DNA of 64,000 nt, taken from assembly GCA_050250895.1 (NCBI GenBank), contig JBFWNU010000008.1:160001-224000 (forward strand), written 5' to 3'. This document shows, piece after piece, positions 1 to 64,000 of the stretch (positions are counted from its first letter, which is position 1; every line of letters begins with the position of its first letter). This DNA is from Vulcanimicrobiota bacterium (GTDB taxonomy: Bacteria > Vulcanimicrobiota > Xenobia > Xenobiales > JADMJV01). A program made the position numbers and the translations under genes. The notes under the pieces were generated by a model, which did no database searches, was not told where the DNA came from, and was given only the letters and a program-made list of their open reading frames with translations.

Positions 1-398
1 ACGAAGCCGCCGAACGCCTTGCCCACCTGGAAGGCCTGGCGCGGAGACTGCGGTTGGTCGACGGTGCGGGTACCTTCGAAAAAGGGCGACAGCCGCCAGA
101 ATCCCCCCTGGTCGCAGAGCGCGAAGGGATGGCCGTCGGGAGTGCGCAGCACTTCGGGGGCGCTATGACCCTTGGCGCACAGGTGGTCACAAACCCGCAC
201 CATATTGTCCATCAGCGAATGCGGATCGGGGAAGATGTTGGTGTTCAAACGCTGCAAGATGTAGCGCCTGGAGTCGATGGTGACCAGATAGGTCTGATTG
301 ATATGGCCGCTTCCGAAAGGCTCGCCACACTTGAGTTCTTCGGATGGGAAGAAGTGATTGCAGACCGAAAAGAGAGAACTGGTCAGTTCCAGAGACAT
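1..398 (-). CDS. Aminoglycoside phosphotransferase-family sugar kinase (N-acetylhexosamine 1-kinase-like), 3' end runs off the window
   Basis: Manual translation from ATG at 398 gives MSLELTSS...PFGSGHINQTYLV...YILQRLNTNIFP...GFWRLSPFFEG...AFQVGKAFGGF, open to the window edge. The start overlaps the end of the nucleotidyltransferase gene. Confidence 0.8.
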   Translation of the reverse strand, partial: MSLELTSSLFSVCNHFFPSEELKCGEPFGSGHINQTYLVTIDSRRYILQRLNTNIFPDPHSLMDNMVRVCDHLCAKGHSAPEVLRTPDGHPFALCDQGGFWRLSPFFEGTRTVDQPQSPRQAFQVGKAFGGF

Positions 399-1273
399 TG
401 GGGATAGACTCCATCGTTCACTAGATTCGAGATGCCGGCCGCCACCACCGGCTTGTCTTCGGGATAGGTCACCCCAAACCAGCGGTCGGGGCTGGTGCGG
501 ACATGGACGCTGGCTTGCTTTTCGCCGATGAGCCGGTCGACCACGCTGGGGATGTAGAATTCGGACTTTTCCTCCTGGCCTCGAGCGGCCAGAAACTCCT
601 GGAACTGGCGGTCGAGGTGCGCAAACAGGCCTGGATGAAAGCCCCACAGGTTCATGCTGACCGTCTCGTCGCCGCTGAGATGGACCGTCTCGTCGCCTTC
701 CGAGCGAGCGGCCTCGCCCTCGCGAAAGATCTTGGGATGCTCGACCACCGATTCGAGCAGGTCTTGCCGACAGCTGCACACGCCGCGCGAGACGTAGCCG
801 TGCTCGCTGAGGGTATTGCGCAAGACGAAGCCCACCATCGAATAGCGGTCGGGCTGGGCCGACTGCAACTCTTCTGCGATCATGCGAAAAGCGTTAGGAC
901 CGTAGAAATCATCGGCGTTGATGGCCGCGAAGGGGGTGGTGACCTCGTCTTTGGCCACTAGAATGGCGTGACCCGTTCCCCACGGCTTGGTCCGCCCTTG
1001 CGGCGGGCTGAAGGGGGAGGGGAGGGCGTCGAGTTCTTGATAGGCATAACCGATCTCGATCTTGCCCTCGAGACGGGAGGCGATCTGTTGCTTGAAGTCG
1101 TTCTCGATACTCTTGCGAATCACGAAGACTACCCGGCCAAAGCCGGCGCGCAAAGCGTCAAAGACCGAATACTCGAGGATGATCTCGCCGTTGGGGCCGA
1201 CCGGTTCGACCTGCTTGAGGCCACCGTAGCGGCTGCCGATGCCGGCCGCCAGCACAAGAAGCGTTGGTTGCAT
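383..1273 (-). CDS. Sugar-phosphate nucleotidyltransferase (NTP_transferase family)
   Basis: LLVLAAGIGSRYGGLKQ, RTKPWGTGHA and INADDFYG motifs. Start set at MQPTLL. Confidence 0.9.
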   Translation of the reverse strand: MQPTLLVLAAGIGSRYGGLKQVEPVGPNGEIILEYSVFDALRAGFGRVVFVIRKSIENDFKQQIASRLEGKIEIGYAYQELDALPSPFSPPQGRTKPWGTGHAILVAKDEVTTPFAAINADDFYGPNAFRMIAEELQSAQPDRYSMVGFVLRNTLSEHGYVSRGVCSCRQDLLESVVEHPKIFREGEAARSEGDETVHLSGDETVSMNLWGFHPGLFAHLDRQFQEFLAARGQEEKSEFYIPSVVDRLIGEKQASVHVRTSPDRWFGVTYPEDKPVVAAGISNLVNDGVYPQCLWN

Positions 1274-1289
1274 GGCGGTGGCTTCTGGC

Positions 1290-2198
1290 TTAGCCGCCCT
1301 CTGCCCTCCGCCCAAAGAACTCTAACTCTTCCACGGTGCGGGGCCAGTCCTTTTTGAGCAGTCTCGAGAGCGAGCGGTCGGCCAACAGGCGGCCCTCGGT
1401 TTGGCATTGCGGACAGTAGTTGGTCTCGTTGTCGGCGTAGCGGATGCGGGCCACCGAAGTGCCGCAAACCGGGCACGGCTCTTGATAGCGGCCGTGCACC
1501 ATCATTTCGGGCCGGAAGGCAGTCACTTTCTCGGGAAAACCGTCGCCCACTTCCTGACGAAATCGCTCGACCCACTCGAGCAGCACCGTCCGGGTCGAGT
1601 GGTAGAGGCGCTCGATCTCGTCCGGGGCGAGTTTCTGGCTGAGCTTGAGCGGTGACAGGCGGGCGTGGTGCAAGATCTCATCGGAGTAGGCGTTACCGAT
1701 GCCCGAGAAGAGCCGCGGATCGGTTAGCGCCCGGCGCAGAGTGTGGTTATGGGCGGTCAACTGTTGGCTGAAGTCCGCCAGACTGGCTTCGAGCACCTCG
1801 AGGCCTCCCGGGTCGTGCCCGGCCAGGGCCGCGTCGCCTCGCACCAGATGCAGGCGAGCGCGGCGTTTCTTGGCCGCCTCGGTGAGCAGCAACCGGCCGG
1901 TATCAAAGTCGAAGGCTACCAGGCCGTTGCGTCCCAGTTTGGCCTGGCTGCCCCGCCAGCGCAGACGACCGGCGATCATCAGGTGGATGATGACGAAGAT
2001 GTCGTTGTCGAGCCCCAGGACGATGCGCTTGCCCAGGCGGCGGACCGACGTCACCCGGTGGCCCACGGCCTCAGCCACCGGTGGGTCGACCGAGCGCAGG
2101 ATGAAGGGATCCACCAGTTGGATGGCTTCCAGGCTATGGCCCATGACTCTGGGCTCGAGGCAGGCCACGTAAGTCACGATATCGGGCAATTCAGGCAT
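1290..2198 (-). CDS. Fpg/Nei-family DNA glycosylase
   Basis: N-terminal MPELPD, H2TH motif SGIGNAYSDEIL, C-terminal zinc finger CPVC...CPQCQ. Confidence 0.92.
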   Translation of the reverse strand: MPELPDIVTYVACLEPRVMGHSLEAIQLVDPFILRSVDPPVAEAVGHRVTSVRRLGKRIVLGLDNDIFVIIHLMIAGRLRWRGSQAKLGRNGLVAFDFDTGRLLLTEAAKKRRARLHLVRGDAALAGHDPGGLEVLEASLADFSQQLTAHNHTLRRALTDPRLFSGIGNAYSDEILHHARLSPLKLSQKLAPDEIERLYHSTRTVLLEWVERFRQEVGDGFPEKVTAFRPEMMVHGRYQEPCPVCGTSVARIRYADNETNYCPQCQTEGRLLADRSLSRLLKKDWPRTVEELEFFGRRAEGG

Positions 2199-2498
2199 AC
2201 TCGACGCTTCGGCGAGGAGGCTCGCGACCTTCTTAGCGGCGTCGGGTTTTTGCGGACGGTTTACGCGGCTGCTGCCCCTGCCGGGTGGTCAGCAATCCCA
2301 CCGGCAGGACCTCGGGGGCGGGCGTGGGCGTGGTGGGCAGCTTTTTCTTGGGTTTGGGAGCGATGGTGGGACGCTCGGACGAGCACGCGACTCCGTCGGC
2401 CAGGACCTGGTATTGCATCGTTCTCGTAATCATCCAGGCTCAGGATAACAGCTGTCACTTATTCTGTCAACAGTTTTCGTGTCAGACTGTCAAAGAAG

Positions 2499-3077
2499 GG
2501 GAGACGGCGCTGACGCGCGGAGATTTCGGCCTGACGGCCGACGGGGAGCGCCGACTTCGTCGGCGGGAGGGAGCCGGCGCTGGCGCGCGGAGATTTCGGC
2601 CTGCGGCCGACAGGGAGCGCCGACTTCGTCGGCGGGTGAGGAGCCGGCGCTGACGCGCGGAGATTTCGGCCTGCGGCCGACAGGGAGAGCGGCTGACGCC
2701 GCTGGAAGGAGCCGGCGCTGCGCGCGGAGATTTCGGCCTGCGGCCGACAGGGAGCGCCGACTTCGTCGGCGGGTGACCTTTTCCCGAACTGAGCGACAGC
2801 TCAGTTCGCTCCTTCCCGGCCCGAAGGGCCGCTCCTTATCCCTCGAGCGAAGCAAGAGCTCCTTCTCCCGAACTGAGCGACAGCTCAGTTCGCTCCTCTC
2901 CCGGCCCGAAGGGCCGCTCCTTATCCCTCGAGCGAAGCAAGAGCTCCTTCTCCCGACTGAGCGACAGCTCAGTCGCTCCTCTCCCGGCCCGAAGGGCCGC
3001 TCCTTATCCCTCGAGCGAAGCAAGAGCTCCTTCTCCCGAACTGAGCGACAGCTCAGTTCGCTCCTCTCCCGCGAGGG
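2499..3077. repeat. Bipartite hairpin array 1: four ~70-bp units with GGAG linkers, then ~3.3 units of 83-85 bp with CTCC linkers
   Basis: Left units start near 2500/2570/2640/2708 with hairpins TCGGCC-tgc-GGCCGA and CGCCGAC-ttc-GTCGGCG. Right units start at 2785/2869/2954/3037 with CGAACTGAGC-gaca-GCTCAGTTCG and CGGCCC-gaa-GGGCCG. Confidence 0.95.
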
Positions 3078-4982
3078 CTAGACGGCTTGTTCAAAGGTGA
3101 TCGAGGCGGCTGACTGGTGGAACTCTTCCTGGCGTCGTTCGAGTTCGCTAGCCAGTTTCTCGAGCAGAGCCCGTTTCTGGTCGAGCTGGTTCTCTTGTTG
3201 TTCGAGGGTGACTACGTAGCGGGTGCGCAGACGACCCTCGTCGTGGGAAGGGCCCAGGCTCGACAGATTGGCCCGCAGGCGTTCCTGGTCGGCGGTGATG
3301 GTCTCGATCTCTTGACGGGTACGTTCTTGCTTTTGGTTGAGCTTGGTCAAGCTCTGGGCCAGTTGCATCAACTCTCGCAAGACCGGTTGCTGATCAGGCT
3401 CGATGTAGCCCCGCTCGATATAGACCTCGAGTTTGTCCGAGGTAAGATGGGCCAGTCTGACCACCTGGGATTGGGGGATGCGCTCGCTGATGGTGAACTC
3501 GGTGGTCGCGTTCGGTTGGAGCTTGACTTCGAAGCGGTAGCGGTCGACCGCCTTCGTGATAGGGGAGGGGGTTTTGTAGAGTTCGGCTCCCGAGCGGATG
3601 GGATGTTCCAGGATGCAGGTCTTGGCCCGGCCGTCCTTATTGAGGAAGCGGTGCAATCGGTGCTCCAAGAAGGCATAGTGCAGATGCAGTACCCCCTCCG
3701 AGGCCACCACCAGGTGGACATCCTCTTGCTTGTGCTGGGTCTCGCAGTCGACTTCGCAACCGAGGTCGACGGCATAGGGAATCAGGCGCACCTCGTCGGG
3801 GTGCAAAAGTGTGAGCATGGCCTCCCCGGCGTAGGTATCACCGTCATAGACCACGCACGGTCCGCCCTCGAGGGTGAGCCCGGTCGTGTTGGTGAATTCC
3901 AGGGCGGCAAAGGGATTGCGGGCCCTCTCCAGACGGTTGTAGAGGGTCACCCGACGCCCCTGGCCCGACTGGCTGACGATGGGGACCAGGGCGGATTGGT
4001 TGCGACGCACCGTGACCGGGTGCTCGAGCTTGTATTCGAAGAGTTCGCCCAGGCTCTGGGTCTGCACTTCCGGCGTGGGAGCCCCGCCGCCGCCTCGCTG
4101 TTCTCGCATCATCATTCCATCGAGCATGGCAGCCGAAGGCTTGCAAGCGATTCGAACGGCCTTATCCCGCGGGCTGGCTTCGTCTTCTTCTATCTCGACG
4201 GTCTCTCGCTGAACGTAGCGTGGTGAGTAGAGATCGTGCACGAACGACACGGGCAGACCGGCCACCAGCGACAGCTCGACATCTTCCCAGTCTTCATCGT
4301 GGGTGTTGTCGATCAGCGCCCAGCCTTGCAAAAAGGGTTGATCGCTCTCCTCCTCGGGCAGCGCCACTCGATAAGAGGTTTTCCAAACCGGGCATTCTAC
4401 CACATAGCTCAGCTGGATCTTGCGTTGGCCCTTGCCCCGAGCGTGGACCGACAGGGTCTTGGCGTCGCGCTTGGTGGCGGCCACCAGGGTTTCGAAGTAG
4501 AATTCGAGGTCTTTGCGGATATGGGGGTCGAGAAATTGTAGCTCACTGCACTCGGCCAGGTCGACGGTGTGCAGACGCCCCTCCTGATCGAGCAGGCTCA
4601 ACAGCTGGGCCTCGGTGACGCCGTCAGCCGAGCGGGTGGGCTGGGTCTGCACCCCTACCACCCGGCCGGCCAGTTGGCGCGTGCCCGCCTTCAGCTCGAG
4701 GCGGGCCCCGCGGATCTGGCCCAGCAAAGCTGCCCCGCCGCCCTTGGCGGGAATGTCGATAGCCACTTCTTGCAGCAGCTTTTCGACCGGCTTCTGAGCG
4801 TCATACGAGACCGAGTGGATGGTGCCACCGTCAAGGTCATAGAGGGTCAGCGACTTGAGCACGTCGTTCATCTCGAACGAGCGAAAGGTCAGCTTGAGTT
4901 CGTGATCCCCCTTCACCGGCTCGATTCTCTCGAAGTAGCCCACTCCGTGTTTGTACAGCACGACTCGCTTGATTCCGGCCAT
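3078..4982 (-). CDS. DUF4139 domain-containing protein
   Basis: RVVLYKHGVGYFER, MNDVLKSL, PVWKTSYR and LQGWALIDN...EDW motifs, C-terminal coiled coil, AGGAGG RBS upstream. Confidence 0.8.
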   Translation of the reverse strand: MAGIKRVVLYKHGVGYFERIEPVKGDHELKLTFRSFEMNDVLKSLTLYDLDGGTIHSVSYDAQKPVEKLLQEVAIDIPAKGGGAALLGQIRGARLELKAGTRQLAGRVVGVQTQPTRSADGVTEAQLLSLLDQEGRLHTVDLAECSELQFLDPHIRKDLEFYFETLVAATKRDAKTLSVHARGKGQRKIQLSYVVECPVWKTSYRVALPEEESDQPFLQGWALIDNTHDEDWEDVELSLVAGLPVSFVHDLYSPRYVQRETVEIEEDEASPRDKAVRIACKPSAAMLDGMMMREQRGGGGAPTPEVQTQSLGELFEYKLEHPVTVRRNQSALVPIVSQSGQGRRVTLYNRLERARNPFAALEFTNTTGLTLEGGPCVVYDGDTYAGEAMLTLLHPDEVRLIPYAVDLGCEVDCETQHKQEDVHLVVASEGVLHLHYAFLEHRLHRFLNKDGRAKTCILEHPIRSGAELYKTPSPITKAVDRYRFEVKLQPNATTEFTISERIPQSQVVRLAHLTSDKLEVYIERGYIEPDQQPVLRELMQLAQSLTKLNQKQERTRQEIETITADQERLRANLSSLGPSHDEGRLRTRYVVTLEQQENQLDQKRALLEKLASELERRQEEFHQSAASITFEQAV

Positions 4983-6432
4983 CGGTCCCTCCTGATGCGG
5001 CCTCCCTTCTGGTTTTGGCCAGCTTGCCCTGCCGGGAGCGCGCCCGGGAAAGGTTCCACGACTGCCAGGCGTCGGTGGGCCGGCGGTCGAGGATGCGTCC
5101 CGCGATCAAGCCGGCGGCCTGGCGGACCTCGGGATCAGGGTCGGCGGTGGCCTTTTCGAGGAGCGGGATGGCGTCGGTGGAAAGCCGTCCTAGATATTCG
5201 ATGTCGATGGTTTTTTGGCCGTGACGCAAGCGATCGAGGTGAGTCGAGACCACCAGCGAGTCGACGCGCACCGAGCCCACCAGGGCCAGCACTGCCATGG
5301 CCGCGACGACCTGACGCGCTACGACCCAGGCAAAGGGCTTGCGGCTCAGACTGGCGACCAGGATGACAGCCAGCAGGAGGCACATCGTGACGACCCCAGC
5401 CGCGGCATAGAATCGCAGGACGCTCAATCCGAACTCCTGGATGTACAGCTGCAGCCGGAAGATGGCCGACCCGGCCAGGCCGAAGGTCTGGGCCACCAGC
5501 AAGGCTACCAGGGCCAGCGGCCAGCCGGGTCTGGGGCCACGATAGGACCAGCGGTACGCCAGTCCGGCCACCACGAAGACCAGAATGGTGCAGGTGGCTA
5601 GCTCGAAGAAGCCGTGGCGGGCATAGTCGGCGTAGTTGAGATTCCAGGCGGCCAGGTGCTCGACCCCGCCGAAGAGATAGTGGGCCTGAACCGCCAGAAA
5701 GGCACCGAACAAGAGGTTAAGGCTGGCCAGGGCGGTCGAGACTTCGACTTCGTCGCGGGCGTTGTCGGGTTCTAGCGGCGCCTCGACCGGTTCAAGGCGG
5801 AAAGCCAGCAGGCGAAATAGGCCCATGCAGGCCAGCGTGAACAGGACGATTCGAACAACAGTGGTCCAGCTTTGGCCAAAGCCCAGTTGGAGTAGTTGGG
5901 TGAGGCGGCTCCCAAAGATGGGGTCGGCCGAGGCCAGCAGCCAGGTGAAGATGGCCAGAAGAGGGGCGGCCATCAGCAGACCGCGCCCCACCTTGCCCAT
6001 GGCCTGGCCGCCGTCGGGTCCGGGTTTGGGCAGGTCCTGGGCGGCCAACACAGTGTCGACCACCCAGCGTCCGGGGATGAGGTCATAGGGGTTGGGCATC
6101 AGGCGGGCCAGTCCTTCGAACGGGCTGTGGCCGGCCAATCGCCAGTGAGCCGCCATGACCATTCCGATTCCGGCCAGCACCGGTCCCCAGTGGCGCACGA
6201 CCTCGGAATCGAGACTCAGGATGCTCAGGCTAAACGAGAGGGGAGCAAGCCAGAGCCCGGCCGTCCACAAAGGTGCCTTTCTTTCGAGTCGGACCCGGAA
6301 GGTCTCGACCGCCGCCAGAAAGGCCAGGCAGAATACCAGCCACCCCAAGCCGGGCACCTGTCCGACCAGGGAGATTTCCACCACAGCGGCCACCAGAAGG
6401 GCTAGCCAAAAGGCAAACGGGGGAAGTTTCAT
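4837..6432 (-). CDS. DUF4153/DUF4173 polytopic membrane protein
   Basis: LLASADPIF, YADYARHGFFEL, RLQLYIQEFGLSVLR, IDIEYLGRLSTDAIP and WQSWNLSR motifs. GGAGG RBS before ATG 6432. Confidence 0.85.
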   Translation of the reverse strand: MKLPPFAFWLALLVAAVVEISLVGQVPGLGWLVFCLAFLAAVETFRVRLERKAPLWTAGLWLAPLSFSLSILSLDSEVVRHWGPVLAGIGMVMAAHWRLAGHSPFEGLARLMPNPYDLIPGRWVVDTVLAAQDLPKPGPDGGQAMGKVGRGLLMAAPLLAIFTWLLASADPIFGSRLTQLLQLGFGQSWTTVVRIVLFTLACMGLFRLLAFRLEPVEAPLEPDNARDEVEVSTALASLNLLFGAFLAVQAHYLFGGVEHLAAWNLNYADYARHGFFELATCTILVFVVAGLAYRWSYRGPRPGWPLALVALLVAQTFGLAGSAIFRLQLYIQEFGLSVLRFYAAAGVVTMCLLLAVILVASLSRKPFAWVVARQVVAAMAVLALVGSVRVDSLVVSTHLDRLRHGQKTIDIEYLGRLSTDAIPLLEKATADPDPEVRQAAGLIAGRILDRRPTDAWQSWNLSRARSRQGKLAKTRREAASGGTDGRNQASRAVQTRSGLLRENRAGEGGSRTQADLSLVRDERRAQVADPL

Positions 6433-6473
6433 AGAGCCTCCTTTGACTTGTCGAGATGATTGTATCAAAAAAT

Positions 6474-6490
6474 ACTTTGCAATGCAAAGT
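6474..6490. promoter_or_regulatory. Palindromic operator-like site ACTTTGCA-A-TGCAAAGT
   Basis: Perfect 8-bp inverted repeat in the AT-rich divergent region between the DUF4153 gene and aceK. Confidence 0.65.
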
Positions 6491-6526
6491 GTTAGGAGTA
6501 GGAATCTTGATGGCGAATCCGGCCGA

Positions 6527-8215
6527 ATGAAAAGAATGGTCGCCCGCGCCGCCCGTCAGATCGAGTCGGCTTTCGGTCTCTATGAGCATCAGTTTCACCG
6601 CATTACCCTGCGAGCCCAGGAGCGATTCGAGCAACGCGATTGGACCGGCGCGCAGCAGGACGGTCTCGAGCGCCTGGACGTTTATTCGAGCGTGGTAGAC
6701 AGGCTGGTCGAGAGCTTGCGAGAACTGATGGGCGACCATCTCACCTCGAAGAATTCTTGGCGTCAGATCAAGGATGCCTACCGGCTCCAGTTGGAGGAAA
6801 GAGCCAACCGCGAGTTGGCCGAAACCTTCTACAACTCGGCCACCCGTCGCATCTTCTCTACGGTCGGAGTGGATCCGCGCATCGAGTTCGTGAGGGGAAA
6901 GGGCCCGCTACCCAAGGACTTCCGCTCGGTTACTCGTCGCTATCCTCAGACCGAGACGCTCGAACGGCGGATGCGTCGCATCGTGGCCGATGCCTCCATC
7001 AGCTTGAACTGGCGGGGCCGGACGCAGCAGGCCGATCAGTTGGCTGAGCGTATTCGAACTCGCCTGGGCAATACACCGGTCGACATTGAAATGTTGGCCA
7101 TGACCTTCTATCGCAACAAAGGGGCCTATCTCGTCGGCCGACTGCAGGGCGCCGGAATCACGCTCCCCCTGGTGTTGGCGCTGGTCAATCCTGACGGTGA
7201 GATGACGGTGGACGCTCTGATTCTCGAGGAGGACGAACTGTCCAAGCTGCTCAGCTTCGCTCGCTCCTATTTTCGCGTAGCCACCACCAATGTGGGTCCG
7301 GTGGTGGGTTTCCTCAAGTCGCTGTTGCCCAAGAAGCCGGTAGCCGAGCTCTACATCTCGCTCGGCTATGACAAACAGGGTAAAACCGAGCTCTTTCGCG
7401 ATTTCGTTCGCCACCTCAGTCGGTCCGATGACCGCTTCGTGGTCGCCCGGGGCGAGCGCGGCATGGTGATGGCGGTCTTCACCTTGCCCTCGTATGATGT
7501 GGTCTTCAAGGTGATCAAAGACCGTTTTGCCTACCCCAAGCGAACCACACGCCGAGAAGTGATGCAAAAATACCGGCTCGTCTTCAAGCACGATCGGGTG
7601 GGTCGGCTGGTGGATGCCCAGGAGTTCGAGCACCTCACCTTCTCGCGGGACCGCTTCGAGCCGGCGCTCCTTGAAGAGTTACTGCGGGCAGCCGCCCAGA
7701 CGATCGAAGTCAAAGGCGAACTGGTGACGCTGCATCATGCCTATACCGAGCGGCGCCTGACCCCACTCGACATCTACCTACGCGAGACCCCCACCCCGAT
7801 CGCCAAAGAAGCGGTACTCGACTATGGCAACTGCGTGCGCGAACTGGCCCTGGCGGGCATCTTTCCCGGCGATATGTTCTTGAAGAACTTTGGGGTCACG
7901 CGCCACGGCCGCGTGGTCTTCTACGATTATGACGAGCTGTGTTTTGTGGACGAGTGTCGCTTTCGCGAGTTGCCAGATGATGATGACGACCTTTATGCCG
8001 GGCCGACCTTCTACGTCGGGCCCAACGATGTCTTTCCCGGAGAGTTTCCGCGTTTTCTCGGGCTCTCGGGCGAACTCCGCCAGACCTTCCACGAGGCGCA
8101 TGGCGACCTCTTCACGGTGGGCTTCTGGCAGCGCTGCCAGCAAGGTCGAACGCCCACGGACCTCTACCCCTATTCAGCCGATTGCCGCCTGCCGGACCCT
8201 TCACTGACGGCCTGA
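6527..8215 (+). CDS. aceK: Isocitrate dehydrogenase kinase/phosphatase
   Basis: ELAETFYNS, FYRNKGAYLVGR, GMVMAVFTLP..VVFKVIKDRF, HDRVGRLVDAQEF and IFPGDMFLKNFGVTRHGRVVFYDYDEL motifs. Confidence 0.95.
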   Translation: MKRMVARAARQIESAFGLYEHQFHRITLRAQERFEQRDWTGAQQDGLERLDVYSSVVDRLVESLRELMGDHLTSKNSWRQIKDAYRLQLEERANRELAETFYNSATRRIFSTVGVDPRIEFVRGKGPLPKDFRSVTRRYPQTETLERRMRRIVADASISLNWRGRTQQADQLAERIRTRLGNTPVDIEMLAMTFYRNKGAYLVGRLQGAGITLPLVLALVNPDGEMTVDALILEEDELSKLLSFARSYFRVATTNVGPVVGFLKSLLPKKPVAELYISLGYDKQGKTELFRDFVRHLSRSDDRFVVARGERGMVMAVFTLPSYDVVFKVIKDRFAYPKRTTRREVMQKYRLVFKHDRVGRLVDAQEFEHLTFSRDRFEPALLEELLRAAAQTIEVKGELVTLHHAYTERRLTPLDIYLRETPTPIAKEAVLDYGNCVRELALAGIFPGDMFLKNFGVTRHGRVVFYDYDELCFVDECRFRELPDDDDDLYAGPTFYVGPNDVFPGEFPRFLGLSGELRQTFHEAHGDLFTVGFWQRCQQGRTPTDLYPYSADCRLPDPSLTA

Positions 8216-8246
8216 GCTGCCGATACCAACGTCGAGGTGAAGAGTA

Positions 8247-9647
8247 GTGAGATTTGCAATCTGGGGAGACCCTCGGCTCGGGGCTGCCCTCGAGCGTCAT
8301 GGCCCAATTTATCTCGACAGCCTGGACCAGGTCCCGTTGGACAAGACCGAAGTGCTACTCGTGTTGCCTCCCAATCGTCTGATTCGGCGGCCCGAGGGGC
8401 CTCGGCACGTGGTTAGCCTGGGGCGCCGGCCGTCGCCTGTCGGGGGGGTAGTGAGCCTGGTGACCGAGCGGCCGGGGCCTGAACTGGACGCGTTGCTGAC
8501 CGCTTTGCTCGGTTCGGAAACAGACCAGGCCCAGGACCTGCTCGCTCGCGTGGGCCACGAGATTCGTTCTCCGATGGCGATCATCGCCATGGCCTGTCAG
8601 TTAGCCCGCAGCCCCGATCTAGATAGCGAACAGCGCATCGCGCACCTGGGCTATATCGAAGAGGCTTCCAACGTGATCCAGACCTTGATCAACGACATCC
8701 TGGACTTTTCGAAGCTCGACCAGAATCGGGTCACACTGACCGAGGTCCCCTTTGACCTGCACAGCCTGGTCGAGAGCGTGGCTTATAGCCATGCTCTGCT
8801 GGTGACCAACAAGAATCTAGAGGTCTCTCATCGGATCGATCCGCAGGTCCCTCGCCAGGTCCTGGGAGACCCCGGACGTCTTCGTCAGATTCTGACCAAT
8901 CTGACCGGCAATGCCGTCAAGTTCACTTCGCAGGGCGAGGTTCGCATCGAGGTTGGGCGTCAGGGCGAATGCCTGCGCTTTTCGGTGCGTGACACCGGGA
9001 TCGGGATCGAGCCTGAGGCCCAGGAGAAGATCTTTGCTCCCTATGTTCAGGCCAACAAGTCGATCCTGGCGGAGTTCGGCGGGACCGGTCTGGGCCTGAG
9101 CATCACCCGCATGCTGGTCGAGAAGATGGGGGGCCGGGTCGGGGTAACGAGCGAGCCGGGCCGGGGCAGCACCTTCTCCTTCGCTATCCAGTTGGCCGGG
9201 GTCGAAGAGACGGTGCTGGTCGCTTCTCGGCGTTCTCTGGCCGAGACCAGGCTGTTGCTGGTGGGTCGAAGCTTTCCGGCCCAGTGGCTGGCGGCGCTCG
9301 AAGGATGGGGAGTCCACTATCGGCAGGTCTGGCGGAAAGAGCAGATTCGTCGCCATCTGAGCGAGGGCTGGGAGGTGGTGATGTTCGACCTCGAGATGGG
9401 AGGCTTTCCCTTCCTCGAAGGTTTGGTCAAGACTTGCCAGCCGGAGAGGCTCGTCGTGACCACCGCCGCCGGTCAACGTGGAGATGCCGGTCGCTGTGAA
9501 CAGATGGGGGGCAAGGCCTATCTTACCAGGCCTTTGAGCGAGCGCGAACTGCAGACGGCTCTGCAGCTGGTTCTGGATGCTCGCCTGCCGGGCTTGATCA
9601 CGCGCCACACCCTGCGCGAACTGGCCCAACCCAGTCTGGCAAACTAG
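8247..9647 (+). CDS. Hybrid histidine kinase (HisKA, HATPase_c, degenerate receiver), no transmembrane segment
   Basis: H-box HEIRSPM, N-box NLTGNAVKFT, DTGIGI and GGTGLGL. Receiver-like C-terminus VVMFDLEM...AYLTRP. Confidence 0.9.
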   Translation: MRFAIWGDPRLGAALERHGPIYLDSLDQVPLDKTEVLLVLPPNRLIRRPEGPRHVVSLGRRPSPVGGVVSLVTERPGPELDALLTALLGSETDQAQDLLARVGHEIRSPMAIIAMACQLARSPDLDSEQRIAHLGYIEEASNVIQTLINDILDFSKLDQNRVTLTEVPFDLHSLVESVAYSHALLVTNKNLEVSHRIDPQVPRQVLGDPGRLRQILTNLTGNAVKFTSQGEVRIEVGRQGECLRFSVRDTGIGIEPEAQEKIFAPYVQANKSILAEFGGTGLGLSITRMLVEKMGGRVGVTSEPGRGSTFSFAIQLAGVEETVLVASRRSLAETRLLLVGRSFPAQWLAALEGWGVHYRQVWRKEQIRRHLSEGWEVVMFDLEMGGFPFLEGLVKTCQPERLVVTTAAGQRGDAGRCEQMGGKAYLTRPLSERELQTALQLVLDARLPGLITRHTLRELAQPSLAN

Positions 9648-9651
9648 AAAT

Positions 9652-10236
9652 CTATTTGACCCCTCGAATCAGGCCCATGAATTCGTTGCGGGTGGACTGA
9701 TTCTGGCGAAAGGTTCCGTGCATGGCGCTGGTGATGGTTGACGAGCCCTGCTTTTCGACGCCACGCATCATCATGCATAGATGATTGGCCTCCATCACGA
9801 CGGCTACGCCCAGTGGTTCGAGATGCTCGAGCAGGCAGTCGGCGATCTGTTGGGTCAGCCGTTCTTGAACCTGTAACCGTCGGGAAAAGACCTCGACGAT
9901 GCGAGCGATCTTCGACAGCCCTACGATCTTGCGGTCGGGGATATAACCGACATGGGCCGTGCCGATGAAAGGCAGCATGTGATGCTCGCACAGACTGTAG
10001 AACTCGATGCCTCGAACCAGGACGATCTCCTGACTCTCGGCCTCGAACAAAGCGTCACCGATAATGTCGGCCGGATTCTCGCTGTAGCCTTTGGTGAGGA
10101 AGGCCAGGGCCGAGGCCATCCGGGCAGGGGTCTTGATCAGACCCTCGCGTTCGGGGTTCTCACCCAGTTCCAGCAGCAGGCCGCGAGTCAGCCCCTCGAG
10201 GCGCTCGTTACCGGTTTCGGCATCGTCGTAAAGCAT
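9652..10236 (-). CDS. folE: GTP cyclohydrolase I
   Basis: [35 protein letters not shown] and HLCMMMRGV motifs. Confidence 0.96.
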
Positions 10237-10715
10237 TACTGGTCGACCACCGTCGGGGTGACCACCACTCCGTCCTCGTCGGCATAGAGGTGGGCCCCCG
10301 GGCTGAACTCCACGCCAGCCATGCGCACCACCACCTCACGCTGCCCCTCGCCGCGCTTGACACTCTTGCGCGGCATGCTAGCCAGGGCCTTGATGCCCAC
10401 TGCGATGCCTTTCAGGATTCGGGTGTCTCGCACTGCCCCGAAGATGACCAGGCCGGCCCAGCCGTTCTGCTGGGCCAGTCCAGCCAGGCGATCGCCGAGC
10501 AGGGCGCAGCGCAGCGAACCCCCCCCGTCAACCACCAGCACCCGTCCCTGACCGGGCTCGCTCACGGCCTCGGCTATCAACGAGTTGTCCTCGTGGCATT
10601 TGATCGTCGAGATGGGCCCACAAAAGGCGGCCACACCGCCATAATCGTGGAAAATAGGGTAGGCTACCTGGAACTCGCGGTTCTCCTGGTCACACAGATC
10701 TGCAGTGGCAATCAT
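10236..10715 (-). CDS. rraA: RraA-family protein (HMG aldolase/oxaloacetate decarboxylase-like)
   Basis: [30 protein letters not shown] and LYADEDG motifs. TAATG coupling to folE. Confidence 0.88.
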
Positions 10716-10823
10716 GAGCGAGCCTTCTCTTGCTCGCCAGGGGTCCCTGCCAACGCAACTCGTTTGCAACCCGCGGGGAGGAGGATGGCTGCCAATGGGC
10801 AACTTCAACGGCCAGGAGGGCTT

Positions 10824-12395
10824 ATGGCAGAAGTGAAGATCGTGGGGGCGATGGAGGCCGGCTTCGAGGAGATCCTTACCCCTGAAGCGGTGGCCTTCGT
10901 AGCCGGACTGGCTCGAGAGTTCGCCGAGCGACGCCGCCAACTGCTAGAAGCTCGACAAGAGGTTCAGAAGGCTCTCGACGACGGCCTGGTGTTAGACTTT
11001 CCCGGTGAGACCGCCCAGGTGCGCGCTGGCGACTGGAAGGTGGCGGCCATTCCCGCCGACTTGCAGGACCGTCGCGTCGAGATCACCGGTCCGGTGGACC
11101 GCAAGATGGTCATCAATGCGCTCAACTCGGGGGCCCAGGTGTTCATGGCCGATTTTGAAGACTCGAACTCGCCCACCTGGTCCAACAATCTTCACGGCCA
11201 ACTCAATCTGCGCGATGCCGCTCGAGGCACCATTGCTTTCACCAGCCCGGAAGGCAAGCGGTACCAGCTCGCCGAGCAGCGGGCCGTGCTCATGGTGCGC
11301 CCCCGCGGTTGGCATCTGGTCGAGAAGGGTTTCGAGGTCGACGGCCAACCGATCTCCGGCTCATTGTTCGATTTCGGCCTCTACTTTTTCCATAACGCCA
11401 GGACTTTGCTCGAGAACGGTACGGGGCCCTACTTCTATCTGCCCAAGCTCGAACACTATCTCGAGGCCCGTCTCTGGAACGACGTCTTCGTCCACGCCCA
11501 GAAGGCCCTCGGCATTCCTCCAGGCAGTATCCGGGCCACCGTGCTCATCGAGACCATCACGGCCGCCTTCCAGATGGACGAGATCCTGTATGAGTTGCGC
11601 GACCACTCGGCCGGTCTCAACTGCGGCCGCTGGGACTACATCTTCAGTTTCATCAAGAAGCACCGCTGGCGGGCCGATTTCGTCGTGCCCAATCGAGCTC
11701 AGGTCGGCATGACGGCTCACTTCCTCCACTCCTACGTCGAGCTGTTGATCCAGACGTGCCATCGCCGCGGCATTCACGCCATGGGCGGCATGGCCGCTCA
11801 GATCCCCATCAAGAACGACCCGGCCGCCAATCAGGCCGCCCTCGACAAAGTGCGCCAGGACAAGTTGCGTGAAGTCAAGGCCGGCCACGACGGCACCTGG
11901 GTCGCTCACCCCGGTCTCATACCGGTAGCCCGCGAGGTCTTCGACGCGCACATGCCCGCGGCCAATCAGATCGACAACAAGCGCGAAGAGGTTTCGGTCA
12001 CGGCCGCCGACCTCTTGAAAGTACCGCCGGGCACCATCACCGAAGAGGGCGTGCGTCTCAACCTGGATGTGGGCGTCCAATATCTCGAAGCCTGGTTGGG
12101 CGGCAACGGCTGTGTGCCGATATACAACCTGATGGAGGACGCCGCCACCGCCGAGATCTCACGCAGTCAGGTGTGGCAGTGGCTGCGCCACAAAGCTCGC
12201 CTCGAGGACGGCCGCGAGGTGACGCCCGACCTGGTCAAAGAGTTGCTCGGGTCTATCTTAGACGGATTCAAAGAACAGTCCCCGCAGCGTTTTGCCCAGG
12301 GGCACTATGAATTAGCCGCGAAGCTGTTCCTGGAGATGATGTTATCCGACAACTTCTCCGAGTTCCTGACGCTAGTGGCCTACGAATATATCTAG
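10824..12395 (+). CDS. aceB: Malate synthase A
   Basis: [27 protein letters not shown] and [12 protein letters not shown] motifs. AGGAGG RBS. Confidence 0.97.
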
Positions 12396-12415
12396 AAAGG
12401 CGCTATTCAAGCGAG

Positions 12416-13696
12416 ATGAGTAAGCAAGAATTTATCCGAAACCTGGAAGCCCGCTGGCAAAGCGAGGCTCGCTGGAAAGGCATCCAGCGCCCCTATTCGG
12501 CCGAGGACGTCTGGCGTTTGCGCGGCTCGTTCGAGATCGAATACACCCTGGCCAAGATGGGTGCCGACCGACTCTGGAAGTTACTCCATAGCGAAGACTA
12601 CGTCAATGTGCTTTCGGCCGTGACCGGCAATCAGGCCATCCAGGAAGTGCAGGCCGGCCTGAAGGCCATTTATGTCAGTGGCTGGCAGGTGGCTGGCGAT
12701 ATGAACAACGCCATGCACATGTACCCGGACCAAAGCCTCTATCCCAGCAACAGTGTGCCCTTCCTGATCCGCCGCATCAACAATTCGCTGATGCGGGCCG
12801 ACCAGATCCACCACCTGGGTGGCGACACCTCGGTTCACTGGATGGCTCCCATCGTAGCCGACGCTGAAGCTGGTTTCGGTGGTCCCTTGCACGCCTTCGA
12901 GATCATGAAGGATATGATCGAAAATGGCGTAGCCGGTGTGCACTTTGAAGACCAGTTGGCCTCGGTCAAAAAATGCGGCCACCTGGGCGGCAAGGTGCTG
13001 GTGCCCACCCGCGAATTCGTGACCAAGCTCGTGGCTGCTCGCCTGGCCGCCGACGTCTGCGGCGTGGACACCATTCTCATTGCTCGCACGGATGCCGATA
13101 GCGCCGGTCTGCTAACCTCGGATGTCGACCCCTACGACCACGACTATATCACCAGTCAAGAGCGCACTCACGAGGGCTTCTTCCCAGTCAAGCCCGGAGT
13201 CGAGCAGGCCATCGCTCGCGGCCTGGCCTATGCTCCCTTCGCCGACCTGCTGTGGATGGAGACCTCGCACCCTGACCTCGGTCAGGCCCAGCAGTTCGCT
13301 GACGCCATCCACGCCAAATTCCCCGGGAAGATGCTGGCCTATAACTGCTCGCCGTCGTTCAACTGGCGCCTCAAGCTCTCTGAAGCCGAGTGCGAAGCCT
13401 TCCAGCGCGAGATCGGCAAGATGGGCTACAAGTTCCAGTTCGTCACTCTGTCGGCGTTCCACCAGCTCAACTACGGCATGTTCCGTCTGGCCCAGGGCTA
13501 CAAGGCCCGCGGCATGGCTGCCTACGCCGAGCTGCAGACGGCCGAGTTCGAAGCCGAGAAAGACGGCTACGAAGCCATTCGCCACCAACAGTTTGTGGGT
13601 ACCGGATATTTCGACGCCGTCACCGAGGTGGCCACCGGTGGCCAATCCTCGACCACGGCCATGGCCGGTTCGACCGAGGCCGAACAGTTTCACTAG
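12416..13696 (+). CDS. aceA: Isocitrate lyase
   Basis: Signature [11 protein letters not shown], plus [11 protein letters not shown] and GSTEAEQF. Confidence 0.98.
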
Positions 13697-14154
13697 GCGC
13701 TCGCTTCGCTCGCGCCGGGGAGCTGCGACGGCTTTGCCGTCGAGAAAGGAGCTGCGACGGCTTTGCCGTCGAGAAAGGAGCGCCGGCTGCGCCGTCGAGA
13801 GGGGAGCCGGGCTGCGCCCGGAGATGGGAGCGCTGGCTTCGCTTGCGCTCGCCAGCGAGGACGGCTTCGCCGTCGGCAGCCAGGCCCTTCGTGGCCGAAG
13901 GCCATCGAAGGTTTGCGGCCGCAGGCCGCCTATCTAATCCCTCGAAACGAGCGACAGCGAGTTTCGCTCCTATCTCGGAGCTTGCTCCGCTCCCATCTCA
14001 AGCCGAAGGCTGCTCCTTTCTCGGCCACGCAGTGGCCGCTTCCTTCTCGCGAGCAACGCGAGCGTCGGCTCCTTTCTCAGCCACGCAGTGGCCGCTCCCT
14101 TCTCGCGAGCGTAGCGAGCGTTGCTCCTTTTCTCGGCCACGCAGTGGCCGCTCC
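13696..14154. repeat. Bipartite hairpin array 2 (left flank of the four-helix-bundle gene)
   Basis: Hairpins separated by AGAnnGGAG (left half), then CTCCnnTCT (right half). The 66-bp core at 13905-13970 is identical to 14788-14853. Confidence 0.95.
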
Positions 14155-14161
14155 CTACTCG

Positions 14162-14536
14162 CTACTGGGCCTGAGGTTCTGCCAAGAGTCTGCGACTCAG
14201 GCCTGTCAAGATGCGTCGCATCTCGGCGATGCAGCCCATCACTTGCTTGAGGTCTTCGGGACGCAGATACTCGAGCTTCAAGCTAATCAGAAACAGAGTT
14301 TCCACCTCGGCCAGACTTCCCCGCGCGACTCCCACATGGTAAGCGAAGGTGCGAACGGATTCGCGCGCCTGCCCCTCGGCGAGGTTGGCGACGATGGAGA
14401 CACTAGCTCGACGAAGTTGGCTTGTCAGGCCAAACTGTTCATTGCTCGGGAGGCGGCTTGTCAGTCGATAGACGAGCGGAACGAATTCCATTCCCTTTTG
14501 CCAGGCTGCGAGTTGTTTGTATGGTAAATGATGCAT
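14162..14536 (-). CDS. Four-helix-bundle protein (23S rRNA IVP / TIGR02436 family, Avd-like fold)
   Basis: YKQLAAWQKGM, LPSNEQFGLTSQLRRASVSIVANLAEG and ARGSLAEVET signatures. Confidence 0.93.
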   Translation of the reverse strand: MHHLPYKQLAAWQKGMEFVPLVYRLTSRLPSNEQFGLTSQLRRASVSIVANLAEGQARESVRTFAYHVGVARGSLAEVETLFLISLKLEYLRPEDLKQVMGCIAEMRRILTGLSRRLLAEPQAQ

Positions 14537-14585
14537 CGAGGCTTCTTCGACCCGACGTTTGCCGCTCCCGTCGAACGAATGTCCA

Positions 14586-15005
14586 GAGCGACGGCTTTGC
14601 CGAGGATCGCCGGCTGCGCCGTCGAGACAGGAGCGCTCGCTGCGCTCGCGAGATGGGAGCGCTGGCTTCGCTTGCGCTCGCCAGCGAGGAGGGAGCGCCG
14701 GCTGCGCCGTCGAGACAGGAGCCGGGCTGCGCCCGGAGATGGGAGCACTGGCCTCGCTTGCGCTCGCCAGCGAGGACGGCTTCGCCGTCGAAGGTTTGCG
14801 GCCGCAGGCCGCCTATCTAATCCCTCGAAACGAGCGACAGCGAGTTTCGCTCCCATCTCGGAGCTCTGCTCCGGTCCCATCTCCGGCCGAAGGCCGGCTC
14901 CTTTCTCGGCCACGCAGTGGCCGCTCCCTTCTCGCGAGCGTAGCGAGCGTTGCTCCTTTCTCGGCCACGCAGTGGCCGCTCCCCTTCTCGCGAGCGTAGC
15001 GAGCG
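14586..15005. repeat. Bipartite hairpin array 3 (right flank of the four-helix-bundle gene), a direct-repeat variant of array 2
   Basis: Same modules (CGCCGGC-tgc-GCCGTCG, CCGGGC-tgc-GCCCGG, CGGCCAC-gca-GTGGCCG, CGCGAGC-gta-GCGAGCG) in different number and order, with the identical 66-bp core. Confidence 0.95.
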
Positions 15006-15089
15006 AACATGGCCCGAACGGGTGATTGGCAGGCCAGGGTGCCTCCCGTATGCTTGAAAGCAAATCTACCCTTGGGAGGCGCATTTCCT

Positions 15090-16322
15090 ATGGAAAGCGG
15101 ACACATCGCCTGGATGCTCTTGAGCACAGCGCTGGTGTTGTTGATGACGCCCGGTCTGGCCTTTTTCTACGGCGGGCTGGTGCGGTCCAAGAACACCCTT
15201 AACACCATGATGATGAGCTTCGCGGCGCTGGGTGTCATCGGGATTACCTGGGCGTTGGTCGGCTACAGTCTGGCCTTCGGTGGGGCCGGAAAGTGGCTCG
15301 GCGGAGGCGCCCATCTGCTCTTGCAGGGCGTTGACCTGCAAGCAAAAGGCTCCATTCCGCACCTATTGTTCATGGCTTTCCAGGGAACCTTCGCGGTGAT
15401 CACCGCAGCTCTCATTTCGGGCGCCATTGTGGGCAGGATGCGGTTTGCCCCGTACCTGGCCTTCATCACGCTGTGGAGTCTGCTGGTTTATGCTCCGCTT
15501 TGCCACTGGGTATGGGGTGAAGGTGGCTGGTTGGCCGGCCTGGGAGCCCTCGATTTCGCGGGCGGCACGGTGGTTCACATCAACGCCGGTGTAGCCGCTC
15601 TGGTATTGGCGCTGGTGTTGGGCCCCCGCAGCGAGCACGGGCGCCTGGCCATGCTCGCTCACAACGTTCCCTTCGTGATTCTCGGTTCGGCTATGCTGTG
15701 GTTCGGATGGTTCGGTTTCAACGGCGGCAGCGCCCTCGAGGCCAACGAACAGGGCGTGCTGGCTTTCGTCAACACCATGCTGGCTCCGATGGCAACCCTG
15801 GTGGTCTGGATGCTCACCGACCTGGTGCGTGATCACCGCGCCAATGCGGTGGGGGCGGCCACGGCGGTGGTGGTCGGATTGGTGGCCATTACCCCGGCGG
15901 CCGGGTTCGTGTCGCCTCTGTCAGCCATCCTGATCGGCGCTATTGCAACCTTCCCCAGCTATATTGCTATCCAGATGAAGCACAAATGGGCCCTCGATGA
16001 CTCGCTCGATGTGTTCGCTGGCCACGGGCTCGGTGGTATCGTAGGGGCAATGCTGACCGGTGTTTTTGCTAACTCGGCGTGGGGCGGCTCGGCGATGGGC
16101 GGGTTTACCCAGGTCGGCATCCAGTTCGCGGCCGTGCTGGCTGCCGCGGCTTACAGCGCTATCGCGTCGTTTGCCCTGATCAAGCTGGTAGGGGCCTTCA
16201 TGGCCTTGCGTCCTCAGGTTCAGGAAGAGGGTCTGGGACTCGACATCTCTCAGCACGGCGAAGAGGCCTACTCGACCGGCGAGGGCGCTATTCTCATTCT
16301 CTCTCGGAAAAAGGCCGGTTAG
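15090..16322 (+). CDS. amtB: Ammonium transporter
   Basis: LMTPGLAFFYGG, LDFAGGTVVHINAG, LWFGWFGFNGGS and DDSLDVFAGHG motifs. GGAGG RBS. Confidence 0.96.
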   Translation: MESGHIAWMLLSTALVLLMTPGLAFFYGGLVRSKNTLNTMMMSFAALGVIGITWALVGYSLAFGGAGKWLGGGAHLLLQGVDLQAKGSIPHLLFMAFQGTFAVITAALISGAIVGRMRFAPYLAFITLWSLLVYAPLCHWVWGEGGWLAGLGALDFAGGTVVHINAGVAALVLALVLGPRSEHGRLAMLAHNVPFVILGSAMLWFGWFGFNGGSALEANEQGVLAFVNTMLAPMATLVVWMLTDLVRDHRANAVGAATAVVVGLVAITPAAGFVSPLSAILIGAIATFPSYIAIQMKHKWALDDSLDVFAGHGLGGIVGAMLTGVFANSAWGGSAMGGFTQVGIQFAAVLAAAAYSAIASFALIKLVGAFMALRPQVQEEGLGLDISQHGEEAYSTGEGAILILSRKKAG

Positions 16323-16328
16323 GAATCT

Positions 16329-16685
16329 ATGAAGATGATTGTCGCAATAATCCGACCCGAGCAGTTGCCAGATGTCATGGAGGCGCTGTTCGAGGCTAAG
16401 GTGAGGGGGATCACGGTCAGCCGGGTCCAGGGCCATGGTGGCGAGACCGAACATGTCGAGACCTACCGCGGCAGCAGTGTGCGCGTGGGTCTGCACGAGA
16501 AGATCAAACTCGAGATCGGCGTTTCGGAGAGTTTCGTCGAGCCAACGGTCCAGGCTATTCTCAAGGCCGCACGCACAGGCCAGGTCGGAGATGGAAAGAT
16601 CTTCGTCTTGCCGGTCGAGCGGGTCTATCGCATCCGAACCGGGGAAGAGGACGAAGCAGCCGTGACTCCGGTTCCTGTTTGTTAA
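16329..16685 (+). CDS. glnK: P-II nitrogen regulatory protein (GlnK-like by context)
   Basis: MKMIVAIIRP, T-loop ETYRG, TGQVGDGKIFV and RIRTGE. Directly downstream of amtB. Confidence 0.88.
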   Translation: MKMIVAIIRPEQLPDVMEALFEAKVRGITVSRVQGHGGETEHVETYRGSSVRVGLHEKIKLEIGVSESFVEPTVQAILKAARTGQVGDGKIFVLPVERVYRIRTGEEDEAAVTPVPVC

Positions 16686-16815
16686 CGGGATAGGCCTTTT
16701 TGTCAACATTTCGACGCCCTGTTCGAAGCTACGAACAGGAGTCTAGACAGCTCATGTCATTTTGGAATAGTCTCAACTCGCTCAGCTCGATTCTAGCGAA
16801 TTTGGAACGGCCAAA

Positions 16816-17382
16816 ATGTCAGCGATTCAACTGGAACGGCGCCGCGTTCGGCGTCTGAACGACTCTCGGGAAGCTCATCTTTATATCGAAAATCGGCGCT
16901 ATCCCTGTCGCCTGCTGGATTGGAGCCGACTGGGAGCCCGCCTGGCGGTGGACCGTCAAGTAGCGTGCGGACAGCGAGTTGGCATTACCGGCATCCCGGG
17001 ACAGTCACGATTCGCCGGTCGTCGTCTGGCTGGTCGTATCGCCTGGGCGGCGCCACAGGAGGTGGGTCTGGTGTTTGACGATCTGAGCGAAAAGATCAAA
17101 GTGACGCTGTTTAGTCCTTTCAGCTTGCGTCCTCGTGGCTCGGCCACTCTGATCGAACTGAGCGAACAGCGCATGGCACTGGTCAGCAACCACGCCTTCC
17201 AGCTGGGTGATTGCCCGCGGGTGGTGCTGGGACCGATGCCCGGGGCTGAACTGCTCGAGGTCATAGGTCGCGTCGAAGGCTGTCTGCGCCAGTCACGTCA
17301 GACCTGGCTCTATCACTTGAGCCTGGGCCGTTTGCCCGTGGGCAAGCTCGAACGCCTCCATCTCTATCGCTCGATGCTGTAG
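16816..17382 (+). CDS. Tandem PilZ-domain protein
   Basis: ERRRVRR and LDWSRLGARL motifs, followed by a second degenerate PilZ-like half. Confidence 0.7.
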   Translation: MSAIQLERRRVRRLNDSREAHLYIENRRYPCRLLDWSRLGARLAVDRQVACGQRVGITGIPGQSRFAGRRLAGRIAWAAPQEVGLVFDDLSEKIKVTLFSPFSLRPRGSATLIELSEQRMALVSNHAFQLGDCPRVVLGPMPGAELLEVIGRVEGCLRQSRQTWLYHLSLGRLPVGKLERLHLYRSML

Positions 17383-18563
17383 CGTTTTTCTTCCAGCAGT
17401 CGCTGTTGGCGTCGAGCCTCCTGGGGTTGGCCTGTGACCTGATACAGGCGGCTCAACTGCTCGTGTACATCCAGGCTGCTGTAGCGGTCTTCCAGCAGCG
17501 CCAGAGCCCGTTGGAGCGCCTCTTCCGCCCGGTCGGGCTGACCGTCGTGCCAACACGAGATGCCGAGCCGAAAGAGGATCTCTCCGCGTTCGGGCTCGAG
17601 TTCAAGCACCTGTTCAAAGCTCTCGATGGATTTGGAGTAAGAGCCGGTTTCCATCTGGCTTTCTCCCAGCAAGGCCAAGAGGCGGGCTCGCTCGAGGGGG
17701 CTGAGCGCCTCCCCCAGCAACGACGCGAGCTCTTCGCCGGCTTCATAATGGCGCTCCAGTCGCGAGAGGGCCAGGCTGCGGAGGTAGCGCTCGTTGAGCG
17801 TGCAAGGTGGCTCCAGCAGTTCCATGGCCTCGGCCGGCTGGTTTCGTGCCAACCAGCGAGCAGCCAGATCGGCTCTGGTGGCCTCGGGGGTCGGGTCGGG
17901 CAATTCGCGTCCGGTCAGTTGAAGGGCCAGAAAGGTCCCGAGGTGGGCTTTGTCGGCCGGTGTATAGCCTCCCCGAACCGAAGTGGCTACCGTCACCACG
18001 TCAGGGCGATAAAGGCTCAGGCGGTTGGCGACCACGGCCGGGCTCTGCCAGAGTCGGTCATCCTCCAGGCCGATGAAGTAGTCGACATCGATATCGATGG
18101 CCAGCGGAGCCCCCAGAGGCGGCAGTCGTTCCAGGGTGCAGACGGTCAGTCGTCGCCCGCAGAGCCTTCCTTCCACCCGGCCGTTCGCGGCGCGCAGGCT
18201 GGCGTAGTCCTCCAGTTGCACATCCAGCCAAAGATGCAGTTCCGTTCTCAGCCAGGCTAGCAGGTCGGGGTCGGGCAGCCACTCGGGAACGACCCAGATC
18301 AGGTGGCCAACCGTGCCGTCGTGCAGGGCCGGGTAGAGAAAGTTGCCGCAATGCAGTCCCGACCAGGGGCGCTCGGGCGAGCTGCGAAAACGATGGAGTT
18401 CGTGGGGGGGGCAGTCAACCAGCGAAGCCAGGGTCGAGGGGGCCAGGGTCTCGTCGGCTACGTCCAGGTGGGCATCCAGGTGCAGGCAGGTCAACCCCTT
18501 CAGGCCTGCCTCTCGCCAGCAGAGGAACGCTTCGCTGTGGTCGTCCATCAACCGCGCTATCAC
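17364..18563 (-). CDS. UPF0489-like (arginase/deacetylase-fold) domain fused to TPR repeats
   Basis: DDHSEA, HLDAHLD, LHCGNFL, IDIDVDYF and GGYTP motifs, then C-terminal TPRs. Confidence 0.7.
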   Translation of the reverse strand: MIARLMDDHSEAFLCWREAGLKGLTCLHLDAHLDVADETLAPSTLASLVDCPPHELHRFRSSPERPWSGLHCGNFLYPALHDGTVGHLIWVVPEWLPDPDLLAWLRTELHLWLDVQLEDYASLRAANGRVEGRLCGRRLTVCTLERLPPLGAPLAIDIDVDYFIGLEDDRLWQSPAVVANRLSLYRPDVVTVATSVRGGYTPADKAHLGTFLALQLTGRELPDPTPEATRADLAARWLARNQPAEAMELLEPPCTLNERYLRSLALSRLERHYEAGEELASLLGEALSPLERARLLALLGESQMETGSYSKSIESFEQVLELEPERGEILFRLGISCWHDGQPDRAEEALQRALALLEDRYSSLDVHEQLSRLYQVTGQPQEARRQQRLLEEKRYSIER

Positions 18564-18639
18564 GGTAGGAGACTTTCGCAGGGGGCTGGTTGGCTGCCTG
18601 CTGCCAGGATGGTCGGCCCCGGGCTCGAATGCAGGTTCG

Positions 18640-19776
18640 GTGATCTCTCTCGGACTACTGTTGCATGTCTACCAGCCTCCTGATCGCTTCGACGACTTAC
18701 TTCATCGCGTCGTGAGAGAATCGCATCGACCCCTGTTGAGGCTGCTGCAAGGTCGGCCCGATGCCCGCGTAAGTCTGAATCTCAACTGGTGCCTGACCGA
18801 GAAGTGGCTCGAGAAAGGCTTTGAAGATTGTGTCGAGAGCCTGGACAGCCTGCTGCGCTGGGAGCGGGTCGAGCTGACCGGGTCGGCCGCCTACCACCCT
18901 ATTCTCCCCTTGATTCCACGCCACGAGATTCGGCGCCAGATCTCCTACAACTCAGAGCGCCACCAAGAGGTTTTCTCGAACTGGAAGCCACAGGGGTTCT
19001 TTCCGCCCGAGCTGGCCTTTGGACACGAGCTGCCCCCGGTGCTGGTGGATCTGGGTTTCGAGTGGTGTCTGGCCGACGACATTCCCTACACTTGTCTGCA
19101 TGACGTGCCACCATTCGACTTCGTACCCGTTTGTGCCGATTTGCCGGTGTTGCTTCGGTCGAGCCTGTGGAGCAAGACCTTCGAGGCCTGTGCGCGTCAC
19201 GGCGCCGATGGCAAAGCGCTGGTTCGCAAGTTGGTCGAGGACCTCAATGGTTGGTTTGACGGCAAGGACGGTTACGTCATCATCGCCCTTGAGGCCGACG
19301 CGTTGGGAGAACATCGCTCAGGGTCGCTCGACCGCTGTCTGCTAGGCTTTCTTGACGAGTTGGCCAAGCAGTCCGACCAGATCCAACTGCGTCACGTGGG
19401 GGAGATCGCCAGCGAGTTTCCGCACCAGCCATCGGACATCCCCCCGGGGTCCTGGTCGACCACGGTCGAGGATTTCTGGGCCGGCGAGTTCTTCCCCCTC
19501 TGGCAGAGTCGCTATAACAATGCCCACAAGCTGCTCTGGGAACTCACCGATCTGGCGGTGTCGAGCGTGGCTCGGCTCCAGACCAAGCTTGATCGCAGCC
19601 TCAACTCCGGCACTTTCTGGTGGGCCACCCGCGAAACGGGCGAGCTACCGGCCAGCACCTCGCGTGGCATGAAAATGCTGCTCGACGTCATCGCCACTGC
19701 CGCTCCCGACAACATGAACAGGGCTCTGGACCTGATGGCGCAGCTCGATACCCTCTTCGAAGATCAGGCCTCTTGA
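18640..19776 (+). CDS. Glycoside hydrolase family 57-like protein
   Basis: LHVYQP, ELTGSAAYHPILPLIP, GFFPPELAF and PPGSWS motifs. GTG start inferred. Confidence 0.78.
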   Translation: MISLGLLLHVYQPPDRFDDLLHRVVRESHRPLLRLLQGRPDARVSLNLNWCLTEKWLEKGFEDCVESLDSLLRWERVELTGSAAYHPILPLIPRHEIRRQISYNSERHQEVFSNWKPQGFFPPELAFGHELPPVLVDLGFEWCLADDIPYTCLHDVPPFDFVPVCADLPVLLRSSLWSKTFEACARHGADGKALVRKLVEDLNGWFDGKDGYVIIALEADALGEHRSGSLDRCLLGFLDELAKQSDQIQLRHVGEIASEFPHQPSDIPPGSWSTTVEDFWAGEFFPLWQSRYNNAHKLLWELTDLAVSSVARLQTKLDRSLNSGTFWWATRETGELPASTSRGMKMLLDVIATAAPDNMNRALDLMAQLDTLFEDQAS

Positions 19777-19785
19777 GGGTCGAAT

Positions 19786-19814
19786 TTGACCCGTATTACC
19801 GATTATGATAGAAT
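19786..19814 (+). promoter_or_regulatory. Sigma70 promoter P1 of rpoB
   Basis: TTGACC-17 nt-TAGAAT with an extended -10 TG. Confidence 0.7.
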
Positions 19815-19844
19815 AGAGGTCTCCGAAGACGTTCTGTCATCCTA

Positions 19845-19873
19845 TTGACACGCTTTCCCCCATTCGCTAGAAT
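19845..19873 (+). promoter_or_regulatory. Sigma70 promoter P2 of rpoB
   Basis: TTGACA-17 nt-TAGAAT. Confidence 0.8.
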
Positions 19874-20096
19874 GTCATTTACGTTTAAACGTGGCGTATC
19901 ATGCGCTGCTGCATAACTAAGAACGCTCTTCGTTGCTCACCAACTCAGTTAGATAAGCTAAGATCGCAAAGCCGGTTGAATTTTGTATCCGTGCTTTGCT
20001 TATTCGCGTTTTAAGGGGGGTCTCAGGTGGGTAAGAAGGCATTCGCTATCGTTGCGTGAGTTAGGCTTTTTAAGGTTTTAGGAGGAAAACAGCTCC

Positions 20097-23000
20097 ATGT
20101 CGATGCTCCGACAAGTCAACCCCGAGACTGGACGAATCTCGTTTCAAAAGATTCCCAAAGTCCTCGATCTTCCGTATCTGATCGACCTCCAGCGGTCCAG
20201 CTACGAAGAATTCCTGGCCGAAGGCATTCATGAGACCTTCCAGGATATTTCGCCGGTCGAAGATTTCACCGGCAATCTGGTGCTGGAATTTCTCGAGCAC
20301 ACCCTCGAGGCTCCCACTTATACGGTGGAGGAGTGTCGTGACCGCGACGCCACCTATGCCCGTCCGCTTAAGGTGAGGGTCCGCCTGATCACCAAAGAGG
20401 GCGGCGAGATCAAAGAGGTCAAAGAGCAAGACATCTTTATGGGCGATTTCCCCTGCATGACCGAAAAGGGGACGTTCGTCATCAACGGCGCCGAGCGCGT
20501 CATCGTCAGCCAGTTGGTGCGTTCGCCGGGTATCTACTTCGATCAAGAGATCGATCTGACCGGTAAGAAGAGCTACAGCGCAACCCTCATCCCTAACCGG
20601 GGTGCCTGGCTCGAGTTTGTCACCACCACGGACGACATCATCAACGTGAGCATCGACAAAGCCAGAAAACTCCCGGCCACCGTGCTGTTGCGGGCCATCG
20701 GCTTTGGCACCGACGACGAGATCAGAGCCCTCTTCAATAACGAGGCCATGCTCGAGCCGACGCTCGAAAAAGATCCCTCGACCAGCACCGAAGAGGCCCT
20801 CATCGAGATCTATCGCAAGCAGCGTCCGGGCGACCCGCCTTCGGTCGAGAGCGCCAGCGCTCTCTTGACCAACCTGTTCTTCTCGTCCAAGCGCTACAAC
20901 CTGGCCAAGGTCGGCCGCTACAAGCTGTCGCGCAAACTCGGCCAGATGGTGGTCTGCGAAGAGACCGGCGTGATCGTCAAGCCGGGCACCATTCAGGACC
21001 CCGAGTCGGGGGCGGTCATTCGCTATCCCCAGACGCTGGCCAAAGAAGACCTGGTGGCCACCGTCCGCTTCTTGCTGGCGCTGATGAAGCAGCAAGCTCT
21101 GGAGCGGCCTCCCGAGGGGTATAACCCCGAAGGCGGCATCGAGCTCTTCGAAGAGCGCGGCCTCACCTTCCTTAAGCCTATCGACGACCTGCACTACCCG
21201 GTGCCGGTTCGGGTCGACGACATCGACCATCTTGGCAACCGTCGTATCCGGGCGGTGGGCGAACTCTTGCGCAATCAATTCCGGGTCGGCCTGCTGCGAC
21301 TCGAGCGGGTGGTTCGCGAGCGTATGACGGTGCAAGACCTCGAGACGGTAACCCCCCAGGCGCTGATCAACATTCGCCCGGTGGTAGCTGCCATCAAAGA
21401 GTTCTTCGGGTCGAGCCAACTGTCCCAGTTCATGGACCAGACCAACTCGCTGGCCGAGTTGACCCACAAGCGTCGCTTGTCGGCGCTGGGCCCCGGTGGT
21501 CTGTCGCGCGAGCGCGCGGGCTTTGAGGTCCGCGACGTGCACTACAGTCACTACGGCCGCATCTGTCCGATTGAAACCCCTGAGGGTCCGAACATCGGTC
21601 TGATCGGTTCGCTGGCGACCTATTCGCGCGTGAACCACTTCGGCTTCATGGAGACCCCTTATCGCCGGGTCGAGCTGCGCGCGACCGATGTCATCAAGAA
21701 CAAGAAGGGCAAACAGCTCTACAAGACCGGTGACATCGTACCGCGAGCCGAGGTCGCCGAACTGCAACTGCAGGGTGTCGACACTCCGGTCATCGTGCAG
21801 GTGACCGACCAGATCGACTATCTCTCGGCCGACGAAGAAGACGGTTACGTCATCGCTCAGGCCAATACCCGCCTCGACGAGCGTTGGAGAATGACCGACG
21901 AGCGCGTGGTGGTGCGGGCCAAGCACGAGACCCAGATCGTGCCCCGTGAGATGGTCGACTACATGGATATCTCGCCCAAGCAGATCGTGTCGGTGGCGAC
22001 GGCTCTCATCCCGTTCCTCGAGCACGACGACGCCAACCGCGCCTTGATGGGAGCGAACATGCAGCGTCAAGCCGTGCCGTTGGTCCAGCCCGAGGCTCCC
22101 TTCGTGGGCACCGGGGTGGAATACCGCGCCGCCAAAGACTCGGGCGCCCTGCTGGTGTCTAAAGTCGACGGCGTGATCAGTTCGGTTTCGGCCGACGAGA
22201 TCAAGCTCAAGTCAGACGAGGGCAAGAACATCACCCACGTCCTGCACAAGTTCAAGCGTTCCAATGCCGGTACCTGCATCAACCAGCGTCCGGCCGTGTT
22301 CCCCGGTCAGCGCATCGAGGAAGGCACGGTGCTGGCTGACGGCGCATCGTCGGTCAACGGCGAGCTGGCTCTGGGCCGCAATGTGCTGGTCGCCTTTATG
22401 CCCTGGGAGGGTTACAACTACGAGGACGCCATCCTGATCTCGGAAGAGCTCGTGCGCGACGACGTCTTTACCTCGATTCACATCGAGGAATACGAGTGTG
22501 AGGCTCGCGACACCAAGCTGGGTGCCGAAGAGATCACGCGTGACATTCCTAACGTCGGCGAGGAGGCCCTCAAAGACCTCGACGAGCGCGGCATCATCCG
22601 CATCGGCGCCGAGGTTCGCACCGAGGACATCCTGGTTGGCAAAGTGACTCCGAAGGGCGAAACCGAGCTGACCGCCGAAGAGCGCCTGCTGCGGGCTATC
22701 TTCGGTGAGAAAGCTCGCGACGTTCGCGACACCTCGCTCAAGGTGCCTCACGGTGGCAAAGGCAAGGTGATCGACGTCAAAGTGTTCTCGCGCGAGAACA
22801 CGGACGAACTCTCGCCCGGCGTCAACCAGTTGGTGCGCGTCTATGTGGCCCAGAAGAGAAAGATTCTTCAGGGCGACAAGATGGCCGGCCGACACGGCAA
22901 CAAGGGTGTGATCGCGAAGGTCCTACCCATCACGGATATGCCGTATCTGCCCGACGGGACTCCGGTTCAGATCGTGCTCAACCCGCTGGGCGTGCCCTCG

Positions 23001-24059
23001 CGTATGAACATCGGTCAGATCCTCGAGACCCACCTGGGTGCGGCCGCCAGCCGTCTCATCGGTCCCGATGGCAAGAAGATGCGGGTCGAATGTCCCGTGT
23101 TCGACTCGGCCAAAGAGCCCGAGATCGACGAACTGATGAAGCTGGCCAACCTGCGCCATAGCCTCAGCCTGAAAGGCTTCGAGTTCTCGACCAACGAGAT
23201 CGACTACATCCTCTCGGAAGAGACCGTCGAAGACCGAGTGCTCTACTTCCTCAACAGCTTCGACGATGTCGTCATCACCCGCGCCGAGGTGGCCGAGATG
23301 GTGGCCGAAGGTCCAGCCAACAAGTTGGATGCTCGAGTCAAGAAGTTCCTCAAAGCCGAGCTCGATGGCAGCGATGCCGAGATGCCCGACGATGACGAGA
23401 TCGCCGAGATCGTCACTGAGGCCGACATGGTGGCCCGCATCAAGAAGGTTACCGCGCGCCACCCGCAGCGGCCCGACGATGCGACCTGCGAGAAGCTGGC
23501 CAAATATGTGCAGGCTTATCGCACCATCCCTTCCGACTACAAGAACGTGCTCTTCGATGGCCGCACGGGCGAACCTTACGACCGTCGTATCACGGTGGGT
23601 CAGATCTATATGTTGAAGCTGGCCCACCTGGTCGATGACAAGATTCACGCACGCTCGACCGGTCCCTACAGTCTCATCACCCAGCAGCCGTTGGGCGGTA
23701 AGGCTCAGTTCGGCGGTCAGCGTTTCGGAGAGATGGAAGTCTGGGCCCTCGAGGCCTACGGCGCCGCCTATACGCTGCAAGAGCTGTTGACCGTCAAGTC
23801 CGACGATGTCATCGGTCGTGTCAAGACCTACGAAGCCATCGTCAAGGGCGAGAACGTGCTCGAGCCCGGTGTGCCCGAGTCGTTCAAAGTGCTCATCAAA
23901 GAGCTGCAGAGCCTGTGTCTCGATGTCAAGGTCAAGTCGTTCGACCGGACCGGTGATCTACGCGAAGTGGAGATCAAGGCGGTGGAGGAATCCGACGTCA
24001 AGACCACCGCTCGCGAGCTGGGCCTCGATCTCAGCCAGGAAGCTCTCAGCAGCCTGTAA
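20097..24059 (+). CDS. rpoB: DNA-directed RNA polymerase subunit beta
   Basis: [54 protein letters not shown] and [19 protein letters not shown] motifs. Confidence 0.99.
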
Positions 24060-24080
24060 GAGAGATTTGGTCGCCAAATG

Positions 24081-24111
24081 GGAGCCAGTTTACAAAACTG
24101 GCTCCTTTTTT
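24081..24111 (+). terminator. Intrinsic terminator of rpoB
   Basis: GGAGCCAGTTT-aca-AAACTGGCTCC stem followed by TTTTTT, 21 nt after the stop codon. Confidence 0.9.
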
Positions 24112-24190
24112 CATGCTTTGGCAACATGATTAACATTCTGTTTACTGAGTTTTCGCACCCATCCGGGTCTGGAGCCGCTACAATGGAAAG

Positions 24191-24424
24191 GTGGTTACGT
24201 ATGGTCAGAAGCAGCCTATTCGCCGTGTCTTTAACGACACCAACCCGGCCGTAAAGGCCCCTGGACTCAACACGATTGACGGGGCCTATCTGCATGAGGT
24301 GCGCCGGCTGCGCCTGCGCCGTCGGTTTGCTTTGCTCGAAGGCGACCGCGTCGACCAGCTCTATGCCACCACTCGCAATACCGAAAGCTGGAGCCGGGTC
24401 GTCCAGCACCTGACGGCGGGCTAG
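24191..24424 (+). CDS. Small hypothetical protein (77 aa), probably leaderless
   Basis: The ORF fills the gap between terminator and BMC gene. TACAAT lies 6 nt before the GTG. Confidence 0.5.
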   Translation: MVTYGQKQPIRRVFNDTNPAVKAPGLNTIDGAYLHEVRRLRLRRRFALLEGDRVDQLYATTRNTESWSRVVQHLTAG

Positions 24425-24490
24425 TCCAGCAGGGGAAGCGGTCTGCGGAAGGAACCTTCTGGTCTATTCGCCTTTGAAGGAGTTCGCCCC

Positions 24491-24757
24491 ATGGGTAGAG
24501 CGCTGGGATTGATCGAAACGATCGGGTTCGTTACTGCCGTCGAGGCCGCCGACGCGGCCCACAAAGCCGCCCATGTCCACATGATCCGCAAGTACGAGAA
24601 TGCTGAAGCGGGTCTCATCACCATTCAGCTCCGCGGTGAACTGGCCGCCGTTCAGGCCGCGGTTGACGCTGGCGCCCAGGCCGCCCGGCGCATCGGCCAA
24701 CTGGTTTCGGCGCTCGTCATACCCAACCCCGACGACGATCTGGACGAATTCTTCTAA
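24491..24757 (+). CDS. Bacterial microcompartment shell protein (BMC-H, EutM/PduA-like)
   Basis: ALGLIETIG...AVEAADAAHKAA...RGELAAVQAAVDAG...VIPNP. AAGGAG RBS. Confidence 0.92.
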   Translation: MGRALGLIETIGFVTAVEAADAAHKAAHVHMIRKYENAEAGLITIQLRGELAAVQAAVDAGAQAARRIGQLVSALVIPNPDDDLDEFF

Positions 24758-24933
24758 ACTGCCGCGCCTGGTTAGAGGCACGAATTACGGGGGCGAGGGA
24801 TGGACCGCTGCCGTAAACGTGCAGAGATTGTGCGTGCCTTCTTTAACTGCATCCTTTGGGATGCCCGCTCGGAATTCTAACGATCCACCTGCCGCGACTC
24901 AGCCACCCCTAGGATGAACTAGGAGGTCCGCCT

Positions 24934-26349
24934 ATGAGTCTCTTTTTTAAACAGTTCCGACGTCCCGGTCTGGCCCAACTCGCCTATCTCGTGGGTGACA
25001 AAAGCAAGGGATTGGCCGCTATTGTCGATCCATGCCGGGATGTGAGGGACTATCTCGAAACCGCCCGCCAGGCCGGTCTTCGCATAACTCACGCCATCGA
25101 GACACATATCCACGCGGATTTCGTGTCCGGAACCCGCGAAGTGCGTGAGGCCGTCGGCGCCCGGGTGGTCGGGGGCAAGAGTGATGACTATTCTTTCGAG
25201 CTTGACCAATTCAGCGAAGGGGACGCGATCGAACTGGGCGGAGTGCGCCTGCAAGCCATCCATACGCCGGGGCACACTCCCGAGCATCTCTCCTACCTGC
25301 TGTTCGACCGTAGTCAGGGAGACGAGCCGATCGCCGTCTTCACCGGGGACACTCTCTTTAATCTCGATGTCGGGCGCCCTGATCTGGTCGGCGACGATGG
25401 GGGAGTCGAAAACGCCCGGGCTCTCTACGGCTCGCTTTTCGATAAGTTGCTGCCGCTGGGGGACCGAGTCGAAGTCTATCCCGGGCACGGCGCAGGCTCG
25501 GCCTGTGGCAAGTCGATCGGGGGCAGAGACCAGACGACCATCGGCACCGAGCGACGATTTAACGAGGCTTTGAAAGAGCGGAGTCGAGCCGACTTTGTAG
25601 AGTGGCTGACCGCCGATCTTCCCGAGCCGCCCAGCCACTATCGCCGTCTCAAGAAGGTGAACGCGGCGGGAGCGGCCCTGGCAGGCCCCTGTCCGGCGGC
25701 CCCTCAGCCTCTTACCCCCGAAGAGTTCCAGGCCCTGATGAGGCAGGAGGGAACGGTCATTCTCGACACGCGCTCGATGCTGGCTTTTGGGGGTGGACAC
25801 ATCCCCGCAGCCCTGAATATTCCGTTGTTGCCGCAATTCGTCAGCTGGGCGGGCCAGATGATCGACCCCCAGAGCAAGCTTTTGCTGGTGGTAGAGAACG
25901 TGCGCGACCTGTTGACGCTTCGGGAGCACCTCTTCCGCATCGGCCTCGACAACCTGGCCGGCTATCTGCACGGCGGGATGGCTTCATGGCAGGAGCAGGC
26001 TCGGCCGCTGGCCTCGGTAGAGCAGTGGACGGTCCAGGAACTGGACCGTCGTCGCCAGGAGAGCATTACCATTCTCGACGTTCGCTCTCCTCAGGAGTGG
26101 CATCACGGAAGGATCCCCGGGGCGGTTCATCAGTTCATCGCGCATCTGGAAGAGAATCTCGACGTTTTGGAGCGAGCCCGGCCGATTGCGGTCTATTGCG
26201 GCACCGGCTACCGTGCCTCGATCGGTGCGAGTATCCTCAAGCGAAATGGATTTGACCGCGTGATCAACATTCCCGGCTCCTGGAAGGCCTGGCGTGCGGC
26301 CGACCTGCCTGTCGAGTCGCGGGAGCGCAAGCTAACCGGCAAGAAATAG
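24934..26349 (+). CDS. MBL-fold persulfide dioxygenase fused to two rhodanese domains (Blh/CstB-like)
   Basis: ETHIHADFVSG, HTPGHTPEH, FTGDTLF, PGHGAGSACG and rhodanese active site YCGTGYR. Confidence 0.9.
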   Translation: MSLFFKQFRRPGLAQLAYLVGDKSKGLAAIVDPCRDVRDYLETARQAGLRITHAIETHIHADFVSGTREVREAVGARVVGGKSDDYSFELDQFSEGDAIELGGVRLQAIHTPGHTPEHLSYLLFDRSQGDEPIAVFTGDTLFNLDVGRPDLVGDDGGVENARALYGSLFDKLLPLGDRVEVYPGHGAGSACGKSIGGRDQTTIGTERRFNEALKERSRADFVEWLTADLPEPPSHYRRLKKVNAAGAALAGPCPAAPQPLTPEEFQALMRQEGTVILDTRSMLAFGGGHIPAALNIPLLPQFVSWAGQMIDPQSKLLLVVENVRDLLTLREHLFRIGLDNLAGYLHGGMASWQEQARPLASVEQWTVQELDRRRQESITILDVRSPQEWHHGRIPGAVHQFIAHLEENLDVLERARPIAVYCGTGYRASIGASILKRNGFDRVINIPGSWKAWRAADLPVESRERKLTGKK

Positions 26350-26352
26350 GAG

Positions 26353-26841
26353 GTGTGTTTGGCACTTACATCCCAGCCCTGGCCGTGGTGGTTTTCTGGA
26401 ATTGTCCTGGGGCTAATCGTCCCCCTGCTTTATCTCTTCGGGGGCAAGTGGTTCGGCATTTCGACCAGCTTTCAGCAACTGGGCGCCCTCTGCTCACCCC
26501 ACAGCCAACTCGAATATTTCAAGAATCACGATCGAAGCAAGCACATGTGGACCCTGGTCTTCGTAGGGGGTATCGTCTTCGGCTCGTTTCTGGCCAACAG
26601 CCAACTGATTTCTCCGCCGCTGCAGCTGTTGCCACCGGGCGCGGCCACCTGGGCGGGTGGGTGCAAGCTTTTGACGGGCGGCTTCCTGGTGGGATTTGGT
26701 GCTCGCTATGCGGGTGGATGTACCTCGGGACATTCGATCACGGGTATCGCTAACCTGAACGCCCCCAGTCTGCTGGCGACCTGTTGTTTTTTTGCGGGCG
26801 GATTAGCGGTGACCTGGCTGACCGGTTGGGTGGGTTTCTGA
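26353..26841 (+). CDS. YeeE/YedE-family sulfur transporter subunit
   Basis: GFGARYAGGCTSGH motif in a hydrophobic protein. AGGAGG RBS. Confidence 0.88.
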   Translation: MCLALTSQPWPWWFSGIVLGLIVPLLYLFGGKWFGISTSFQQLGALCSPHSQLEYFKNHDRSKHMWTLVFVGGIVFGSFLANSQLISPPLQLLPPGAATWAGGCKLLTGGFLVGFGARYAGGCTSGHSITGIANLNAPSLLATCCFFAGGLAVTWLTGWVGF

Positions 26842-27275
26842 TGGCTCGACCAAAAGAACATTTCCTCAGCCTGGTCAACATCTTTTCCTCAGGGGCGCTG
26901 CTCGGGATTGTCTTTCTGAAGTCCGAGGTGGCCAACTGGCAGCGCATCCACGACATGTTCCTCTTTCGCGAGCCCAGGATGTTTCTGATCATCGGCACTG
27001 CGATTCTGGTCGCCATGGCCACGATCCGGCTGGCCCAACGATGGGACCTCAGGAATCTTGAGGGGCGACGGATAGAATACAAGCCCAAGCCCTTCCAACT
27101 CGGAGTCGTCTTCGGTGGACTACTGTTCGGAGCCGGCTGGGCTCTCACCGGAGCCTGTCCTGGACCGATCTACGCCCAGATCGGGTCCGGTGAGCCGATG
27201 GCTCTGGCGACCTTTGCGGGTGCCATGCTCGGGGTTTATACCTACGCCTGGCTCAAGCCCAGATTGCCCCAGTGA
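26841..27275 (+). CDS. YeeE/YedE (DUF6691) partner subunit
   Basis: GGLLFGAGWALTGACPGP motif. TGATG coupling to the upstream gene. Confidence 0.88.
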   Translation: MARPKEHFLSLVNIFSSGALLGIVFLKSEVANWQRIHDMFLFREPRMFLIIGTAILVAMATIRLAQRWDLRNLEGRRIEYKPKPFQLGVVFGGLLFGAGWALTGACPGPIYAQIGSGEPMALATFAGAMLGVYTYAWLKPRLPQ

Positions 27276-27313
27276 ACCGACTTCGAGAAGATGTTGCTAA
27301 ATCCTAAACGCGA

Positions 27314-27352
27314 GTCAACAGTTTTGTAACATGACGTTTACGTTCTGTTTAC
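27314..27352. promoter_or_regulatory. Four 11-bp-phased direct repeats (GTCAAC/TGTAAC/GTTTAC/GTTTAC)
   Basis: The hexamers end at 27319, 27330, 27341 and 27352, upstream of the PilZ gene. Confidence 0.55.
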
Positions 27353-27400
27353 AAACTCGCTTCGCCAGACAACTCACCTCCAAGTGGGTCATGACATACT

Positions 27401-27805
27401 ATGGATGTCAGACGACAGGAGGTAGCCAGGTCAATGGTTCGATGGAAGAGTCACAGCAACCAGCAAGATCGCCGCTCACGTTATCGAGTGCGGGTTGACC
27501 TGGCCGCCTGGTATCGCGATCAGGGCGGGTCCTTTAAGCGACTGCGCCTGGCCGACCTCGGCAGTGATGGGGCCCAGGTAGCCGCCGCCGACCAGCTCGA
27601 AGTCGGCTCGAACATCGACGTAACCGTTCGCCTCGAAGGCGGCCGCTATCTCTCGCTTCGTGGCGTGGTTCGGTGGCAGGGTTGGCCGGTAGCCGGTATC
27701 CAGTTCGAGCAGACTCCCGACGCCGAGCGCCTGGGCAACTGGCTACGCTGCTCGCCGCGGGCGGCCATGGCCGACGAAAGCCGTCGCCTCGCCCGCCTGG
27801 CTTAG
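27401..27805 (+). CDS. Stand-alone PilZ-domain protein (start may be 27434)
   Basis: DRRSRYR, DLGSDGAQV, GVVRW and AGIQF motifs. Confidence 0.8.
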   Translation: MDVRRQEVARSMVRWKSHSNQQDRRSRYRVRVDLAAWYRDQGGSFKRLRLADLGSDGAQVAAADQLEVGSNIDVTVRLEGGRYLSLRGVVRWQGWPVAGIQFEQTPDAERLGNWLRCSPRAAMADESRRLARLA

Positions 27806-27941
27806 GGCCTGGCAGGAAATAACTCGTGCCTTCGGGGCGCCGATCCATCCCCTGTGGCTGCGTTGCGCTTCCCTTACATATTGCCCTATGCGCGGTCAGA
27901 CGCGCCTTGCCACAGGGGCGCCTCGACACCCGGACAGACCC
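27805..27941. mobile_element. 137-bp MITE-like element
   Basis: Terminal inverted repeats GGGCCTG/CAGACCC flanked by TTA direct repeats. Internal 10-bp inverted repeat at 27849-27858/27909-27918. Confidence 0.65.
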
Positions 27942-28418
27942 TTAGGCCTTCAAGGCAGCCAGGACCTCGTTGAAAATCCGCATCTGGCTGCAGCGGGCGC
28001 CGGCCATGGCTCCCCCTACCTGATGGGTGCTCTCGGTTTCGTAGGCTAGCCGCATTTTGTAGAGCGTGCTCAACTCGTCTTTTAGCTGCCGGTCGTATTC
28101 TCCCACCGCCTGGCGCAGGGGCTCCGGTTTGAATTCTAGAGTGGTGGCGTTGTAATTCTTACTGGCCAGGTCATAGATTCGATCGTGGGCGGCCCGCAAC
28201 TCGACCGGGCGTGCACTGCCATCGAGCACGTGGTTCATGGCTTCCTGATTCTTCAGCCAGGCAGGCTTTTGAGGCAAGGGAATGACGGCGTTGGGCAGGT
28301 GCATCAGCCAGCGGCCGTCCGGGGCTTCGGTGATCTCATAGTCGGGTCGAAAGCGGGTTTCGGGCGGGGCCACGGCGCGAGCCACCGGCACGGGCGTGAA
28401 GAGTGAACGGACGAGCAT
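27942..28418 (-). CDS. Hypothetical protein
   Basis: Clean 158-aa ORF. TAGACT lies 6 nt before the ATG. Confidence 0.7.
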   Translation of the reverse strand: MLVRSLFTPVPVARAVAPPETRFRPDYEITEAPDGRWLMHLPNAVIPLPQKPAWLKNQEAMNHVLDGSARPVELRAAHDRIYDLASKNYNATTLEFKPEPLRQAVGEYDRQLKDELSTLYKMRLAYETESTHQVGGAMAGARCSQMRIFNEVLAALKA

Positions 28419-28658
28419 GAGGCCAGTCTAGAAGCCCGCTCTGAAACTAGACTGAACAGCGCGCGCGAAGGTTGGCCACTCGTCGGTCAAGGGATTTTCC
28501 AGGCCGGCTGGCTAGGCTAGTGGTGAGGTCAGTGCGTCGGACTGGAACTGTTAACAAATTTCAGCCTCAGCTGAGAACTAGAATAGCAACCTGGTTTAGA
28601 CTGCTTCCAGGGGTTGGCCGATCACGGCTGCACTACCTAGTATGATCGAGGAGTCGGA

Positions 28659-29665
28659 ATGTTTATAGCCAGGTCGGGCGCTCAGCCCCTAACCTTCCAC
28701 CGCGCTGCCCAGGGAAGCAGCAACTCTCTGGTTCGAGACGCCCCGCCTCGAGAAGCGCCTGGCGACGAGGTTCTTTCAGCCAGGATGCCAGCGGCGGCTC
28801 CCAGGTATGCACCCAATCGTCGCTTGCCCGGAGGCGTTCGCGGACTCGCCCTGGCGGGGATGGCGGCGGGCGTCCTGGGAGTAGCGGTGTTGGCGGGTTG
28901 CCAACCGGCCCAGCAGGACCCGGTTCAGGTGGCTCAAGAGCACAAGCTCGAGCAACTCGAGGCGCAGGGCTATCATTTTCGTACCTACAGCCGAAGTTTT
29001 GGACTTGACGATTTCATCTTCCACAGCGGAGGCACGGTCCGCGCCACTCGACTTGACGCGGCCGAGACCCTGACCCGGCTCAATGAGAAGGCTGCGCTTT
29101 ATGTGGCGACCCCCAGCGGGCTAAACGAACGGGTGTGGGACTGGGGTAGTCTCGACGAGGTGGTGGAGTTCGAACAGGGCGGCGAGGTTTTTGGCATGAG
29201 TCCATCCGATCAGGCGTTGGTCAAGTCCCTGGCCTCCGAGCGGTTGCTCATCGAGCGCGACGGCTACATCAACCGTCCATTGTCCGCTTTCGAATCGCTG
29301 CGAAGGCTGGGTCAGGGAGGGGGCGTGGAACTCGCTGAAACGACCCGGCTCCACACCATGGCCGATTTGCGTCTGGCGACCACCCTTTTTCACGACCAGG
29401 GCGAGGCGCCTGTCGATCCGCAGGTCGTCCAAGCGCTCCGGGACCTGGGCGCCAACGGGCGAATCCGCCTCAACTCCTACGATCAGAACGCTAGCCGAGA
29501 CCTGTTCGCGGCCCACCAGCGGTTGGCCAAGAACGAACCCTTTGGCGTGGTGATCACAATCGGCAGCTACGGGCAGTCGCAAGTCGAGAAGGTCGACTCT
29601 TTCGAGCAACTCGAAGAGGTCCACTTGCGGCTTCAGCAAGCCGGCCAATTGCCCCAGCAATGGCG

Positions 29666-29669
<4 letters not shown>
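28659..29669 (+). CDS. Hypothetical protein with a hydrophobic anchor and LAGC motif after a long N-terminal leader
   Basis: [29 protein letters not shown] at about aa 62-81. Confidence 0.72.
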
Positions 29670-32527
<2,858 letters not shown>

Positions 32528-32717
32528 GTGCTCTCCGTGCAATGAAAGAATTGCTTGGAGTCTACCTGTGCGGGCCCGAAAGGTCAAGGTGAAATGTTTA
32601 GAGGCCCGGCCGCGGTTCGATGGGGGGACGTCTATTCCGCGGCCAAGTCGGCTGGGCCGACTCCGAGGGGCCTCTCGGCATTGTCTCATGGTTGTATATG
32701 TATTGTCAATGTTTTGT

Positions 32718-33812
32718 CTATATTTGTTTGTCGAGGGCGACATCACCGACAAGAAGCCATTCCGGATGGTCTTCGACTCCCGGTCGGGCCGGCTCGGGAT
32801 CAAGTAGAGCCGCCAGGCCTCGCGGGTCGACCGCGGCCAGACCGTCGGCCCCGGGGACGAGCACCAGACCGCCGGGGCCTTCTATCGGTTGTTCGAGACG
32901 ATGGGGAAAGACCTCGCTCCACAGTTTGTGGCCCCGGTCGTCAAAGGCAAGCAGCTGCTTTCCGGCTCCTACCATCAGGGTGCCGTCGGCCAGCTGGTGG
33001 GCTCCGCCTTCGATGAAATCGCCACAGTCGGCCGAGAAGACAACCTTGCCATCGGGTTCAAGGGCGTAGAGATGGTGATCGAAGCTGGTCACGTAGATGC
33101 GCCCGTTGGCACCGGCCAGGGGCCGCCCGCGAATCTCGCCTTTGGCCCGAAAGACTTCGGAGCTTTCCCCTTTTGGGTCGAGTTTGAAGAGCCGTCCCTC
33201 GCTGTTGCCGGCCCAGATGTTCCCATCGGGACCGACCGTCAGGGGAGAATTGAGCCGCTCGGGGAGCTTGCGGGTCCAACTGTTGTCGCCATCGACCCGG
33301 ACCACTTCGTCAAAGACGGTGCGCAGGACGACTTCGCCGTGCGGCCCCAAGACCGGGACCCCCACCGAGCGATGAGGGAGAGGATGACTCTCCAGTTCTT
33401 CGCCGTCTTTAGACAACACCACCAGGCGAGAACCCTGCGGCCCATCGACGCCGACGTAGACCTGACCCTGGCCGTCGACAGCGGGTCGGATCGACAGCAT
33501 CTGTTGGTCCTCTCCCCAGCGAGAAATCTCGTGGCCGGCCGGGTCAAAGAACTGCAGACCTTTGCCTCCGGGCGCGTGCACGAAGCCCCCGTCAGGCAGA
33601 GCGGCCGGCTGAAAGGGGGTCCACTTGTCGAGCTTCTGGCGAAATACGGCCTGGCCGTGCCGATCGAACTTGTAGCGCGTCCGACCGTCGCAGACCAGGT
33701 TGACCTGATCGACCGGCGCCTCGATGTTCGGGCGGCCGTCGGTTTCGACTTGCCATACGCGATAGCGACCTGCACGTTCCAGCAACCGATGAGCAGAGGT
33801 GGCGGGAATCAT
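32718..33812 (-). CDS. PQQ-like beta-propeller repeat protein
   Basis: Repeated P.v.pDG.iyvg...lyal motifs, e.g. [13 protein letters not shown] and [15 protein letters not shown]. Confidence 0.8.
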
Positions 33813-33855
33813 CCGCCTAGACTGTAGCCGGTTGGTCTGAAAGAACCCTTACTGG

Positions 33856-34243
33856 CTAGACCACTGGGATCACGTTGATGATGACCATAGCCTGGGCACT
33901 TCCCGCCGAGGTCGTCAGTTGATAGGTGAAGCTATCCGTTCCAACAAAGTCCGCATCGGGGAGATAGATGAACGAACCGTCGGCGTTGAGCGTGAGGCTC
34001 CCGTGAGGCGGTGACTCGACCAAGCTCGCCGTGCCTGGAGGTGAGAAGATATCGTTGGCCAGAATTCCGGTCGCTGCCGAGATGACCAGGATCGTATCTT
34101 CGTCTGTTTGGTAGCTGTCGTCGAAAGCGGTTAGCGGCGGCTTCATCGTTCAAGTGGTGAGCCACCTTGGCGAGGGGGTCAAAGACGATCAGTTCTTCCC
34201 CGACCTCGGAAAAAAGAAGGTCATTTCTGACGACGGGACTCAC
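33856..34243 (-). pseudogene. PqqD-like N-terminal fragment out of frame with an Ig-like (Big_9/cadherin-like) domain
   Basis: One frame reads VRNDLLFSEVGEELIVFDPLAKVAHHLN and then loses similarity. Another frame (33856-34146) reads AFDDSYQTDEDT...GILAND...HGSLTLNADGSFIY..DFVGTDSFTY. Confidence 0.55.
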
Positions 34244-34373
34244 TGCCTGTTACTGCTTCCTGACCGGGCGCTGCGATTTCGGGCCTTCGGCGCCAATCAC
34301 GCTCGAGTATAGTCAGAACTTGTGTAGGGTTTTGCCTCGAATGTATCAGTTCTGTGTCTATTGGTTGGAACTC

Positions 34374-34898
34374 TCAGCGCGCCGACGGCGGGCTGACGGA
34401 GTCGGAGGTGGGCGTCTCGCCGGCTGGCTCGAAGGTCAGGGCTGCTGAGTTGATGCAGTAGCGCAGGCCGGTGGGTTTAGGCCCATCGGTGAAGACGTGA
34501 CCCAGGTGGCCGCCGCAACGACTACAGTGCACCTCTACCCGGGGAATCATCAGGCTGTAGTCGTGGGTGCGGCCCACCGCCCCAGGGGTGGCAGGCGCCC
34601 AGAATGACGGCCAGCCAGTGCCCGAGTGAAATTTTTCTTTGGAGGTAAACAGTTCCTGGTGGCAGCCGGCGCAGTAATACCGGCCGGCCTCTTTCTTGTC
34701 ATAAAGGCTTCCGGTGAAAGCTCGCTCGGTGGCGTGCTTGCGCAACACCCGAAATTGCATCGGTTCTAGCCTGGCCTTCCACTCGGCCTCGCTCATGCTG
34801 ACAGCAAACTTCTCGCCGGTGGCTACCGGTCGATGGAAGTAGCGCCACAGGGCAAAGCTCGTGACCACCAGCAAGAACGACAGCATCGCGTATTTCAT
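34374..34898 (-). CDS. msrB: Peptide-methionine (R)-S-oxide reductase with an N-terminal signal/anchor
   Basis: TERAFTG, CAGC, SGTGWPSF, CGGHLGHVF.DGP and RYCINS motifs. Confidence 0.95.
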   Translation of the reverse strand: MKYAMLSFLLVVTSFALWRYFHRPVATGEKFAVSMSEAEWKARLEPMQFRVLRKHATERAFTGSLYDKKEAGRYYCAGCHQELFTSKEKFHSGTGWPSFWAPATPGAVGRTHDYSLMIPRVEVHCSRCGGHLGHVFTDGPKPTGLRYCINSAALTFEPAGETPTSDSVSPPSAR

Positions 34899-35013
34899 CG
34901 GCAACCTCCAACGGGCTGCAACCGGTCACGGCCAGATTCGGTTCCAACCGCGACGCCCGCGTCAAGGGTGGTGGGCCGGACGGGCCCGAAAACTTCCGCT
35001 GCGGTGGGCGCCC

Positions 35014-35880
35014 TTATCCGAAGGCCAGGACCACCACGGTAAGGTCGTCGCGGCGTCTGGGCGTGAACGCCTCGACCTCGGCCAGCAAGCGCTCGGCCAG
35101 GTCGCCGGCACCCAGGCGTGCGTGGCGGCGGAGCGTCCGGGCCAGGCGCTCTTCGCCGAAGAACTCGCGCTGCAGGTTGCGAGCTTCGGTGAGGCCGTCG
35201 GTGTAGAAGATGACGCGATCACCGGGCTGCAGTTGAATCTCGACCTCGTGGAAGCAGGCCTCGTCGTAGAGGCCCAACGGCAGGGCGGCCGGGCAGAGCA
35301 ATTCGTAGACCCGGTCGGCCCGCCAGAGTAGGGGCGGGGCGTGGCCGGCGGTGCTCAGTTCGAGGCGACCCGAGCGGGGGTCGAGATGGGCGCATACGGC
35401 GGTGGTGAAGAGCCCGCGGTAGTCCCGGCCGTGCAAGCGCTGGTTGGTGCTGCTCAGCACCTGCTCGGGCGACTCTCCCCCGCTGACGGCGGCGTTGAGC
35501 AGTGTGCGGCAGCAGGCCTGATAGAGGGCGGCGGGGATGCCTTTGCCGGCGACATCGCCCAACAGGATGGTGACCCCCCCCGAATGCTCGATCAGGTCGA
35601 AGAAGTCGCCGTTGAGTTCGTGGCAAGCCCGGGTGCGCCCCTGGATTTCGAAGGTCTGGCCGGCCAGCCACTCGACCTGGCCGGCGGTCTGGAGTTCGCA
35701 GGCGCGGTTTAATTCGTGCTGGATCCGCTCCTCTTCGGCGTGGCTCGAGAGAACGGGATGAAGCACCACCGCTCCGGCCAGCACCACCAGGCTGGTGGCT
35801 ACCGGTCCCAGGCTCCACCAGGCGGCGGCCACCAGGGCCAGGCTGATGAGGTGTAAGTGTCGTCGTTGGACTGCAGTCAT
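35014..35880 (-). CDS. PP2C/SpoIIE-family serine phosphatase with N-terminal TM helices
   Basis: GDFFD, GDVAGKGIPAAL, AGHAPP, YTDGLTEA and DDLT motifs. Confidence 0.9.
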   Translation of the reverse strand: MTAVQRRHLHLISLALVAAAWWSLGPVATSLVVLAGAVVLHPVLSSHAEEERIQHELNRACELQTAGQVEWLAGQTFEIQGRTRACHELNGDFFDLIEHSGGVTILLGDVAGKGIPAALYQACCRTLLNAAVSGGESPEQVLSSTNQRLHGRDYRGLFTTAVCAHLDPRSGRLELSTAGHAPPLLWRADRVYELLCPAALPLGLYDEACFHEVEIQLQPGDRVIFYTDGLTEARNLQREFFGEERLARTLRRHARLGAGDLAERLLAEVEAFTPRRRDDLTVVVLAFG

Positions 35881-36056
35881 GTTGCCCCTCCGCCAACAGC
35901 ATAACTTGTGGGCGTATCACGACTTTGTCTGTTTGTATCAGATCTTGCCTGAGCTGTCGAGAACTTGCTGGAACTGGCTCTGGAAACTCGACGGGTTGCT
36001 GCCCGGGGGTCCCTACCGTGGCAGGGCCGGTGTGCCCGGAAACAGAAGCCCGCAAA

Positions 36057-37802
36057 ATGGTCCGTTTGCTGATCAAGGCCAGTTTGGCCGGCTTCACGGG
36101 AGCCACTCTCGGTGGCCTCATGGCTGGCCTGATTTCGATCGCTCGCAGCAGCGGCCTGGGTTACGCTACCCAGGTCGGTCTGGCTAGCCTGCTGGTCATG
36201 GTCCTGATGATCGGCCTGGTGAACACGGTGTCGGGTCTGGTGACCCGCTCTTCCAAGAGTGCCACCCTGGCCGGACTGGTCGTGGGCGGGTTCGCCCTGA
36301 TGCTCTGGTATCCCAGTCAAGGGGCCGAGTTGGCGAGCCTGGGTCTGGGCGCGGTGGGCGGGGCGGCGCTGATCAATCTGCTGGTGTTCTTGCGCATGCC
36401 CAAGGGCAGCCAGACCGGGCGGGCCAAACTGGTTCGCATGACCCTGGCTGCGGCCCGCGAGATCGCCTCTAAAGGAACCGCGTCCGATGCCGCTCTGGCT
36501 TATACCGAGGCCTTTAAACTGGCCGAGGCCACCCTGGGGGCCGGTCACCCGGATACCCTCGAAGCGGTGCTGGGTCTGGCTGAGGCCCGCCTGCGAGCCG
36601 GGGCCCACGATCAGGTTTTGACTCTTCTAACCGAGGTTCGCCAGCCGGTCGAGGAGATGTTCGGGCCCGAGTCGGCCGAATTGGCCCGGGTGCTCGAAGG
36701 TCTGGCCCTGGCCGGGGGGGTCGATGGCGACGCCCTGGAGCGGGCGGTGGCTATCCGCCGCCAGTTGGACCCGCCGCTAGGCCTGGCCGAGACCTTGACC
36801 AGCCTGGGCAAGTGGCGCGTGCAGGCCGGTCAGAGCGAAGCCGGGCTCGAGGCCCTCGACGAGGCCTGCCAATTGGAGGAAGCGCCGGCCCTCTGCTGGC
36901 TTGAGTATGGCCGAGCCCTGGCCAGCAGCGGCCGTCGCGAACAAGCGGTCGAGGCGCTGGGACAGGTCCATCGAGCCCCGCAGCGCAGTGACCGCCTGCG
37001 GGCGAGCGCTTATCTCGCCCTGGCCGAGGTCGAGACCGAGAAGGCCACGGGTCACTACCTCAAAGCGCTCAAGCTGCTGCAGTTCGGCGACGCCGAGTTC
37101 GAGGCCGCCTTCTTTGGCCACGCCACCGTGGCCAAGGGCGACGCGTTGGGTAGGTTCTTGCAGGCCGCCGCCTCGGGCCAGGCCCTGGTCGAGGCCATCG
37201 AGGCCTGCCCTGAGGGCCCGGCCTATCAGGGTCCCGAGGGCTGGTCGGCGCTTCACTGGGCCGCCGCCCGCGGCGATCTCGAGCAGGTCGAGCTGTTGCT
37301 CGAGCATGGCGCCGTGCCGCGCGATGGACGAGCTTCTCCGCTGCACCTGGCCTGTGCCTCTGGCCATCGAGAGGTGGCCGCCCGGCTGCTCGAGGCCGGG
37401 GCCGAACTCGACACGCGCGATAGCTATCATCTGCGGTCACCACTCTTTTTTGCCACCATGGGTGGCGACGTCGAGTTGATTCGCTTGCTGGCCGAACAGG
37501 GGGCCGAAGTCGACACCGAGGATGGCTTCGGACAGCGCCCTTTGCATTATGCCTCGTTTAGCGGCAACACCGAGGTGGTCCGGGCTCTGGCCGAGTTGGG
37601 GGCCGATCTCGACGCGGCCGACCGAGAGACCGGCCAGACGGCTCTGCACGTGGCCGTAGCCCGCAACCGGGTGGGCTGCGTCAAGGCTTTGCTCGAACTC
37701 GGAGCCGACCCCTCGCGGCGCGAACGACTGGCCGGTTGGACGGCCCGCGATCTGGCCCTGCAGACGGGCAAGTCGGCTCTGGCGGGGCTTTTTCCTGAGT
37801 GA
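36057..37802 (+). CDS. Membrane protein with TPR and ankyrin repeats
   Basis: Four TM segments, a kinesin-light-chain-type TPR (LGAGHPDTL) and ankyrin motifs GWSALHWAA, SPLHLAC, GQRPLHYA and GQTALHVA. Confidence 0.82.
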   Translation: MVRLLIKASLAGFTGATLGGLMAGLISIARSSGLGYATQVGLASLLVMVLMIGLVNTVSGLVTRSSKSATLAGLVVGGFALMLWYPSQGAELASLGLGAVGGAALINLLVFLRMPKGSQTGRAKLVRMTLAAAREIASKGTASDAALAYTEAFKLAEATLGAGHPDTLEAVLGLAEARLRAGAHDQVLTLLTEVRQPVEEMFGPESAELARVLEGLALAGGVDGDALERAVAIRRQLDPPLGLAETLTSLGKWRVQAGQSEAGLEALDEACQLEEAPALCWLEYGRALASSGRREQAVEALGQVHRAPQRSDRLRASAYLALAEVETEKATGHYLKALKLLQFGDAEFEAAFFGHATVAKGDALGRFLQAAASGQALVEAIEACPEGPAYQGPEGWSALHWAAARGDLEQVELLLEHGAVPRDGRASPLHLACASGHREVAARLLEAGAELDTRDSYHLRSPLFFATMGGDVELIRLLAEQGAEVDTEDGFGQRPLHYASFSGNTEVVRALAELGADLDAADRETGQTALHVAVARNRVGCVKALLELGADPSRRERLAGWTARDLALQTGKSALAGLFPE

Positions 37803-39601
37803 TCACGACCAGCGAATTGAAGAGGACCCTGCGGGAGGTCTTCGGGTTCGAGAATTTCCGCGGTCTGCAGGCCGACGTCATCGAGCACGTACTGGGTGGG
37901 GGAGACTGTCTGGTGCTGATGCCCACCGGCGGTGGCAAGTCGTTGTGTTACCAGTTGCCTTCCATCGCCGCACCGGGGACCGGGGTGGTCATCTCGCCTT
38001 TGATCGCGCTGATGGACGATCAGGTGGGCTCGCTGGTGCAGATGGGCGTGCGCGTGGCCTGCCTGCACTCGGGGCTTGAGTGGGAAGAGCAGAAGGGCAT
38101 CGAGCAGGCCCTGCGCCAGGGTCGCCTGGACCTGATCTACGTCTCGCCCGAGCGGGCCCTTAGCCCGCGTTTTGGCGAGCTTCTGGCAGCCTGCCGCCTG
38201 GCTCTTTTCGCCATCGACGAGGCTCACTGTGTCTCGCAGTGGGGCCACGACTTCCGGCCCGAGTATCTGCAGCTTCGCGAGTTGTGCGACCGGTTTCCTG
38301 ACACGCCTCGGCTGGCCTTGACGGCTACGGCCGACGCCCCCACCCGCGGCGACATTCTCGAGCGCCTGGGATTGCGCCGGCCAGCTCAGTTCGTGGCCGG
38401 TTTCGATCGGCCCAATATCTTCTATCAGGCCGTGGTCAAGTCTTCGGCGATGCAGCAGTTGACCAGCTTTCTCAAGCGCGAGCACGCGGGCGACTCGGGC
38501 ATCGTCTATGCCCAGACCCGGACCCGCGTCGACAAGGCGGCCAATCGCCTGCGCGAGCTGGGTTTCGAAGCTTTGCCATATCACGCTGGCATGGACAACC
38601 AGCAACGCCAACACAATCAGCAGCGGTTCTTGCGCGAAGAAGGACTGATCGTGGTGGCCACGGTGGCTTTCGGAATGGGCATCGACAAGTCCAACGTGCG
38701 TTTCGTTTGCCACCTGGACATGCCCAAGAGTCTAGAGGGTTATTATCAAGAGACGGGGCGAGCCGGACGCGACGGCCTGGCGGCTAACGCCTGGATGGGC
38801 TACGGCTTGGCCGACGTCATCGGCATGCGCCAGCTGTTGGCCACCTCGAACGCTCAAGAGCGCCAGCGTCGCATCGAGCGTCACAAGCTCGACGCCATGC
38901 TGGGGTATTGCGAGACCACGGCCTGCCGCCGTCGGGTGCTGTTGAGCTATTTCGGAGAAGACCCTCCCGAGAACTGCGGGGCCTGTGACAACTGTCTCGA
39001 TCCCCCGGCCACTTTCGATGCCACCGAGGTGTCCCAGAAGCTCTTATCGTGCGTTTATCGCACTGGTCAACGTTTCGGAGCGCGCTATTTGGTGGATGTG
39101 CTGATGGGCAAGTCCGACGAACGGATGGAGAGCTATGGCCACCACAAGTTGACCACCTTCGGCATCGGCAAGGAGTTGGGGACGGCCCAATGGATGTCGG
39201 TGATCCGGCAACTGGTGGCGGCCGGTTTTCTCAGCGTCGACATCGAAGGTTTCGGTGGCCTGGTTCTCACCCCCCGGGCCCGGCCGGTGCTCAAGGGGGA
39301 AGAAACGATCCGCCTGCGGCGCGACCCCGAGAGCAAGAAGACGCGCGGGCCAAGAACCAGTTTCGAAGGCCCGGTGGATTCCGAACTGTGGAGCGCCCTG
39401 CGCCAGAAGAGGCTCGAGTTGGCCCGGGCTCAGGGCGTGCCGCCCTATCTCATTTTTCACGACAGCACTCTGCACGCTATGGTGGTCGAGCGCCCTCGTG
39501 ACTTGCGTTCGTTTGCGGGCCTGCCGGGGGTGGGCAGCAAGAAGCTCGATAGCTACGGTCAGGCTTTTCTGTCGGTGCTCGAGGCCCACACGCCGGGCTA
39601 G
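37799..39601 (+). CDS. recQ: ATP-dependent DNA helicase RecQ
   Basis: [44 protein letters not shown] cysteines and HRDC domain. Confidence 0.97.
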
Positions 39602-42483
39602 GACGGTTGAGAAGCCAACAGCTGCTCGAGTTCGGCCCGGGCGGCCGCGGTGGCCTCGGAGTGGGGCTCGGTCTGCTCTAGCAGGCGCAAGCGTTTTTCG
39701 AGCAGTAGCCGATAGTACCAGCCTTCGCCGGCGCGAGCCAGGGCCAGGGCCTGGTCGAGCACGGCCAGCGCCTCGGGGTAGGCGGCATGGCTGGTCTGAA
39801 TGTCGGCCAGGATCGAGAGGAAATAGGTGTGGCCAAGCTGGGCTCCGGTGGCCTGAATCTGCTCGAGCGCTTTGAGACTTTGGGCCGAATCGCTGCGGGC
39901 CAGCGCTTGCATGAGGTGACCCATCCCGAGCCACAGAGGAAGCTCGTGTTCGGCCGCCACCTCGACCAACCGCTCGCCCGTCTGCCGAGCCGGAGCGTCG
40001 TAGCCTAAGTGCAGCTGCAGCCAGGCCTCGAAGAAGAGGCTGTGGGCGATGGTGTGAGCGTGGCCTAGCTCGTCGGCCAAGAGAGCCGCCCTGCGATTGG
40101 TCTCTTGAGCCTTCTCGACCGCCCCCAGAAACCACTGAGTCCAGGACAGATAAGACAGACTGGCGGCCACCGGATGGGTGCCCAGATAGGCGATGCCCAG
40201 TTCGCGATGTTGGTCCGGCTCGAACAGCTCGATGGCTTCTTCCAAAAGTTTGGCCGCTCGCCGATAGTGGCCCCGATAGAAGGCGGTCTGGCCGGCGGTG
40301 GCCCGCGCCACCAGACGCTCGGTGGCCCCGCCCTGGGCGGCCAGGTTGGTCAAAGCGGCCACCAGCTGATCGGCTTCATCCAGCCGGCCCCGCACCAGGT
40401 GATAGGCCCACAGACCGGCCAGAGCGGGAAACAGGGGAGGAGGGTCGCCGAGCTGGGCGCACAGCTCGCGCACCCGGTCGAACGCTTTCTCTACCCGGGC
40501 GTGGGCGTAGCCGCGGCAGGCAATGACGGCGCTGCCGAGGCCCAGTTGAAGTTCGATCTCGGTGGCCGGCTGGCCCTCGGGCAGCAACCGAATGGCCTGA
40601 TCCAGCAAAGACTCGGCCTCGCGATTGGCCGAGGCTCGCAAGGCGCGCTGGCCAGCCTGAGCCAGATAAGGCACGGCTCGTTCTGGCTGGTCGCTAGCGG
40701 CATAGTGAAAGCCCACCAGTTCGGGGCGTCGATTGGCCAGTTCAGAAAAGAGCTGATCGAGCACTTCGGCGACCCGCAGATGGATGGCCTGACGGGACTT
40801 CTTGAGCAGGGTCTGATAGGCGATCTCCTGGACCAGGGCCTGGCGGAAGAAATAGTCTTCACGGCGAGCCTGCTCGAGCAGGGCGTCGGCCACGCAAGCC
40901 TCAAGTCCCGCTTGCACGCGCTCGGGTTGGTCGGGGTCGAGCGCCAGCAACAACGACTGGTGGAAAGTGCGGCCGATGGTGGCTCCTTTCTGGGCCACTT
41001 CCTTGTGCTCTCCCAGCCCGTCCAGGCGAGCCATGATCAGGTCGCGCAGGCGGGCCGGGGTCTCGTCTGAACGCAGGCGTGCCAGTTCGATGGCATAGAG
41101 CGGGTTGCCGTCGGCCCGCTGGACGACCTTCTGCAACCTGGTCTGGTCGAGTTCGGGGCCGCTGGCCAGTTGGGCCAACCTGGCCACCGTGGCGTCCTCG
41201 AGGGCGTCAAGTTCGATGGCCTGGCCAAGGTCGCTCTCGAGCGGGCGGCGACTCACCACCAGCAAGAGAATTGGCACCTCTTCGAGCTGAACGCTCAGTC
41301 GCACCAGACAGTCCTGGGTAGAGGGATCGGCCCAGTCGGCGTCTTCTAGCACCAACAGCAGCGGCCGTTGGCGAGCCATCGAGCACCAGAGGGTGTGGAG
41401 GGCTTCGATGGTGCGTCGGCGCGAACGCCCCCCGGGGAGAGTCTGCACGTGACCGGTCAAGGCGAGCAGTTCCTCCTCGAGGCCGGCTTTAAAGACAGAC
41501 GGCGCCTTCGCCTCGAGAGCAGCCTTGAGGTCGGTCGCCGGGTTGAAGCGAAACTCGCGAGCCAGTTGGTCTTTGATGGGAAAGAACGCGCTCTCCTGGC
41601 TGTCGGGGTGACAGTAGAGCGAGACCAGATAGTGTCCGTCTTCGACCACCTGATCCTTGAGCCATTGGACCAACCGGGACTTGCCGATACCCGCCTCACC
41701 CCGCAGGCAAAGGGCCAGACCGCGGCCGCCGGCTGCCTGGGACCAGGCGGCCGCTAACCGGGACTGGGCGGCCTCGCGGCCCAGCAAGGGCAGCTGACTT
41801 CGTTGTTGGCGGGCCTGACGACGGCTTGAACTGGGATCGAGCAACTCCTGGGCCAGAAAGACCTCGGTCGGGCCGGCTACACCTTTGAGATGCTGGGGGC
41901 CCAGGGACGGGCAGCGCACCCAATCACGCACCAGCTCGTGAGTCGCCTGGCTGAGGGCCACCTGGTCAGGCTCGGCCAGACCCTGAATGCGGGCCGCCAC
42001 ATTGGGCGTCTCGCCCAGCGCCAGGTGCTCGCGGTGATCGCCGGCCCCCACTTCGCCGATGACCACCATGCCGGTGTGAATACCAGAACGAACCTGGACC
42101 GGAAAGGGTAGGGCCGAGTTCAGCTCTTGCAGGCCGTCGCGAATACCCAGCGCGCTGCGCACGGCCCGGAGTGGACCGTCTTCGAGGGCGGCGGGATAAC
42201 CGAAATAGGCTAGAATGCCGTCACCCAGGTACTGGGCGATGTGGCCTCGATTGCCCTCGATCTCGCGAGCGCACAGGGCCTGATAGGCGGTCAACACCTC
42301 ACGCAGCTCTTCGGGATCAAGCTCTGACGAGAGCTGGGTCGAGCCCACCAGATCGCAAAACAAGACCGTCAACTGACGGCGCTCGGCTTCCGGGCGCGGG
42401 GGAGCCGCTACCAGCGGCTGGCCGCATTGGCCGCAGAACTTGAAACCGTCGGGGCTCTCGAAGCCACAGCCTGAACACTTCAT
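39598..42483 (-). CDS. Class III adenylate/guanylate cyclase with zinc ribbon, AAA ATPase and TPR domains
   Basis: [36 protein letters not shown], Walker A GEAGIGKS and LEDADWAD. Confidence 0.9.
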
Positions 42484-43001
42484 TGGGGACGGGATTTCTC
42501 GCGCCGCAGGCAGCCCAGCAATTCGCGGGCCAGCGTCTCGGCGAAGCTATAGGGAAACACCAGGGTGCGGTCTTCCGGAACGCGATAGACCTGATCGCCC
42601 TCGAGCCAGATCATGATCATACCCATGTTGTCTTCATCTTGATAGACGCTCTCGCGACGTTTGGGCTCGACCTTGCGAATGGCCTTGACGAAGAACTCCC
42701 GGCGATGGCCCGGCCGCTCGTCGATGTGAACCTTGCCGCCCTCGACCGTGACCCGCGTGAAGCCTTTGCGATTCATTCCAAACAAGAACAGCAGGGCCAG
42801 GCAGAGGAAAAATGCGCCCACCGTGCCCGCCACCAGGTACTCGGGCGGGCCGGCCAGCTTGAGGGCCGTGGCCACCATGGCCGGACAGCCCACCAGCAAC
42901 ACCAGCGGCTTGCCGCTCATCAGATTGAATGGCAAGGCGTATTCGACTTCGAAGCGGTCAGGACTCACTGCTTGCGAATTTCGATTCTGGGCCGACTTCA
43001 C
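42480..43001 (-). CDS. Hypothetical membrane protein (two TM helices)
   Basis: ATGA overlap with the cyclase start. Hydrophobic hairpin. Confidence 0.6.
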
Positions 43002-43050
43002 CTACCGGTCGCCAGGGGGACCAGGACCCGGGTGTGGCGTAAGCGCCCCC

Positions 43051-44214
43051 ATGCTAGAATTGGGCGATCGCAGTTTGTTTCCTCACCTCGAGGCGCGAGC
43101 CTATCTCGGTCACTGTGCCATCTCGCCCTGGTCGACGGTGGTGGTCGAGGCGCTCGAGCGAGCCAGCCACGAGTGGGCCCGCCACGGTGTGCATGCCTTT
43201 TTGGCTCAAAAGGCCGACCGCGACGCTCTGCGATTAGATTTGGCTCGCCTGGTGGGGGCCGAGCCTGACGAGATCGTGCTGCTGCCCAACGTGACCTCGG
43301 CCGCGGTGGCCGTGGCCCATTGCTTCGATTGGCGCCAGCGCGACCGGATACTGTTGTGGCGGGGCGAGTTTCCCACCAACGTCACTCCCTGGCAGGCGGC
43401 CGCGGCCCACTTTGAGCTCGAGCTGGCCTGGCTCGATACCGACCTGTTTCTCGACCACCCCGAGGCCGGGCTCGCCGCCTTCGAGGCCGAGCTAAAGCGC
43501 GGGCTTCGGCTGGCGGCGGTCAGTCTGGTCGAGTTTCAGACGGGCTTGCGGATGCCGGTCGAACGGCTGGCTCGACTGGCTGGCCAATACGGCTGTCGTC
43601 TGTTCGTCGACGGTATCCAGGCGGCTGGAGCCATGCCCATCGATTGTCTGGGCTGGGGGGTCGACTTTCTGGCCGTGGGCAGCCACAAGTGGTTGATGGC
43701 TCCTGACGGGGCCGGCTTTCTCAGGGTGGCCCGCTCGGCCTGGGGCGATCTGGTTCCCCGCCTGGCCGGTTGGCTCAGCCACACCGATGCCCTGGACTTT
43801 CTGTTCCTGGGCGAGGGTCATTTGCGTTATGACCGTCCCTTCAAAAAGGACCCCACCTTTCTCGAGTCGGGCAGCCTCAACAGTCTGGGCTATGCCGGTC
43901 TGAAGGCTTCCGTCGGGCTTTTGCTCGAGCTCGGGCCGGCCGCCATTTTCGACCACATTCAAGCCTATCTCGACCCGCTCGAGGCCGGTCTGGTCGAACT
44001 GGGATTCACCAGCCTTCGTCGTGGCCACGGACGCTCGGGCATTCTGGCTCTGCAACCCCCGGCCGGACATCAGGCCAGCGAACTGGTGGCCGGACTAAAA
44101 GAGCACGGGGTCATTGCCAGCCACCCGGACGGGCTCTTGCGGCTGGGGCCGCATTGGCCCAACCCTCACCCCGAGGTAGAGTTAGTTCTTTCGGCCGTGC
44201 GCCAGTGTCTTTAG
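43051..44214 (+). CDS. Class V PLP-dependent aminotransferase (cysteine desulfurase-like)
   Basis: EFPTN, FVDGIQAAG and GSHKWLMAPDGAG (PLP lysine) motifs. Confidence 0.88.
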   Translation: MLELGDRSLFPHLEARAYLGHCAISPWSTVVVEALERASHEWARHGVHAFLAQKADRDALRLDLARLVGAEPDEIVLLPNVTSAAVAVAHCFDWRQRDRILLWRGEFPTNVTPWQAAAAHFELELAWLDTDLFLDHPEAGLAAFEAELKRGLRLAAVSLVEFQTGLRMPVERLARLAGQYGCRLFVDGIQAAGAMPIDCLGWGVDFLAVGSHKWLMAPDGAGFLRVARSAWGDLVPRLAGWLSHTDALDFLFLGEGHLRYDRPFKKDPTFLESGSLNSLGYAGLKASVGLLLELGPAAIFDHIQAYLDPLEAGLVELGFTSLRRGHGRSGILALQPPAGHQASELVAGLKEHGVIASHPDGLLRLGPHWPNPHPEVELVLSAVRQCL

Positions 44215-44251
44215 CCGAAGGACGCTTTCCAGACGAGCAGAAACTTCGCAG

Positions 44252-45187
44252 ATGGAACGTCAAGCCACCTATGAGCAACTGGTTCCCCTGTTGCGCGATG
44301 TCGAGGTCGACCGCAAGGCGGGACAGGTTCGGTGCGTGTTCGTGTGTCCGGTCACCGGTCGCCGGCTGCCTTCGAGCCATTATATCGAGCATTCTGACGG
44401 AGTGGTCGACTCGGTTCTCGACGGCGTTTCGACCAGCTTCTGGTACAACTTGCGCCGCCGGGTTTTCGGCACGGTGGTCTCTTATTTCAACTCCGGCCTG
44501 ATGCGCGATGTGGTCGAGGGCACCGCCAATAGCCTGCTCTATCGGGGGGACGAACGCTTTATCAGCGAGTCTGAAGTGCAGGCCGGGGTGGTCCGAGCCT
44601 TCGAGGCTGTCGCTCACGAGTTTCATTGGGACCGCGAGGGCTGGGTGGCCCGCGAGGTGGTCGAGCAGTTCGCCGGGGACTTCCATCGCCAACTGCGAGA
44701 TTATCCCATCCAGACGCGCTATGAGGCTGTGACGCTGGGTCGGGTGCTGGCAGCGGTGGCCCGGCTCGAAGGAGTCGCCGACTCGGAGTTGGCCTTCTTG
44801 TGGCAGTATGGCTCACCCATGGGCGGCGACGCCGAGGCCAACTTGCGCAGCTCGCCTCCGTCCTCGGTTGAACTCTCTGAGGTGGCGCCCCAGGCTAAGG
44901 CTACCTTGCTGATGTTGGCCTGGACCATGGCTTTGGTGGACGAGAGCCTGAGTCCAACCGAGCAGAGCTATCTGCGCAGCGTGGCCGAGGATCTCGGGCT
45001 GGACGGTCAGACCGAAGAAGCCATGCAGGCGGCAGCGCGCCAATTCGTGATCGAGCAGGTGGTCGACCTTGACCAGCAACCCGATCGGGCCGCTCTCGGG
45101 CAGTTGGCCCAACGCCTGGGCTATAGCTTAGACGAGTTCGAGCGGGTGGTGGTGCGCCTCAAGAAACGTCAGCCACCCAGCTCGTAG
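44252..45187 (+). CDS. TerB-like domain protein
   Basis: LLMLAWTMALVDESLSPTEQSYL..VAEDLGL motif. Confidence 0.65.
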   Translation: MERQATYEQLVPLLRDVEVDRKAGQVRCVFVCPVTGRRLPSSHYIEHSDGVVDSVLDGVSTSFWYNLRRRVFGTVVSYFNSGLMRDVVEGTANSLLYRGDERFISESEVQAGVVRAFEAVAHEFHWDREGWVAREVVEQFAGDFHRQLRDYPIQTRYEAVTLGRVLAAVARLEGVADSELAFLWQYGSPMGGDAEANLRSSPPSSVELSEVAPQAKATLLMLAWTMALVDESLSPTEQSYLRSVAEDLGLDGQTEEAMQAAARQFVIEQVVDLDQQPDRAALGQLAQRLGYSLDEFERVVVRLKKRQPPSS

Positions 45188-45870
45188 TATTCGATCCAGC
45201 GTCGTCCGCGGCGCACCTGATGCAACCGCTTGAGCCCCAGACCTCGTTGTTGGGCCCACTGGGCCAGAGCCTCGGGCGGCAGGGGCCAATGGGTGAAGGT
45301 GTGCAGGCGGGCTTCCAACACCACCCCAAGCCCATCCAATTCTTCCAGCAGCAGTTCGCATTCCAACTCCCCGCCCTGTCGGTTCCACCGGGCCATGGTG
45401 GCCAGGCGCCGCGGTTCTTCCTGATCGAACTCTGGCCGGCGGGCCAGTCGGCTGGGATTAGGCCAGTGGTCGCGCTCGAGCACTTGCTGGTCGAGCCGGT
45501 AGGTCTCGAGCAACAATCGCGACGGGTTTTCTTGGCGGCAATGGTCGAGATAGGCCAGGGCGTCGGGGCGAGCGTGCAGCGCGTGGTGCGAGATGACCAC
45601 CAGCTCAAAAGGCGCAACCCCGCGCCTGGGTTGGGGGTGTTGTAGGCCCACCAGACGATAGGATTTCGCTTGTTTGATGATTCCTTCCAGCCATTGAGGC
45701 TCGAAGGCTCGGGTCTTTAGCAAGCCCGGTGGTATCCCGGACGCATTTTCTCTCGGAGTTTTTGCAGGTGGTGCCAGCGCTCGAGGGCGCGACGGTCCGA
45801 GCTGTTGTCGCGACAAAAGCGGATGCCCACCAGGTAGCGTCCCGAAAAATCGTCGGCCGGACGCTTCCAT
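45169..45870 (-). CDS. Hypothetical protein (true start probably downstream of 45716)
   Basis: The ORF fills the gap after the PilZ gene but its 5' part overlaps PilZ. Confidence 0.4.
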   Translation of the reverse strand: MEASGRRFFGTLPGGHPLLSRQQLGPSRPRALAPPAKTPRENASGIPPGLLKTRAFEPQWLEGIIKQAKSYRLVGLQHPQPRRGVAPFELVVISHHALHARPDALAYLDHCRQENPSRLLLETYRLDQQVLERDHWPNPSRLARRPEFDQEEPRRLATMARWNRQGGELECELLLEELDGLGVVLEARLHTFTHWPLPPEALAQWAQQRGLGLKRLHQVRRGRRWIEYYELGG

Positions 45871-46097
45871 ACGGCTGTGCCGGGAACCGTCACCATCCGT
45901 CCCATCAGCTTGAGCGTTACCTGAACGCCTCGGTCCGGTTCGATGTCTTCATCGGTAACGATGCTGGCTCCGCCTTCACCCACCGAGAAGGCGACGCTGC
46001 GCGTGAAAGTGTCGGCGTCACAACGATACCAGGCCGGAAGGGTGCGTTTGACTCGTTCCGACCGGCGCCGGTCCTTGTCCTTATTGTCCAAACCCAT
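45717..46097 (-). CDS. Stand-alone PilZ-domain protein
   Basis: DRRRSER, SVGEGGASI and YLVGIRF motifs. Confidence 0.8.
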   Translation of the reverse strand: MGLDNKDKDRRRSERVKRTLPAWYRCDADTFTRSVAFSVGEGGASIVTDEDIEPDRGVQVTLKLMGRMVTVPGTAVWKRPADDFSGRYLVGIRFCRDNSSDRRALERWHHLQKLREKMRPGYHRAC

Positions 46098-46160
46098 AGA
46101 CGAAACCCCTTTGATGGATTGGACCCAGTCTAGCGATGGCGCCTTAAAAAAAGCTTGAAA

Positions 46161-47555
46161 TCAAGGCTCGAGCTGCTGCCGGGCCAGCGCTTGTTCGAGC
46201 TCGGGTCGACCCGATAACCAGGTATCGAACGAAGTGTTGCTCGCCGCCTCGTCGTTGAGATAGACCGCAAAGAGCAACAGGCGGGCGAAACGCTCGGCAA
46301 ACTGAGGCGCTAGTTTGCGCTTGGACTCTCGGTCCGAGTTCAGGCTTTCGCCGATACTCTCGCGAAGGTCGACCAGGGTCTTCCCGGTCACAGGGTCTTT
46401 TCCGAGTTCGTCGATGAGCCGCTCGAGCGAGACCGAGCCCGAGACCAGGCCTTGGACGGTCTTGAGCACCTCGCCCAGACCCACCGTGCTGACCCAGCCT
46501 TGCAGGGCCGCCCAGGCGGGGTTGTCCTTCTTTTGCTCCATCTGGTCGAGCAGGTTGAAAACCGTCAGCGCGGTGGTGGTACGTCCGCGTCCGCCGTGGC
46601 AGTTGACGATGAACTCCGAGTCGAGACTGCACTGATCGTGGATCTCGCGCAGGCGGTCGAAGTCGTCGGCTGCGGGAGCATGTTCGTCGGTTACCGGCAC
46701 CCGGTGGTAGTTCAATTGATAGCCCTCGCCGCGGAGCTGTTCCACCACCTGGTTGGGGGTCTGGATCTGGTCGGGCTTGACCTTCATGTAAACGGGTTTG
46801 GTCTCGGGCTGGCCGTCGACCATCACTTCTTCATGGAGCAAGATGTAGCCCTGGGGGGGTGAATCAATCTCGGCCTTGAGCCGGTCAGCCCACTCCTGTT
46901 CACGACGGGCGACCTCTTCCCCGCTGTCGCCGGCGGTGGAGTGGTTCTCGCGGTCGTCGATTCGCATGTTGTAGGGCTTGCCCTGGATATACACAACCGG
47001 TTCTTCGCGCATGTTCACCCAGGTGAACTGTTTGGACTTGTCGAGCATTTTGCGTAGTCCGTCGACGGTCGGTTGGCCGGTCGCCTGGTAGCGGCCCATC
47101 CGGCGGTAAGAGGGAGTGCCGTCGGGGTTGTCGCCGAGCCAATCGATACCCGGATACTGATCGGCCTTGACTCGCATCCCGTCACGACGTTCGAGTTCTT
47201 TTTGCTCTTCTTCGGCGGTGGCCTCGACTCTGTCCCGGCCATCAAAGCGAGGCCCGATGGTGGGTTCTTCCACCGGAGCGCCGGCCAGTAGCCACTGGTT
47301 GGAAGCGGGAGCCCGAGACGGGTCGACTCTGGCCGCTGGCGCCTCTGCCAACAACTCATCCAAAAGAGCCGGGGGCAAGATGCCGCCCAGCAGGCGCAAG
47401 CCCTTCAGCGGCCGGGTGGGAATGAACTGGGCCGAGGTCGGGGTGGCCTCGGGGCCGGACACGAATTGGTCGCTGGGCGTGACTGCGATGGGGCTGCGGT
47501 GGGTGTAGTTGGCGAGAGGAGAAACGAACTGCCGAGAACCGATGGTCGAGAGCAT
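46161..47555 (-). CDS. PTP-like phosphatase (paladin / PTP-like phytase type)
   Basis: GQPT, WVNMREEPVVYIQGKPY, YHRVPVTDEHAP and the catalytic loop NCHGGRGRTT. Confidence 0.85.
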   Translation of the reverse strand: MLSTIGSRQFVSPLANYTHRSPIAVTPSDQFVSGPEATPTSAQFIPTRPLKGLRLLGGILPPALLDELLAEAPAARVDPSRAPASNQWLLAGAPVEEPTIGPRFDGRDRVEATAEEEQKELERRDGMRVKADQYPGIDWLGDNPDGTPSYRRMGRYQATGQPTVDGLRKMLDKSKQFTWVNMREEPVVYIQGKPYNMRIDDRENHSTAGDSGEEVARREQEWADRLKAEIDSPPQGYILLHEEVMVDGQPETKPVYMKVKPDQIQTPNQVVEQLRGEGYQLNYHRVPVTDEHAPAADDFDRLREIHDQCSLDSEFIVNCHGGRGRTTTALTVFNLLDQMEQKKDNPAWAALQGWVSTVGLGEVLKTVQGLVSGSVSLERLIDELGKDPVTGKTLVDLRESIGESLNSDRESKRKLAPQFAERFARLLLFAVYLNDEAASNTSFDTWLSGRPELEQALARQQLEP

Positions 47556-47739
47556 GAGCACATACACCTTTCTTGTGTATCCTCGCTTCGCTCTCCGCTC
47601 CGAACGCGTGGACCGTGCTCTCAGGTTAGCTTCTCCGGGGAACAAAAGTTGTTACAGAAATGTAACCCGGAGACCAGATACACAAAACCCTTAATCTAAA
47701 CTGAAAGCCGGCCGGGTTTCGATGAGCAGGATGTTACCG

Positions 47740-47934
47740 TCAGGGCAGATGGCACAAATGCCTCCGGTGCGCTAACAGCCGACGCAGTCGGTGGCCAGGA
47801 TCTGTCACGTCTTGCACCTGGTTTCGGCGCAGGTAGCGTCCACCCAGTCGGGCCCTGACCCTTTGGTCGCTGAGGTGCTCGAGGTGGATCACGTCCTGGG
47901 TACTAAATCCGAAGGCGGTTAGATGTTCGAACAA
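47740..47934 (-). CDS. Small hypothetical protein (64 aa)
   Basis: Strong AAGGAGG upstream of the TTG start. Confidence 0.4.
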   Translation of the reverse strand: MFEHLTAFGFSTQDVIHLEHLSDQRVRARLGGRYLRRNQVQDVTDPGHRLRRLLAHRRHLCHLP

Positions 47935-48128
47935 CGACGCCTAAGCCTCCTTTGATGTCCCCTCGCATGATTTCCAGCCGGAAAGCTCGGTTGGTTCCTG
48001 GCTCGAATGCCCGTGGTTATAGGCCTCGTTGAAGTGATCAGGAAAGAGGAATGAAAACGGGTTTCGATGGGGAATATGCCCCTCACGCCCTCCGGTGGGG
48101 GCTCGTTAGTATTGACTCAGGAGTAACC

Positions 48129-50849
48129 ATGGCCTCATCATCAGATTCCTTGACCCTCGAGGAACAGCTCAACGAACTCCGCGAGGAGAACCGCGGTCTG
48201 CGCGAGCAGATCTCCGGTCCCGACCTGAGCGCGTTCGAGCAAAACCGCCAGCTCAAGATCGAACGCAAGAAGCTGCAGGATGACGTCCGCCGGTTGACTT
48301 CAGAGTGTGTCCAATTGACCTTCCAGATCCGCGAACTCGAGGGCAAGCTGTCTGACACCGAGGGCAAACTCCAGGCCACCGAAGGAAAGCTTCGCGATGC
48401 CGAAGACCAGCTGCGCCAGGCCCACGAAGAGGCCGATGGGTACCGGGCCAGCATCGAACAGCATCGCTCTCAGGAGATGATGCTCAGCCAGGAGCTTGAA
48501 GATACACGGACTACCAACGCCGACACTTTGAAAAAGCTCGAGCAAGAGCGCGAAGAGCAGCTTCGCCAGCTTGAGCAAGAACGCGAGCAAGAGCGGCGCC
48601 GGCTCGAAGAGGAGCGGGAAGCGGCTCTGGCCGAGGCCGAAGAGCGGATGCAATCCGAGATCGCCCAGCGCGAGGGCCAGATCGGCGAGCTGCGTCAGCG
48701 GGTGGATGAGTTCAAAGAGCAGTTCTTGAGCACCGAACTGCCGGCGCTGGATGCCGACGCGTCGATCGGAGAAGGACGCGCCTTCTCGCTGTTGACCGAG
48801 CATCTCGAGCGTTTGCTCGGCTATCCCGGTCGGACCCTGGTCGAGCAGGTCTTCTCGCTCTGCCGGGCCGATTTCTCCACCTCCGATCCCAAGCAGCTCG
48901 AAGACGTCTTCGAGGCCCTGCAAGACACCGCCAGCAAACTGGTGCGCAGTCCCGACCAGGAGAAAGAGTTGGCCGACGTACTGGCGGCATGCTGGGCCGA
49001 ACTTGGCGTGTCCGAAGAGCGGCCGGCCAGGACGGCTGAGGCGACCCCCACCGAACCCGAGCCCGAGTCGGTCGAAGAGACGCCGACCGCCCCCGAGCGC
49101 GAGGTGGTCGAAGAAGCTGCCGTCGAAGAGGACGTGAGCGAGGAACCGGTGGTCGAAGAACCCGTGGTCGAGGAACCCGTGGTCGAGGAACCGGTGGTGG
49201 AAGAGCCGGTTGTCGAAGAACCCGTGGTCGAGGAGCCGGTGGTAGAAGAGCCCGTGGCAGAAGAGCCCGCTGCCGAAGAAGCAGAGAGCGAGCCGGAGGT
49301 GGCCGAGGCTGTGGCCGAAGGAGCCGCCACCGGTGCGGCTACTGGTGAGGTCACCTTCGAATCCGCCGTCGCGCTGCTTCACGAAGGCCAGTTTGACCAG
49401 GCGGCCGCCCAGTTCGAAACGTTGCGGTCGGGTGATGGCGGCAACGAGGTCAGTGTCGGGCTGATGAGCGCCCAGATCGGAGCCGGTCGGGTCGACGACG
49501 CGGTGGAGCTGGGTCTGAACCTGCGAGGCCAGGACCTTGGCGAAGCCGAAGAACAGTTCCGCAGCGTCTGGGAAACGACCCTGACGACCAAGCTCAAGAA
49601 CCCGGACAGCGACCTGCAACGCAAACGGCTGCTGCTCGCCCTGGCCGAGCTCAAGTTGCCTGCCGAGGCGGGACTCGAAGCTCTCGACGAAGCCGAGCAG
49701 ATTCCGGTTCGGCTCGACGAAGACGGCTTGCTCAGCTACTATCAGGTCGTCTCGCGAGTCGACAATGAGGATGTCACCGCCTATCTGCTCGACTACATGC
49801 ACTCGCTGGGCGATAAGCCCGAGTTGTTCGAGCATCTCTCCAAGAACTTTTCGCGCTATCCCGAAATCGCCAAGGTGGCCGAAGCGGTCGTGGCGCTGGC
49901 CGGACAATCCCGAACCGGGGCCCAGGAGGCCGAAGAGGCGGCCGGCGAGTTGCTCGCCCCGCAGTACGCTACCCGTGAGATGGCCGAGGAGATCGGTGAC
50001 CCCGGCGAAGAGGCCATGGTCGAGGTCTTTCTCGACCACCTGATCCCCCGGGCCGGCCTCGAATTGCCGGTGCCGTCCGACGAGTTCGAAGAGTTTCTCC
50101 ATGACTCCGAGCCGGCCGCGTTCGTAGGTTCGCTGCGCCAGGCTCTGCGCAACATCGACTATACCGTCTTCTTTGAGGAGATCGAGGTGTTGAGTTATGC
50201 GGGCGAGGCCGATTTTCTGGTCGAGAGCTGTCCTGAGCCCACGCCCACGCTGCTGTTCCACTCCAAGGTCGAGAACGTGCCGCCCGAAGAGTTACGTTTT
50301 CTGGTTTTTCGCCGGCTGGTTCAGATGTATCGTCGCCACGCCTATCTCGAACATATGGCCCGCGCTCTCGACGACGCCGCCCGTTGCAAGCTGGTCAAAG
50401 CTTGCATCGAGATTCACCAAGAATCCGAGTACGAGATTTCGCCGATGCTGGTCAGCCGGCTGGCAGAGATCTCGGCCCAGGCGGGGGAGGGCGATGACCC
50501 CGAGGTGCGCGGCCAACTCGACGCCTTGCTGGACAAGCTGTATGCCGACACCGGCAGCGACAGTTTCATCGAGCTGGGCGACTTTCTCTATGACAACCAG
50601 CTGGCCAAGAAATGGCTGGACCCGCTGGCCGACCAGTTCGCCGCCTCGGTGGTGGGTCTCACCACCGCGAGCTATGCGACCGCTCGCGATATGGTAGACG
50701 ATGAGCTATTTAGCGAACTCGAGGCCAAGGGTCTGGGTTTGCTCTGGCAAGACGAAAACCGCGAGCAGTACGAAGAACTTCGGCTGCGCTTGCAGCGACT
50801 CTGGCTTGGACCCCTCAAAGCGGCCAGCTACGAACTCGAAGAAGAATAA
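48129..50849 (+). CDS. Large acidic protein with N-terminal coiled coil, EEPVV repeats and helical C-terminus
   Basis: AGGAG RBS before MASSS. Heptad-rich N-terminus. Confidence 0.8.
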   Translation: MASSSDSLTLEEQLNELREENRGLREQISGPDLSAFEQNRQLKIERKKLQDDVRRLTSECVQLTFQIRELEGKLSDTEGKLQATEGKLRDAEDQLRQAHEEADGYRASIEQHRSQEMMLSQELEDTRTTNADTLKKLEQEREEQLRQLEQEREQERRRLEEEREAALAEAEERMQSEIAQREGQIGELRQRVDEFKEQFLSTELPALDADASIGEGRAFSLLTEHLERLLGYPGRTLVEQVFSLCRADFSTSDPKQLEDVFEALQDTASKLVRSPDQEKELADVLAACWAELGVSEERPARTAEATPTEPEPESVEETPTAPEREVVEEAAVEEDVSEEPVVEEPVVEEPVVEEPVVEEPVVEEPVVEEPVVEEPVAEEPAAEEAESEPEVAEAVAEGAATGAATGEVTFESAVALLHEGQFDQAAAQFETLRSGDGGNEVSVGLMSAQIGAGRVDDAVELGLNLRGQDLGEAEEQFRSVWETTLTTKLKNPDSDLQRKRLLLALAELKLPAEAGLEALDEAEQIPVRLDEDGLLSYYQVVSRVDNEDVTAYLLDYMHSLGDKPELFEHLSKNFSRYPEIAKVAEAVVALAGQSRTGAQEAEEAAGELLAPQYATREMAEEIGDPGEEAMVEVFLDHLIPRAGLELPVPSDEFEEFLHDSEPAAFVGSLRQALRNIDYTVFFEEIEVLSYAGEADFLVESCPEPTPTLLFHSKVENVPPEELRFLVFRRLVQMYRRHAYLEHMARALDDAARCKLVKACIEIHQESEYEISPMLVSRLAEISAQAGEGDDPEVRGQLDALLDKLYADTGSDSFIELGDFLYDNQLAKKWLDPLADQFAASVVGLTTASYATARDMVDDELFSELEAKGLGLLWQDENREQYEELRLRLQRLWLGPLKAASYELEEE
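49140..49274 (+). repeat. Coding 15-bp tandem repeat: (EEPVV)x7 plus EEPVA and EEPAA
   Basis: Direct translation. Synonymous codons vary between units. Confidence 0.92.
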
Positions 50850-50872
50850 CCGGCCGATATCGAGGTCCGAAA

Positions 50873-50895
50873 ACGGCCAGCCTCAGGCTGGCCGT
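50873..50895. terminator. GC hairpin between genes, possible terminator
   Basis: ACGGCCAGCC-tca-GGCTGGCCGT with only a weak U-tract on the + strand. Confidence 0.45.
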
Positions 50896-50913
50896 CTCTG
50901 TTATACTCGCCTC

Positions 50914-52296
50914 ATGGAACTCGACGCAGACCAATGCTACTCTTTGATCGCGGCTCGTGACGCTCGCTACGATGGCCTGTTTTATACCGCCGTCACCACC
51001 ACCGGGATCTACTGCCGGCCCATCTGTCCCGCCCGGACTCCGAAACGCACAAATGTTCGGTTTTTCCGCAGTTCGGCCGAGGCCAAGCGACATGGTTTTC
51101 GTCCCTGCCTTCGCTGCCGTCCTGAGCTTGCTCCCGACAGCTTCTCGTTTCACGAGCCCTCGGGGGTGCTGGGGCGCGGCCTGACCCTGATCGCCGAAGG
51201 GGTGCTCGATGAAGCCCCGGTCGCTGAACTGGCCAGACGTCTGAACGTCAGCGACCGGCATTTGCGTCGTCTGTTCGATAAGCATCTGGGAGCGGCGCCC
51301 TCCGAGGTGGCATCGGCCCGCCGTCTCGAGGCGGCCAAGCGTTTGCTGGACCAGACCTCGATGTCGATGACCGAGGTCGCCTTTGCCTCGGGGTTCGCCA
51401 GTTTGCGGCGCTTCAATCACGCCTTTTCCAAAGCCTACGGATGCTCGCCGTCGCGACTGCGAGGTCAGTCCCGCCGCGACCGGGGCGTGACTCTTAAGCT
51501 GGGGTGGCGAGGCGACTATGATTGGAACTGGGTGTGGGGCTACCTGCAGGCTCGGGCCATCGGCGGGCTAGAGACCGTGCGCTCCGGTTTCTATCGTCGC
51601 CTTTTCCGAGTCGAGGACCGGCTGTGTGCGGTCGAAGTGACGCCCCGTCACCATCAGCTCGTGGTTCGCCTCGAGGGCGAGCTGGAAGGCCCCGCCCTGG
51701 CGGCGACGGTTCGCGGCATCAGCTTGAGGGTAGGGCGGCTGTTTGACCTGTCGCTGGACCCCATGCGTCTGGAAGGTTTGGCCGGCGATGCTCTGCTAGG
51801 ACGCTGGTTGCGGGGGATTCGGGTGCCGGGTTGTTGGGACGGCTTCGAGATGGCGGTTCGCGCCGTGCTCGGCCAGCAGGTGAGCGTGGCCGCGGCCACC
51901 ACCGTCTGCGCGCGGCTCGTCGAGCGTTTTGGCCGTGAGGGAGAGTTTCCGCGGCCAGAAGTGCTGGCCGAGGCTCGGCTCGAGGAGATCGGCCTGCCGG
52001 GCAAGCGGGCCGCCTGCCTTCGCGGTTTGTCCGCCCGGGTCGCCGAAGGCCGGCTACGTCTGGACGCTGCCTTGAGCGAGCCGGACCTTGAAGGCCTGCC
52101 CGGCCTGGGCCCCTGGACCCGCAGCTATCTGGCCATGCGGGTAGGGCGGCAGCCTGATGCCTTCCCGGCCGGAGATCTGGTTTTGCGCAAAATGGCCGGA
52201 GGACTCAAAGAGCGCCAACTCGAGCAGCTCTCGCGGGCCTGGCAGCCCTGGCGGGCCTACGCCGCCATGGCCTTGTGGAAAGGAGCGACACAATGA
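50914..52296 (+). CDS. alkA: Ada-N/AraC-AlkA fusion (DNA-3-methyladenine glycosylase II)
   Basis: TTGIYCRPICPA, FRPCLRCRPE, AraC HTH, RAVLGQQVS, LPGLGPWT and PWRAYA motifs. Confidence 0.92.
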   Translation: MELDADQCYSLIAARDARYDGLFYTAVTTTGIYCRPICPARTPKRTNVRFFRSSAEAKRHGFRPCLRCRPELAPDSFSFHEPSGVLGRGLTLIAEGVLDEAPVAELARRLNVSDRHLRRLFDKHLGAAPSEVASARRLEAAKRLLDQTSMSMTEVAFASGFASLRRFNHAFSKAYGCSPSRLRGQSRRDRGVTLKLGWRGDYDWNWVWGYLQARAIGGLETVRSGFYRRLFRVEDRLCAVEVTPRHHQLVVRLEGELEGPALAATVRGISLRVGRLFDLSLDPMRLEGLAGDALLGRWLRGIRVPGCWDGFEMAVRAVLGQQVSVAAATTVCARLVERFGREGEFPRPEVLAEARLEEIGLPGKRAACLRGLSARVAEGRLRLDAALSEPDLEGLPGLGPWTRSYLAMRVGRQPDAFPAGDLVLRKMAGGLKERQLEQLSRAWQPWRAYAAMALWKGATQ

Positions 52297-52778
52297 ATTA
52301 TCAGCTCATGGAGACCCCTCTGGGACCCCTGATGGTGGCCGAGAGTGACCGGGGAGTGGCTCGGATCGCCTTTACCGAGGCCGATGCTCCCATCCGTCCG
52401 GGGTCGGACTGGCGGCAGGGTTCTCTGCGCAGTCCGGCGGTGCGGCAGCTAGAAGAATATTTCGCGGGCCAGCGTCAAACCTTCGAGTTCGACCTCGACC
52501 CTCAGGGCACGCCTTTTCAACTGCAAGTGTGGCGTTGCCTGATGGAGATCCCCTATGGAGAGACCTGGAGCTATGGACAGCTGGCCCGGCATCTGGGGCG
52601 ACCCAACGCTTCGCGGGCGGTAGGCGCGGCCAACGGACGCAATCCGCTGCCGGTGGTCGTTCCCTGTCATCGAGTGATCGGGGCCAACGGCAGTCTGACC
52701 GGCTACGCGGGCGGCTTGCGGTTCAAGCAGGGTCTGCTCGCACTCGAGCAGGCTACTCTCCAGCCCCTTCTTCTCTGA
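52293..52778 (+). CDS. ogt: Methylated-DNA-protein-cysteine methyltransferase
   Basis: GTPFQ, IPYGET, RAVGAANGRNP and active site PCHRV. Confidence 0.94.
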   Translation: MNYQLMETPLGPLMVAESDRGVARIAFTEADAPIRPGSDWRQGSLRSPAVRQLEEYFAGQRQTFEFDLDPQGTPFQLQVWRCLMEIPYGETWSYGQLARHLGRPNASRAVGAANGRNPLPVVVPCHRVIGANGSLTGYAGGLRFKQGLLALEQATLQPLLL

Positions 52779-53763
52779 GCTCGAAATGGCGCCAGCCACC
52801 GTTGTCCTGGGGCGGTTCCTCTTGGATGGCCGGGGCGGGCGCCGGTTCGGGGGCGGCCACCGGGGCCGGGGCCGGCGGTGGAACGGGCTTGGGCGGACGG
52901 GTCCTGGCGGCGCTATTCATCTTGACCCGAACCGCCTCGCCGCCTCGGGTCAACACGACTTCGCCGTTATCGATCGCCTGAACTCGATAGGAGCCGACGG
53001 ATTCGCCGACCGAGACCGTATAGTGCTTGTCGCCCTGGCTGAGGATGGCCTTGGTGGTGTCGGTCTGCATGATGCCCTGCAGTTCGGGCGGTCCCGAACT
53101 AGAACCGGCCGGGGCCGAAGCCGGACCGCCGGAAGGGGCGGCCGGGGCGGGTTTGGGAGCCGGCGCCGGAGCGTAGTAACGGGGAGGCGTCGGATCCCAG
53201 CCGTTGCCTAGCATGGCCAGCATCTGGTCTTCGTCGAGCCTCGGTTCGGCCTGGTCGAGCCGCTTGGCCGGGTCGTTTTGAGCCACCATCTTGCCGTCAG
53301 GCGAGACACGCCAAACGGCCTCGACGGACTCGCCGCCCCGGCTCAGACTGTAGCTGACCTTCCAATCCGGATTATTCTCGAGCTTGCGGGCACTCCATTT
53401 CTTCTCGACCTTCGCGTCGCCCTCCGCCAGCCATTTCTCCAGCAGTTCGGCCTTTTCTGCCACGGTCAGCAGGCCCTGCCGGGTGGTCTGAACCTGGGTC
53501 ACCACCCGCTGAGCCTCGGGGGAGAGGGCCTCGGGAGCAGGGGTCTCGCCGGGGGTGGGTGTTTCGCCCGGGGTCGCGGTCACGGCCGGCGTCGCTTCGG
53601 GCGTAGCCTCGGGGGTCGGTTCGGCGGAGGTAGCCTCGGGCAAGGGAGTCTCGGCCGAGGCCGCCACCGGAGGGGGGGAGGGTGGGTTGGGTGCGAGCGG
53701 GGGCGCCGGCTGGCCACACCCGAGGCCCAGGGCCAGAATCAGGGCGGTGAAGTAGGAACGCAT
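52753..53763 (-). CDS. Pro-rich lipoprotein with a PilP/GspC-like C-terminal beta domain
   Basis: Lipobox LGLGC. C-terminal region ELQGIM...AIL...VSVGESVGSYRVQAIDNGEVVL. Confidence 0.65.
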   Translation of the reverse strand: MRSYFTALILALGLGCGQPAPPLAPNPPSPPPVAASAETPLPEATSAEPTPEATPEATPAVTATPGETPTPGETPAPEALSPEAQRVVTQVQTTRQGLLTVAEKAELLEKWLAEGDAKVEKKWSARKLENNPDWKVSYSLSRGGESVEAVWRVSPDGKMVAQNDPAKRLDQAEPRLDEDQMLAMLGNGWDPTPPRYYAPAPAPKPAPAAPSGGPASAPAGSSSGPPELQGIMQTDTTKAILSQGDKHYTVSVGESVGSYRVQAIDNGEVVLTRGGEAVRVKMNSAARTRPPKPVPPPAPAPVAAPEPAPAPAIQEEPPQDNGGWRHFELREEGAGE

Positions 53764-54007
53764 AGCCGCACGTTTTTGGCGGGTGGCCTCAATCCCTTTA
53801 AGCAACCCGGTTGGGATTGTCCGCTCCTTGCCTTCGAACAGGCCATCGCCACGCGGTGGCCCGGCTGCGCAACCTCAGGATTTAAGGGAACCTGCGGGCG
53901 TTTGTGAACGGCTTGTTAAGGTCGCCCCAAGCTTTCAGGCTTTTTTCAGGCAGGTTTCATAGTATCACCGTAGAGAACATATAAATACAAACAAGAGGAA
54001 AAGTAGC

Positions 54008-54364
54008 GTGATCAACCCCATCCACAATGTCGGTCAAATTGGCTCCGGTCCAGTCATCAACCGCGCCGCCGAGAAGACTTTCCAAGAACTCGGCACCGGC
54101 GGCAACCATGACTCTTACGCGCCCGGCCTTGAAACCCACGTTGAAGAATTGGCTGTCGACTATCTGACCCGTTGGCTCGAGAATCCCGACGGTGTGGCCA
54201 GCGTCGGTCCCCAGACCGTATCGGCCACCTTCACCCAGGGTCCTGAGGTCAAGCCCGAGGTCACCACCACGATGAGTTACGGTGGAAATTTCACCCCGGA
54301 CCTTCCCCCCGGAATGACGGCCTTCCAGATCGACTGGCAGATCGCCGGGGACCACCCCAAGTAA
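54008..54364 (+). CDS. Hypothetical protein
   Basis: GAGG RBS and an AT-rich promoter region upstream. Confidence 0.65.
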   Translation: MINPIHNVGQIGSGPVINRAAEKTFQELGTGGNHDSYAPGLETHVEELAVDYLTRWLENPDGVASVGPQTVSATFTQGPEVKPEVTTTMSYGGNFTPDLPPGMTAFQIDWQIAGDHPK

Positions 54365-54368
54365 ATCT

Positions 54369-55664
54369 TTAGACCCAGTAGCGAATCGCGAAAAGGACCC
54401 GAAAATAGTCATCCGGGACCGTCAGTCCCACCACTAGCGGATAATATAGGGCCGTGCTAACCAGCACCCCCACCCCAAAACAACAGGCCGAGACCCGGCC
54501 TGTTTTTGTTTCGGCCCAATCGTCCAGACTCTGGGCAGCAGCCAGGGCCATGAACGGTATGGTCACCACCATGTAATAGAGGAAGCCTCCAGTGGTGGAG
54601 ACGATCCAGAATCCCCAATTGGCGAGATAGTTGAGGCCGGCCACGCTCTGGCGGGGCTCCCACTCGTGCCAGAACCGCCGACTCTGTTCGACCAGAAAGA
54701 GCAGTGCGCCCCACCAGAAGACCACCGAGCCCATGGCCACGATGCCGTTGACGTGGCCGTCTTTCTCGTCATAGAGCAGCCACACCGGCCGGAGCATCAA
54801 AGGCCACTCGTACATCTGGCTCTTGTAGCGATGGGTGAACTCTTGCTCGTTGTAGCGAAAGCGCACCATGCGGTCGGCCTGGCCCCGAATCTTCGTCACC
54901 GCCGCCAGGCTGTACCCCTCGCGCTGAAAATGGTGGTAGTAGCTGCCCAGGAACACCAGCGGAATCACCACGGCAAAGACCAGAGCCAGCCAGTAGGCCG
55001 GCCTGGCGGCGTTGGCCCTGGGTTCCTCGTCAAGGTCCAGGCCATCGTAGCGCCGCCACACCCAGACCGTGACCAATCCACCTACGGCGGCGAACAGGCC
55101 ACTCCATTTGCAGGCGGCGGCCAACCCAAAGGTCGTGGCCGCCAGCACGGCCTGGAGGGGGCTGGGTTCTTCGGCATAGCGCAAGCAATGGCACAGGCCG
55201 AGCAAGCAGAAGAACGACAGAGGCATGTCCAGCATGGCGATGCGGCTCTCGGCGATGTGCAAAAGGTCGGTGGCCATGAGCAAAGAGGCGATGACGGCCA
55301 CGCGCGTCGAGCCCCGACCCACACGAAAGGCCAGCCAGTAGAGTAAGGGAATGCAGGCCGTTCCCATGACCAGGCAGGTGAGACGCCACCCGCAGGGTTC
55401 GCTGACAGGGACGCCCTGGCTGCGTAGCCGATCGGCAGTCACCATCCCAAGACCGATCAGCAGCTTGCCCAGGGGCGGGTGGACCGAATTCGGGTCTGGC
55501 TCGTTTTGCAGCAACTCTCTGGCCGCCCGGGCATAGTAGATCTCGTCAAAGTAGGCACGGTCGGGAAAAGAGATATTGTAGGCCCTCAGGGCCAGGCCCA
55601 GAAGGGTGATAGCGACCAGCCAGAGCCAATCCTGGCGGCGGAAATCTACTGGCGGGGCTTGCAC
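54369..55664 (-). CDS. Protein O-mannosyltransferase-like GT-C (GT39/PMT)
   Basis: FDEIYY, HPPLGKLLI, SRIAMLD, KWSG and HRYKSQMYEWPLMLRP motifs. Confidence 0.88.
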   Translation of the reverse strand: MQAPPVDFRRQDWLWLVAITLLGLALRAYNISFPDRAYFDEIYYARAARELLQNEPDPNSVHPPLGKLLIGLGMVTADRLRSQGVPVSEPCGWRLTCLVMGTACIPLLYWLAFRVGRGSTRVAVIASLLMATDLLHIAESRIAMLDMPLSFFCLLGLCHCLRYAEEPSPLQAVLAATTFGLAAACKWSGLFAAVGGLVTVWVWRRYDGLDLDEEPRANAARPAYWLALVFAVVIPLVFLGSYYHHFQREGYSLAAVTKIRGQADRMVRFRYNEQEFTHRYKSQMYEWPLMLRPVWLLYDEKDGHVNGIVAMGSVVFWWGALLFLVEQSRRFWHEWEPRQSVAGLNYLANWGFWIVSTTGGFLYYMVVTIPFMALAAAQSLDDWAETKTGRVSACCFGVGVLVSTALYYPLVVGLTVPDDYFRVLFAIRYWV

Positions 55665-55677
55665 GGCGGTGTGTTCT

Positions 55678-57291
55678 TTAGGGTTGTGAGCGTTCCTTTC
55701 GGGTCGGCCGGGATACCCACATATTGGCCTGGCGCTCGTATTCTAGTCCGGCCCCTCGCAGGGGGGCGAGCAGTTCCTCGGCTCGGCTGTCGGGAATCAC
55801 CATGACCGTCGGTGGGCGGTCGGGCAAAGGCGGCTCCATGGGCGGGTAGGGCCCGGCGCGCCGCTCGCCAAGCACGTTGCTGGTGACGCTCTGGCAGTAA
55901 GGAAAGTAGCTCGAATCGCGACGGAAGACCGGGTGGGCGAATTTGCCTCCCGTTTCTTCACCATAATAGAACTGGTCGGGTCCCACCCTGGCCAGGCTGC
56001 TGCGCGAGGCTCCCAGCAGGTCGGTTAGACCGGTGGGCGGCTCGGCTGCCCAGGCTAACAGGTGGGTGGCCGATAGGAGCAACAGGCAGACCACGACCGC
56101 TCGCCGGCCCAAATCCGGGTCGCTTTGCCTGAGGCGTCCCACGGCCACGGCTCCCAACAGGGCCAGCAGCCAGAACAAATACATACAGTAATAGCCGTAA
56201 CCCACCCGAAAGTGGATGGTGTACCAGAACATCGTGGCCACCGCTCCCGGCAGGTAGAGATTCTGGCGAACTCCGAGCAGATAGCCAAGGCCGAGCAGGG
56301 CCCACAGGTAGAAGAGCGGATTGTTCGTGAGTTCGTGCCCGAACATCCAGGCGGTATGGGTCTGGGTCCAGGCCAACTCGTTGCCGTGCGACGTGTCGAC
56401 GTAGCTCGCCGCGTAGCGATGAGACCAGTACCAATAGTCGCCGACGATGCCTCGCGCGGCCGCATAGAGCAGATTGAACGGGCTGGCCAGCAGGCAGGCG
56501 CCGGCAAAGCGCACGAGAGTGCCCAGCGGCAGGCCCGCTATCACCCCCCCCATGCCGACGGCGAAACCGAAAAAGACGGCCTTCTGAGAGCAGGCATAGC
56601 CGAGGCCGACGGCCAGCCCGGCCAGCCACGGTCGCTCTTTCACCAGCAGATAGAGAGCGGCCAGGCAGGCCAGGGTGGCCGGCGGGTCCGGCCTGAATTC
56701 GCCGGTGGTAGACATCAAGGTAGGGCAACACAACGGCAGGATGAGAGCGCCCCAGCGGTCCCCTCCGAAGTGCTCGACCAGTTGGACCGACAACCAGAGT
56801 CCCCCGACCAGGCAGGCCAGCATGCCCAGTTTGGCCAGCAAGACCAGCACCTGAACGTTGTCGCCGCTCAGCCAGAAGACCGGCCGCAACAGCAACAACG
56901 GTAGCAGTTGCCAGGGGTGCCAATAGTCGATGGTGGGGGTCAGGCCGTCGTAGTCGAGCCAGGCCGAGTGCAGGTGCATCAGTTCATCGGTGTCGAGGCT
57001 GTTGAAGATGCGATCCAGGGCCGCCCACCACAGGGCCAACACGGCAGGCAGCAGGATCCAGTCGCGAATCTCCTGGCGCCTGACCAGCAGAGCGACGGGA
57101 ATGCACCCGATCACCACCAGCCCTAGCCCGAGGCGAATCCAAGCAACTCCACCGTGGTCTTCGGCCTGCAACAGGGCGATGGATAGGGGGTCGGAGGCGG
57201 CTCGCCAGAACCAGATTCCGGTGGCGGCAGTCATCAGACCTATAAGCCACGGAGTAGCGCCGAATCCGGTAGATTCCGTCTCTTGGCTCAT
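55678..57291 (-). CDS. Polytopic membrane protein, probable GT-C glycosyltransferase
   Basis: DTDELMHLH, EFRPD and SQKA motifs with many TM segments, adjacent to the PMT gene. Confidence 0.65.
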   Translation of the reverse strand: MSQETESTGFGATPWLIGLMTAATGIWFWRAASDPLSIALLQAEDHGGVAWIRLGLGLVVIGCIPVALLVRRQEIRDWILLPAVLALWWAALDRIFNSLDTDELMHLHSAWLDYDGLTPTIDYWHPWQLLPLLLLRPVFWLSGDNVQVLVLLAKLGMLACLVGGLWLSVQLVEHFGGDRWGALILPLCCPTLMSTTGEFRPDPPATLACLAALYLLVKERPWLAGLAVGLGYACSQKAVFFGFAVGMGGVIAGLPLGTLVRFAGACLLASPFNLLYAAARGIVGDYWYWSHRYAASYVDTSHGNELAWTQTHTAWMFGHELTNNPLFYLWALLGLGYLLGVRQNLYLPGAVATMFWYTIHFRVGYGYYCMYLFWLLALLGAVAVGRLRQSDPDLGRRAVVVCLLLLSATHLLAWAAEPPTGLTDLLGASRSSLARVGPDQFYYGEETGGKFAHPVFRRDSSYFPYCQSVTSNVLGERRAGPYPPMEPPLPDRPPTVMVIPDSRAEELLAPLRGAGLEYERQANMWVSRPTRKERSQP

Positions 57292-57340
57292 AGGCGACTA
57301 GCTTCGCCAGTCACCCATCCACGCCTGCGGTGCTTTGCGG

Positions 57341-60300
57341 CTAGTCCTGGCGAGCTACCGAGATGTCGCCGATGATGATGGCCTCGTCTTCGACGGCCAT
57401 GGTCTTGGCGGCGTCCGAGCGACCCAGGGCGAACATTGCCGCCGCTTCTTTGAGGGCCGAGGCCATGGCTTCGGGGTTGCCCTGGCGATTCTCGACGGCT
57501 TCGATGGTGGCATCGAGCAAACGGCCGATCTGGTCTTCGTTCTGGCCCAGGCGGGTCAGGCTCTCGACCGTCGTGACCGCTTGTTCGCGAGCCTGCGGGC
57601 TACCCATTACGGTGGCCCTGAGGCGAGACTCGAGCAGCTTCAGCGTACCGGGTTTGGCCTGGACCATTTCCGCGGCCAGCCGGGCTGAAAATCCGCCCTC
57701 GACCAGCGCTCGAAAGCGGCCGTCCTGGTCTGGTTTGAGGTCGGCCAGGGCTGCCACCATCAGCTCTGGTGACACCTTCTGGTCGGTGGCCCACTGGCGC
57801 TGCTGCCGGACTCGGTCGACCGTCTGCTCGAATGGGGCGCCCGTCTTGACCAGACCGGCCACGGCCGCGTAATCGCTCGGGTCCACCGAGGCTGCGAGCC
57901 ACTGTTGGGGGTCAAAGCCCGGCAGCCGCCGGAGTTCGAGCAACCTGCTTTCGGCCTGGGCTGCCCCTCCTGCGTCCAGCAGACGGGCGAACAGTCCGAG
58001 CTCTGACGCCGGCTGGCGTAGGGCCACTTCGACCGTCCAGTGGTTGGTTTTGTCCTCGAGGTTTTCAACCACGCCCTCGAGCGGCAGACCCGACCGGACC
58101 GCCCAACGGGCCGCCTCGGCAGGCAGGCCCGCGGCTAGCGTCTGTTCGAGTCTGGGGCCGGCCGTGTCCGAAGCGAGCCACTCTTTGTCGGCCCATTCCA
58201 GGGCTTTGTCGGGGTCGAGCTTGCCAGCCACCAGGGCCTGGCCCACGCTCCTGACTCGACGGGTGGCCGTTTCGTAGTCCAGGCCCCGGCGCAGGCCCGC
58301 AGCCAGCAACTCGACCAGAGCGGTCTTCACTTTATATTTGTTGACCGGATCGCCACTCTTGACCAGACCGATGTCGGTCAGACTCTGGTAGCGACGCTCG
58401 GCGGGCAGACGACTCAGAGCAGCCTCGGCCTGGAGGATTTGCTCTCCGGCCGGGTCGACGTGAAAGCCCGAGGCGAGCAGTTTCTGGTAGCATTCCAGGC
58501 CCTCGACGGGATGACTGGCCTGGGCCGTCACCCAGGCCAGCACTTTGATCTGGTCGTCGGGCTTTTCGCGAGTGCAAAGCCCCTGGATCAGCGACTTGAC
58601 GCTGGCGTTCGAGTGGCCGGCTGCGAGCAGGGCCGAGAGAGCCTTGAGCGCCTGCTCTTTGACGGCGTATTGATTGAGGGGTTCTTTGCCAGCCAGCAGG
58701 CCGGTCTGCTCGAACAGTTCGATGACGCTCTGGCTGTGCGGGCCGCGGACGGCCCGGGTGTATTCCATGGCTTTCTCGAGGGTATAGCCGTTGGCCAGCA
58801 TAGCCAGAAAGAAGTCCTGGCGTTGGGTGGTCTGGTTGAGAAACAGCGGCTCACGCAGAAAGTCGAGGGCGGTCGCGGCTTTCTCTTTGGCCAGCTTGCG
58901 CACCCGCTCGACCACGCCTGGTTGGGGCGAGGGCCCGGCCCCGGCCAGCGCTTCACAGCCCAGTTGCGTCACTTGCTGGGCGGTGTGACCGGCGGCTAGC
59001 AGGTCAGACACTCGGGCGGCCGTTTCTTCGATCTTTTCAAAGGGGATGGTCAGGGTCACCAGTGCTTCCGCCGCCTGGCGTGGGTCGGCCTCGCCGTGCA
59101 GCCCGGCCATGGCCGGTGCAGCCTGGGCGGGAGTGTAGCCCGCTCGGGTCAGTCGCTCCAGGGCGGCTTGCCGAGCCGGCGTGCCCAGCCGTGGACATTT
59201 GGGATGCTCCTGGCGGGCCAGGGCCCGGGCAACCGCCGGCTCGACTCCGTCGTTGCCGAGTTCAGCCAGAAAGAGCTTGAACAGGCTCTCTTTGGTGGCG
59301 TATTGGCGCCGGGCCTCGTCGGGAGCCGATACCAGGCCCAGTTTCTTGAAGGCTTGAACGCCCTGGGCCGAGGTCAGCCCGGCCCGAGGCGTGGCCACCA
59401 GACTCACGAACCCGTCCAGGCGGTCGCTATGAAAACCACCGTGTTTCACCAGGTCGGCCACAAAGCCGGCTGCCTCGGGGTAGCGAGCGGCCGCCTTAAG
59501 GGCCAGGTTGATTTCGTTCTGAGGCCGTTTCTCGAGGGCCTGGCCCAGGCTGTTGACCACCTCGAGGCACTCGGACTTCGGGCGGCCGGCCGCCAGCAAC
59601 TCGAGCAGGATCGTGGCTCGGGCCTCCAGCCCCTCATAGCCGTTGAAAGGCTCTTTCGAGCCTAGCAGTCCCGCCTCGGTGAAGGCCTCGACCCGTTCGG
59701 CGTGGGTCGTGTCGCCGGCCGGCAAGGCCAACAGGCGGGCAAAGTTAAGCGCCTGAGTAGCGTGATACCCGTGGTGGACCAGACTGAGGAAGAACTCGGC
59801 GCAATCGGGCTGATAGGCCAGGGCGGCCAGGTTCCAGGCCGCCGTGTTGGCTTCATCGGGACCGCGCTCGCGCGTGATCATATCCTGACCCAGGCGTTTG
59901 AAAAGGGCCACCGCCTGCTGGCCCGGCACTCCCCGCAAGACCATGCCGCGAAAGGCGTCATAGAAGGTCTTCTTGACCGAATAGTCGTTGAGGGGGGCTT
60001 TGCCGTTGAGCAACCCGATGTCGGTGTAGGCCTGAACCCGCTGGTCCAGAGCGAGATCGGCCAGCGGGTCCAACAAGCGCTTGGCCGCCGCCACCGCCGG
60101 CTCGGAGTGAAAGCCGCTGGCCCGGATCTTGGCCAGTACCTGTAGGTGCTCGGGGTGGCCGGCCAGTTGCTCTTTATAGAGCACGTCGGCCCCTTCGGGA
60201 CAGCAGTCGCCCAGGGCTTTGAGTTCGGCCACGGCTTCGCCGGGGCTGGCATGATAGGGGAGAGCGGCCTTGAGCATCTCGAGCGCCCGCTGAGGGCGGT

Positions 60301-61150
60301 TGACCGTCTTAAGGGCACGCGCTGCTTCTAGTCGTTGTTCGAAGTTGGTGCCCTCCATGGGGCGGGCCAGGATGGTGGTGGCCGAGAGCCCCCCCTCTTT
60401 GATGGCGGCCGCCACCTGAGCGGCCACTCTGGGGTCGTGGCCCTCACCCAGGGGCGAGTTCTCGGGGGTATAGCCGGTCAGGCGCGCTCCGCCTCGACCG
60501 GGGGAATCTTGCTCGAGAAGTTCGGCCAGACCCAGCAGTCTTTGGGCCGGCTCCTCCGAGCGGAGCAGCTCGAGCGAACCGACGGCAACGTAGGGGTTGG
60601 ACAGGTGCAGGCCGTGGAAGGTAACCTTGCTCTGGTTGGTGTTCCACTCGAGAAAGGCCTGGTAGGGGCTGAGGGTCGACTCTTCGCGATGGAAGAGGCA
60701 GCCGGCCGAGGCCAGCTGATGAAAGAGCAGAACTTCACTGCCAAGAGTTTCATGGGGCTGGCCGGCCAGGGCGCTGAGCAGATGGACGGCCTGAGCGCTC
60801 GGCAGCGCTCGTTTCTCGCCGTCGACCTCGACGAGCAGCTTCTGATCGCCGGCCGCCAGTCGGTCCGCCGCTTCGTGTGACGAGATTGCGTAGTCGGCGC
60901 CCACGAAAGGCAGGGGGATCAGCCGTTTGCGCGTCAGTGGAAGAGCCAGGGCGTCGAGCTGCTGCTCGAGCGTCAGACCCACCATCGAGCCCACTGCTCC
61001 CGGCAGCGAGGCCGCTGCCAGCCCGGCGGAAAGCCCTTTCAGGGGCGGCCTCGAGCCCGGCCGAAACGAATCTAGAGGCGCCGCGGCTCGGACCGGTCTG
61101 GAGCCTTGAGTGGCCGGAACATAGGCGTGATGAATGGGCCGGATCTGCAC
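57341..61150 (-). CDS. Large helical repeat protein (1269 aa) of unknown function
   Basis: Long clean ORF with internal repeats G(F/Y)H...GL(L/V)...P.N.Y..K. Confidence 0.85.
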   Translation of the reverse strand: MQIRPIHHAYVPATQGSRPVRAAAPLDSFRPGSRPPLKGLSAGLAAASLPGAVGSMVGLTLEQQLDALALPLTRKRLIPLPFVGADYAISSHEAADRLAAGDQKLLVEVDGEKRALPSAQAVHLLSALAGQPHETLGSEVLLFHQLASAGCLFHREESTLSPYQAFLEWNTNQSKVTFHGLHLSNPYVAVGSLELLRSEEPAQRLLGLAELLEQDSPGRGGARLTGYTPENSPLGEGHDPRVAAQVAAAIKEGGLSATTILARPMEGTNFEQRLEAARALKTVNRPQRALEMLKAALPYHASPGEAVAELKALGDCCPEGADVLYKEQLAGHPEHLQVLAKIRASGFHSEPAVAAAKRLLDPLADLALDQRVQAYTDIGLLNGKAPLNDYSVKKTFYDAFRGMVLRGVPGQQAVALFKRLGQDMITRERGPDEANTAAWNLAALAYQPDCAEFFLSLVHHGYHATQALNFARLLALPAGDTTHAERVEAFTEAGLLGSKEPFNGYEGLEARATILLELLAAGRPKSECLEVVNSLGQALEKRPQNEINLALKAAARYPEAAGFVADLVKHGGFHSDRLDGFVSLVATPRAGLTSAQGVQAFKKLGLVSAPDEARRQYATKESLFKLFLAELGNDGVEPAVARALARQEHPKCPRLGTPARQAALERLTRAGYTPAQAAPAMAGLHGEADPRQAAEALVTLTIPFEKIEETAARVSDLLAAGHTAQQVTQLGCEALAGAGPSPQPGVVERVRKLAKEKAATALDFLREPLFLNQTTQRQDFFLAMLANGYTLEKAMEYTRAVRGPHSQSVIELFEQTGLLAGKEPLNQYAVKEQALKALSALLAAGHSNASVKSLIQGLCTREKPDDQIKVLAWVTAQASHPVEGLECYQKLLASGFHVDPAGEQILQAEAALSRLPAERRYQSLTDIGLVKSGDPVNKYKVKTALVELLAAGLRRGLDYETATRRVRSVGQALVAGKLDPDKALEWADKEWLASDTAGPRLEQTLAAGLPAEAARWAVRSGLPLEGVVENLEDKTNHWTVEVALRQPASELGLFARLLDAGGAAQAESRLLELRRLPGFDPQQWLAASVDPSDYAAVAGLVKTGAPFEQTVDRVRQQRQWATDQKVSPELMVAALADLKPDQDGRFRALVEGGFSARLAAEMVQAKPGTLKLLESRLRATVMGSPQAREQAVTTVESLTRLGQNEDQIGRLLDATIEAVENRQGNPEAMASALKEAAAMFALGRSDAAKTMAVEDEAIIIGDISVARQD

Positions 61151-61272
61151 GCTTCAATTTAGCCCGAAAGGCTCAAAAAAAGCCGAAAGCCTTGCCAACT
61201 TATGGCAAAGGTTGCCATCTCTCGAAAAGGTGTTCAGGCGTTTTTTGGCCTCATTTCCTAGGCTGTCAGCAG

Positions 61273-62478
61273 ATGTCCAAGCTACCAAGATTGCTCGCTT
61301 CTCTCACCTTGTTGGCCACCGGTTGTGCCGGCAATGTCTCGACTCCCCGACCCAAGACGCCGCCGCCGGCTACCGTCGAGGTCGAGATTCCGCCTGTTCC
61401 CGGCGACACGGTCACGGTCAGCACTCCTGCGACCACGACTACGGTGCAAACCACGGTCGCGCCCACCACCACGGTGGTGACCACCTCGGTGCCGGTGGTC
61501 ATCAACCAGGGCGCCGAGGTCGGGTCGGGGGCGACCGCCAACCGTCACTCCAAAGTGACCGAGCTGGCCACGGCTACCATCTCGGCCGAGCAACTCAGCC
61601 AGCTGGCCGAGCACATGGGCATTCCCAGCAATCAGCTCACTCCGGCGGTGGTCGATTTTCTCGAATTGCACCGCCGGGGCGATGAGTCCATCAAGGACTT
61701 CTCGCTGTGGGAACGCACAGCCGAGTCGGCCGGAGCTGATGCCCTGGATCTGGTCACGGCCGTTTATCCCAATTCTCAGGTAGGCCTGCGGGCCTACTAC
61801 CACCTCACCAGGATGGATAGCTTTCTCGAGCAATGGAGTGGTGAACTGGCCGGACTGGCCCCGGGTAAGCGCGATGCAGCGGTGCGGGAGTTTACCGCTC
61901 GGGTGCTGGTGGGTGAGCAAGTCCACGGCAACCGGACCGCTCTCACGGGCGAGGGATGGACCGAGCATCTGGCCCTGGCTCCGGACCAACCCAACTGGGC
62001 AGCGGTCGTGGGGCGAGTCACCAACGTGGCCTTCTTCATGAATCGGTTCGACGATTGGGACGTGCCCGTCCCCCACGGCGAGCAAGCCGTCAAGGCGACC
62101 TTTGGCGCCCCCGGCAAGAATATCGTTTATGTCGACGTCCGGATTGGCCCGGGGGGGCAGATGCAACGGGTGGGCTTCAACCAGAAGGTGGCTCATAAGC
62201 TGGTGGCGGCCTTTGAAGAGATTGACGCCCTGGGCCTGGGCGGCGAGCTGCATTCCTTCGGCGGCAGCTTCGGGGTGCGAGCCAAGCGCACCAGTGGCGA
62301 ACTGTCGACCCACTCCTGGGGGATCGCCATCGATGTCAACTCAGCCGAATACCCGCTGGGTATCCGACCTGACCAGACCAGCTTCGGCCACCATCTTCTC
62401 GCCAACAGCTTGACGCGCTATGGCTTCGTGCAGATGCCCGAGGACGCCCATCACTTCCAGTATGCCACCGGCTACTGA
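61273..62478 (+). CDS. Lipoprotein with a C-terminal M15-family peptidoglycan peptidase domain
   Basis: Lipobox LATGC, Thr/Pro-rich linker, STHSWGIAIDVN and DAHHFQ motifs. Confidence 0.85.
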   Translation: MSKLPRLLASLTLLATGCAGNVSTPRPKTPPPATVEVEIPPVPGDTVTVSTPATTTTVQTTVAPTTTVVTTSVPVVINQGAEVGSGATANRHSKVTELATATISAEQLSQLAEHMGIPSNQLTPAVVDFLELHRRGDESIKDFSLWERTAESAGADALDLVTAVYPNSQVGLRAYYHLTRMDSFLEQWSGELAGLAPGKRDAAVREFTARVLVGEQVHGNRTALTGEGWTEHLALAPDQPNWAAVVGRVTNVAFFMNRFDDWDVPVPHGEQAVKATFGAPGKNIVYVDVRIGPGGQMQRVGFNQKVAHKLVAAFEEIDALGLGGELHSFGGSFGVRAKRTSGELSTHSWGIAIDVNSAEYPLGIRPDQTSFGHHLLANSLTRYGFVQMPEDAHHFQYATGY

Positions 62479-62586
62479 GCAGTTCATAAACTGGTTCCAA
62501 ATCTGCAATAACACGTTAACAAATTCCACGGGTCACCCACCCGCTGCTTGCTAAGTTGAACTCAACAAAGTAGGAGAGGTGCCCAC

Positions 62587-63753
62587 GTGAATTCCATCGT
62601 TCTAACCGTCGAAGCCCGTTGGCTGCAAGTCGACCACGAGACCCTGGCCGAGCGAGCCCAAAACCTCAAGAGCCGCGCCCAGGCAGCCGTGCACGAAGTG
62701 GTGGAACGCTACGGCCCCAAAGGAGTGCCGCTCCGCGAACTGGCCCTGGTCACTCGCCAGCTTTCAGTGATGCTACGCTCGGGGGTGCGCATCGTCCCCG
62801 CCCTGGGAAGCTGCTCGAGCGACAGTCCGCGGCTCAACGAGGCCTTGCTCGGCGTGCGCGCCGAGGTCGAGCGCGGTCAGCCCCTCGAGGCCGCCCTGGC
62901 CAGGTTTCCCGACATCTTCGGTAGGGACTATGTGGGCCTGGTCATGGCCGGAGCCGAGTCGGGCCGCCTGGTAGGCGTGCTCGAACGGCTCAGCGATCAG
63001 CTCGAGGCTCGCTACGCGCGCAGCCGCAAACTGGCCGCCGTCATCTTCTATCCGCTCTTCATTGCCCTGGTGACCCTGAGCCTGGCCGCCCTGTTCGTGG
63101 GATTCGTGCTGCCGATGCTGGTGCCCCAGTTCGAGCAGACGGGAACGGCCCTGCCCTGGAGTACCAACTTCTTGCTGCATCTGTCGTACCTGCTCAAGAG
63201 CGGCTGGTTCTGGCTGGCCGTAGTCATCGGGGCCATCGAGGCCGGACGCCGGCTGCTGCCCCTGACCCGCTGCCCCAAGGTGCGCCGGCAGGTGGGAGCC
63301 TGGCTGCTCGGCCTCCCGCTCGTGGGTGATCTCCACCGCTCCAGCCTGATGTCGGGTCTGCTCGAGTCGATGGCCTTGATGGTGGACACCGGCATGTGGG
63401 TCGACCGTGTGCTGGTGGTCTGCGCCACCTCGTGCCCCAACCCTGAAGTGGCCCAGCGGCTGGCCAGGGCTCGCAAACTGCTGTTGGAAGGAAAGGATTG
63501 GTACGATGCCCTGGGCGCCACCGGCCTCTTCACCACCGAAGAGGTAGGCCTGGTGCGGACCGGTTCTGAGGCCGGCATCCTCCCCACCAAACTGCGCTAC
63601 CTCGCTCGCATGCACGAAGACCGCCTGGAAGTGGCCCGCGAGCGTCTGTCGGCCGCGATGGGACCGGTGATGATGGCCACCATGGGCTTGCTAGCCGGAT
63701 TCGTGATGTGTGCCGCTCTGGCTCCTACGGTCACCTTGCTCAACAGCTTCTGA
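62587..63753 (+). CDS. Type II secretion/type IV pilus platform protein (GspF/PilC family)
   Basis: TRQLSVMLRSGV, AGAESGRL, FYP, LPWST and TGSEAG motifs. Confidence 0.9.
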   Translation: MNSIVLTVEARWLQVDHETLAERAQNLKSRAQAAVHEVVERYGPKGVPLRELALVTRQLSVMLRSGVRIVPALGSCSSDSPRLNEALLGVRAEVERGQPLEAALARFPDIFGRDYVGLVMAGAESGRLVGVLERLSDQLEARYARSRKLAAVIFYPLFIALVTLSLAALFVGFVLPMLVPQFEQTGTALPWSTNFLLHLSYLLKSGWFWLAVVIGAIEAGRRLLPLTRCPKVRRQVGAWLLGLPLVGDLHRSSLMSGLLESMALMVDTGMWVDRVLVVCATSCPNPEVAQRLARARKLLLEGKDWYDALGATGLFTTEEVGLVRTGSEAGILPTKLRYLARMHEDRLEVARERLSAAMGPVMMATMGLLAGFVMCAALAPTVTLLNSF

Positions 63754-63787
63754 AGGTCGCATCTTGCCCGGGAGAGAAATTCAGCCG

Positions 63788-64000
63788 ATGCGGCCGAGGG
63801 GGATAAGCCTGGTGGAGACGATCGTGGCCTTCACCGTTCTCTCCACCGCTCTGCTGGTGATGCTCAATCTCTTCCTCGGTTCGCACAAAGCGGTGGCGCA
63901 CAGCGAGCGGATGCAGGCGGCCGACGCCCTGGCTCGCAGTCTGCTGCAGCAGCAGCTGGCGCTGCCCTTCGAGGCTCTCGCGCTGGGCACGCTCACCCCC
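63788..64000 (+). CDS. Prepilin-type N-terminal cleavage/methylation protein, truncated by the window end
   Basis: Manual translation MRPRG|ISLVETIVAFTVLSTALLVMLNLF with G-1 and E+5. Follows the GspF/PilC gene. Confidence 0.82.
   Translation, partial: MRPRGISLVETIVAFTVLSTALLVMLNLFLGSHKAVAHSERMQAADALARSLLQQQLALPFEALALGTLTP

Follow-up and report, generated by a model that had tools for sequence, protein, structure and literature searches.

Heptamer repeats in the genomes of cyanobacteria, Xanthomonas, and Beggiatoaceae and the intervening sequences (IVSs) of 23S rRNA that bear an S23p ORF have been known for decades, without a mechanism for either and without a link between the two. In Coxiella, the 23S IVS with its S23p ORF carries two to three tandem heptamers at its 5' end, the number of which varies among strains, and RNase III excises the IVS at the first of these repeats (Warrier et al., 2016, PMC4990558). 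In the supplement of the Xanthomonas study, repeat #15 adjoins XCC0516, which is the PF05635 protein of PDB 2GSC (Rehm et al., 2015, PMC4692102). A literature search for a link of PF05635, S23p, or four-helix-bundle proteins to heptamer repeats returned only the single-locus note on the Coxiella IVS (PMC4990558); the terms "S23" and "intervening" do not occur in the Xanthomonas (PMC4692102) and Beggiatoaceae (PMC4679880) papers, and "helix bundle" does not occur in the latter.

The window analyzed here is a stretch of 64,000 nt from a Vulcanimicrobiota genome, in which locus A (positions 2499 to 3077) lies between fpg-side genes and a DUF4139 gene identified by Pfam. The original prediction of a bipartite array with left units of ~70 bp, right units of 83–85 bp, and a strand switch was borne out in every particular by Tandem Repeats Finder (TRF) and by reading of the sequence. 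The left, G-type arm (2499..2776, + strand) comprises four units of ~70 nt (TRF: 2500–2776, period 70, 4.0 copies, 86% matches), each consisting of three GC hairpins between which lie purine linkers that contain GGAG on the + strand. The right arm (2777..3077), which is C-type on the + strand and G-type on the − strand, comprises 3.5 units of 85 nt (TRF: 2777–3071, period 85, 3.5 copies, 97% matches), each with three hairpins connected by CTCC..TC(C/T)C linkers: one of 10 bp with a GACA loop, one reading CGGCCC-GAA-GGGCCG, and a third that is weaker. The right-arm grammar, [CTCC..TCT + hairpin]n, is the reverse complement of the left-arm grammar, [GC hairpin + purine linker ending GGAG]n. Two predicted irregularities are also present in the sequence: left unit 3 carries AGCGGC-tgac-GCCGCT (2688–2703) in place of CGCCGAC-ttc-GTCGGCG, and each arm of the GACA-loop hairpin of right unit 3 (2954–2975) is one base shorter than in the copies near 2786 and 2871. 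Bare 7-nt linker steps are almost absent, and several left-arm linkers read as GGAG only. The two arms are ~13 nt apart, with no PF05635-family ORF between them and no PF05635 remnant at the locus.

On the − strand, the right arm of locus A starts directly past the stop codon of the DUF4139 gene (3078–3080; Pfam on the flanking ORF). At the other end, a sigma-70-like promoter of the leftward fpg-side genes (2442..2470, − strand; TTGACA-17-TATCCT with TG) lies ~30 nt beyond the left arm, outside the element, and marks where the arm stops; it was found by a consensus scan that yielded two sites, compared with 0.0 in shuffled sequences. The same type of scan found no promoter-like or terminator-like site bounding the arms themselves, and an Rfam search of the 64-kb window at the gathering score gave no match and no rRNA match.

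Two further bipartite arrays in the window, loci B and C, enclose a gene. The G-type arm of locus B (13697..13904, + strand; sequence, TRF periods 26/29, Pfam) begins 1 nt past the stop codon of isocitrate lyase (ICL), and its C-type arm (13966..14161, G-type on the − strand; sequence, TRF period 56) is opened by a head module of ~65 nt (13905..13969, + strand) and adjoins the stop codon of the enclosed gene. The latter (14162..14536, − strand, 124 aa), a PF05635/TIGR02436 gene according to Pfam, NCBIfam, and PDB comparison, encodes a protein of the four-helix-bundle family that includes the 23S rRNA IVS protein and is Avd-like (Pfam E 1.2e-31; PDB 2GSC, E 4e-24; NF033474, weak match). Locus C consists of a G-type arm (14585..14787, + strand; sequence, TRF period 86, 2.0 copies, 90%) and a head module (14788–14852) with a C-type arm (together 14788..15003, − strand; sequence, TRF, Pfam), which stops ~90 nt ahead of the probable start codon of amt. 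The head module, composed of a short hairpin, a TA-containing linker, and a long GACA-loop hairpin, is 100% identical between loci B and C, has ~12 more genome copies at 86–96%, and opens many arms. The CTCC halves at 13.94 and 14.83 kb begin with a GACA-loop hairpin related to that of locus A, as predicted for the arrays at 13.7–15 kb. The conserved head module is absent at locus A. The head module was also considered as an outward sigma-70 promoter, but the TT(G)ACG..TAnCT elements seen by eye are separated by a variable 12–15 nt, and no such promoter turned up in head modules in the consensus scan, so the candidate was rejected.

The prediction that locus A belongs to a dispersed family was confirmed at the scale of the genome. 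A linker regular expression identified 117 arms at 84 loci, 20.4 kb in total in the 9.5-Mb genome, and the tandem-linker pattern GAGANNGGAG-N10-24-GAGANNGGAG matched 244 times (132 + 112), compared with 0 for the reversed control; one array contains a run of N. Locus A had been described as solo, which is correct in that it is gene-less but not in that it is isolated. In BLAST searches, the 71-nt left unit and the 86-nt right unit of locus A matched 37 and 34 places in the genome, respectively (locus A included in both), the complete right module was found at ~10 loci with 85–96% identity, and complete paralogs that keep the order of the units are located at C1:201.7k, C1:1590.0k, C1:2407.6k, C1:3090.5k, and C1:208.0k. 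By exact matching, only 35 of 345 distinct segments are common to at least two loci, and adjacent pairs are shared in 2 of 383 cases. This low exact sharing at first suggested that modules were not dispersed, whereas mismatch-tolerant BLAST then showed that they are. Entire modules have been copied into other intergenic sites, and arms lengthen or shorten via duplicated multi-unit blocks, the amplified unit being a block of two to three units.

The two halves are ordered and positioned by consistent rules. Under a looser definition of GGAG/CTCC runs, which places 269 of 634 runs inside crude genes and was applied only to derive the orientation ratio and the spacing, a G run is followed by a C run 39 times and the opposite order occurs twice, with a single switch per locus, while four control motif pairs gave roughly symmetric order counts (15/13, 6/3, 2/3, and 7/9); loci A, B, and C show the same convergent G-then-C order. 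Successive GGAG motifs are most often 7 nt apart (212 cases), with other modes at 19, 26, and 27 nt, and most linker steps measure 17–19 or 26–27 nt through an inserted hairpin. Crude gene calls span ~82% of the genome, yet 113 of the 117 arms are overlapped by them over less than 20% of their length. Arms reach outward to the neighboring gene, either directly past its stop codon or halting before its promoter: an outer neighbor in the same orientation has its stop codon at a median distance of 43 nt from the arm (27 of 57 within 40 nt), whereas one in the opposite orientation has its start codon at a median of 215 nt, and the 5' end of the outer neighbor is faced by 54 of 111 arms. The arrays replace ordinary terminators, as at ICL here, and fill the intergenic space up to the promoters, which is relevant to 3'-end annotation, operon prediction, and assembly.

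The typical unit is 26–27 nt long and combines a purine linker (GGAG-nnn-GGAG, a 7-nt step) with a GC hairpin of a 7-bp stem and a 3-nt loop. The linker is the conserved part, and the stems are hypervariable and differ from locus to locus. Nevertheless, Watson-Crick pairing across 74 distinct 26-nt units reached 86%, compared with 59% for shuffled partners (maximum 65% in 500 shuffles), and four stem positions show several pair types each. Such covariation without sequence conservation is unusual in a DNA repeat and points to a constraint on the single-stranded form. On the C-rich strand, the loops are GCA or GAA in 118 of the 244 units, and GNA triloops are stable in DNA; tandem mismatches occur in 19–21 of the 74 units, and G.A pairs are possible there on the C-rich strand only. 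This bias toward the C-rich strand would be more in keeping with single-stranded DNA or with transcription directed outward than with read-through into the array.

No such hairpin arrays were found in 400 other sampled genomes of the phylum; most of the relatives are represented by draft or metagenome assemblies, which may lack repeats. In G001, a genome of the same genus, the ICL-amt interval measures ~230 nt and carries a hairpin resembling an intrinsic terminator; here it measures 1,395 nt and holds the PF05635 gene together with two arrays. A second orthologous interval measures 152 nt in G001 and 1,152 nt here. The arrays at these two orthologous sites are gains with respect to the sister species, in which the sites are empty. 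For locus A itself, a search of the DUF4139 protein against genome contigs gave no match, fpg has a different neighbor in G001, and the fpg-DUF4139 interval is not conserved. At two further loci considered for empty sites, the flanks lie on different contigs or are unmatched.

All three PF05635 genes of this genome are located between hairpin arrays, in the arrangement C arm, gene, G arm, that is, between two complete arrays. A DUF433 gene is enclosed by arrays as well, so that the array flanks are not exclusive to PF05635. Among 30 relatives, PF05635 was detected only in G018 (two intact genes) and G030 (fragments), and G018 is the sole relative full of inverted heptamer arrays of the GGGAGAT type, which flank PF05635 and also occur gene-less. 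The GGGAGAT unit resembles the GGAG-atg-GGAG linker of this genome; the plain inverted heptamer arrays are a simpler form of the same design as the hairpin arrays. The association extends to metagenomes: in 80 PF05635 loci, the density of period-7 arrays is 4.46 per kb up to 200 nt from the gene, compared with 0.31 per kb farther out in the same loci and 0.058 per kb in 80 control loci. Arrays lie on both sides in 51 of the 80 loci, with reverse-complementary sides in 44 of these 51, the G-rich side is upstream of PF05635 in 42 of 57 cases, and a whole bipartite array on one side of the gene is a minority arrangement (5 of 80 loci). PF05635 is likely the cognate gene family of the hairpin arrays in this genome, and a role of its protein in array spread is a possibility. 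Synthesis of heptamers by a reverse transcriptase- or telomerase-like activity together with an Avd-like protein was considered and rejected; PF00078 is absent here and present in 15 of the 30 relatives.

With the two arms in opposite orientation, the G-rich strand first and the C-rich strand second, locus A forms one long imperfect palindrome. The single-strand minimum free energy (MFE) of locus A (2495–3080) is -336.5 kcal/mol, compared with -289.7 +/- 6.3 for 30 dinucleotide shuffles (z = -7.5), and the z-scores of loci B and C are -8.9 and -11.5, respectively; the structure of locus A is far outside what chance would give. Besides local hairpins, the MFE folds contain 105, 111, and 112 base pairs spanning the centers of loci A, B, and C, a long-range pairing that is almost automatic because a G-rich arm faces a C-rich arm. 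We propose, with slightly less than even confidence, that locus A derives from an inverted-heptamer element of the IVS type and has hairpins but no gene, and that its arms pair in RNA and may serve RNase III processing or 3'-end formation. Upon read-through from a flanking gene, the GGAG linkers of the first arm would form a duplex with CUCC linkers in the second arm, giving a long rod bearing side hairpins. By analogy with rRNA intervening sequences, RNase III may cut the stem of this rod; alternatively, the stem may set or stabilize the 3' terminus of the mRNA from upstream and shield the gene that follows. Both RNase III processing and 3'-end formation at the arrays are inferred. Read-through cannot reach many of the arms, 54 of 111 being turned toward the 5' end of the outer neighbor, so that a function in RNA could apply to only part of the family. 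In this explanation, the element is selfish in the first place. Side hairpins are dispensable for a plain stem, and their retention is left unaccounted for by an RNA stem. Other points that count against the proposal are the strand bias of the hairpins, the missing PF05635 remnant and head module at locus A, the minority arrangement of the PF05635 genes here, the DUF433 gene enclosed by arrays, the nearly automatic long-range pairing, and the draft or metagenome state of most relatives' assemblies.

A different explanation, unlikely but to be taken seriously, confines the arrays to the DNA level, as selfish or neutral palindromic arrays derived from microsatellites that grow by slippage and unequal recombination, extrude cruciforms or hairpins, have no RNA or protein partner, and lie where insertions are tolerated. 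The near-identity of tandem blocks (97% in the right arm of locus A), the burst restricted to one species, the tolerance of either gene orientation, the halting of arrays before promoters, and C-strand features like those of stable DNA mini-hairpins are all consistent with it. However, slippage alone cannot explain 80-nt modules at ~10 distant loci, and it accounts neither for the strict order of G before C (39:2), nor for the repeated association with PF05635, nor for the stem covariation across 74 distinct units; hairpin-templated repair could mimic the last of these. In a further and improbable explanation, the arrays are putative DNA- or RNA-binding sites of the pentameric PF05635 protein, recognized through the heptamer-like linkers; the protein would promote spread, maintenance, or recombination, and gene-less arrays would be non-autonomous and served in trans. 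We know of no catalytic activity of the PF05635 protein. The physical linkage of all three genes, the co-occurrence of gene and arrays in G000 and G018, the 77-fold enrichment of lineage-specific period-7 arrays beside the gene, and the relation of the family to Avd, a DGR protein that binds nucleic acids (weak NF033474 match; PMC10053308), argue for binding. On the other hand, the three paralogs are only 55–56% identical although their arrays use one linker grammar, the lack of a reverse transcriptase (PF00078) makes a mechanism of the Avd-RT type unavailable, and the Coxiella S23p was judged probably not to be made in vivo (PMC4990558).

Explanations that assign a function to the G-rich strand or a known transposase are weaker. 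It has been proposed for GGGNATC heptamers that they form G-quadruplexes, and G-rich arms that fold in this way, with the hairpins as structured loops, might modulate the transcription or translation of neighboring genes. The positional rules match those of the quadruplex-forming Xanthomonas and Nostoc repeats, and a G precedes GGAG, giving a GGG tract, in 45 of the 74 26-nt units; but the other 29 lack it (28 A, 1 C), the tracts are 26 nt apart, several linkers in the left arm of locus A are GGAG-only, the nearby complementary C arm would compete through duplex formation, and PF05635-adjacent heptamers of other lineages are often not rich in G tracts (e.g., CTTAATT and AGTGACG), so that this explanation has little chance of being correct. 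Linkers such as GAGACAGGAG and GAGAAAGGAG sit between stable hairpins, and the genome has one csrA gene, as would suit small RNAs that titrate CsrA or 30S subunits through single-stranded A(N)GGA or Shine-Dalgarno-like linkers. This is very improbable in view of the lack of any Rfam family match in the window, of sigma-70-like promoters or terminators bounding the arms, and of arrays in the sister species, as well as the occurrence of the arrays at more than 80 loci, with genes in either orientation, and the expected sequestration of the linkers by the opposite arm. Mobilization of a REP/BIME family by a RAYT transposase would agree with short GC-rich extragenic palindromes often just past stop codons, yet it is contradicted here and hardly tenable: PF01797 (Y1 transposase/RAYT) has no match in this 99.64%-complete genome, while the same search was positive in 6 of 14 control genomes, the units that were read have no GTAG or CGTC tag (boundaries GGAG-C ... 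G-AGA) and are direct rather than alternating within an arm, and the hypervariable stems include few segments shared between loci. The original prediction had excluded a classical REP/BIME and had staked itself beforehand on two points; further copies exist, and no cognate RAYT was detected.

Beyond the proposed derivation of locus A from an IVS-type inverted-heptamer element lies a broader and tentative proposal, which we consider somewhat unlikely. PF05635 genes and intergenic heptamer repeats would be two parts of one widespread class of selfish elements without a transposase, in which an ORF lies in the loop of an inverted-heptamer stem. Such elements would colonize rRNA helices and intergenic regions and leave gene-less bipartite arrays behind, and in this planctomycete-like genome the gene-less form would have burst to more than 80 loci with a new unit, in which a structurally constrained hairpin accompanies each heptamer step; the pentameric protein may recognize the arrays and help them spread. 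This genome presents an extreme and readily recognized form, with hundreds of units and three PF05635 genes that are all embedded in arrays. As the metagenome survey shows that the gene-array link is general, the function of heptamer repeats and that of the S23p/IVP proteins become one question.

Compared with other repeat systems, the arrays share with CRISPR a regular spacing of ~26 nt and an alternation of conserved and variable parts. However, the conserved part is a linker of only ~10 nt within direct repeats and the variable part is palindromic, which reverses the logic of CRISPR, whole blocks have undergone tandem duplication, two inverted halves are seen across more than 80 loci, and no cas domain was found among the eight flanking ORFs scanned, in agreement with the original prediction. 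Like REP/BIME and REPINs with RAYT, they are abundant, clustered, extragenic GC-rich palindromes, often downstream of genes and with species-specific abundance, but the RAYT and the GTAG/CGTC tag are absent, the orientation within an arm is direct, and the linker rather than the palindrome is conserved. The cyanobacterial STRR heptamers show a looser likeness. Elhai et al. are said to have described, in 2008, very small mobile repeats in cyanobacteria, which may be relevant to hairpin modules within heptamer arrays. Likewise more loosely similar are the TAACTGA repeats of Beggiatoaceae (PMC4679880). The 23S rRNA IVSs of Coxiella, Leptospira, and others (PMC4990558) have in common with the present elements an inverted-repeat stem, heptamers or arrays beside a PF05635 ORF, and the lack of a transposase, and RNase III, the gene for which is present in this genome, is their known stem-processing enzyme. 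They differ in that IVSs occupy helix 25 or 45 of the 23S rRNA, whereas locus A is located between protein genes, carries no ORF, and has arms that are hundreds of nucleotides long with side hairpins. In arrangement, the arrays resemble the GGGNATC heptamers of Xanthomonas and Nostoc, which are also tandem short G-rich units of variable copy number, ~90% intergenic, frequently in convergent pairs on the plus and minus strands, with the G-rich strand near the stop codon (sense) or upstream of the ORF (antisense) as in this genome (Rehm et al., 2015, PMC4692102). The arrays described here add GC hairpins, covarying and locus-specific stems, a head module of ~65 nt, and blocks of two to three units; plain heptamer arrays and S23p-bearing IVSs are known already, and the present family appears to be a hairpin-bearing variant of them.

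The bipartite array between the fpg-side genes and the DUF4139 gene (locus A, 2499–3077), which contains no gene, is real. Tandem Repeats Finder detected a left array at 2500–2776 (period 70, 4.0 copies, 86% matches) and, adjoining it, a right array at 2777–3071 (period 85, 3.5 copies, 97% matches). Read directly, the left units consist of three GC hairpins with GGAG-containing purine linkers between them, and the right units of three different hairpins with CTCC..TC(C/T)C linkers, the reverse-complement grammar, just as the original prediction had described; the hairpin substitution at 2688–2703 and the symmetric one-base loss at 2954–2975 are also present in the sequence as then reported. 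Tandem Repeats Finder and sequence reading identified two further bipartite arrays of this design, loci B (13.70–14.16 kb) and C (14.58–15.00 kb), between the isocitrate lyase (ICL) gene and amt. The single-strand fold of locus A is 7.5 SD more stable than those of 30 dinucleotide shuffles, and loci B and C gave z-scores of -8.9 and -11.5, respectively. The tandem repeat at 49103–49280 (15/30/45 nt, ~12 copies of 15 nt, 75% matches) has no relation to these arrays and is presumably a coding repeat.

Across the genome (9.50 Mb, 63% G+C, 17 contigs), a linker regular expression recovered 117 arms at 84 loci, totaling 20.4 kb, including 66 G-type arms (GGAG linkers on the forward strand) and 51 C-type arms (CTCC), which supports the earlier proposal that locus A is a gene-less member of a dispersed family. 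The pattern GAGANNGGAG-N10-24-GAGANNGGAG occurs 132 + 112 times, against 0 for a reversed-pattern control. Crude gene calls, which span ~82% of the genome, cover less than 20% of the arm in 113 of the 117 arms. The element consists of two arms in inverted orientation: under a looser run definition, which takes in coding noise (269 of 634 runs fall within genes), a G run precedes a C run 39 times and follows it twice, whereas four control motif pairs show no such asymmetry (15/13, 6/3, 2/3, and 7/9). Blocks are duplicated within arms, and modules are dispersed among loci. A conserved head module of ~65 nt is found at the inner end of many arms, with fully identical (100%) copies in loci B and C and about 12 more at 86–96% identity; it is absent from locus A. 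Locus A itself falls in a subfamily: its 71-nt left unit and 86-nt right unit have matches at 37 and 34 places in the genome, its whole right module recurs at ~10 loci with 85–96% identity, and the unit order of both its arms is common to several other loci. Exact sharing is nevertheless low (35 of 345 distinct segments in at least two loci, and 2 of 383 adjacent pairs), indicating that the loci are related yet diverged, with local tandem amplification added. In one large bipartite array, a run of 10 N near C1:520000 marks an assembly gap inside the G arm, and a second, unrelated family of ~70-nt tandem repeats (~10 copies) occupies the center (C1:520200–521000).

The arrays are placed right up to gene ends. 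Each arm has a gene next to its outer end and its partner arm on the inner side (median 87 versus 513 nt). Outer neighbors parallel and opposite to the G-rich strand are both common (57 versus 54). For the parallel ones, the median distance from stop codon to first linker is 43 nt, with 27 of 57 within 40 nt and some arms beginning 0–8 nt past the stop codon, while the opposite ones lie a median of 215 nt from their start. The right arm of locus A, on the minus strand, begins directly after the DUF4139 stop, and the left arm ends ~30 nt before a sigma-70-like promoter of the fpg-side genes. Between that arm and these genes, an AT-richer stretch (2453–2492) carries four TGTCA motifs, one of which forms the -35 element of this predicted minus-strand promoter, so the motifs may be operator sites. 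In the interval from fpg to the array, a putative 66-aa ORF (2233–2433, minus strand) has no match in Pfam or NCBIfam. The sequence TGGCAG-N5-GGTGC (15027–15042), which sits immediately beyond the C arm of locus C and upstream of the ammonium transporter gene, resembles by eye a sigma-54 (-24/-12) promoter.

The hairpins are under structural constraint. Cutting the arms at GGAG yielded 587 segments of 12–45 nt, 345 of them distinct, with a modal unit of 26 nt composed of GGAG, C, a 7-bp stem, a 3-nt loop, and G-AGA-nn. Watson-Crick pairs make up 86% of stem cells in a set of 74 distinct 26-nt units, compared with a mean of 59% and a maximum of 65% when partners were shuffled between units (500 shuffles), and several pair types occur at four stem positions, which indicates that pairing is maintained as the stems change in sequence. 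The recurrent mismatches in these units, T/C at pair 3–13 (21 units) and C/T at pair 4–12 (19 units), would form tandem G.A pairs only on the C-rich strand. In 244 units with stems of at least 4 bp, the commonest G-rich-strand loops are TGC (61), TTC (57), and TTT (18), which read GCA, GAA, and AAA on the C-rich strand. The spacing from one GGAG to the next is most often 7 nt (212 cases), with other modes at 19, 26, and 27 nt; the backbone thus resembles a heptamer repeat with a hairpin on most steps.

The arrays were gained relative to the same-genus sister species. Its ICL protein is 89% identical, but its ICL-amt interval measures ~230 nt versus 1,395 nt here and contains a hairpin and T-run after the stop codon, with no arrays and no PF05635 gene. 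A second interval measures 152 nt there versus 1,152 nt here, where the array stops immediately 5' of a conserved tRNA promoter region. Locus A has no orthologous interval in the sister species because fpg has another neighbor there. Judged by ICL similarity, the closest named records point to a planctomycete. The pattern was also sought in 30 relatives and 400 other genomes sampled evenly across the phylum; no hairpin-type hit was found in these assemblies, many of which are drafts or metagenome-derived and may under-assemble repeats. Elsewhere, the few hits come from microsatellites of 7 or 15 nt (G018, 97; G279, 8; G033, 7; G038, 5; G047, 4).

Between loci B and C lies a minus-strand ORF (14162–14536) for a four-helix-bundle protein of PF05635/TIGR02436, a family whose genes reside in some 23S rRNA intervening sequences (IVSs) and which is related to the diversity-generating retroelement (DGR) protein Avd. 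The genome holds only three PF05635 genes, each between two complete bipartite arrays, and their proteins share only 55–56% identity. A conserved ~20-nt piece, TGGACA..CGTTCGACGGGA, lies between gene and neighboring arm upstream of all three (14537–14584, C2:653.4k, and C6:48.68k) and may serve the cassette as promoter or operator. Two arrays also enclose a DUF433 gene (E 4.9e-19) and probably a partner ORF (C9:189250–190200), showing that small cassettes other than PF05635 are array-flanked. Among the 30 relatives, PF05635 was found only in G030 (fragments) and G018 (two intact genes), placed in a different family of the same order and the only relative rich in GGGAGAT/GGGAGAC/GGGAGTA heptamer arrays. 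At four G018 loci (L017, L020, L113, and L116), some arrays are gene-less G-then-C pairs that begin directly behind a stop codon, as at L017, and one pair brackets PF05635, with the G-type and C-type arrays on either side of the gene at L113. At 12 PF05635 loci in five other genomes of the phylum, period-7 arrays mostly occur on both sides, the heptamer differing by lineage.

PF05635 genes are generally linked to inverted period-7 arrays whose heptamer varies by lineage. For a metagenome survey, six proteins were aligned and 80 PF05635 loci (L131–L210) were fetched, with 80 ICL loci as control. Period-7 array density was 4.46 per kb within 200 nt of the gene (136 in 30,525 bp), 0.31 per kb farther out in these loci, and 0.058 per kb at the control loci (31 in 537,048 bp). 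Arrays flanked the gene on both sides at 51 of 80 loci; the upstream heptamer was the reverse complement of the downstream one, with at most one mismatch, in 44 of these 51, and a direct match in nine. The nearest upstream array was G-rich in 42 of 57 cases and the nearest downstream array C-rich in 47 of 64. A whole bipartite array on one side of the gene, as in our genome, occurred at 5 of 80 loci. The usual design is accordingly (G-rich heptamer)n, ORF, (complement)n, a bipartite array with a gene in the middle.

Folded as one strand, the element would form a rod in which the linkers of both arms pair and the hairpins protrude, and 105–112 base pairs span the center in the predicted folds of loci A–C. 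By analogy with IVS stems, such a rod may serve as an RNase III substrate or as a 3'-end structure for read-through transcripts. The genome encodes RNase III, and at the ICL gene the array occupies the position of the terminator-like hairpin of the sister species. However, half of the arms face gene starts, a plain stem has no need of side hairpins, and the loops and G.A pairs favor the C-rich strand, all of which argue against a role in read-through RNA; single-stranded DNA or outward transcription would fit the C-rich-strand features better. As for the route of spread, the genome encodes neither a RAYT nor a reverse transcriptase, and dispersal by either was rejected.

REPs are defined by GTAG or CGTC tags and by RAYT association (Di Nocera et al., 2013, PMC3733652). 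The lack of a RAYT in this genome agrees with the original prediction that locus A is not a classical REP/BIME, and the inference which that prediction drew on the locus is supported. The general tie between PF05635 and inverted heptamers is the most valuable by-product; in the literature searched, which left subscription journals and bioRxiv supplements outside its scope, no paper stating this tie in general form or describing hairpin-bearing arrays was found. In Xanthomonas, 70–75 convergent pairs of GGGAATC heptamers are reported, 89–93% intergenic, and were read as G-quadruplex formers (Rehm et al., 2015, PMC4692102); they follow the same positional rule as the arrays described here. Xanthomonas campestris XCC0516 (PDB 2GSC, E 4e-24) is the best solved relative of the 14162–14536 protein, and in a supplementary table of that paper repeat #15 lies between XCC0517 and XCC0516 and overlaps the annotated start of the latter; the terms "S23" and "intervening" do not occur in its main text. 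The Coxiella 23S IVS, which carries an S23p ORF, is reported to carry heptamers in tandem at its 5' end, two or three depending on the strain, and to be cut out by RNase III at the first repeat (Warrier et al., 2016, PMC4990558). We class the arrays with a known kind, inverted G-rich heptamer arrays or IVS-type elements; new here is a species-specific, hairpin-bearing form, to which locus A belongs as a copy without a gene.

What the first reader, a model, noticed from the sequence alone, without database searches (positions are those of the whole stretch)
13696..15005. Four-helix-bundle (IVP/Avd-like) gene between two directly repeated modular hairpin arrays: candidate new mobile or nucleic-acid-processing cassette
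Seen: a 124-aa TIGR02436-type gene sits between aceA and amtB, flanked by ~460-bp and ~420-bp arrays. Each array alternates a near-constant 9-nt linker (AGAnnGGAG on the left, CTCCnnTCT on the right) with variable hairpins. Both contain an identical 66-bp core (13905-13970 = 14788-14853) where polarity flips. Module number and order differ between the copies, so units appear to be gained, lost or shuffled one at a time. Established: this family is related in fold to DGR Avd, occurs in 23S rRNA intervening sequences and has no settled function. Inference: gene plus arrays form a cassette. Core-to-core recombination would release an 883-bp circle and leave a solo array resembling the one at 2.5-3.1 kb. 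The protein may bind the repeated units.
Basis: partly seen in the sequence, partly recalled or inferred. Interest (0 to 1): 0.85.

Follow-up and report, generated by a model that had tools for sequence, protein, structure and literature searches.

The report
Four-helix-bundle gene within dispersed hairpin arrays
A small gene of the family first seen inside ribosomal-RNA "intervening sequences" was inserted between two metabolic genes together with hairpin-repeat arrays that also fill about 120 other gaps between genes in this genome, which ties an unexplained protein family to an unexplained kind of repeated DNA.

Summary
A 124-aa PF05635/TIGR02436 gene (14162-14536, minus) lies between aceA and amtB. 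It is flanked by two ~465-bp arrays of 24-26-nt modules: an 11-nt linker GAGAnGGGAGC plus a variable GC hairpin. Polarity flips at a 66-bp core that occurs exactly twice in the genome.

- The same-genus relative has an empty 167-bp aceA-amtB spacer.
- All 3 four-helix-bundle genes of the genome sit between such arrays, against 2 of 6068 other genes.
- The arrays are not private to the cassette. They form about 120 intergenic loci (40.6 kb), mostly gene-less, often starting at stop codons.
- The linker equals 1.5 units of the GGGAGAT heptamer that forms the complementary arms of the nearest relative's cassette. That heptamer is dispersed in that relative's genome only.
- In 78 loci from many phyla, the flanks of such genes are inverted 7-nt-periodic repeats.

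My reading is an IVS-like cassette whose arm repeat has become a genome-wide, REP-like family, probably the protein's binding sites. Binding, RNA processing and the 883-bp circle are untested.

This scan had already noted heptamer-armed cassettes of this family on other DNA. The hairpin-module variant and the co-occurrence test are new here.

The parts
12416..13696 (+). aceA (isocitrate lyase), left host gene; array A starts at the base after its stop codon
   Evidence: NF011645 730.9 bits; ORF
13697..13904 (.). array A, '+' half: hairpins separated by purine-rich linkers (AGAAAGGAG, AGAGGGGAG, AGATGGGAG), then a pre-core hairpin
13905..13970 (.). 66-bp core A, point of polarity flip; two hairpins around an AT-richer 13-mer
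   Evidence: exact duplicate, only 2 copies in genome; alignment of 7 related copies
13967..14161 (.). array A, '-' half (CTCCnnTCT linkers); ends 0 nt from the stop codon of the four-helix-bundle gene
14162..14536 (-). four-helix-bundle gene, 124 aa (PF05635 / TIGR02436)
   Evidence: PDB 2gsc E 4e-24
14537..14603 (-). leader with conserved hairpin motif CTGGACATTCGTTCGACGGGAG...GTCGAAG (motif at 14565-14586), shared by all three paralogues
14604..14787 (.). array B, '+' half; missing in the related strain seen in public runs
14788..14853 (.). 66-bp core B
14850..15005 (.). array B, '-' half; followed by the native spacer (homologous to the relative's spacer from about 15000)
15093..16322 (+). 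amtB (ammonium transporter), right host gene (ATG at 15093 aligns with the relative's start; the ORF lister starts at 15009)
2495..3078 (.). solo array of the same family ('+' modules then '-' modules in 62-nt super-repeats), ending at the stop codon of the minus-strand gene 3078-4982; no 66-bp core

Best explanation
This is a local, elaborated form of the IVS-type four-helix-bundle cassette: a PF05635 gene enclosed by complementary repeat arms. The cassette entered the aceA-amtB spacer after the split from the same-genus relative.

The arms here are not plain heptamers. They are 24-26-nt modules made of an 11-nt purine-rich linker GAGAnGGGAGC and a variable GC hairpin with a C-TGC/TTC/TTT-G loop. 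The linker equals 1.5 units of GGGAGAT, the arm heptamer of the closest relative's cassette.

Each array reads [+ modules]-core-[- modules]. Because of this, the two arrays are both direct and inverted repeats. The 1.3-kb unit can fold, as RNA or as single-stranded DNA, in either of two ways: one long stem with the gene in the loop, or two array hairpins plus a shorter stem of roughly 55 base pairs around the gene.

The same modules have multiplied into about 120 gene-less intergenic arrays that abut stop codons.

My committed mechanism has three parts.
1. The linker repeats are the cis sites of the four-helix-bundle protein, a pentamer judged only by its likeness to 2GSC. The protein would then be the trans factor of a dispersed repeat family. 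This is the logic of RAYT/REP, not its chemistry.
2. The paired arms insulate or process the transcript, as RNase III does at rRNA intervening sequences.
3. Arrays grow by local tandem duplication of 2-3-module blocks, and the gene moves between arrays by homologous recombination.

Shown here: the anatomy, the insertion against an empty site, the gene-array association, the co-occurrence across genomes, and the ability to fold. Inferred: binding, processing, and how the gene and arrays move.
For: Association. All 3 of 3 four-helix-bundle genes have arrays on both sides, against 2 of 6068 other genes. All three share one layout, [+ core -] leader-gene [+ core -], and one leader hairpin. Of the 7 copies of the core element above 86% identity, 5 flank two of these genes, always antisense to the gene. 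The two proteins are only 55% identical, yet their flanks are 87-88% identical.

Empty site. It is found in G001.

Co-occurrence. Among G000 plus 40 relatives, TIGR02436 genes occur in G000, G018 and, as broken pieces, G030. The hairpin arrays give 124 BLAST matches in G000 and none in 20 of 20 relatives. The GGGAGAT array pattern gives 535 matches in G018 against 6 for the control, and 10 or fewer in each of the other 40 genomes.

Link between linker and arms. The G018 cassette has 34-nt arms, 91% complementary, made of GGGAGAT units. The G000 linkers GAGATGGGAGC, GAGAGGGGAGC and GAGAAGGGAGC account for 334 of 724 linkers.

Generality. In 78 loci from many phyla the inverted-flank score has a median of 39, against 18 for direct flanks and 18 for displaced flanks. 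A score of 40 or more is reached by 36 of 78 inverted, 5 of 78 direct and 0 of 69 displaced comparisons. Of the 48 best arms, 46 have a period that is a multiple of 7 and 44 are purine-first.

Second hairpin-module case. A Tepidiformaceae genome (G041) has 1 gene, arms of linker plus hairpin, and 25 arm matches in all; away from the gene's own arms these lie at roughly ten gene-less places, several starting at stop codons. Arm units are also dispersed in G042 (447 against 19) and G044 (36 against 11).

Fold. In the minimum-energy fold of 13697-15005, array A pairs with array B around the gene on the plus strand (-734.8 kcal/mol). On the gene strand, 14093-14167 pairs with 14661-14584.

Hairpins are real. 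73 of 203 distinct spacers are perfect hairpins, against a mean of 7.9 and a maximum of 16 in 200 shuffles. They use 35 distinct stems.
Against: There is no direct evidence that the protein binds anything, and it has no known catalytic domain.

The polarity next to the gene is reversed compared with the usual purine-first arms: the gene sits between two [+ core -] units, not inside one.

The '+' and '-' halves of one array are no more complementary to each other than to the halves of other arrays, in 13 units tested. The units are therefore not matched palindromes.

Arrays also flank ordinary genes and a DUF433-DUF5615 pair.

Single-mismatch stems show no excess of G:U over A:C (4 against 6, of 21). 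Nothing therefore points specifically to selection on the RNA.

The co-occurrence rests on two independent lineages within the order plus four unrelated genomes that I chose myself. Genomes without the gene were tested only for these two repeat families, not for any dispersed repeat. Many of the relatives are fragmented assemblies in which repeats may be missing.

No RNA data were available.
Confidence: 0.5

Rival explanations
1. Passive association. The arrays are an autonomous REP/STRR-like intergenic repeat of the host. They grow by slippage and unequal crossing-over at 3' ends and serve host mRNA 3'-end formation or nothing at all. Small foreign genes, including the four-helix-bundle genes, merely land or persist in array-rich gaps. 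The protein does not act on the arrays.
For: About 117 of about 120 array loci have no four-helix-bundle gene. Arrays lie between genes and are biased to 3' ends: 40 convergent, 68 tandem and 7 divergent contexts. At 55 abutted 3' ends the sense polarity is '+' in 40. Tandem super-repeats of 50-62 nt show local duplication. Other cargo also lies between arrays: a DUF433-DUF5615 pair, an LLM-type oxidoreductase-like ORF and unknown ORFs.
Against: It does not explain several results. All 3 of 3 genes are flanked on both sides (p 2.7e-10). The linker matches the arm heptamer of the nearest relative's cassette. In each of two genera, only the genome that has the gene has the repeat family. The same pairing recurs in G041, G042 and G044.
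Confidence: 0.28
2. The gene plus one array is a mobile unit that excises as an 883-bp circle by recombination between the two 66-bp cores. It re-integrates into solo arrays, leaving or using a solo array each time.
For: Direct repeats flank the gene at both C8 and C6 in the same relative orientation. A Campbell-type integration of a circle into an existing [+ core -] array would give exactly the observed [+ core -] gene [+ core -]. In public runs of a related strain the gene is about 98% identical (8 differences in 467, 7 in 389, 8 in 329, 6 in 337). The aceA and amtB parts are 92.8% (20 in 277) and 91.8% (45 in 549) identical. That difference fits recent exchange of the gene.
Against: No junction was seen, and contigs cannot show one. 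The core-bearing element has only 7 close copies, so most solo arrays, including the one at 2495-3078, lack the core. The C8 and C6 genes are 55% identical, so they are not recent copies of each other. It is not shown that the contigs compared come from one organism or one locus.
Confidence: 0.12
3. The arrays are RNA sponges or 3'-UTR regulatory sites for a host RNA-binding protein such as CsrA. They expose GGA-containing single-stranded linkers between hairpins. The four-helix-bundle gene would be a bystander.
For: The linkers carry GGGAG/AGGAG between hairpins. A CsrA gene is present (75.5 bits). The arrays have a polarity bias relative to transcription.
Against: Both polarities occur in most large arrays, so half of every array would present the complement. 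The 20 relatives searched with the array as BLAST query gave no match; I did not search them for CsrA. This reading gives no account of the link to the four-helix-bundle genes or to heptamer arms elsewhere.
Confidence: 0.05

Closest known systems
ORF-bearing intervening sequences (IVS) of 23S rRNA (Coxiella burnetii, Leptospira, Xanthomonas; PMC4990558, passages read)
   Same: Both carry a gene of the same family (S23p = PF05635). [quoted passage not shown] Both are patchy among relatives and have lower G+C than the host (gene 56.5% against 63%).
   Different: This one is not in an rRNA gene. It lies antisense between two protein-coding genes. Its arms are about 465 bp and built of hairpin modules, not a 28-bp stem. 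The arm units are dispersed genome-wide. RNase III excision is untested.
REP/BIME elements with their RAYT transposase
   Same: Both consist of short extragenic palindromic units, clustered in arrays between genes and biased to 3' ends. In both, a few gene copies are themselves flanked by the repeat.
   Different: No Y1/RAYT gene is in the genome. The associated protein is a 124-aa helical bundle with no known nuclease fold. The units carry a constant linker and variable stems, the reverse of REPs.
DGR accessory protein Avd (bAvd; PMC10053308, passages read)
   Same: Distantly related four-helix-bundle family. The 2GSC relative is a pentamer, like Avd.
   Different: NF033474 scores 21.7 bits against a cut-off of 80, and PF22296 scores 18.6-26 against 40. 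No reverse transcriptase is in the genome, and no template/variable repeat pair is present.
Heptamer-armed four-helix-bundle cassettes noted earlier by this scan (e1-845887, e1-717041, e1-3914238 and others; unpublished AI notes)
   Same: Same gene family. The arms are complementary and start at the gene borders. The cassette is present or absent among relatives. I reproduced the pattern independently on 78 loci.
   Different: The period here is 24-26 nt with a hairpin in every unit. The polarity next to the gene is reversed. Each arm is itself a [+ core -] unit. Expansion reaches about 120 loci.
Cyanobacterial STRR heptanucleotide repeats (recalled; no paper on them was read here)
   Same: Short tandem repeats dispersed between genes, of unknown origin.
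   Different: As far as I recall, STRRs have not been tied to a protein family. They also lack the hairpin modules seen here.

Membership tests
PF05635 / TIGR02436 four-helix-bundle (23S rRNA IVS protein) family | Profile score above the curated cut-off over the full length | tested here: met
   PF05635 109.5 bits (cut-off 33.8), residues 7-112. TIGR02436 103.3 bits (cut-off 24). The two paralogues score 101.7 and 117.4 bits.
PF05635 / TIGR02436 four-helix-bundle (23S rRNA IVS protein) family | Four-helix-bundle fold assembling into a pentamer | tested here: inconclusive
   Sequence match to 2gsc (E 4e-24; profile E 2e-34; 5 chains in the entry) and to 2rld. The pentamer is stated in PMC4990558 (passage). 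Structure prediction could not be run: the queue was full.
DGR Avd | Score above the NF033474 / PF22296 cut-off | tested here: not met
   21.7 bits against 80. 18.6-26 bits against 40.
DGR Avd | Adjacent reverse transcriptase | tested here: not met
   No PF00078 match in the genome at E <= 0.001; the genome is 99.6% complete.
ORF-bearing 23S rRNA intervening sequence | Carries an S23p/PF05635 ORF | tested here: met
ORF-bearing 23S rRNA intervening sequence | Bordered by complementary sequences that form a stem enclosing the ORF | tested here: met
   The minimum-energy folds pair 14093-14167 with 14661-14584 on both strands. On the plus strand the whole of array A pairs with the whole of array B. 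The inverted flank score is 48, against 19 direct and 16 displaced. This is prediction only.
ORF-bearing 23S rRNA intervening sequence | Inserted in a 23S rRNA helix | tested here: not met
   It lies between aceA and amtB. Rfam finds no rRNA there.
ORF-bearing 23S rRNA intervening sequence | Excised from the transcript by RNase III | not testable with these tools
   No RNA run was listed.
REP/BIME-RAYT system | Clustered extragenic palindromic units | tested here: met
   142 intervals in 120 loci, almost no overlap with called genes. 73 of 203 distinct spacers are perfect hairpins, against 7.9 in shuffles.
REP/BIME-RAYT system | A Y1 (IS200/IS605-like) RAYT gene flanked by the repeats | tested here: not met
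   No PF01797 match in the genome. The control search found it in 6 of 14 well-known genomes.
Heptamer-armed four-helix-bundle cassette (class noted by this scan) | Complementary arms abutting the start and stop of a PF05635 gene | tested here: met
   The array ends 0 nt from the stop codon. The arm begins about 47 nt before the start codon, after the leader.
Heptamer-armed four-helix-bundle cassette (class noted by this scan) | Arms are tandem 7-nt repeats | tested here: not met
   Period peaks at 24 and 26 nt. Only the linker is heptamer-like: GAGATGGGAG equals 1.5 units of GGGAGAT.
Heptamer-armed four-helix-bundle cassette (class noted by this scan) | Present or absent between close relatives at an otherwise conserved site | tested here: met
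   G001 has aceA, a 167-bp spacer and amtB.

The most novel reading that the evidence does not exclude
Four-helix-bundle (PF05635) proteins are the trans-acting partners of a previously unrecognised class of dispersed bacterial repeats. Each gene subfamily brings its own short repeat unit. The pentamer binds tandem units; arms in other phyla have a median length of 31 nt, about 4-5 heptamers. The unit then spreads to gene-less intergenic sites. This would explain both the 23S rRNA intervening sequences and heptamer or hairpin repeat families such as the one here.
Probability: 0.3. Interest if true: 0.88.

Novelty: new variant of a known kind. Interest (0 to 1): 0.72.

Why it matters
PF05635/TIGR02436 is a very common bacterial family with solved structures and no known function. 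Short tandem and palindromic intergenic repeats are equally common and mostly unexplained.

This genome shows the two together in an unusually readable form. There are three genes, one repeat grammar, about 120 arrays and an empty site in a relative. In each of two genera of the order, only the genome that has the gene has the repeat family.

If the dependency is real, it gives the protein family a testable function: binding its own arm repeat. It also gives the repeats an origin. It would further explain why such genes can sit inside operons and rRNA genes without harm.

If the dependency is not real, the arrays are still a well-defined new REP-like family in a little-studied phylum.

Tried and rejected
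Known RNA families. Rfam on 13500-15200 gave only sub-threshold hits: MIR1437 at 33.9 bits against a gathering score of 168, on both strands, which reflects only a long hairpin, and M23 at 19.7 against 41.2.

Defence systems. PADLOC gave 0 families for the three proteins.

Transposase or retroelement partners. No Y1_Tnp and no RVT_1 were found. The 2 GIY-YIG hits, at C1:966477 and C1:530819, lie 9-17 kb from the nearest array.

Metagenome scans. The 23-nt core word gave 0 hits. A two-linker pattern gave 123 or more hits, but 0 of the 78 fetched loci encode a four-helix-bundle gene and many are low-GC or coding repeats. The pattern is unspecific and says nothing either way.

RNA evidence. No RNA holder was listed.

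Circle or deletion junction. The joints are explained by other array loci or by module differences of a related strain. Contigs cannot show a circle.

'Matched palindrome' idea for solo arrays. Rejected for G000: the complementarity between the two halves of one array is not above that between halves of different arrays, in 13 units. It does hold for one G041 locus.

RNA-wobble test. G:U 4 against A:C 6, of 21 stems. Uninformative.

G043 pattern count. The pattern reads the same backwards, so the control equals the test (16 and 23 in both) and gives no background estimate.

Structure prediction. Not sent four times because the queue was full, so no fold search was run. A 5-sequence profile did not reach Avd chains in the PDB.

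Literature. Two full-text searches found no paper describing PF05635 genes with repeat arms outside rRNA (terms TIGR02436, PF05635, 'four helix bundle protein', S23p, 'short tandemly repeated repetitive', 'heptamer repeats', 'intervening sequence', Avd). Subscription journals are not covered by these searches.
Full report
WHAT IS THERE

The window is G000:C8:160001-224000 of a 9.5-Mb, 63% G+C genome in 17 contigs. Earlier notes of this scan call the organism Eremiobacterota/Vulcanimicrobiota; I did not check this.

aceA (12416-13696, +) and amtB (15093-16322, +) are separated by 1.4 kb. In the middle, on the minus strand, lies a 124-aa ORF (14162-14536). It scores 109.5 bits on PF05635 (cut-off 33.8) and 103.3 bits on TIGR02436 (cut-off 24). 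It stays far below the Avd models, at 21.7 against 80 and 18.6 against 40. Its closest solved relative is 2gsc (E 4e-24), deposited with five chains.

On either side are arrays, 13697-14161 and 14537-15005. Seventeen of the window's 24 exact AGANNGGAG words lie in them, in four strict polarity blocks (+, -, +, -). The chance expectation is about 13 for the whole 64 kb. Polarity flips at a 66-bp core that is identical in both arrays and found nowhere else in the genome.

GRAMMAR OF THE ARRAYS

Iterative BLAST from the arrays of two loci gathers 142 intervals in 120 loci, 40.6 kb or 0.43% of the genome. Several sit at contig ends.

They hold 724 linkers and 505 linker-to-linker modules. The period peaks at 24 and 26 nt. 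The commonest linkers are GAGAGGGGAGC (155), GAGAAGGGAGC (90) and GAGATGGGAGC (89).

Between linkers sit short GC hairpins. Of 203 distinct spacers, 73 are perfect hairpins by a strict rule, against a mean of 7.9 and a maximum of 16 in 200 shuffles. They use 35 different stems and mostly TGC, TTC or TTT loops. So the linker and loop are constant and the stem varies.

Arrays grow locally. 50-nt and 62-nt super-repeats of two or three modules are visible.

A crude gene caller of my own found 6068 genes covering 76% of the genome. It uses a GC3 rule and misses small and foreign genes. With it, the arrays are almost wholly intergenic. They lie between convergent genes (40) or tandem genes (68) far more often than between divergent genes (7), and 5 are at contig ends. 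Many begin within a few bases of a stop codon. At 55 abutted 3' ends the polarity in the sense of the gene is '+' in 40 and '-' in 15. At 14 abutted 5' ends it is '-' in 11.

LINK TO THE GENE

The genome has three TIGR02436 genes: C8 (this one), C6 and C2. All three have arrays within 100 nt on both sides, against 2 of 6068 called genes (Fisher p 2.7e-10).

All three show the same order in gene sense: [+ modules, core, - modules], leader, gene, [+ modules, core...]. All share a leader hairpin (CTGGACAttCGTTCGACGGGAg ... GTCGAAG) about 50 nt before the start. A fourth, solo copy of that leader lies before a comM/yifB-like gene at C1:2716962.

The core-bearing element has seven copies above 86% identity. 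Five of them flank the C8 and C6 genes, always antisense to the gene. The C8 and C6 proteins are only 55% identical while their flanks are 87-88% identical. The flanks are therefore younger, or homogenised, relative to the genes.

INSERTION AND STRAINS

In the same-genus genome G001 (aceA 89% identical), aceA is followed after 167 bp by amtB. There is no gene and no array, and the last part of that spacer is homologous to window 15000-15092. So 13697 to about 14999 is an insertion here or a deletion there.

Contigs of four public DNA runs from sludge metagenomes hold a related strain.
- The aceA end is 92.8% identical (20 differences in 277) and the amtB start 91.8% (45 in 549).
- The four-helix-bundle gene is about 98% identical (8 in 467 plus one 7-nt insertion, 7 in 389, 8 in 329, 6 in 337).
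- In that strain the array after aceA is two modules (57 nt) shorter.
- The '+' half of array B is missing, so the gene's leader runs straight into a pre-core and core.

This shows module gain and loss, and a gene that is better conserved than its neighbours. I cannot show that these contigs are one locus or one organism.

RELATIVES AND OTHER PHYLA

Among G000 and 40 relatives, the family model finds genes only in G000, G018 (2 genes) and G030 (3 broken pieces with AT-rich heptamer flanks).

The G018 gene closest to ours (47% identical) is enclosed by 34-nt arms, 91% complementary, made of GGGAGAT-type heptamers. The G000 linker GAGATGGGAG is exactly a 10-nt window of such a heptamer run.

That heptamer pattern has 535 matches in G018 against 6 for the reversed control. 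It has 10 or fewer matches, like the control, in each of the other 40 genomes, including four of G018's own genus. The hairpin arrays have 124 BLAST matches in G000 and none in 20 relatives. So within this order, each of the two genomes with intact genes has a dispersed repeat family built from the arm unit of its gene. The genomes without the gene have neither family.

A sample of 80 loci from genome contigs, covering many phyla, reproduces what earlier notes of this scan claimed.
- In 78 loci with enough flank, the inverted-repeat score of the flanks has a median of 39. The median is 18 for direct comparison and 18 for flanks displaced by 500 nt.
- A score of 40 or more is reached by 36 of 78 inverted, 5 of 78 direct and 0 of 69 displaced comparisons.
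- Of the 48 best arms, 46 have a period that is a multiple of 7, and 44 have the purine-rich arm first.
- The strictly 7-periodic runs have a median length of 31 nt on both sides.

One locus of the 80 (L085, a Tepidiformaceae chromosome) has arms of linker plus GC hairpin like G000, even sharing the spacer GCTCGCTTCGCTCGC. That genome has one gene. It has 25 arm matches in all; away from the gene's own arms these lie at roughly ten gene-less places, several of the form [+ core -] starting at a stop codon, and one a near-perfect palindrome.

In two further genomes the arm unit is likewise dispersed: G042 447 against 19, and G044 36 against 11, many as close +/- pairs. For G043 the control was uninformative.

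FOLDING

Each array is quasi-palindromic in grammar, so the two arrays are inverted as well as direct repeats. The minimum-energy fold of the plus strand of 13697-15005 is one long imperfect stem. Array A pairs with array B and the gene is in the loop (-734.8 kcal/mol). The gene-sense strand prefers two array hairpins plus a stem, 14093-14167 with 14661-14584, around the gene (-720.0 kcal/mol). These are predictions.

In G000 any '+' half pairs about as well with any '-' half. The score within one array is not above the score across arrays in 13 units.

READING

The gene is a member of the IVS-protein family. The unit has the build of an ORF-bearing intervening sequence, with the gene inside complementary arms, but it lies outside any rRNA gene.

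It is not a DGR part: the Avd models are failed and the genome has no reverse transcriptase. It is not a REP/RAYT system: there is no Y1 gene. It does work like one in logic, with few gene copies flanked by the repeat that peoples the genome.

I take the linker repeats to be the protein's cis sites, the arms to insulate or process the transcript, and the arrays to spread by duplication and recombination. I put this at about 0.5.

The main rival, at about 0.28, is that the arrays are autonomous host repeats and the genes only lodge among them. A CsrA-type sponge reading is weak, about 0.05.

Against my reading stand several facts: the lack of any binding evidence; the reversed polarity next to the gene in this genome; the presence of other cargo between arrays (a DUF433-DUF5615 pair); the small number of independent lineages tested; and the fragmented state of many relatives.

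NOVELTY

Two full-text searches found only two relevant papers: the Coxiella IVS paper (PMC4990558, passages read) and a DGR survey noting that PF05635 resembles Avd (PMC10053308, passages read). Neither describes repeat arms outside rRNA or dispersed gene-less arrays.

This scan has noted heptamer-armed cassettes before on other DNA. New here are the hairpin-module variant with a second example in another phylum, the genome-wide census, the co-occurrence test within one order, and the strain comparison.

Noticed in passing
G000:C9:188785-190948 (locus L241): A DUF433 (68.3 bits) plus DUF5615/PIN-like (53.6 bits) gene pair, the look of a toxin-antitoxin pair, lies between two [+ -] arrays in the same layout as the four-helix-bundle genes.
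   Followed up: partly
G000:C1:2716940-2716985 (locus L242): A solo copy of the four-helix-bundle leader hairpin (1 mismatch in 22) sits directly after a stop codon and before a comM/yifB-like ATPase gene, with no array and no four-helix-bundle gene. It may be a relic or an independent module.
   Followed up: partly
G000:C1:113744-114577, C1:520160-521054 and C1:3737045-3738274: Between some '+' and '-' array halves lie other tandem repeats (units of about 204 bp, a GC-71% repeat of about 220 bp, and about 650 bp) instead of a core or a gene.
   Followed up: no
G000 contig ends: C4:20-320, C5:1-342, C6:69-468, C2:984422-984708, C4:762984-763158: Five contig ends stop inside arrays, so this repeat family is what breaks the assembly. 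The census of 120 loci is therefore a lower bound.
   Followed up: no
loci L026-L105: Strictly 7-periodic arm runs beside four-helix-bundle genes cluster around 30-31 nt (median 31 on both sides), about 4-5 units. This would fit one unit per subunit of a pentamer. The range is wide (17-136).
   Followed up: partly
L004 1465-1500 (G018:C21): The second G018 gene sits between hisF- and hisH-like genes. It has GTTGAGA x4 only downstream, and the repeat is translated as the C-terminal tail of the ORF.
   Followed up: no
window 13000-15600, public runs X1-X4: In a related strain the four-helix-bundle gene is about 98% identical while the adjoining aceA and amtB parts are about 92-93% identical. That is either recent exchange of the gene or unusual constraint on its DNA.
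   Followed up: partly
window 16329-16685: A PII (GlnB/GlnK-like) ORF follows amtB, judged by eye from the translation. It is the usual amtB-glnK pair, so the cassette sits just upstream of a nitrogen-regulated operon.
   Followed up: no

Follow-up and report, generated by a model that had tools for sequence, protein, structure and literature searches.

Between positions 13933 and 14154 of the window, by which we mean the whole 64,000-nt stretch of DNA analysed here (coordinates given without a contig name are positions in it, and its genome is designated G000), short hairpins with GNA loops and tandem G-A mismatches alternate with CTCC-type linkers in one constant strand polarity. At which level, DNA or RNA, does such a polarity arise? 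An earlier note on the sequence took the hairpins to be optimised for single-stranded DNA, running outward from the centre of an array on both strands as the substrate of an HUH nuclease, a primase or a reverse transcriptase, and offered CsrA-like or Shine-Dalgarno decoy sites in transcripts as the alternative. Repeats between bacterial genes, among them REP, BOX and runs of heptamers, have long been puzzling, as has the family of 23S rRNA intervening-sequence proteins (IVP), and in this genome a very clear single-strand signature is tied to IVP genes.

Two-armed arrays in the window

The interval is a stretch inside the CTCC (right) arm of a two-armed array (array 1, 13697-14160), which occupies the gap between the stop codon of the isocitrate lyase gene (13696) and the end of a small minus-strand gene (14162) (Table 1). 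Further arrays lie at 14560-15005 and 2500-3071. The sequences quoted in the earlier note were found where it had placed them: CGCGAGCGTAGCGAGCG at 14104-14120, CGAAACGAGCGACAGCGAGTTTCG at 13943-13966, GCGAAGC at 2847-2853 and the complement GCTTCGC at 13702-13708. The left-arm unit of array 1 reads C-hairpin-GAGA-NN-GGAG on the plus strand, with TTC, TGC or TTT loops on that strand, and the hairpins of the right arm are separated by linkers of the form CTCC(C/T)nTCTC. The centre of array 1 has about 15-20 similar copies across the genome. Arrays 1 and 2 share 93-98% identity across about 200 nt, the segment 14784-14865 matching 13901-13982 at 98%. The left arm of the third array resembles the arrays that flank the IVP gene on another contig (C2).

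Table 1. Features of the three arrays and of the IVP gene in the window
Feature	Position	Strand	Description
Array 1, left (GGAG) arm	13697..13900	+	Begins right after the isocitrate lyase stop codon
Array 1, centre and right-arm inner end	13901..13942	+	Mini-hairpin GCGGCC-GCA-GGCCGC, then A/T-richer spacer TATCTAATCC
Array 1, right (CTCC) arm	13943..14160	+	Tandem GA mismatches; hairpin loops GACA, GAA, GCA and GTA
IVP gene	14162..14536	-	124 aa; PF05635, 109.5 bits, E 1.2e-31
Stretch upstream of the IVP start codon	14565..14585	-	TGGACATTCGTTCGACGGGAG on the gene strand; conserved at 3/3 IVP genes
Array 2, left (GGAG) arm	14586..14790	+	93% identity to 13765-13875
Array 2, centre and right (CTCC) arm	14784..15005	+	Ends 3 nt ahead of the ammonium transporter start codon
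Third array, left (GGAG) arm	2500..2776	+	Second linker type (ACAGGGAGC, GGAGATTT)
Third array, right (CTCC) arm	2777..3071	+	Period 85, 3.5 copies, 97% matches; literal GCGAAGC present

A strand-specific hairpin signature across the genome

The genome (9.5 Mb in 17 contigs, 63% G+C, 99.64% complete) was searched with a purpose-written detector for the succession GGAG, hairpin, GGAG, so that every unit is anchored on GGAG. At least three units were required for an array, and the array and gene calls both come from rough purpose-written scripts. The detector returned 1,955 units in total, of which 958 were isolated and mostly due to chance, and at least 110 arrays with 787 units, 26.2 kb and 303 distinct hairpins over the whole genome. 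Because several contigs end in arrays, the number of arrays is a lower bound. Distinct hairpins rather than units were counted where possible, since the units within one array are often recent copies of each other. The arrays have grown in tandem: at periods of 85 and 55 one unit matches the next at 97-98%, and the array at C1:519804 holds 24 near-identical units.

Triloops make up 206 of the 303 distinct array hairpins. Loops of the GNA type were present in 107 distinct hairpins on the CTCC strand versus 4 on the GGAG strand, and the closing pair was C-G in 227/303. In the control set of 942 distinct isolated hairpins, mostly formed by chance, the corresponding numbers were 26 versus 11 for GNA and 333 versus 337 for C-G and G-C closing pairs. 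The tandem GA/GA mismatch (5'-GA/3'-AG on the CTCC strand) was found in 31 distinct hairpins, amounting to 101 units, and the TC/TC tandem mismatch in none of the 303. The numbers of G-T and A-C mismatches on the CTCC strand (8 versus 16) were not informative, their ratio being close to that in chance hairpins (53 versus 76). In 23,406 bp of arms, the counts of the heptamer GCGNAGC are 389 for the CTCC strand (16.6 per kb) and 56 for the GGAG strand (2.4 per kb); with a genome average of 0.52 per kb per strand, the CTCC strand of the arms is 32-fold enriched. The related GCGNNAGC was found 67 times on the CTCC strand and 6 times on the GGAG strand.

The strand-linked GNA and GA signature noticed at a single locus is thus real genome-wide, and the loop bias holds in the further copies represented by the 303 distinct hairpins. 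The claim that the CTCC sequence points away from the array centre on either strand is borne out as well, since 35 of the 37 orientation switches within arrays go from GGAG to CTCC and 2 go the reverse way. A double-linker pattern matched 218 times in the genome, and its reversed control had 0 matches. At the inner end of many arms there is a conserved 88-nt module, in which an A-rich spacer accompanies three mini-hairpins whose loops are GAA or of the CAAA type. The feature is strongly non-random, and the observation is confirmed throughout the genome; part of the loop bias could have been inherited from a common ancestral unit.

Genomic setting of the arrays

The arrays are intergenic, with 1,537 of 22,385 bp overlapping gene calls in a genome that is 85.5% coding. 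Positions between convergent genes are enriched (33/105 arrays versus 558/3,506 spacers) and positions between divergent genes are depleted (13/105 versus 1,090/3,506). Where an outer gene lies within 300 nt, it points into the array in 62 cases and away from it in 35, and the stop codon is often 1-30 nt away. No protein family except IVP recurs beside the arrays, and neither a conserved target site nor a duplication was seen by eye at the outer ends of lone arms. In a genome of the same genus (G001), the gene for isocitrate lyase is followed directly by that for the ammonium transporter. Because the spacer between them is there only a few tens of bases long, the 1.3-kb block of array, IVP gene and array in the window is an insertion relative to that genome.

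Folding of the two strands as DNA and as RNA

Comparison of the folding energies of the two strands, a check proposed in the earlier note, gave the CTCC strand no advantage in nearest-neighbour models. The distinct hairpins are lower in energy on the CTCC strand than on the GGAG strand by 0.16 kcal/mol with RNA and by 0.01 kcal/mol with DNA parameters. For the interval as a whole it is the GGAG strand that folds lower, both as DNA (CTCC -49.5, z -3.3; GGAG -56.2, z -2.8) and as RNA (CTCC -89.0, z -3.2; GGAG -101.8, z -2.5). The parameters used showed no unusual stability for the mini-hairpins. According to the available part of PMC13037366, d(GCGAAGC) and d(GCGAAAGC) melt at 76.5 °C and r(GCGAAAGC) at 39 °C, DNA mini-hairpins are nuclease-resistant and are poorly bound by SSB, and their natural sites include the G4 origin, ssiA and the N4 promoters. 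With triloops prevailing and the GCGNAGC consensus present to the letter, we therefore lean towards DNA. For the view that the hairpins are optimised for single-stranded DNA the outcome is divided: the strand signature agrees with GCGNAGC and GCGNNAGC, but the folding models do not separate the strands.

At the level of whole arrays, long-range pairs account for 4,328 of the 7,700 RNA pairs predicted in 32 full arrays (56%), and the predicted folding energy of whole arrays is -0.57 kcal/mol per nt. A search against Rfam found no family at the gathering score in the window, and five further array loci (E up to 1) yielded two sub-threshold matches, to sX14 (26.9 bits) and ctRNA (20.9 bits). No sigma-70-like promoter was detected in the array centre; the two matches lie at 14498-14525 and 15026-15054.

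Orientation relative to replication and transcription

By the usual rule, the leading strand is the G-rich one, for which the one line of support in this genome is the position of dnaA (C1:1,144,953), exactly where the GC skew turns from negative to positive. Lone arms follow the skew. Their GGAG strand coincides with the G-rich strand in 35 cases versus 4 in regions of positive skew and in 23 versus 12 in regions of negative skew (p = 7e-7), and the association holds when the skew is computed over anything from 25 to 200 kb. When one lone arm per 20-kb bin was counted, p was 1.5e-5. Among isolated lone arms, i.e. those with no other array within 3 kb, the GGAG strand is the leading strand in 44/53 (p = 1.8e-6). 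The 88-nt inner module behaves in the same way: it has 93 matches, 71 of them strong, and 59 of these 71 have the CTCC orientation on the C-rich strand (p = 7e-9), and merging of the matches into 41 loci gave p = 9e-4.

No comparable link to transcription was observed. The outer neighbour gene lies on the GGAG strand in 28 cases versus 21 for 49 isolated arms (p = 0.39), and the arms in spacers between co-directional genes are oriented 19 versus 21. Since the orientation of lone arms tracks replication and not the transcription of neighbours, it argues for a process at the DNA level, where the strand bias is best explained. If the leading strand is G-rich, the CTCC strand corresponds to the nascent lagging-strand sequence and to the leading-strand template, and the GGAG strand is the lagging-strand template.

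This assignment bears on the enzymes for which the hairpins had been proposed as a substrate. In the 44/53 isolated arms the CTCC strand is the leading-strand template, and the exposed lagging-strand template is the GGAG strand, which argues against a primase as well as against routes of the IS200/IS605 type. An HUH nuclease is not supported either, as the profile of Y1 HUH transposases (PF01797) had 0 matches in the genome, with a control that matched in 6/14 genomes; the search with a Y2 transposase profile is to be read in the light of its control, which had no match anywhere. No reverse transcriptase (PF00078) was found in this 99.6% complete genome.

IVP genes and their cassettes

The product of the IVP gene in the window exceeds the cut-offs of PF05635 (33.8 bits) and of TIGR02436 (103 bits, cut-off 24) and matches the Avd model of diversity-generating retroelements (DGR) weakly, below the cut-off (E 1.9e-4). 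The family comprises four-helix bundles that are distantly Avd-like. The genome contains three IVP genes, whose proteins are 55-57% identical, and all three sit between two complete arrays in an identical layout. The other arrays contain no IVP remnants detectable by tblastn (E up to 10). The window locus lies outside 23S rRNA, between the isocitrate lyase and ammonium transporter genes, and nothing in the window matched rRNA. The arms that flank this gene are complementary over 33 nt (14093-14125 versus 14629-14661, 88%).

IVP genes are carried by 12 of 301 sampled genomes of the phylum. At 10 of the 11 loci inspected, short tandem repeats (mostly 7-mers) precede the gene and their reverse complement follows it, and at one the repeat is present on one side only. 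The repeat is specific to each genome. In these cassettes a purine-rich arm is found on the 5' side of the gene and the complement of that arm on the other. Arms of related cassettes use repeats without GGA, such as AGTATTT, CAGTGAC and GCGTGAC. On the gene strand of the window IVP gene the order is the reverse of that in 10/11 phylum cassettes, with the CTCC arm 5' and the GGAG arm 3'; the gene-less arrays keep the usual cassette polarity. The reversed arm order at the IVP genes between arrays counts against an explanation by the replication fork.

In the portion of PMC4990558 that was available, IVP genes are described as having been discovered within intervening sequences of rRNA, where the inverted repeats at the two ends pair into a stem that RNase III cleaves, and the Coxiella S23p ORF is reported to have heptameric repeats upstream, within an RNase III-processed intervening sequence. 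IVP genes also occur inside cas operons, as stated in the available text of PMC3936711. In the literature covered, a search for IVP genes with flanking repeats yielded only the Coxiella heptamer remark (PMC4990558) and the cas-operon genes (PMC3936711). In linker motif and polarity the arrays described here agree with the inverted arms at IVP genes of other genomes; they are a hairpin-bearing and mostly gene-less variant of the arms of IVP cassettes.

Occurrence in relatives and in public collections

A BLAST search with an arm gave no match in 30 relatives, and the double-linker pattern gave one stray match in them. In the same set, two intact IVP genes are present in one genome (G018), which belongs to another family of the order shared with the present genome, fragments with stop codons are present in a second (G030), and 28 relatives have none. 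G018 also contains 374 matches to the GGGAGNN heptamer pattern GGGAGNNGGGAGNNGGGAG (control 0), of which the other 29 relatives have 2 in total. Its arrays are plain heptamer runs, (GGGAGTA)n followed after about 70 nt by (CTCCCAT)n, and the polarity from GGAG to CTCC is kept in 6/6 adjacent plus/minus pairs among the matches listed. One of the two IVP genes of G018 is enclosed by heptamer arms that are 91% complementary over 34 nt.

Searches of public collections were pattern-based and do not by themselves show that the array family is absent elsewhere. In public genome contigs a triple-linker pattern matched at least 107 loci, with no array of varied hairpins among the matches listed. In those matches, nine linker pairs at five loci enclose a hairpin of at least five pairs; these have no GNA loop, their spacing suggests coding repeats, and they were rejected. 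In public metagenome contigs two patterns matched 0 and 8 loci, among which there are some short GGGAG repeats and no convincing hairpin array. The literature covered, which leaves out subscription journals, yielded no description of comparable hairpin arrays.

A model for the strand asymmetry

The evidence favours an asymmetry that arises at the DNA level and is linked to replication. The reading we prefer, to which we give about even chances of being correct, is that of an intergenic two-armed repeat of the IVP type, the strand asymmetry of which is set at the replication fork and tied to the amplification of the repeat itself. Each arm would be built from an inner mini-hairpin module and a variable number of units, each composed of a pyrimidine linker and a short GC hairpin. 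The two arms usually meet at their inner ends, a layout probably inherited from the IVP cassette. The repeat family would be a form, with hairpins added, of the inverted arms of short repeats found on either side of IVP genes in many bacteria. The element was inserted in this lineage and has since come to occupy about 110 intergenic sites, much as REP, BOX or MITE elements do.

The asymmetry itself may arise while the DNA is single-stranded at the fork. Stable, nuclease-resistant hairpins in the nascent lagging strand would favour the gain of units by strand slippage and would resist flap nucleases, and copies whose CTCC strand serves as the exposed lagging-strand template would be lost, the lone arms being the survivors. 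Slipped-strand gain and loss is the classical model for hairpin-forming repeats. The apparent optimisation of the hairpins would then reflect the amplification and survival of the element, with no dedicated HUH nuclease, primase or reverse transcriptase involved. Transcripts reading through an array would fold into a long stem similar to that of rRNA intervening sequences, which may explain why arrays are tolerated beside genes. The full arrays count against the model: they show no clear length advantage of the arm expected to grow (longer in 17/27 and 4/7 arrays), and the unit counts go the reverse of the prediction (125 versus 140 and 51 versus 28).

That the hairpins form in vivo, that their copy number changes and that the IVP protein contacts the repeats are suppositions. 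It is rather doubtful that the IVP protein acts in trans as the partner of a new kind of replication-coupled repeat, the arms of which would be handled at the fork as folded single strands of DNA, with the present genome as the extreme case, in which acquired mini-hairpins drive tandem amplification on the nascent lagging strand. The arrays would also provide a natural case in which the extraordinarily stable d(GCGNAGC) mini-hairpin is used hundreds of times in one chromosome.

Alternative explanations

The arrays may instead act as RNA, their arms pairing into a stem that is cut by RNase III or their hairpins protecting 3' ends or stopping transcription, and the bias would then serve RNA folding. 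We consider this unlikely, although it has a precedent in the IVP genes, which became known from RNase III-cut rRNA intervening sequences such as that with the Coxiella heptamers (PMC4990558, available in part). The preference of outer genes for pointing into the arrays (62 versus 35 within 300 nt, often with the stop codon 1-30 nt away) is in its favour, and the inner module, read along the GGAG strand, has a hairpin with AGTTTTTGA behind it, a succession that resembles a terminator; yet the orientation of the arms is independent of the neighbouring genes (28 versus 21; 19 versus 21) and strongly tied to replication, and neither an Rfam match nor a promoter-like site in the array centre was found. 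The low energy of whole arrays (-0.57 kcal/mol per nt, 56% long-range pairs) suits an RNA stem, but the loops are dominated by triloops (206/303) and not by GNRA or UNCG tetraloops. Sheared G-A pairs are also found in RNA, although the mini-hairpin is far less stable as RNA than as DNA, both according to the part of PMC13037366 that was available, and the strand present in entering transcripts would carry U-C/C-U mismatches in their place.

Among DNA-level alternatives to the fork model, an unrecognised enzyme, possibly with IVP as its nucleic-acid partner, could move or copy the arms as a dedicated single-stranded substrate, in the way of RAYT/REP or IS200/IS605 systems. Ton-Hoang et al. 2010 reportedly described a replication-linked orientation bias as typical of single-strand transposition, and such a bias is present here, together with DNA-type mini-hairpins that are confined mainly to one strand (389 versus 56); but this strand is on the leading-strand template and not on the exposed lagging-strand template. 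All three IVP genes are flanked by the repeats as RAYT genes are by REPs, and IVP genes and GGGAG-type arrays co-occur in two genomes that belong to different families, whereas 27 of the 30 relatives have neither and G030 has only IVP fragments. The IVP protein, however, is a helical bundle of 124 aa with no known catalytic site, and neither a Y1 transposase nor a reverse transcriptase was found in a genome that is 99.6% complete. A TTAC immediately 5' of the conserved hairpin in the inner module would suit such an enzyme, but no conserved target site was seen by eye at the outer ends. We regard this explanation as improbable. The proposal that transcripts entering the arrays expose GGA or GGAG motifs between the hairpins as decoys for CsrA or for ribosomes fared worst and is very improbable. 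The check for csrA was positive, GGAG linkers do lie between hairpins, and entering transcripts read the GGAG arm first; but the orientation of arms is unrelated to the neighbouring genes, the 787 units at 110 sites have no promoter or defined gene, and no match to a CsrB/Rsm-type family of Rfam was obtained. Moreover, the well-structured strand, on which the structure appears to have been selected, is the CTCC strand, and arms of related cassettes carry no GGA.

Comparison with known systems

The IVP (S23p) cassettes, such as the ORF-bearing intervening sequences in the 23S rRNA of Coxiella and Leptospira, share with the arrays the PF05635 gene, inverted arms of short purine-rich repeats, the order of a purine-rich arm followed by its complement, and the ability of the arms to pair into a long stem. 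In both, the element is an acquired insertion between genes and gene-less copies exist. The present arrays differ in that their linkers are separated by GC hairpins with DNA mini-hairpin cores, in the conserved 88-nt inner module, in the presence of about 110 gene-less arrays, and in that the IVP genes are situated between two complete arrays rather than in the middle of one, and not in rRNA.

With the REP/BIME-RAYT (REPIN) systems of enterobacteria and pseudomonads the arrays have in common multi-copy, intergenic, short imperfect palindromes clustered in arrays, and a low-copy gene flanked by its own repeats, which are thought to act as folded single strands. Unlike in those systems, no RAYT (Y1 HUH) gene was found and the flanked gene encodes a small helical bundle, the stems vary and the linkers are constant, and the arms meet at their inner ends. 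In Streptococcus pneumoniae, BOX elements, like similar modular repeats, consist of a terminal module and a variable number of copies of a tandem module, are intergenic and have a strong predicted secondary structure. The modular build, the location and the predicted structure are shared with the arrays, whereas there is no sequence relation, and the arrays are two-armed, IVP-linked and oriented relative to replication.

In contrast to IS200/IS605 elements, there is no TnpA-type (PF01797) match and the hairpin-rich strand is on the leading-strand template (44/53 isolated arms); in contrast to the CsrB/RsmZ sponge RNAs, there is no Rfam match and no promoter-like site at the arrays, with csrA present. 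The d(GCGNAGC) and d(GCGNNAGC) mini-hairpins of Hirao and co-workers are matched in their exact consensus, including the sheared G-A closing pair and the C-G stacking. The examples in the available part of PMC13037366 are single sites in phage or plasmid priming origins or N4 promoters, whereas the present ones number in the hundreds, form chromosomal tandem arrays, and are located on the strand other than the lagging-strand template.

Arrays and contig ends

Arrays form the ends of several contigs of the genome and hence matter for the assembly of such genomes. Contigs from sludge metagenomes, which seem to contain a close relative, also break at arrays. One joint, seen in two runs with 33 letters on its shorter side, skips from 13875 to 14690 (814 nt); the joint may derive from another copy of the array and was given no weight.

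Modules and linkers of the arrays

An 88-nt module is found 93 times at inner arm ends in the contigs of G000, the Vulcanimicrobiota genome of the window, and has the consensus CGGCGGCGAAGCCGCC CCAGAGTTA CGACGCGAAGCGTCG AGTACCTCAAAAACT CGAGGTGAGCCACAGCGAACCTCG. The example copies on C1, C9 and C2 (table) lie outside the window, which contains a related copy. Its second hairpin is directly adjoined by TTAC, and its opposite strand resembles a hairpin with a run of T behind it. Rfam holds no match to the module. Several contigs start or finish in arrays. The repeats appear to have broken the assembly, and the number of arrays is consequently underestimated.

At least two linker sub-families were distinguished in the arrays of G000. 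Linkers of the type ACAGGGAGC, GGGAAAAGGAGCC are common to the window array at 2500-3071 and the arrays around the gene for the 23S rRNA intervening-sequence protein (IVP) on contig C2, and the GAGA-NN-GGAGC type surrounds the IVP genes of contigs C8 and C6. This division of the two linker types among the IVP loci raises the possibility that IVP genes and repeats form cognate gene-repeat pairs.

Repeat features in G000 and in the relative G018 (contig or locus, positions)
Feature	Location
Example copy of the 88-nt module	C1:473060-473146
Example copy of the 88-nt module	C9:199172-199257
Example copy of the 88-nt module	C2:353932-354017
Copy related to the 88-nt module	window 14777-14858
ACAGGGAGC/GGGAAAAGGAGCC-type linkers	window 2500-2776
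ACAGGGAGC/GGGAAAAGGAGCC-type linkers	C2:652700-654100
Array at contig end	C4:83-298
Array at contig end	C5:17-331
Array at contig end	C6:99-446
Array at contig end	C2:984441-984695
Opposed GGGAGNN arms, G018	L133 1498-1690
Opposed GGGAGNN arms, G018	L124 1392-1880

The IVP cassette in relatives and metagenomes

In G018, a relative from another family of the order, runs of the heptamer GGGAGNN (374 matches) are laid out as two opposed arms. One pair has an IVP gene between its arms, precisely in the gap that separates two convergent genes. In the same-genus relative G001, a plain terminator-like site occupies the orthologous spacer that holds 1.3 kb of arrays in G000. There, a short hairpin and TTTTTTT lie directly 3' of the isocitrate lyase stop codon (L159 2733-2760).

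Over positions 14137-14603, the window IVP gene is ~98% identical to sludge and bioreactor metagenome contigs from four runs, X1-X4 (8 other letters and 7 gaps in 467 nt, 1 of 152 and 6 of 337 nt differing), whereas the genes on either side, for isocitrate lyase and the ammonium transporter, reach ~92% (compared over 12643-13051 and 14982-15530). Judged from these identities, the IVP cassette may have arrived later than the DNA around it, or may be exchanged more often. The matching contigs may come from more than one organism.

Elsewhere in the window, a tandem repeat with the 15-nt unit GTGGTCGAAGAACCC spans 49103-49280 (~12 copies, 75% matches).
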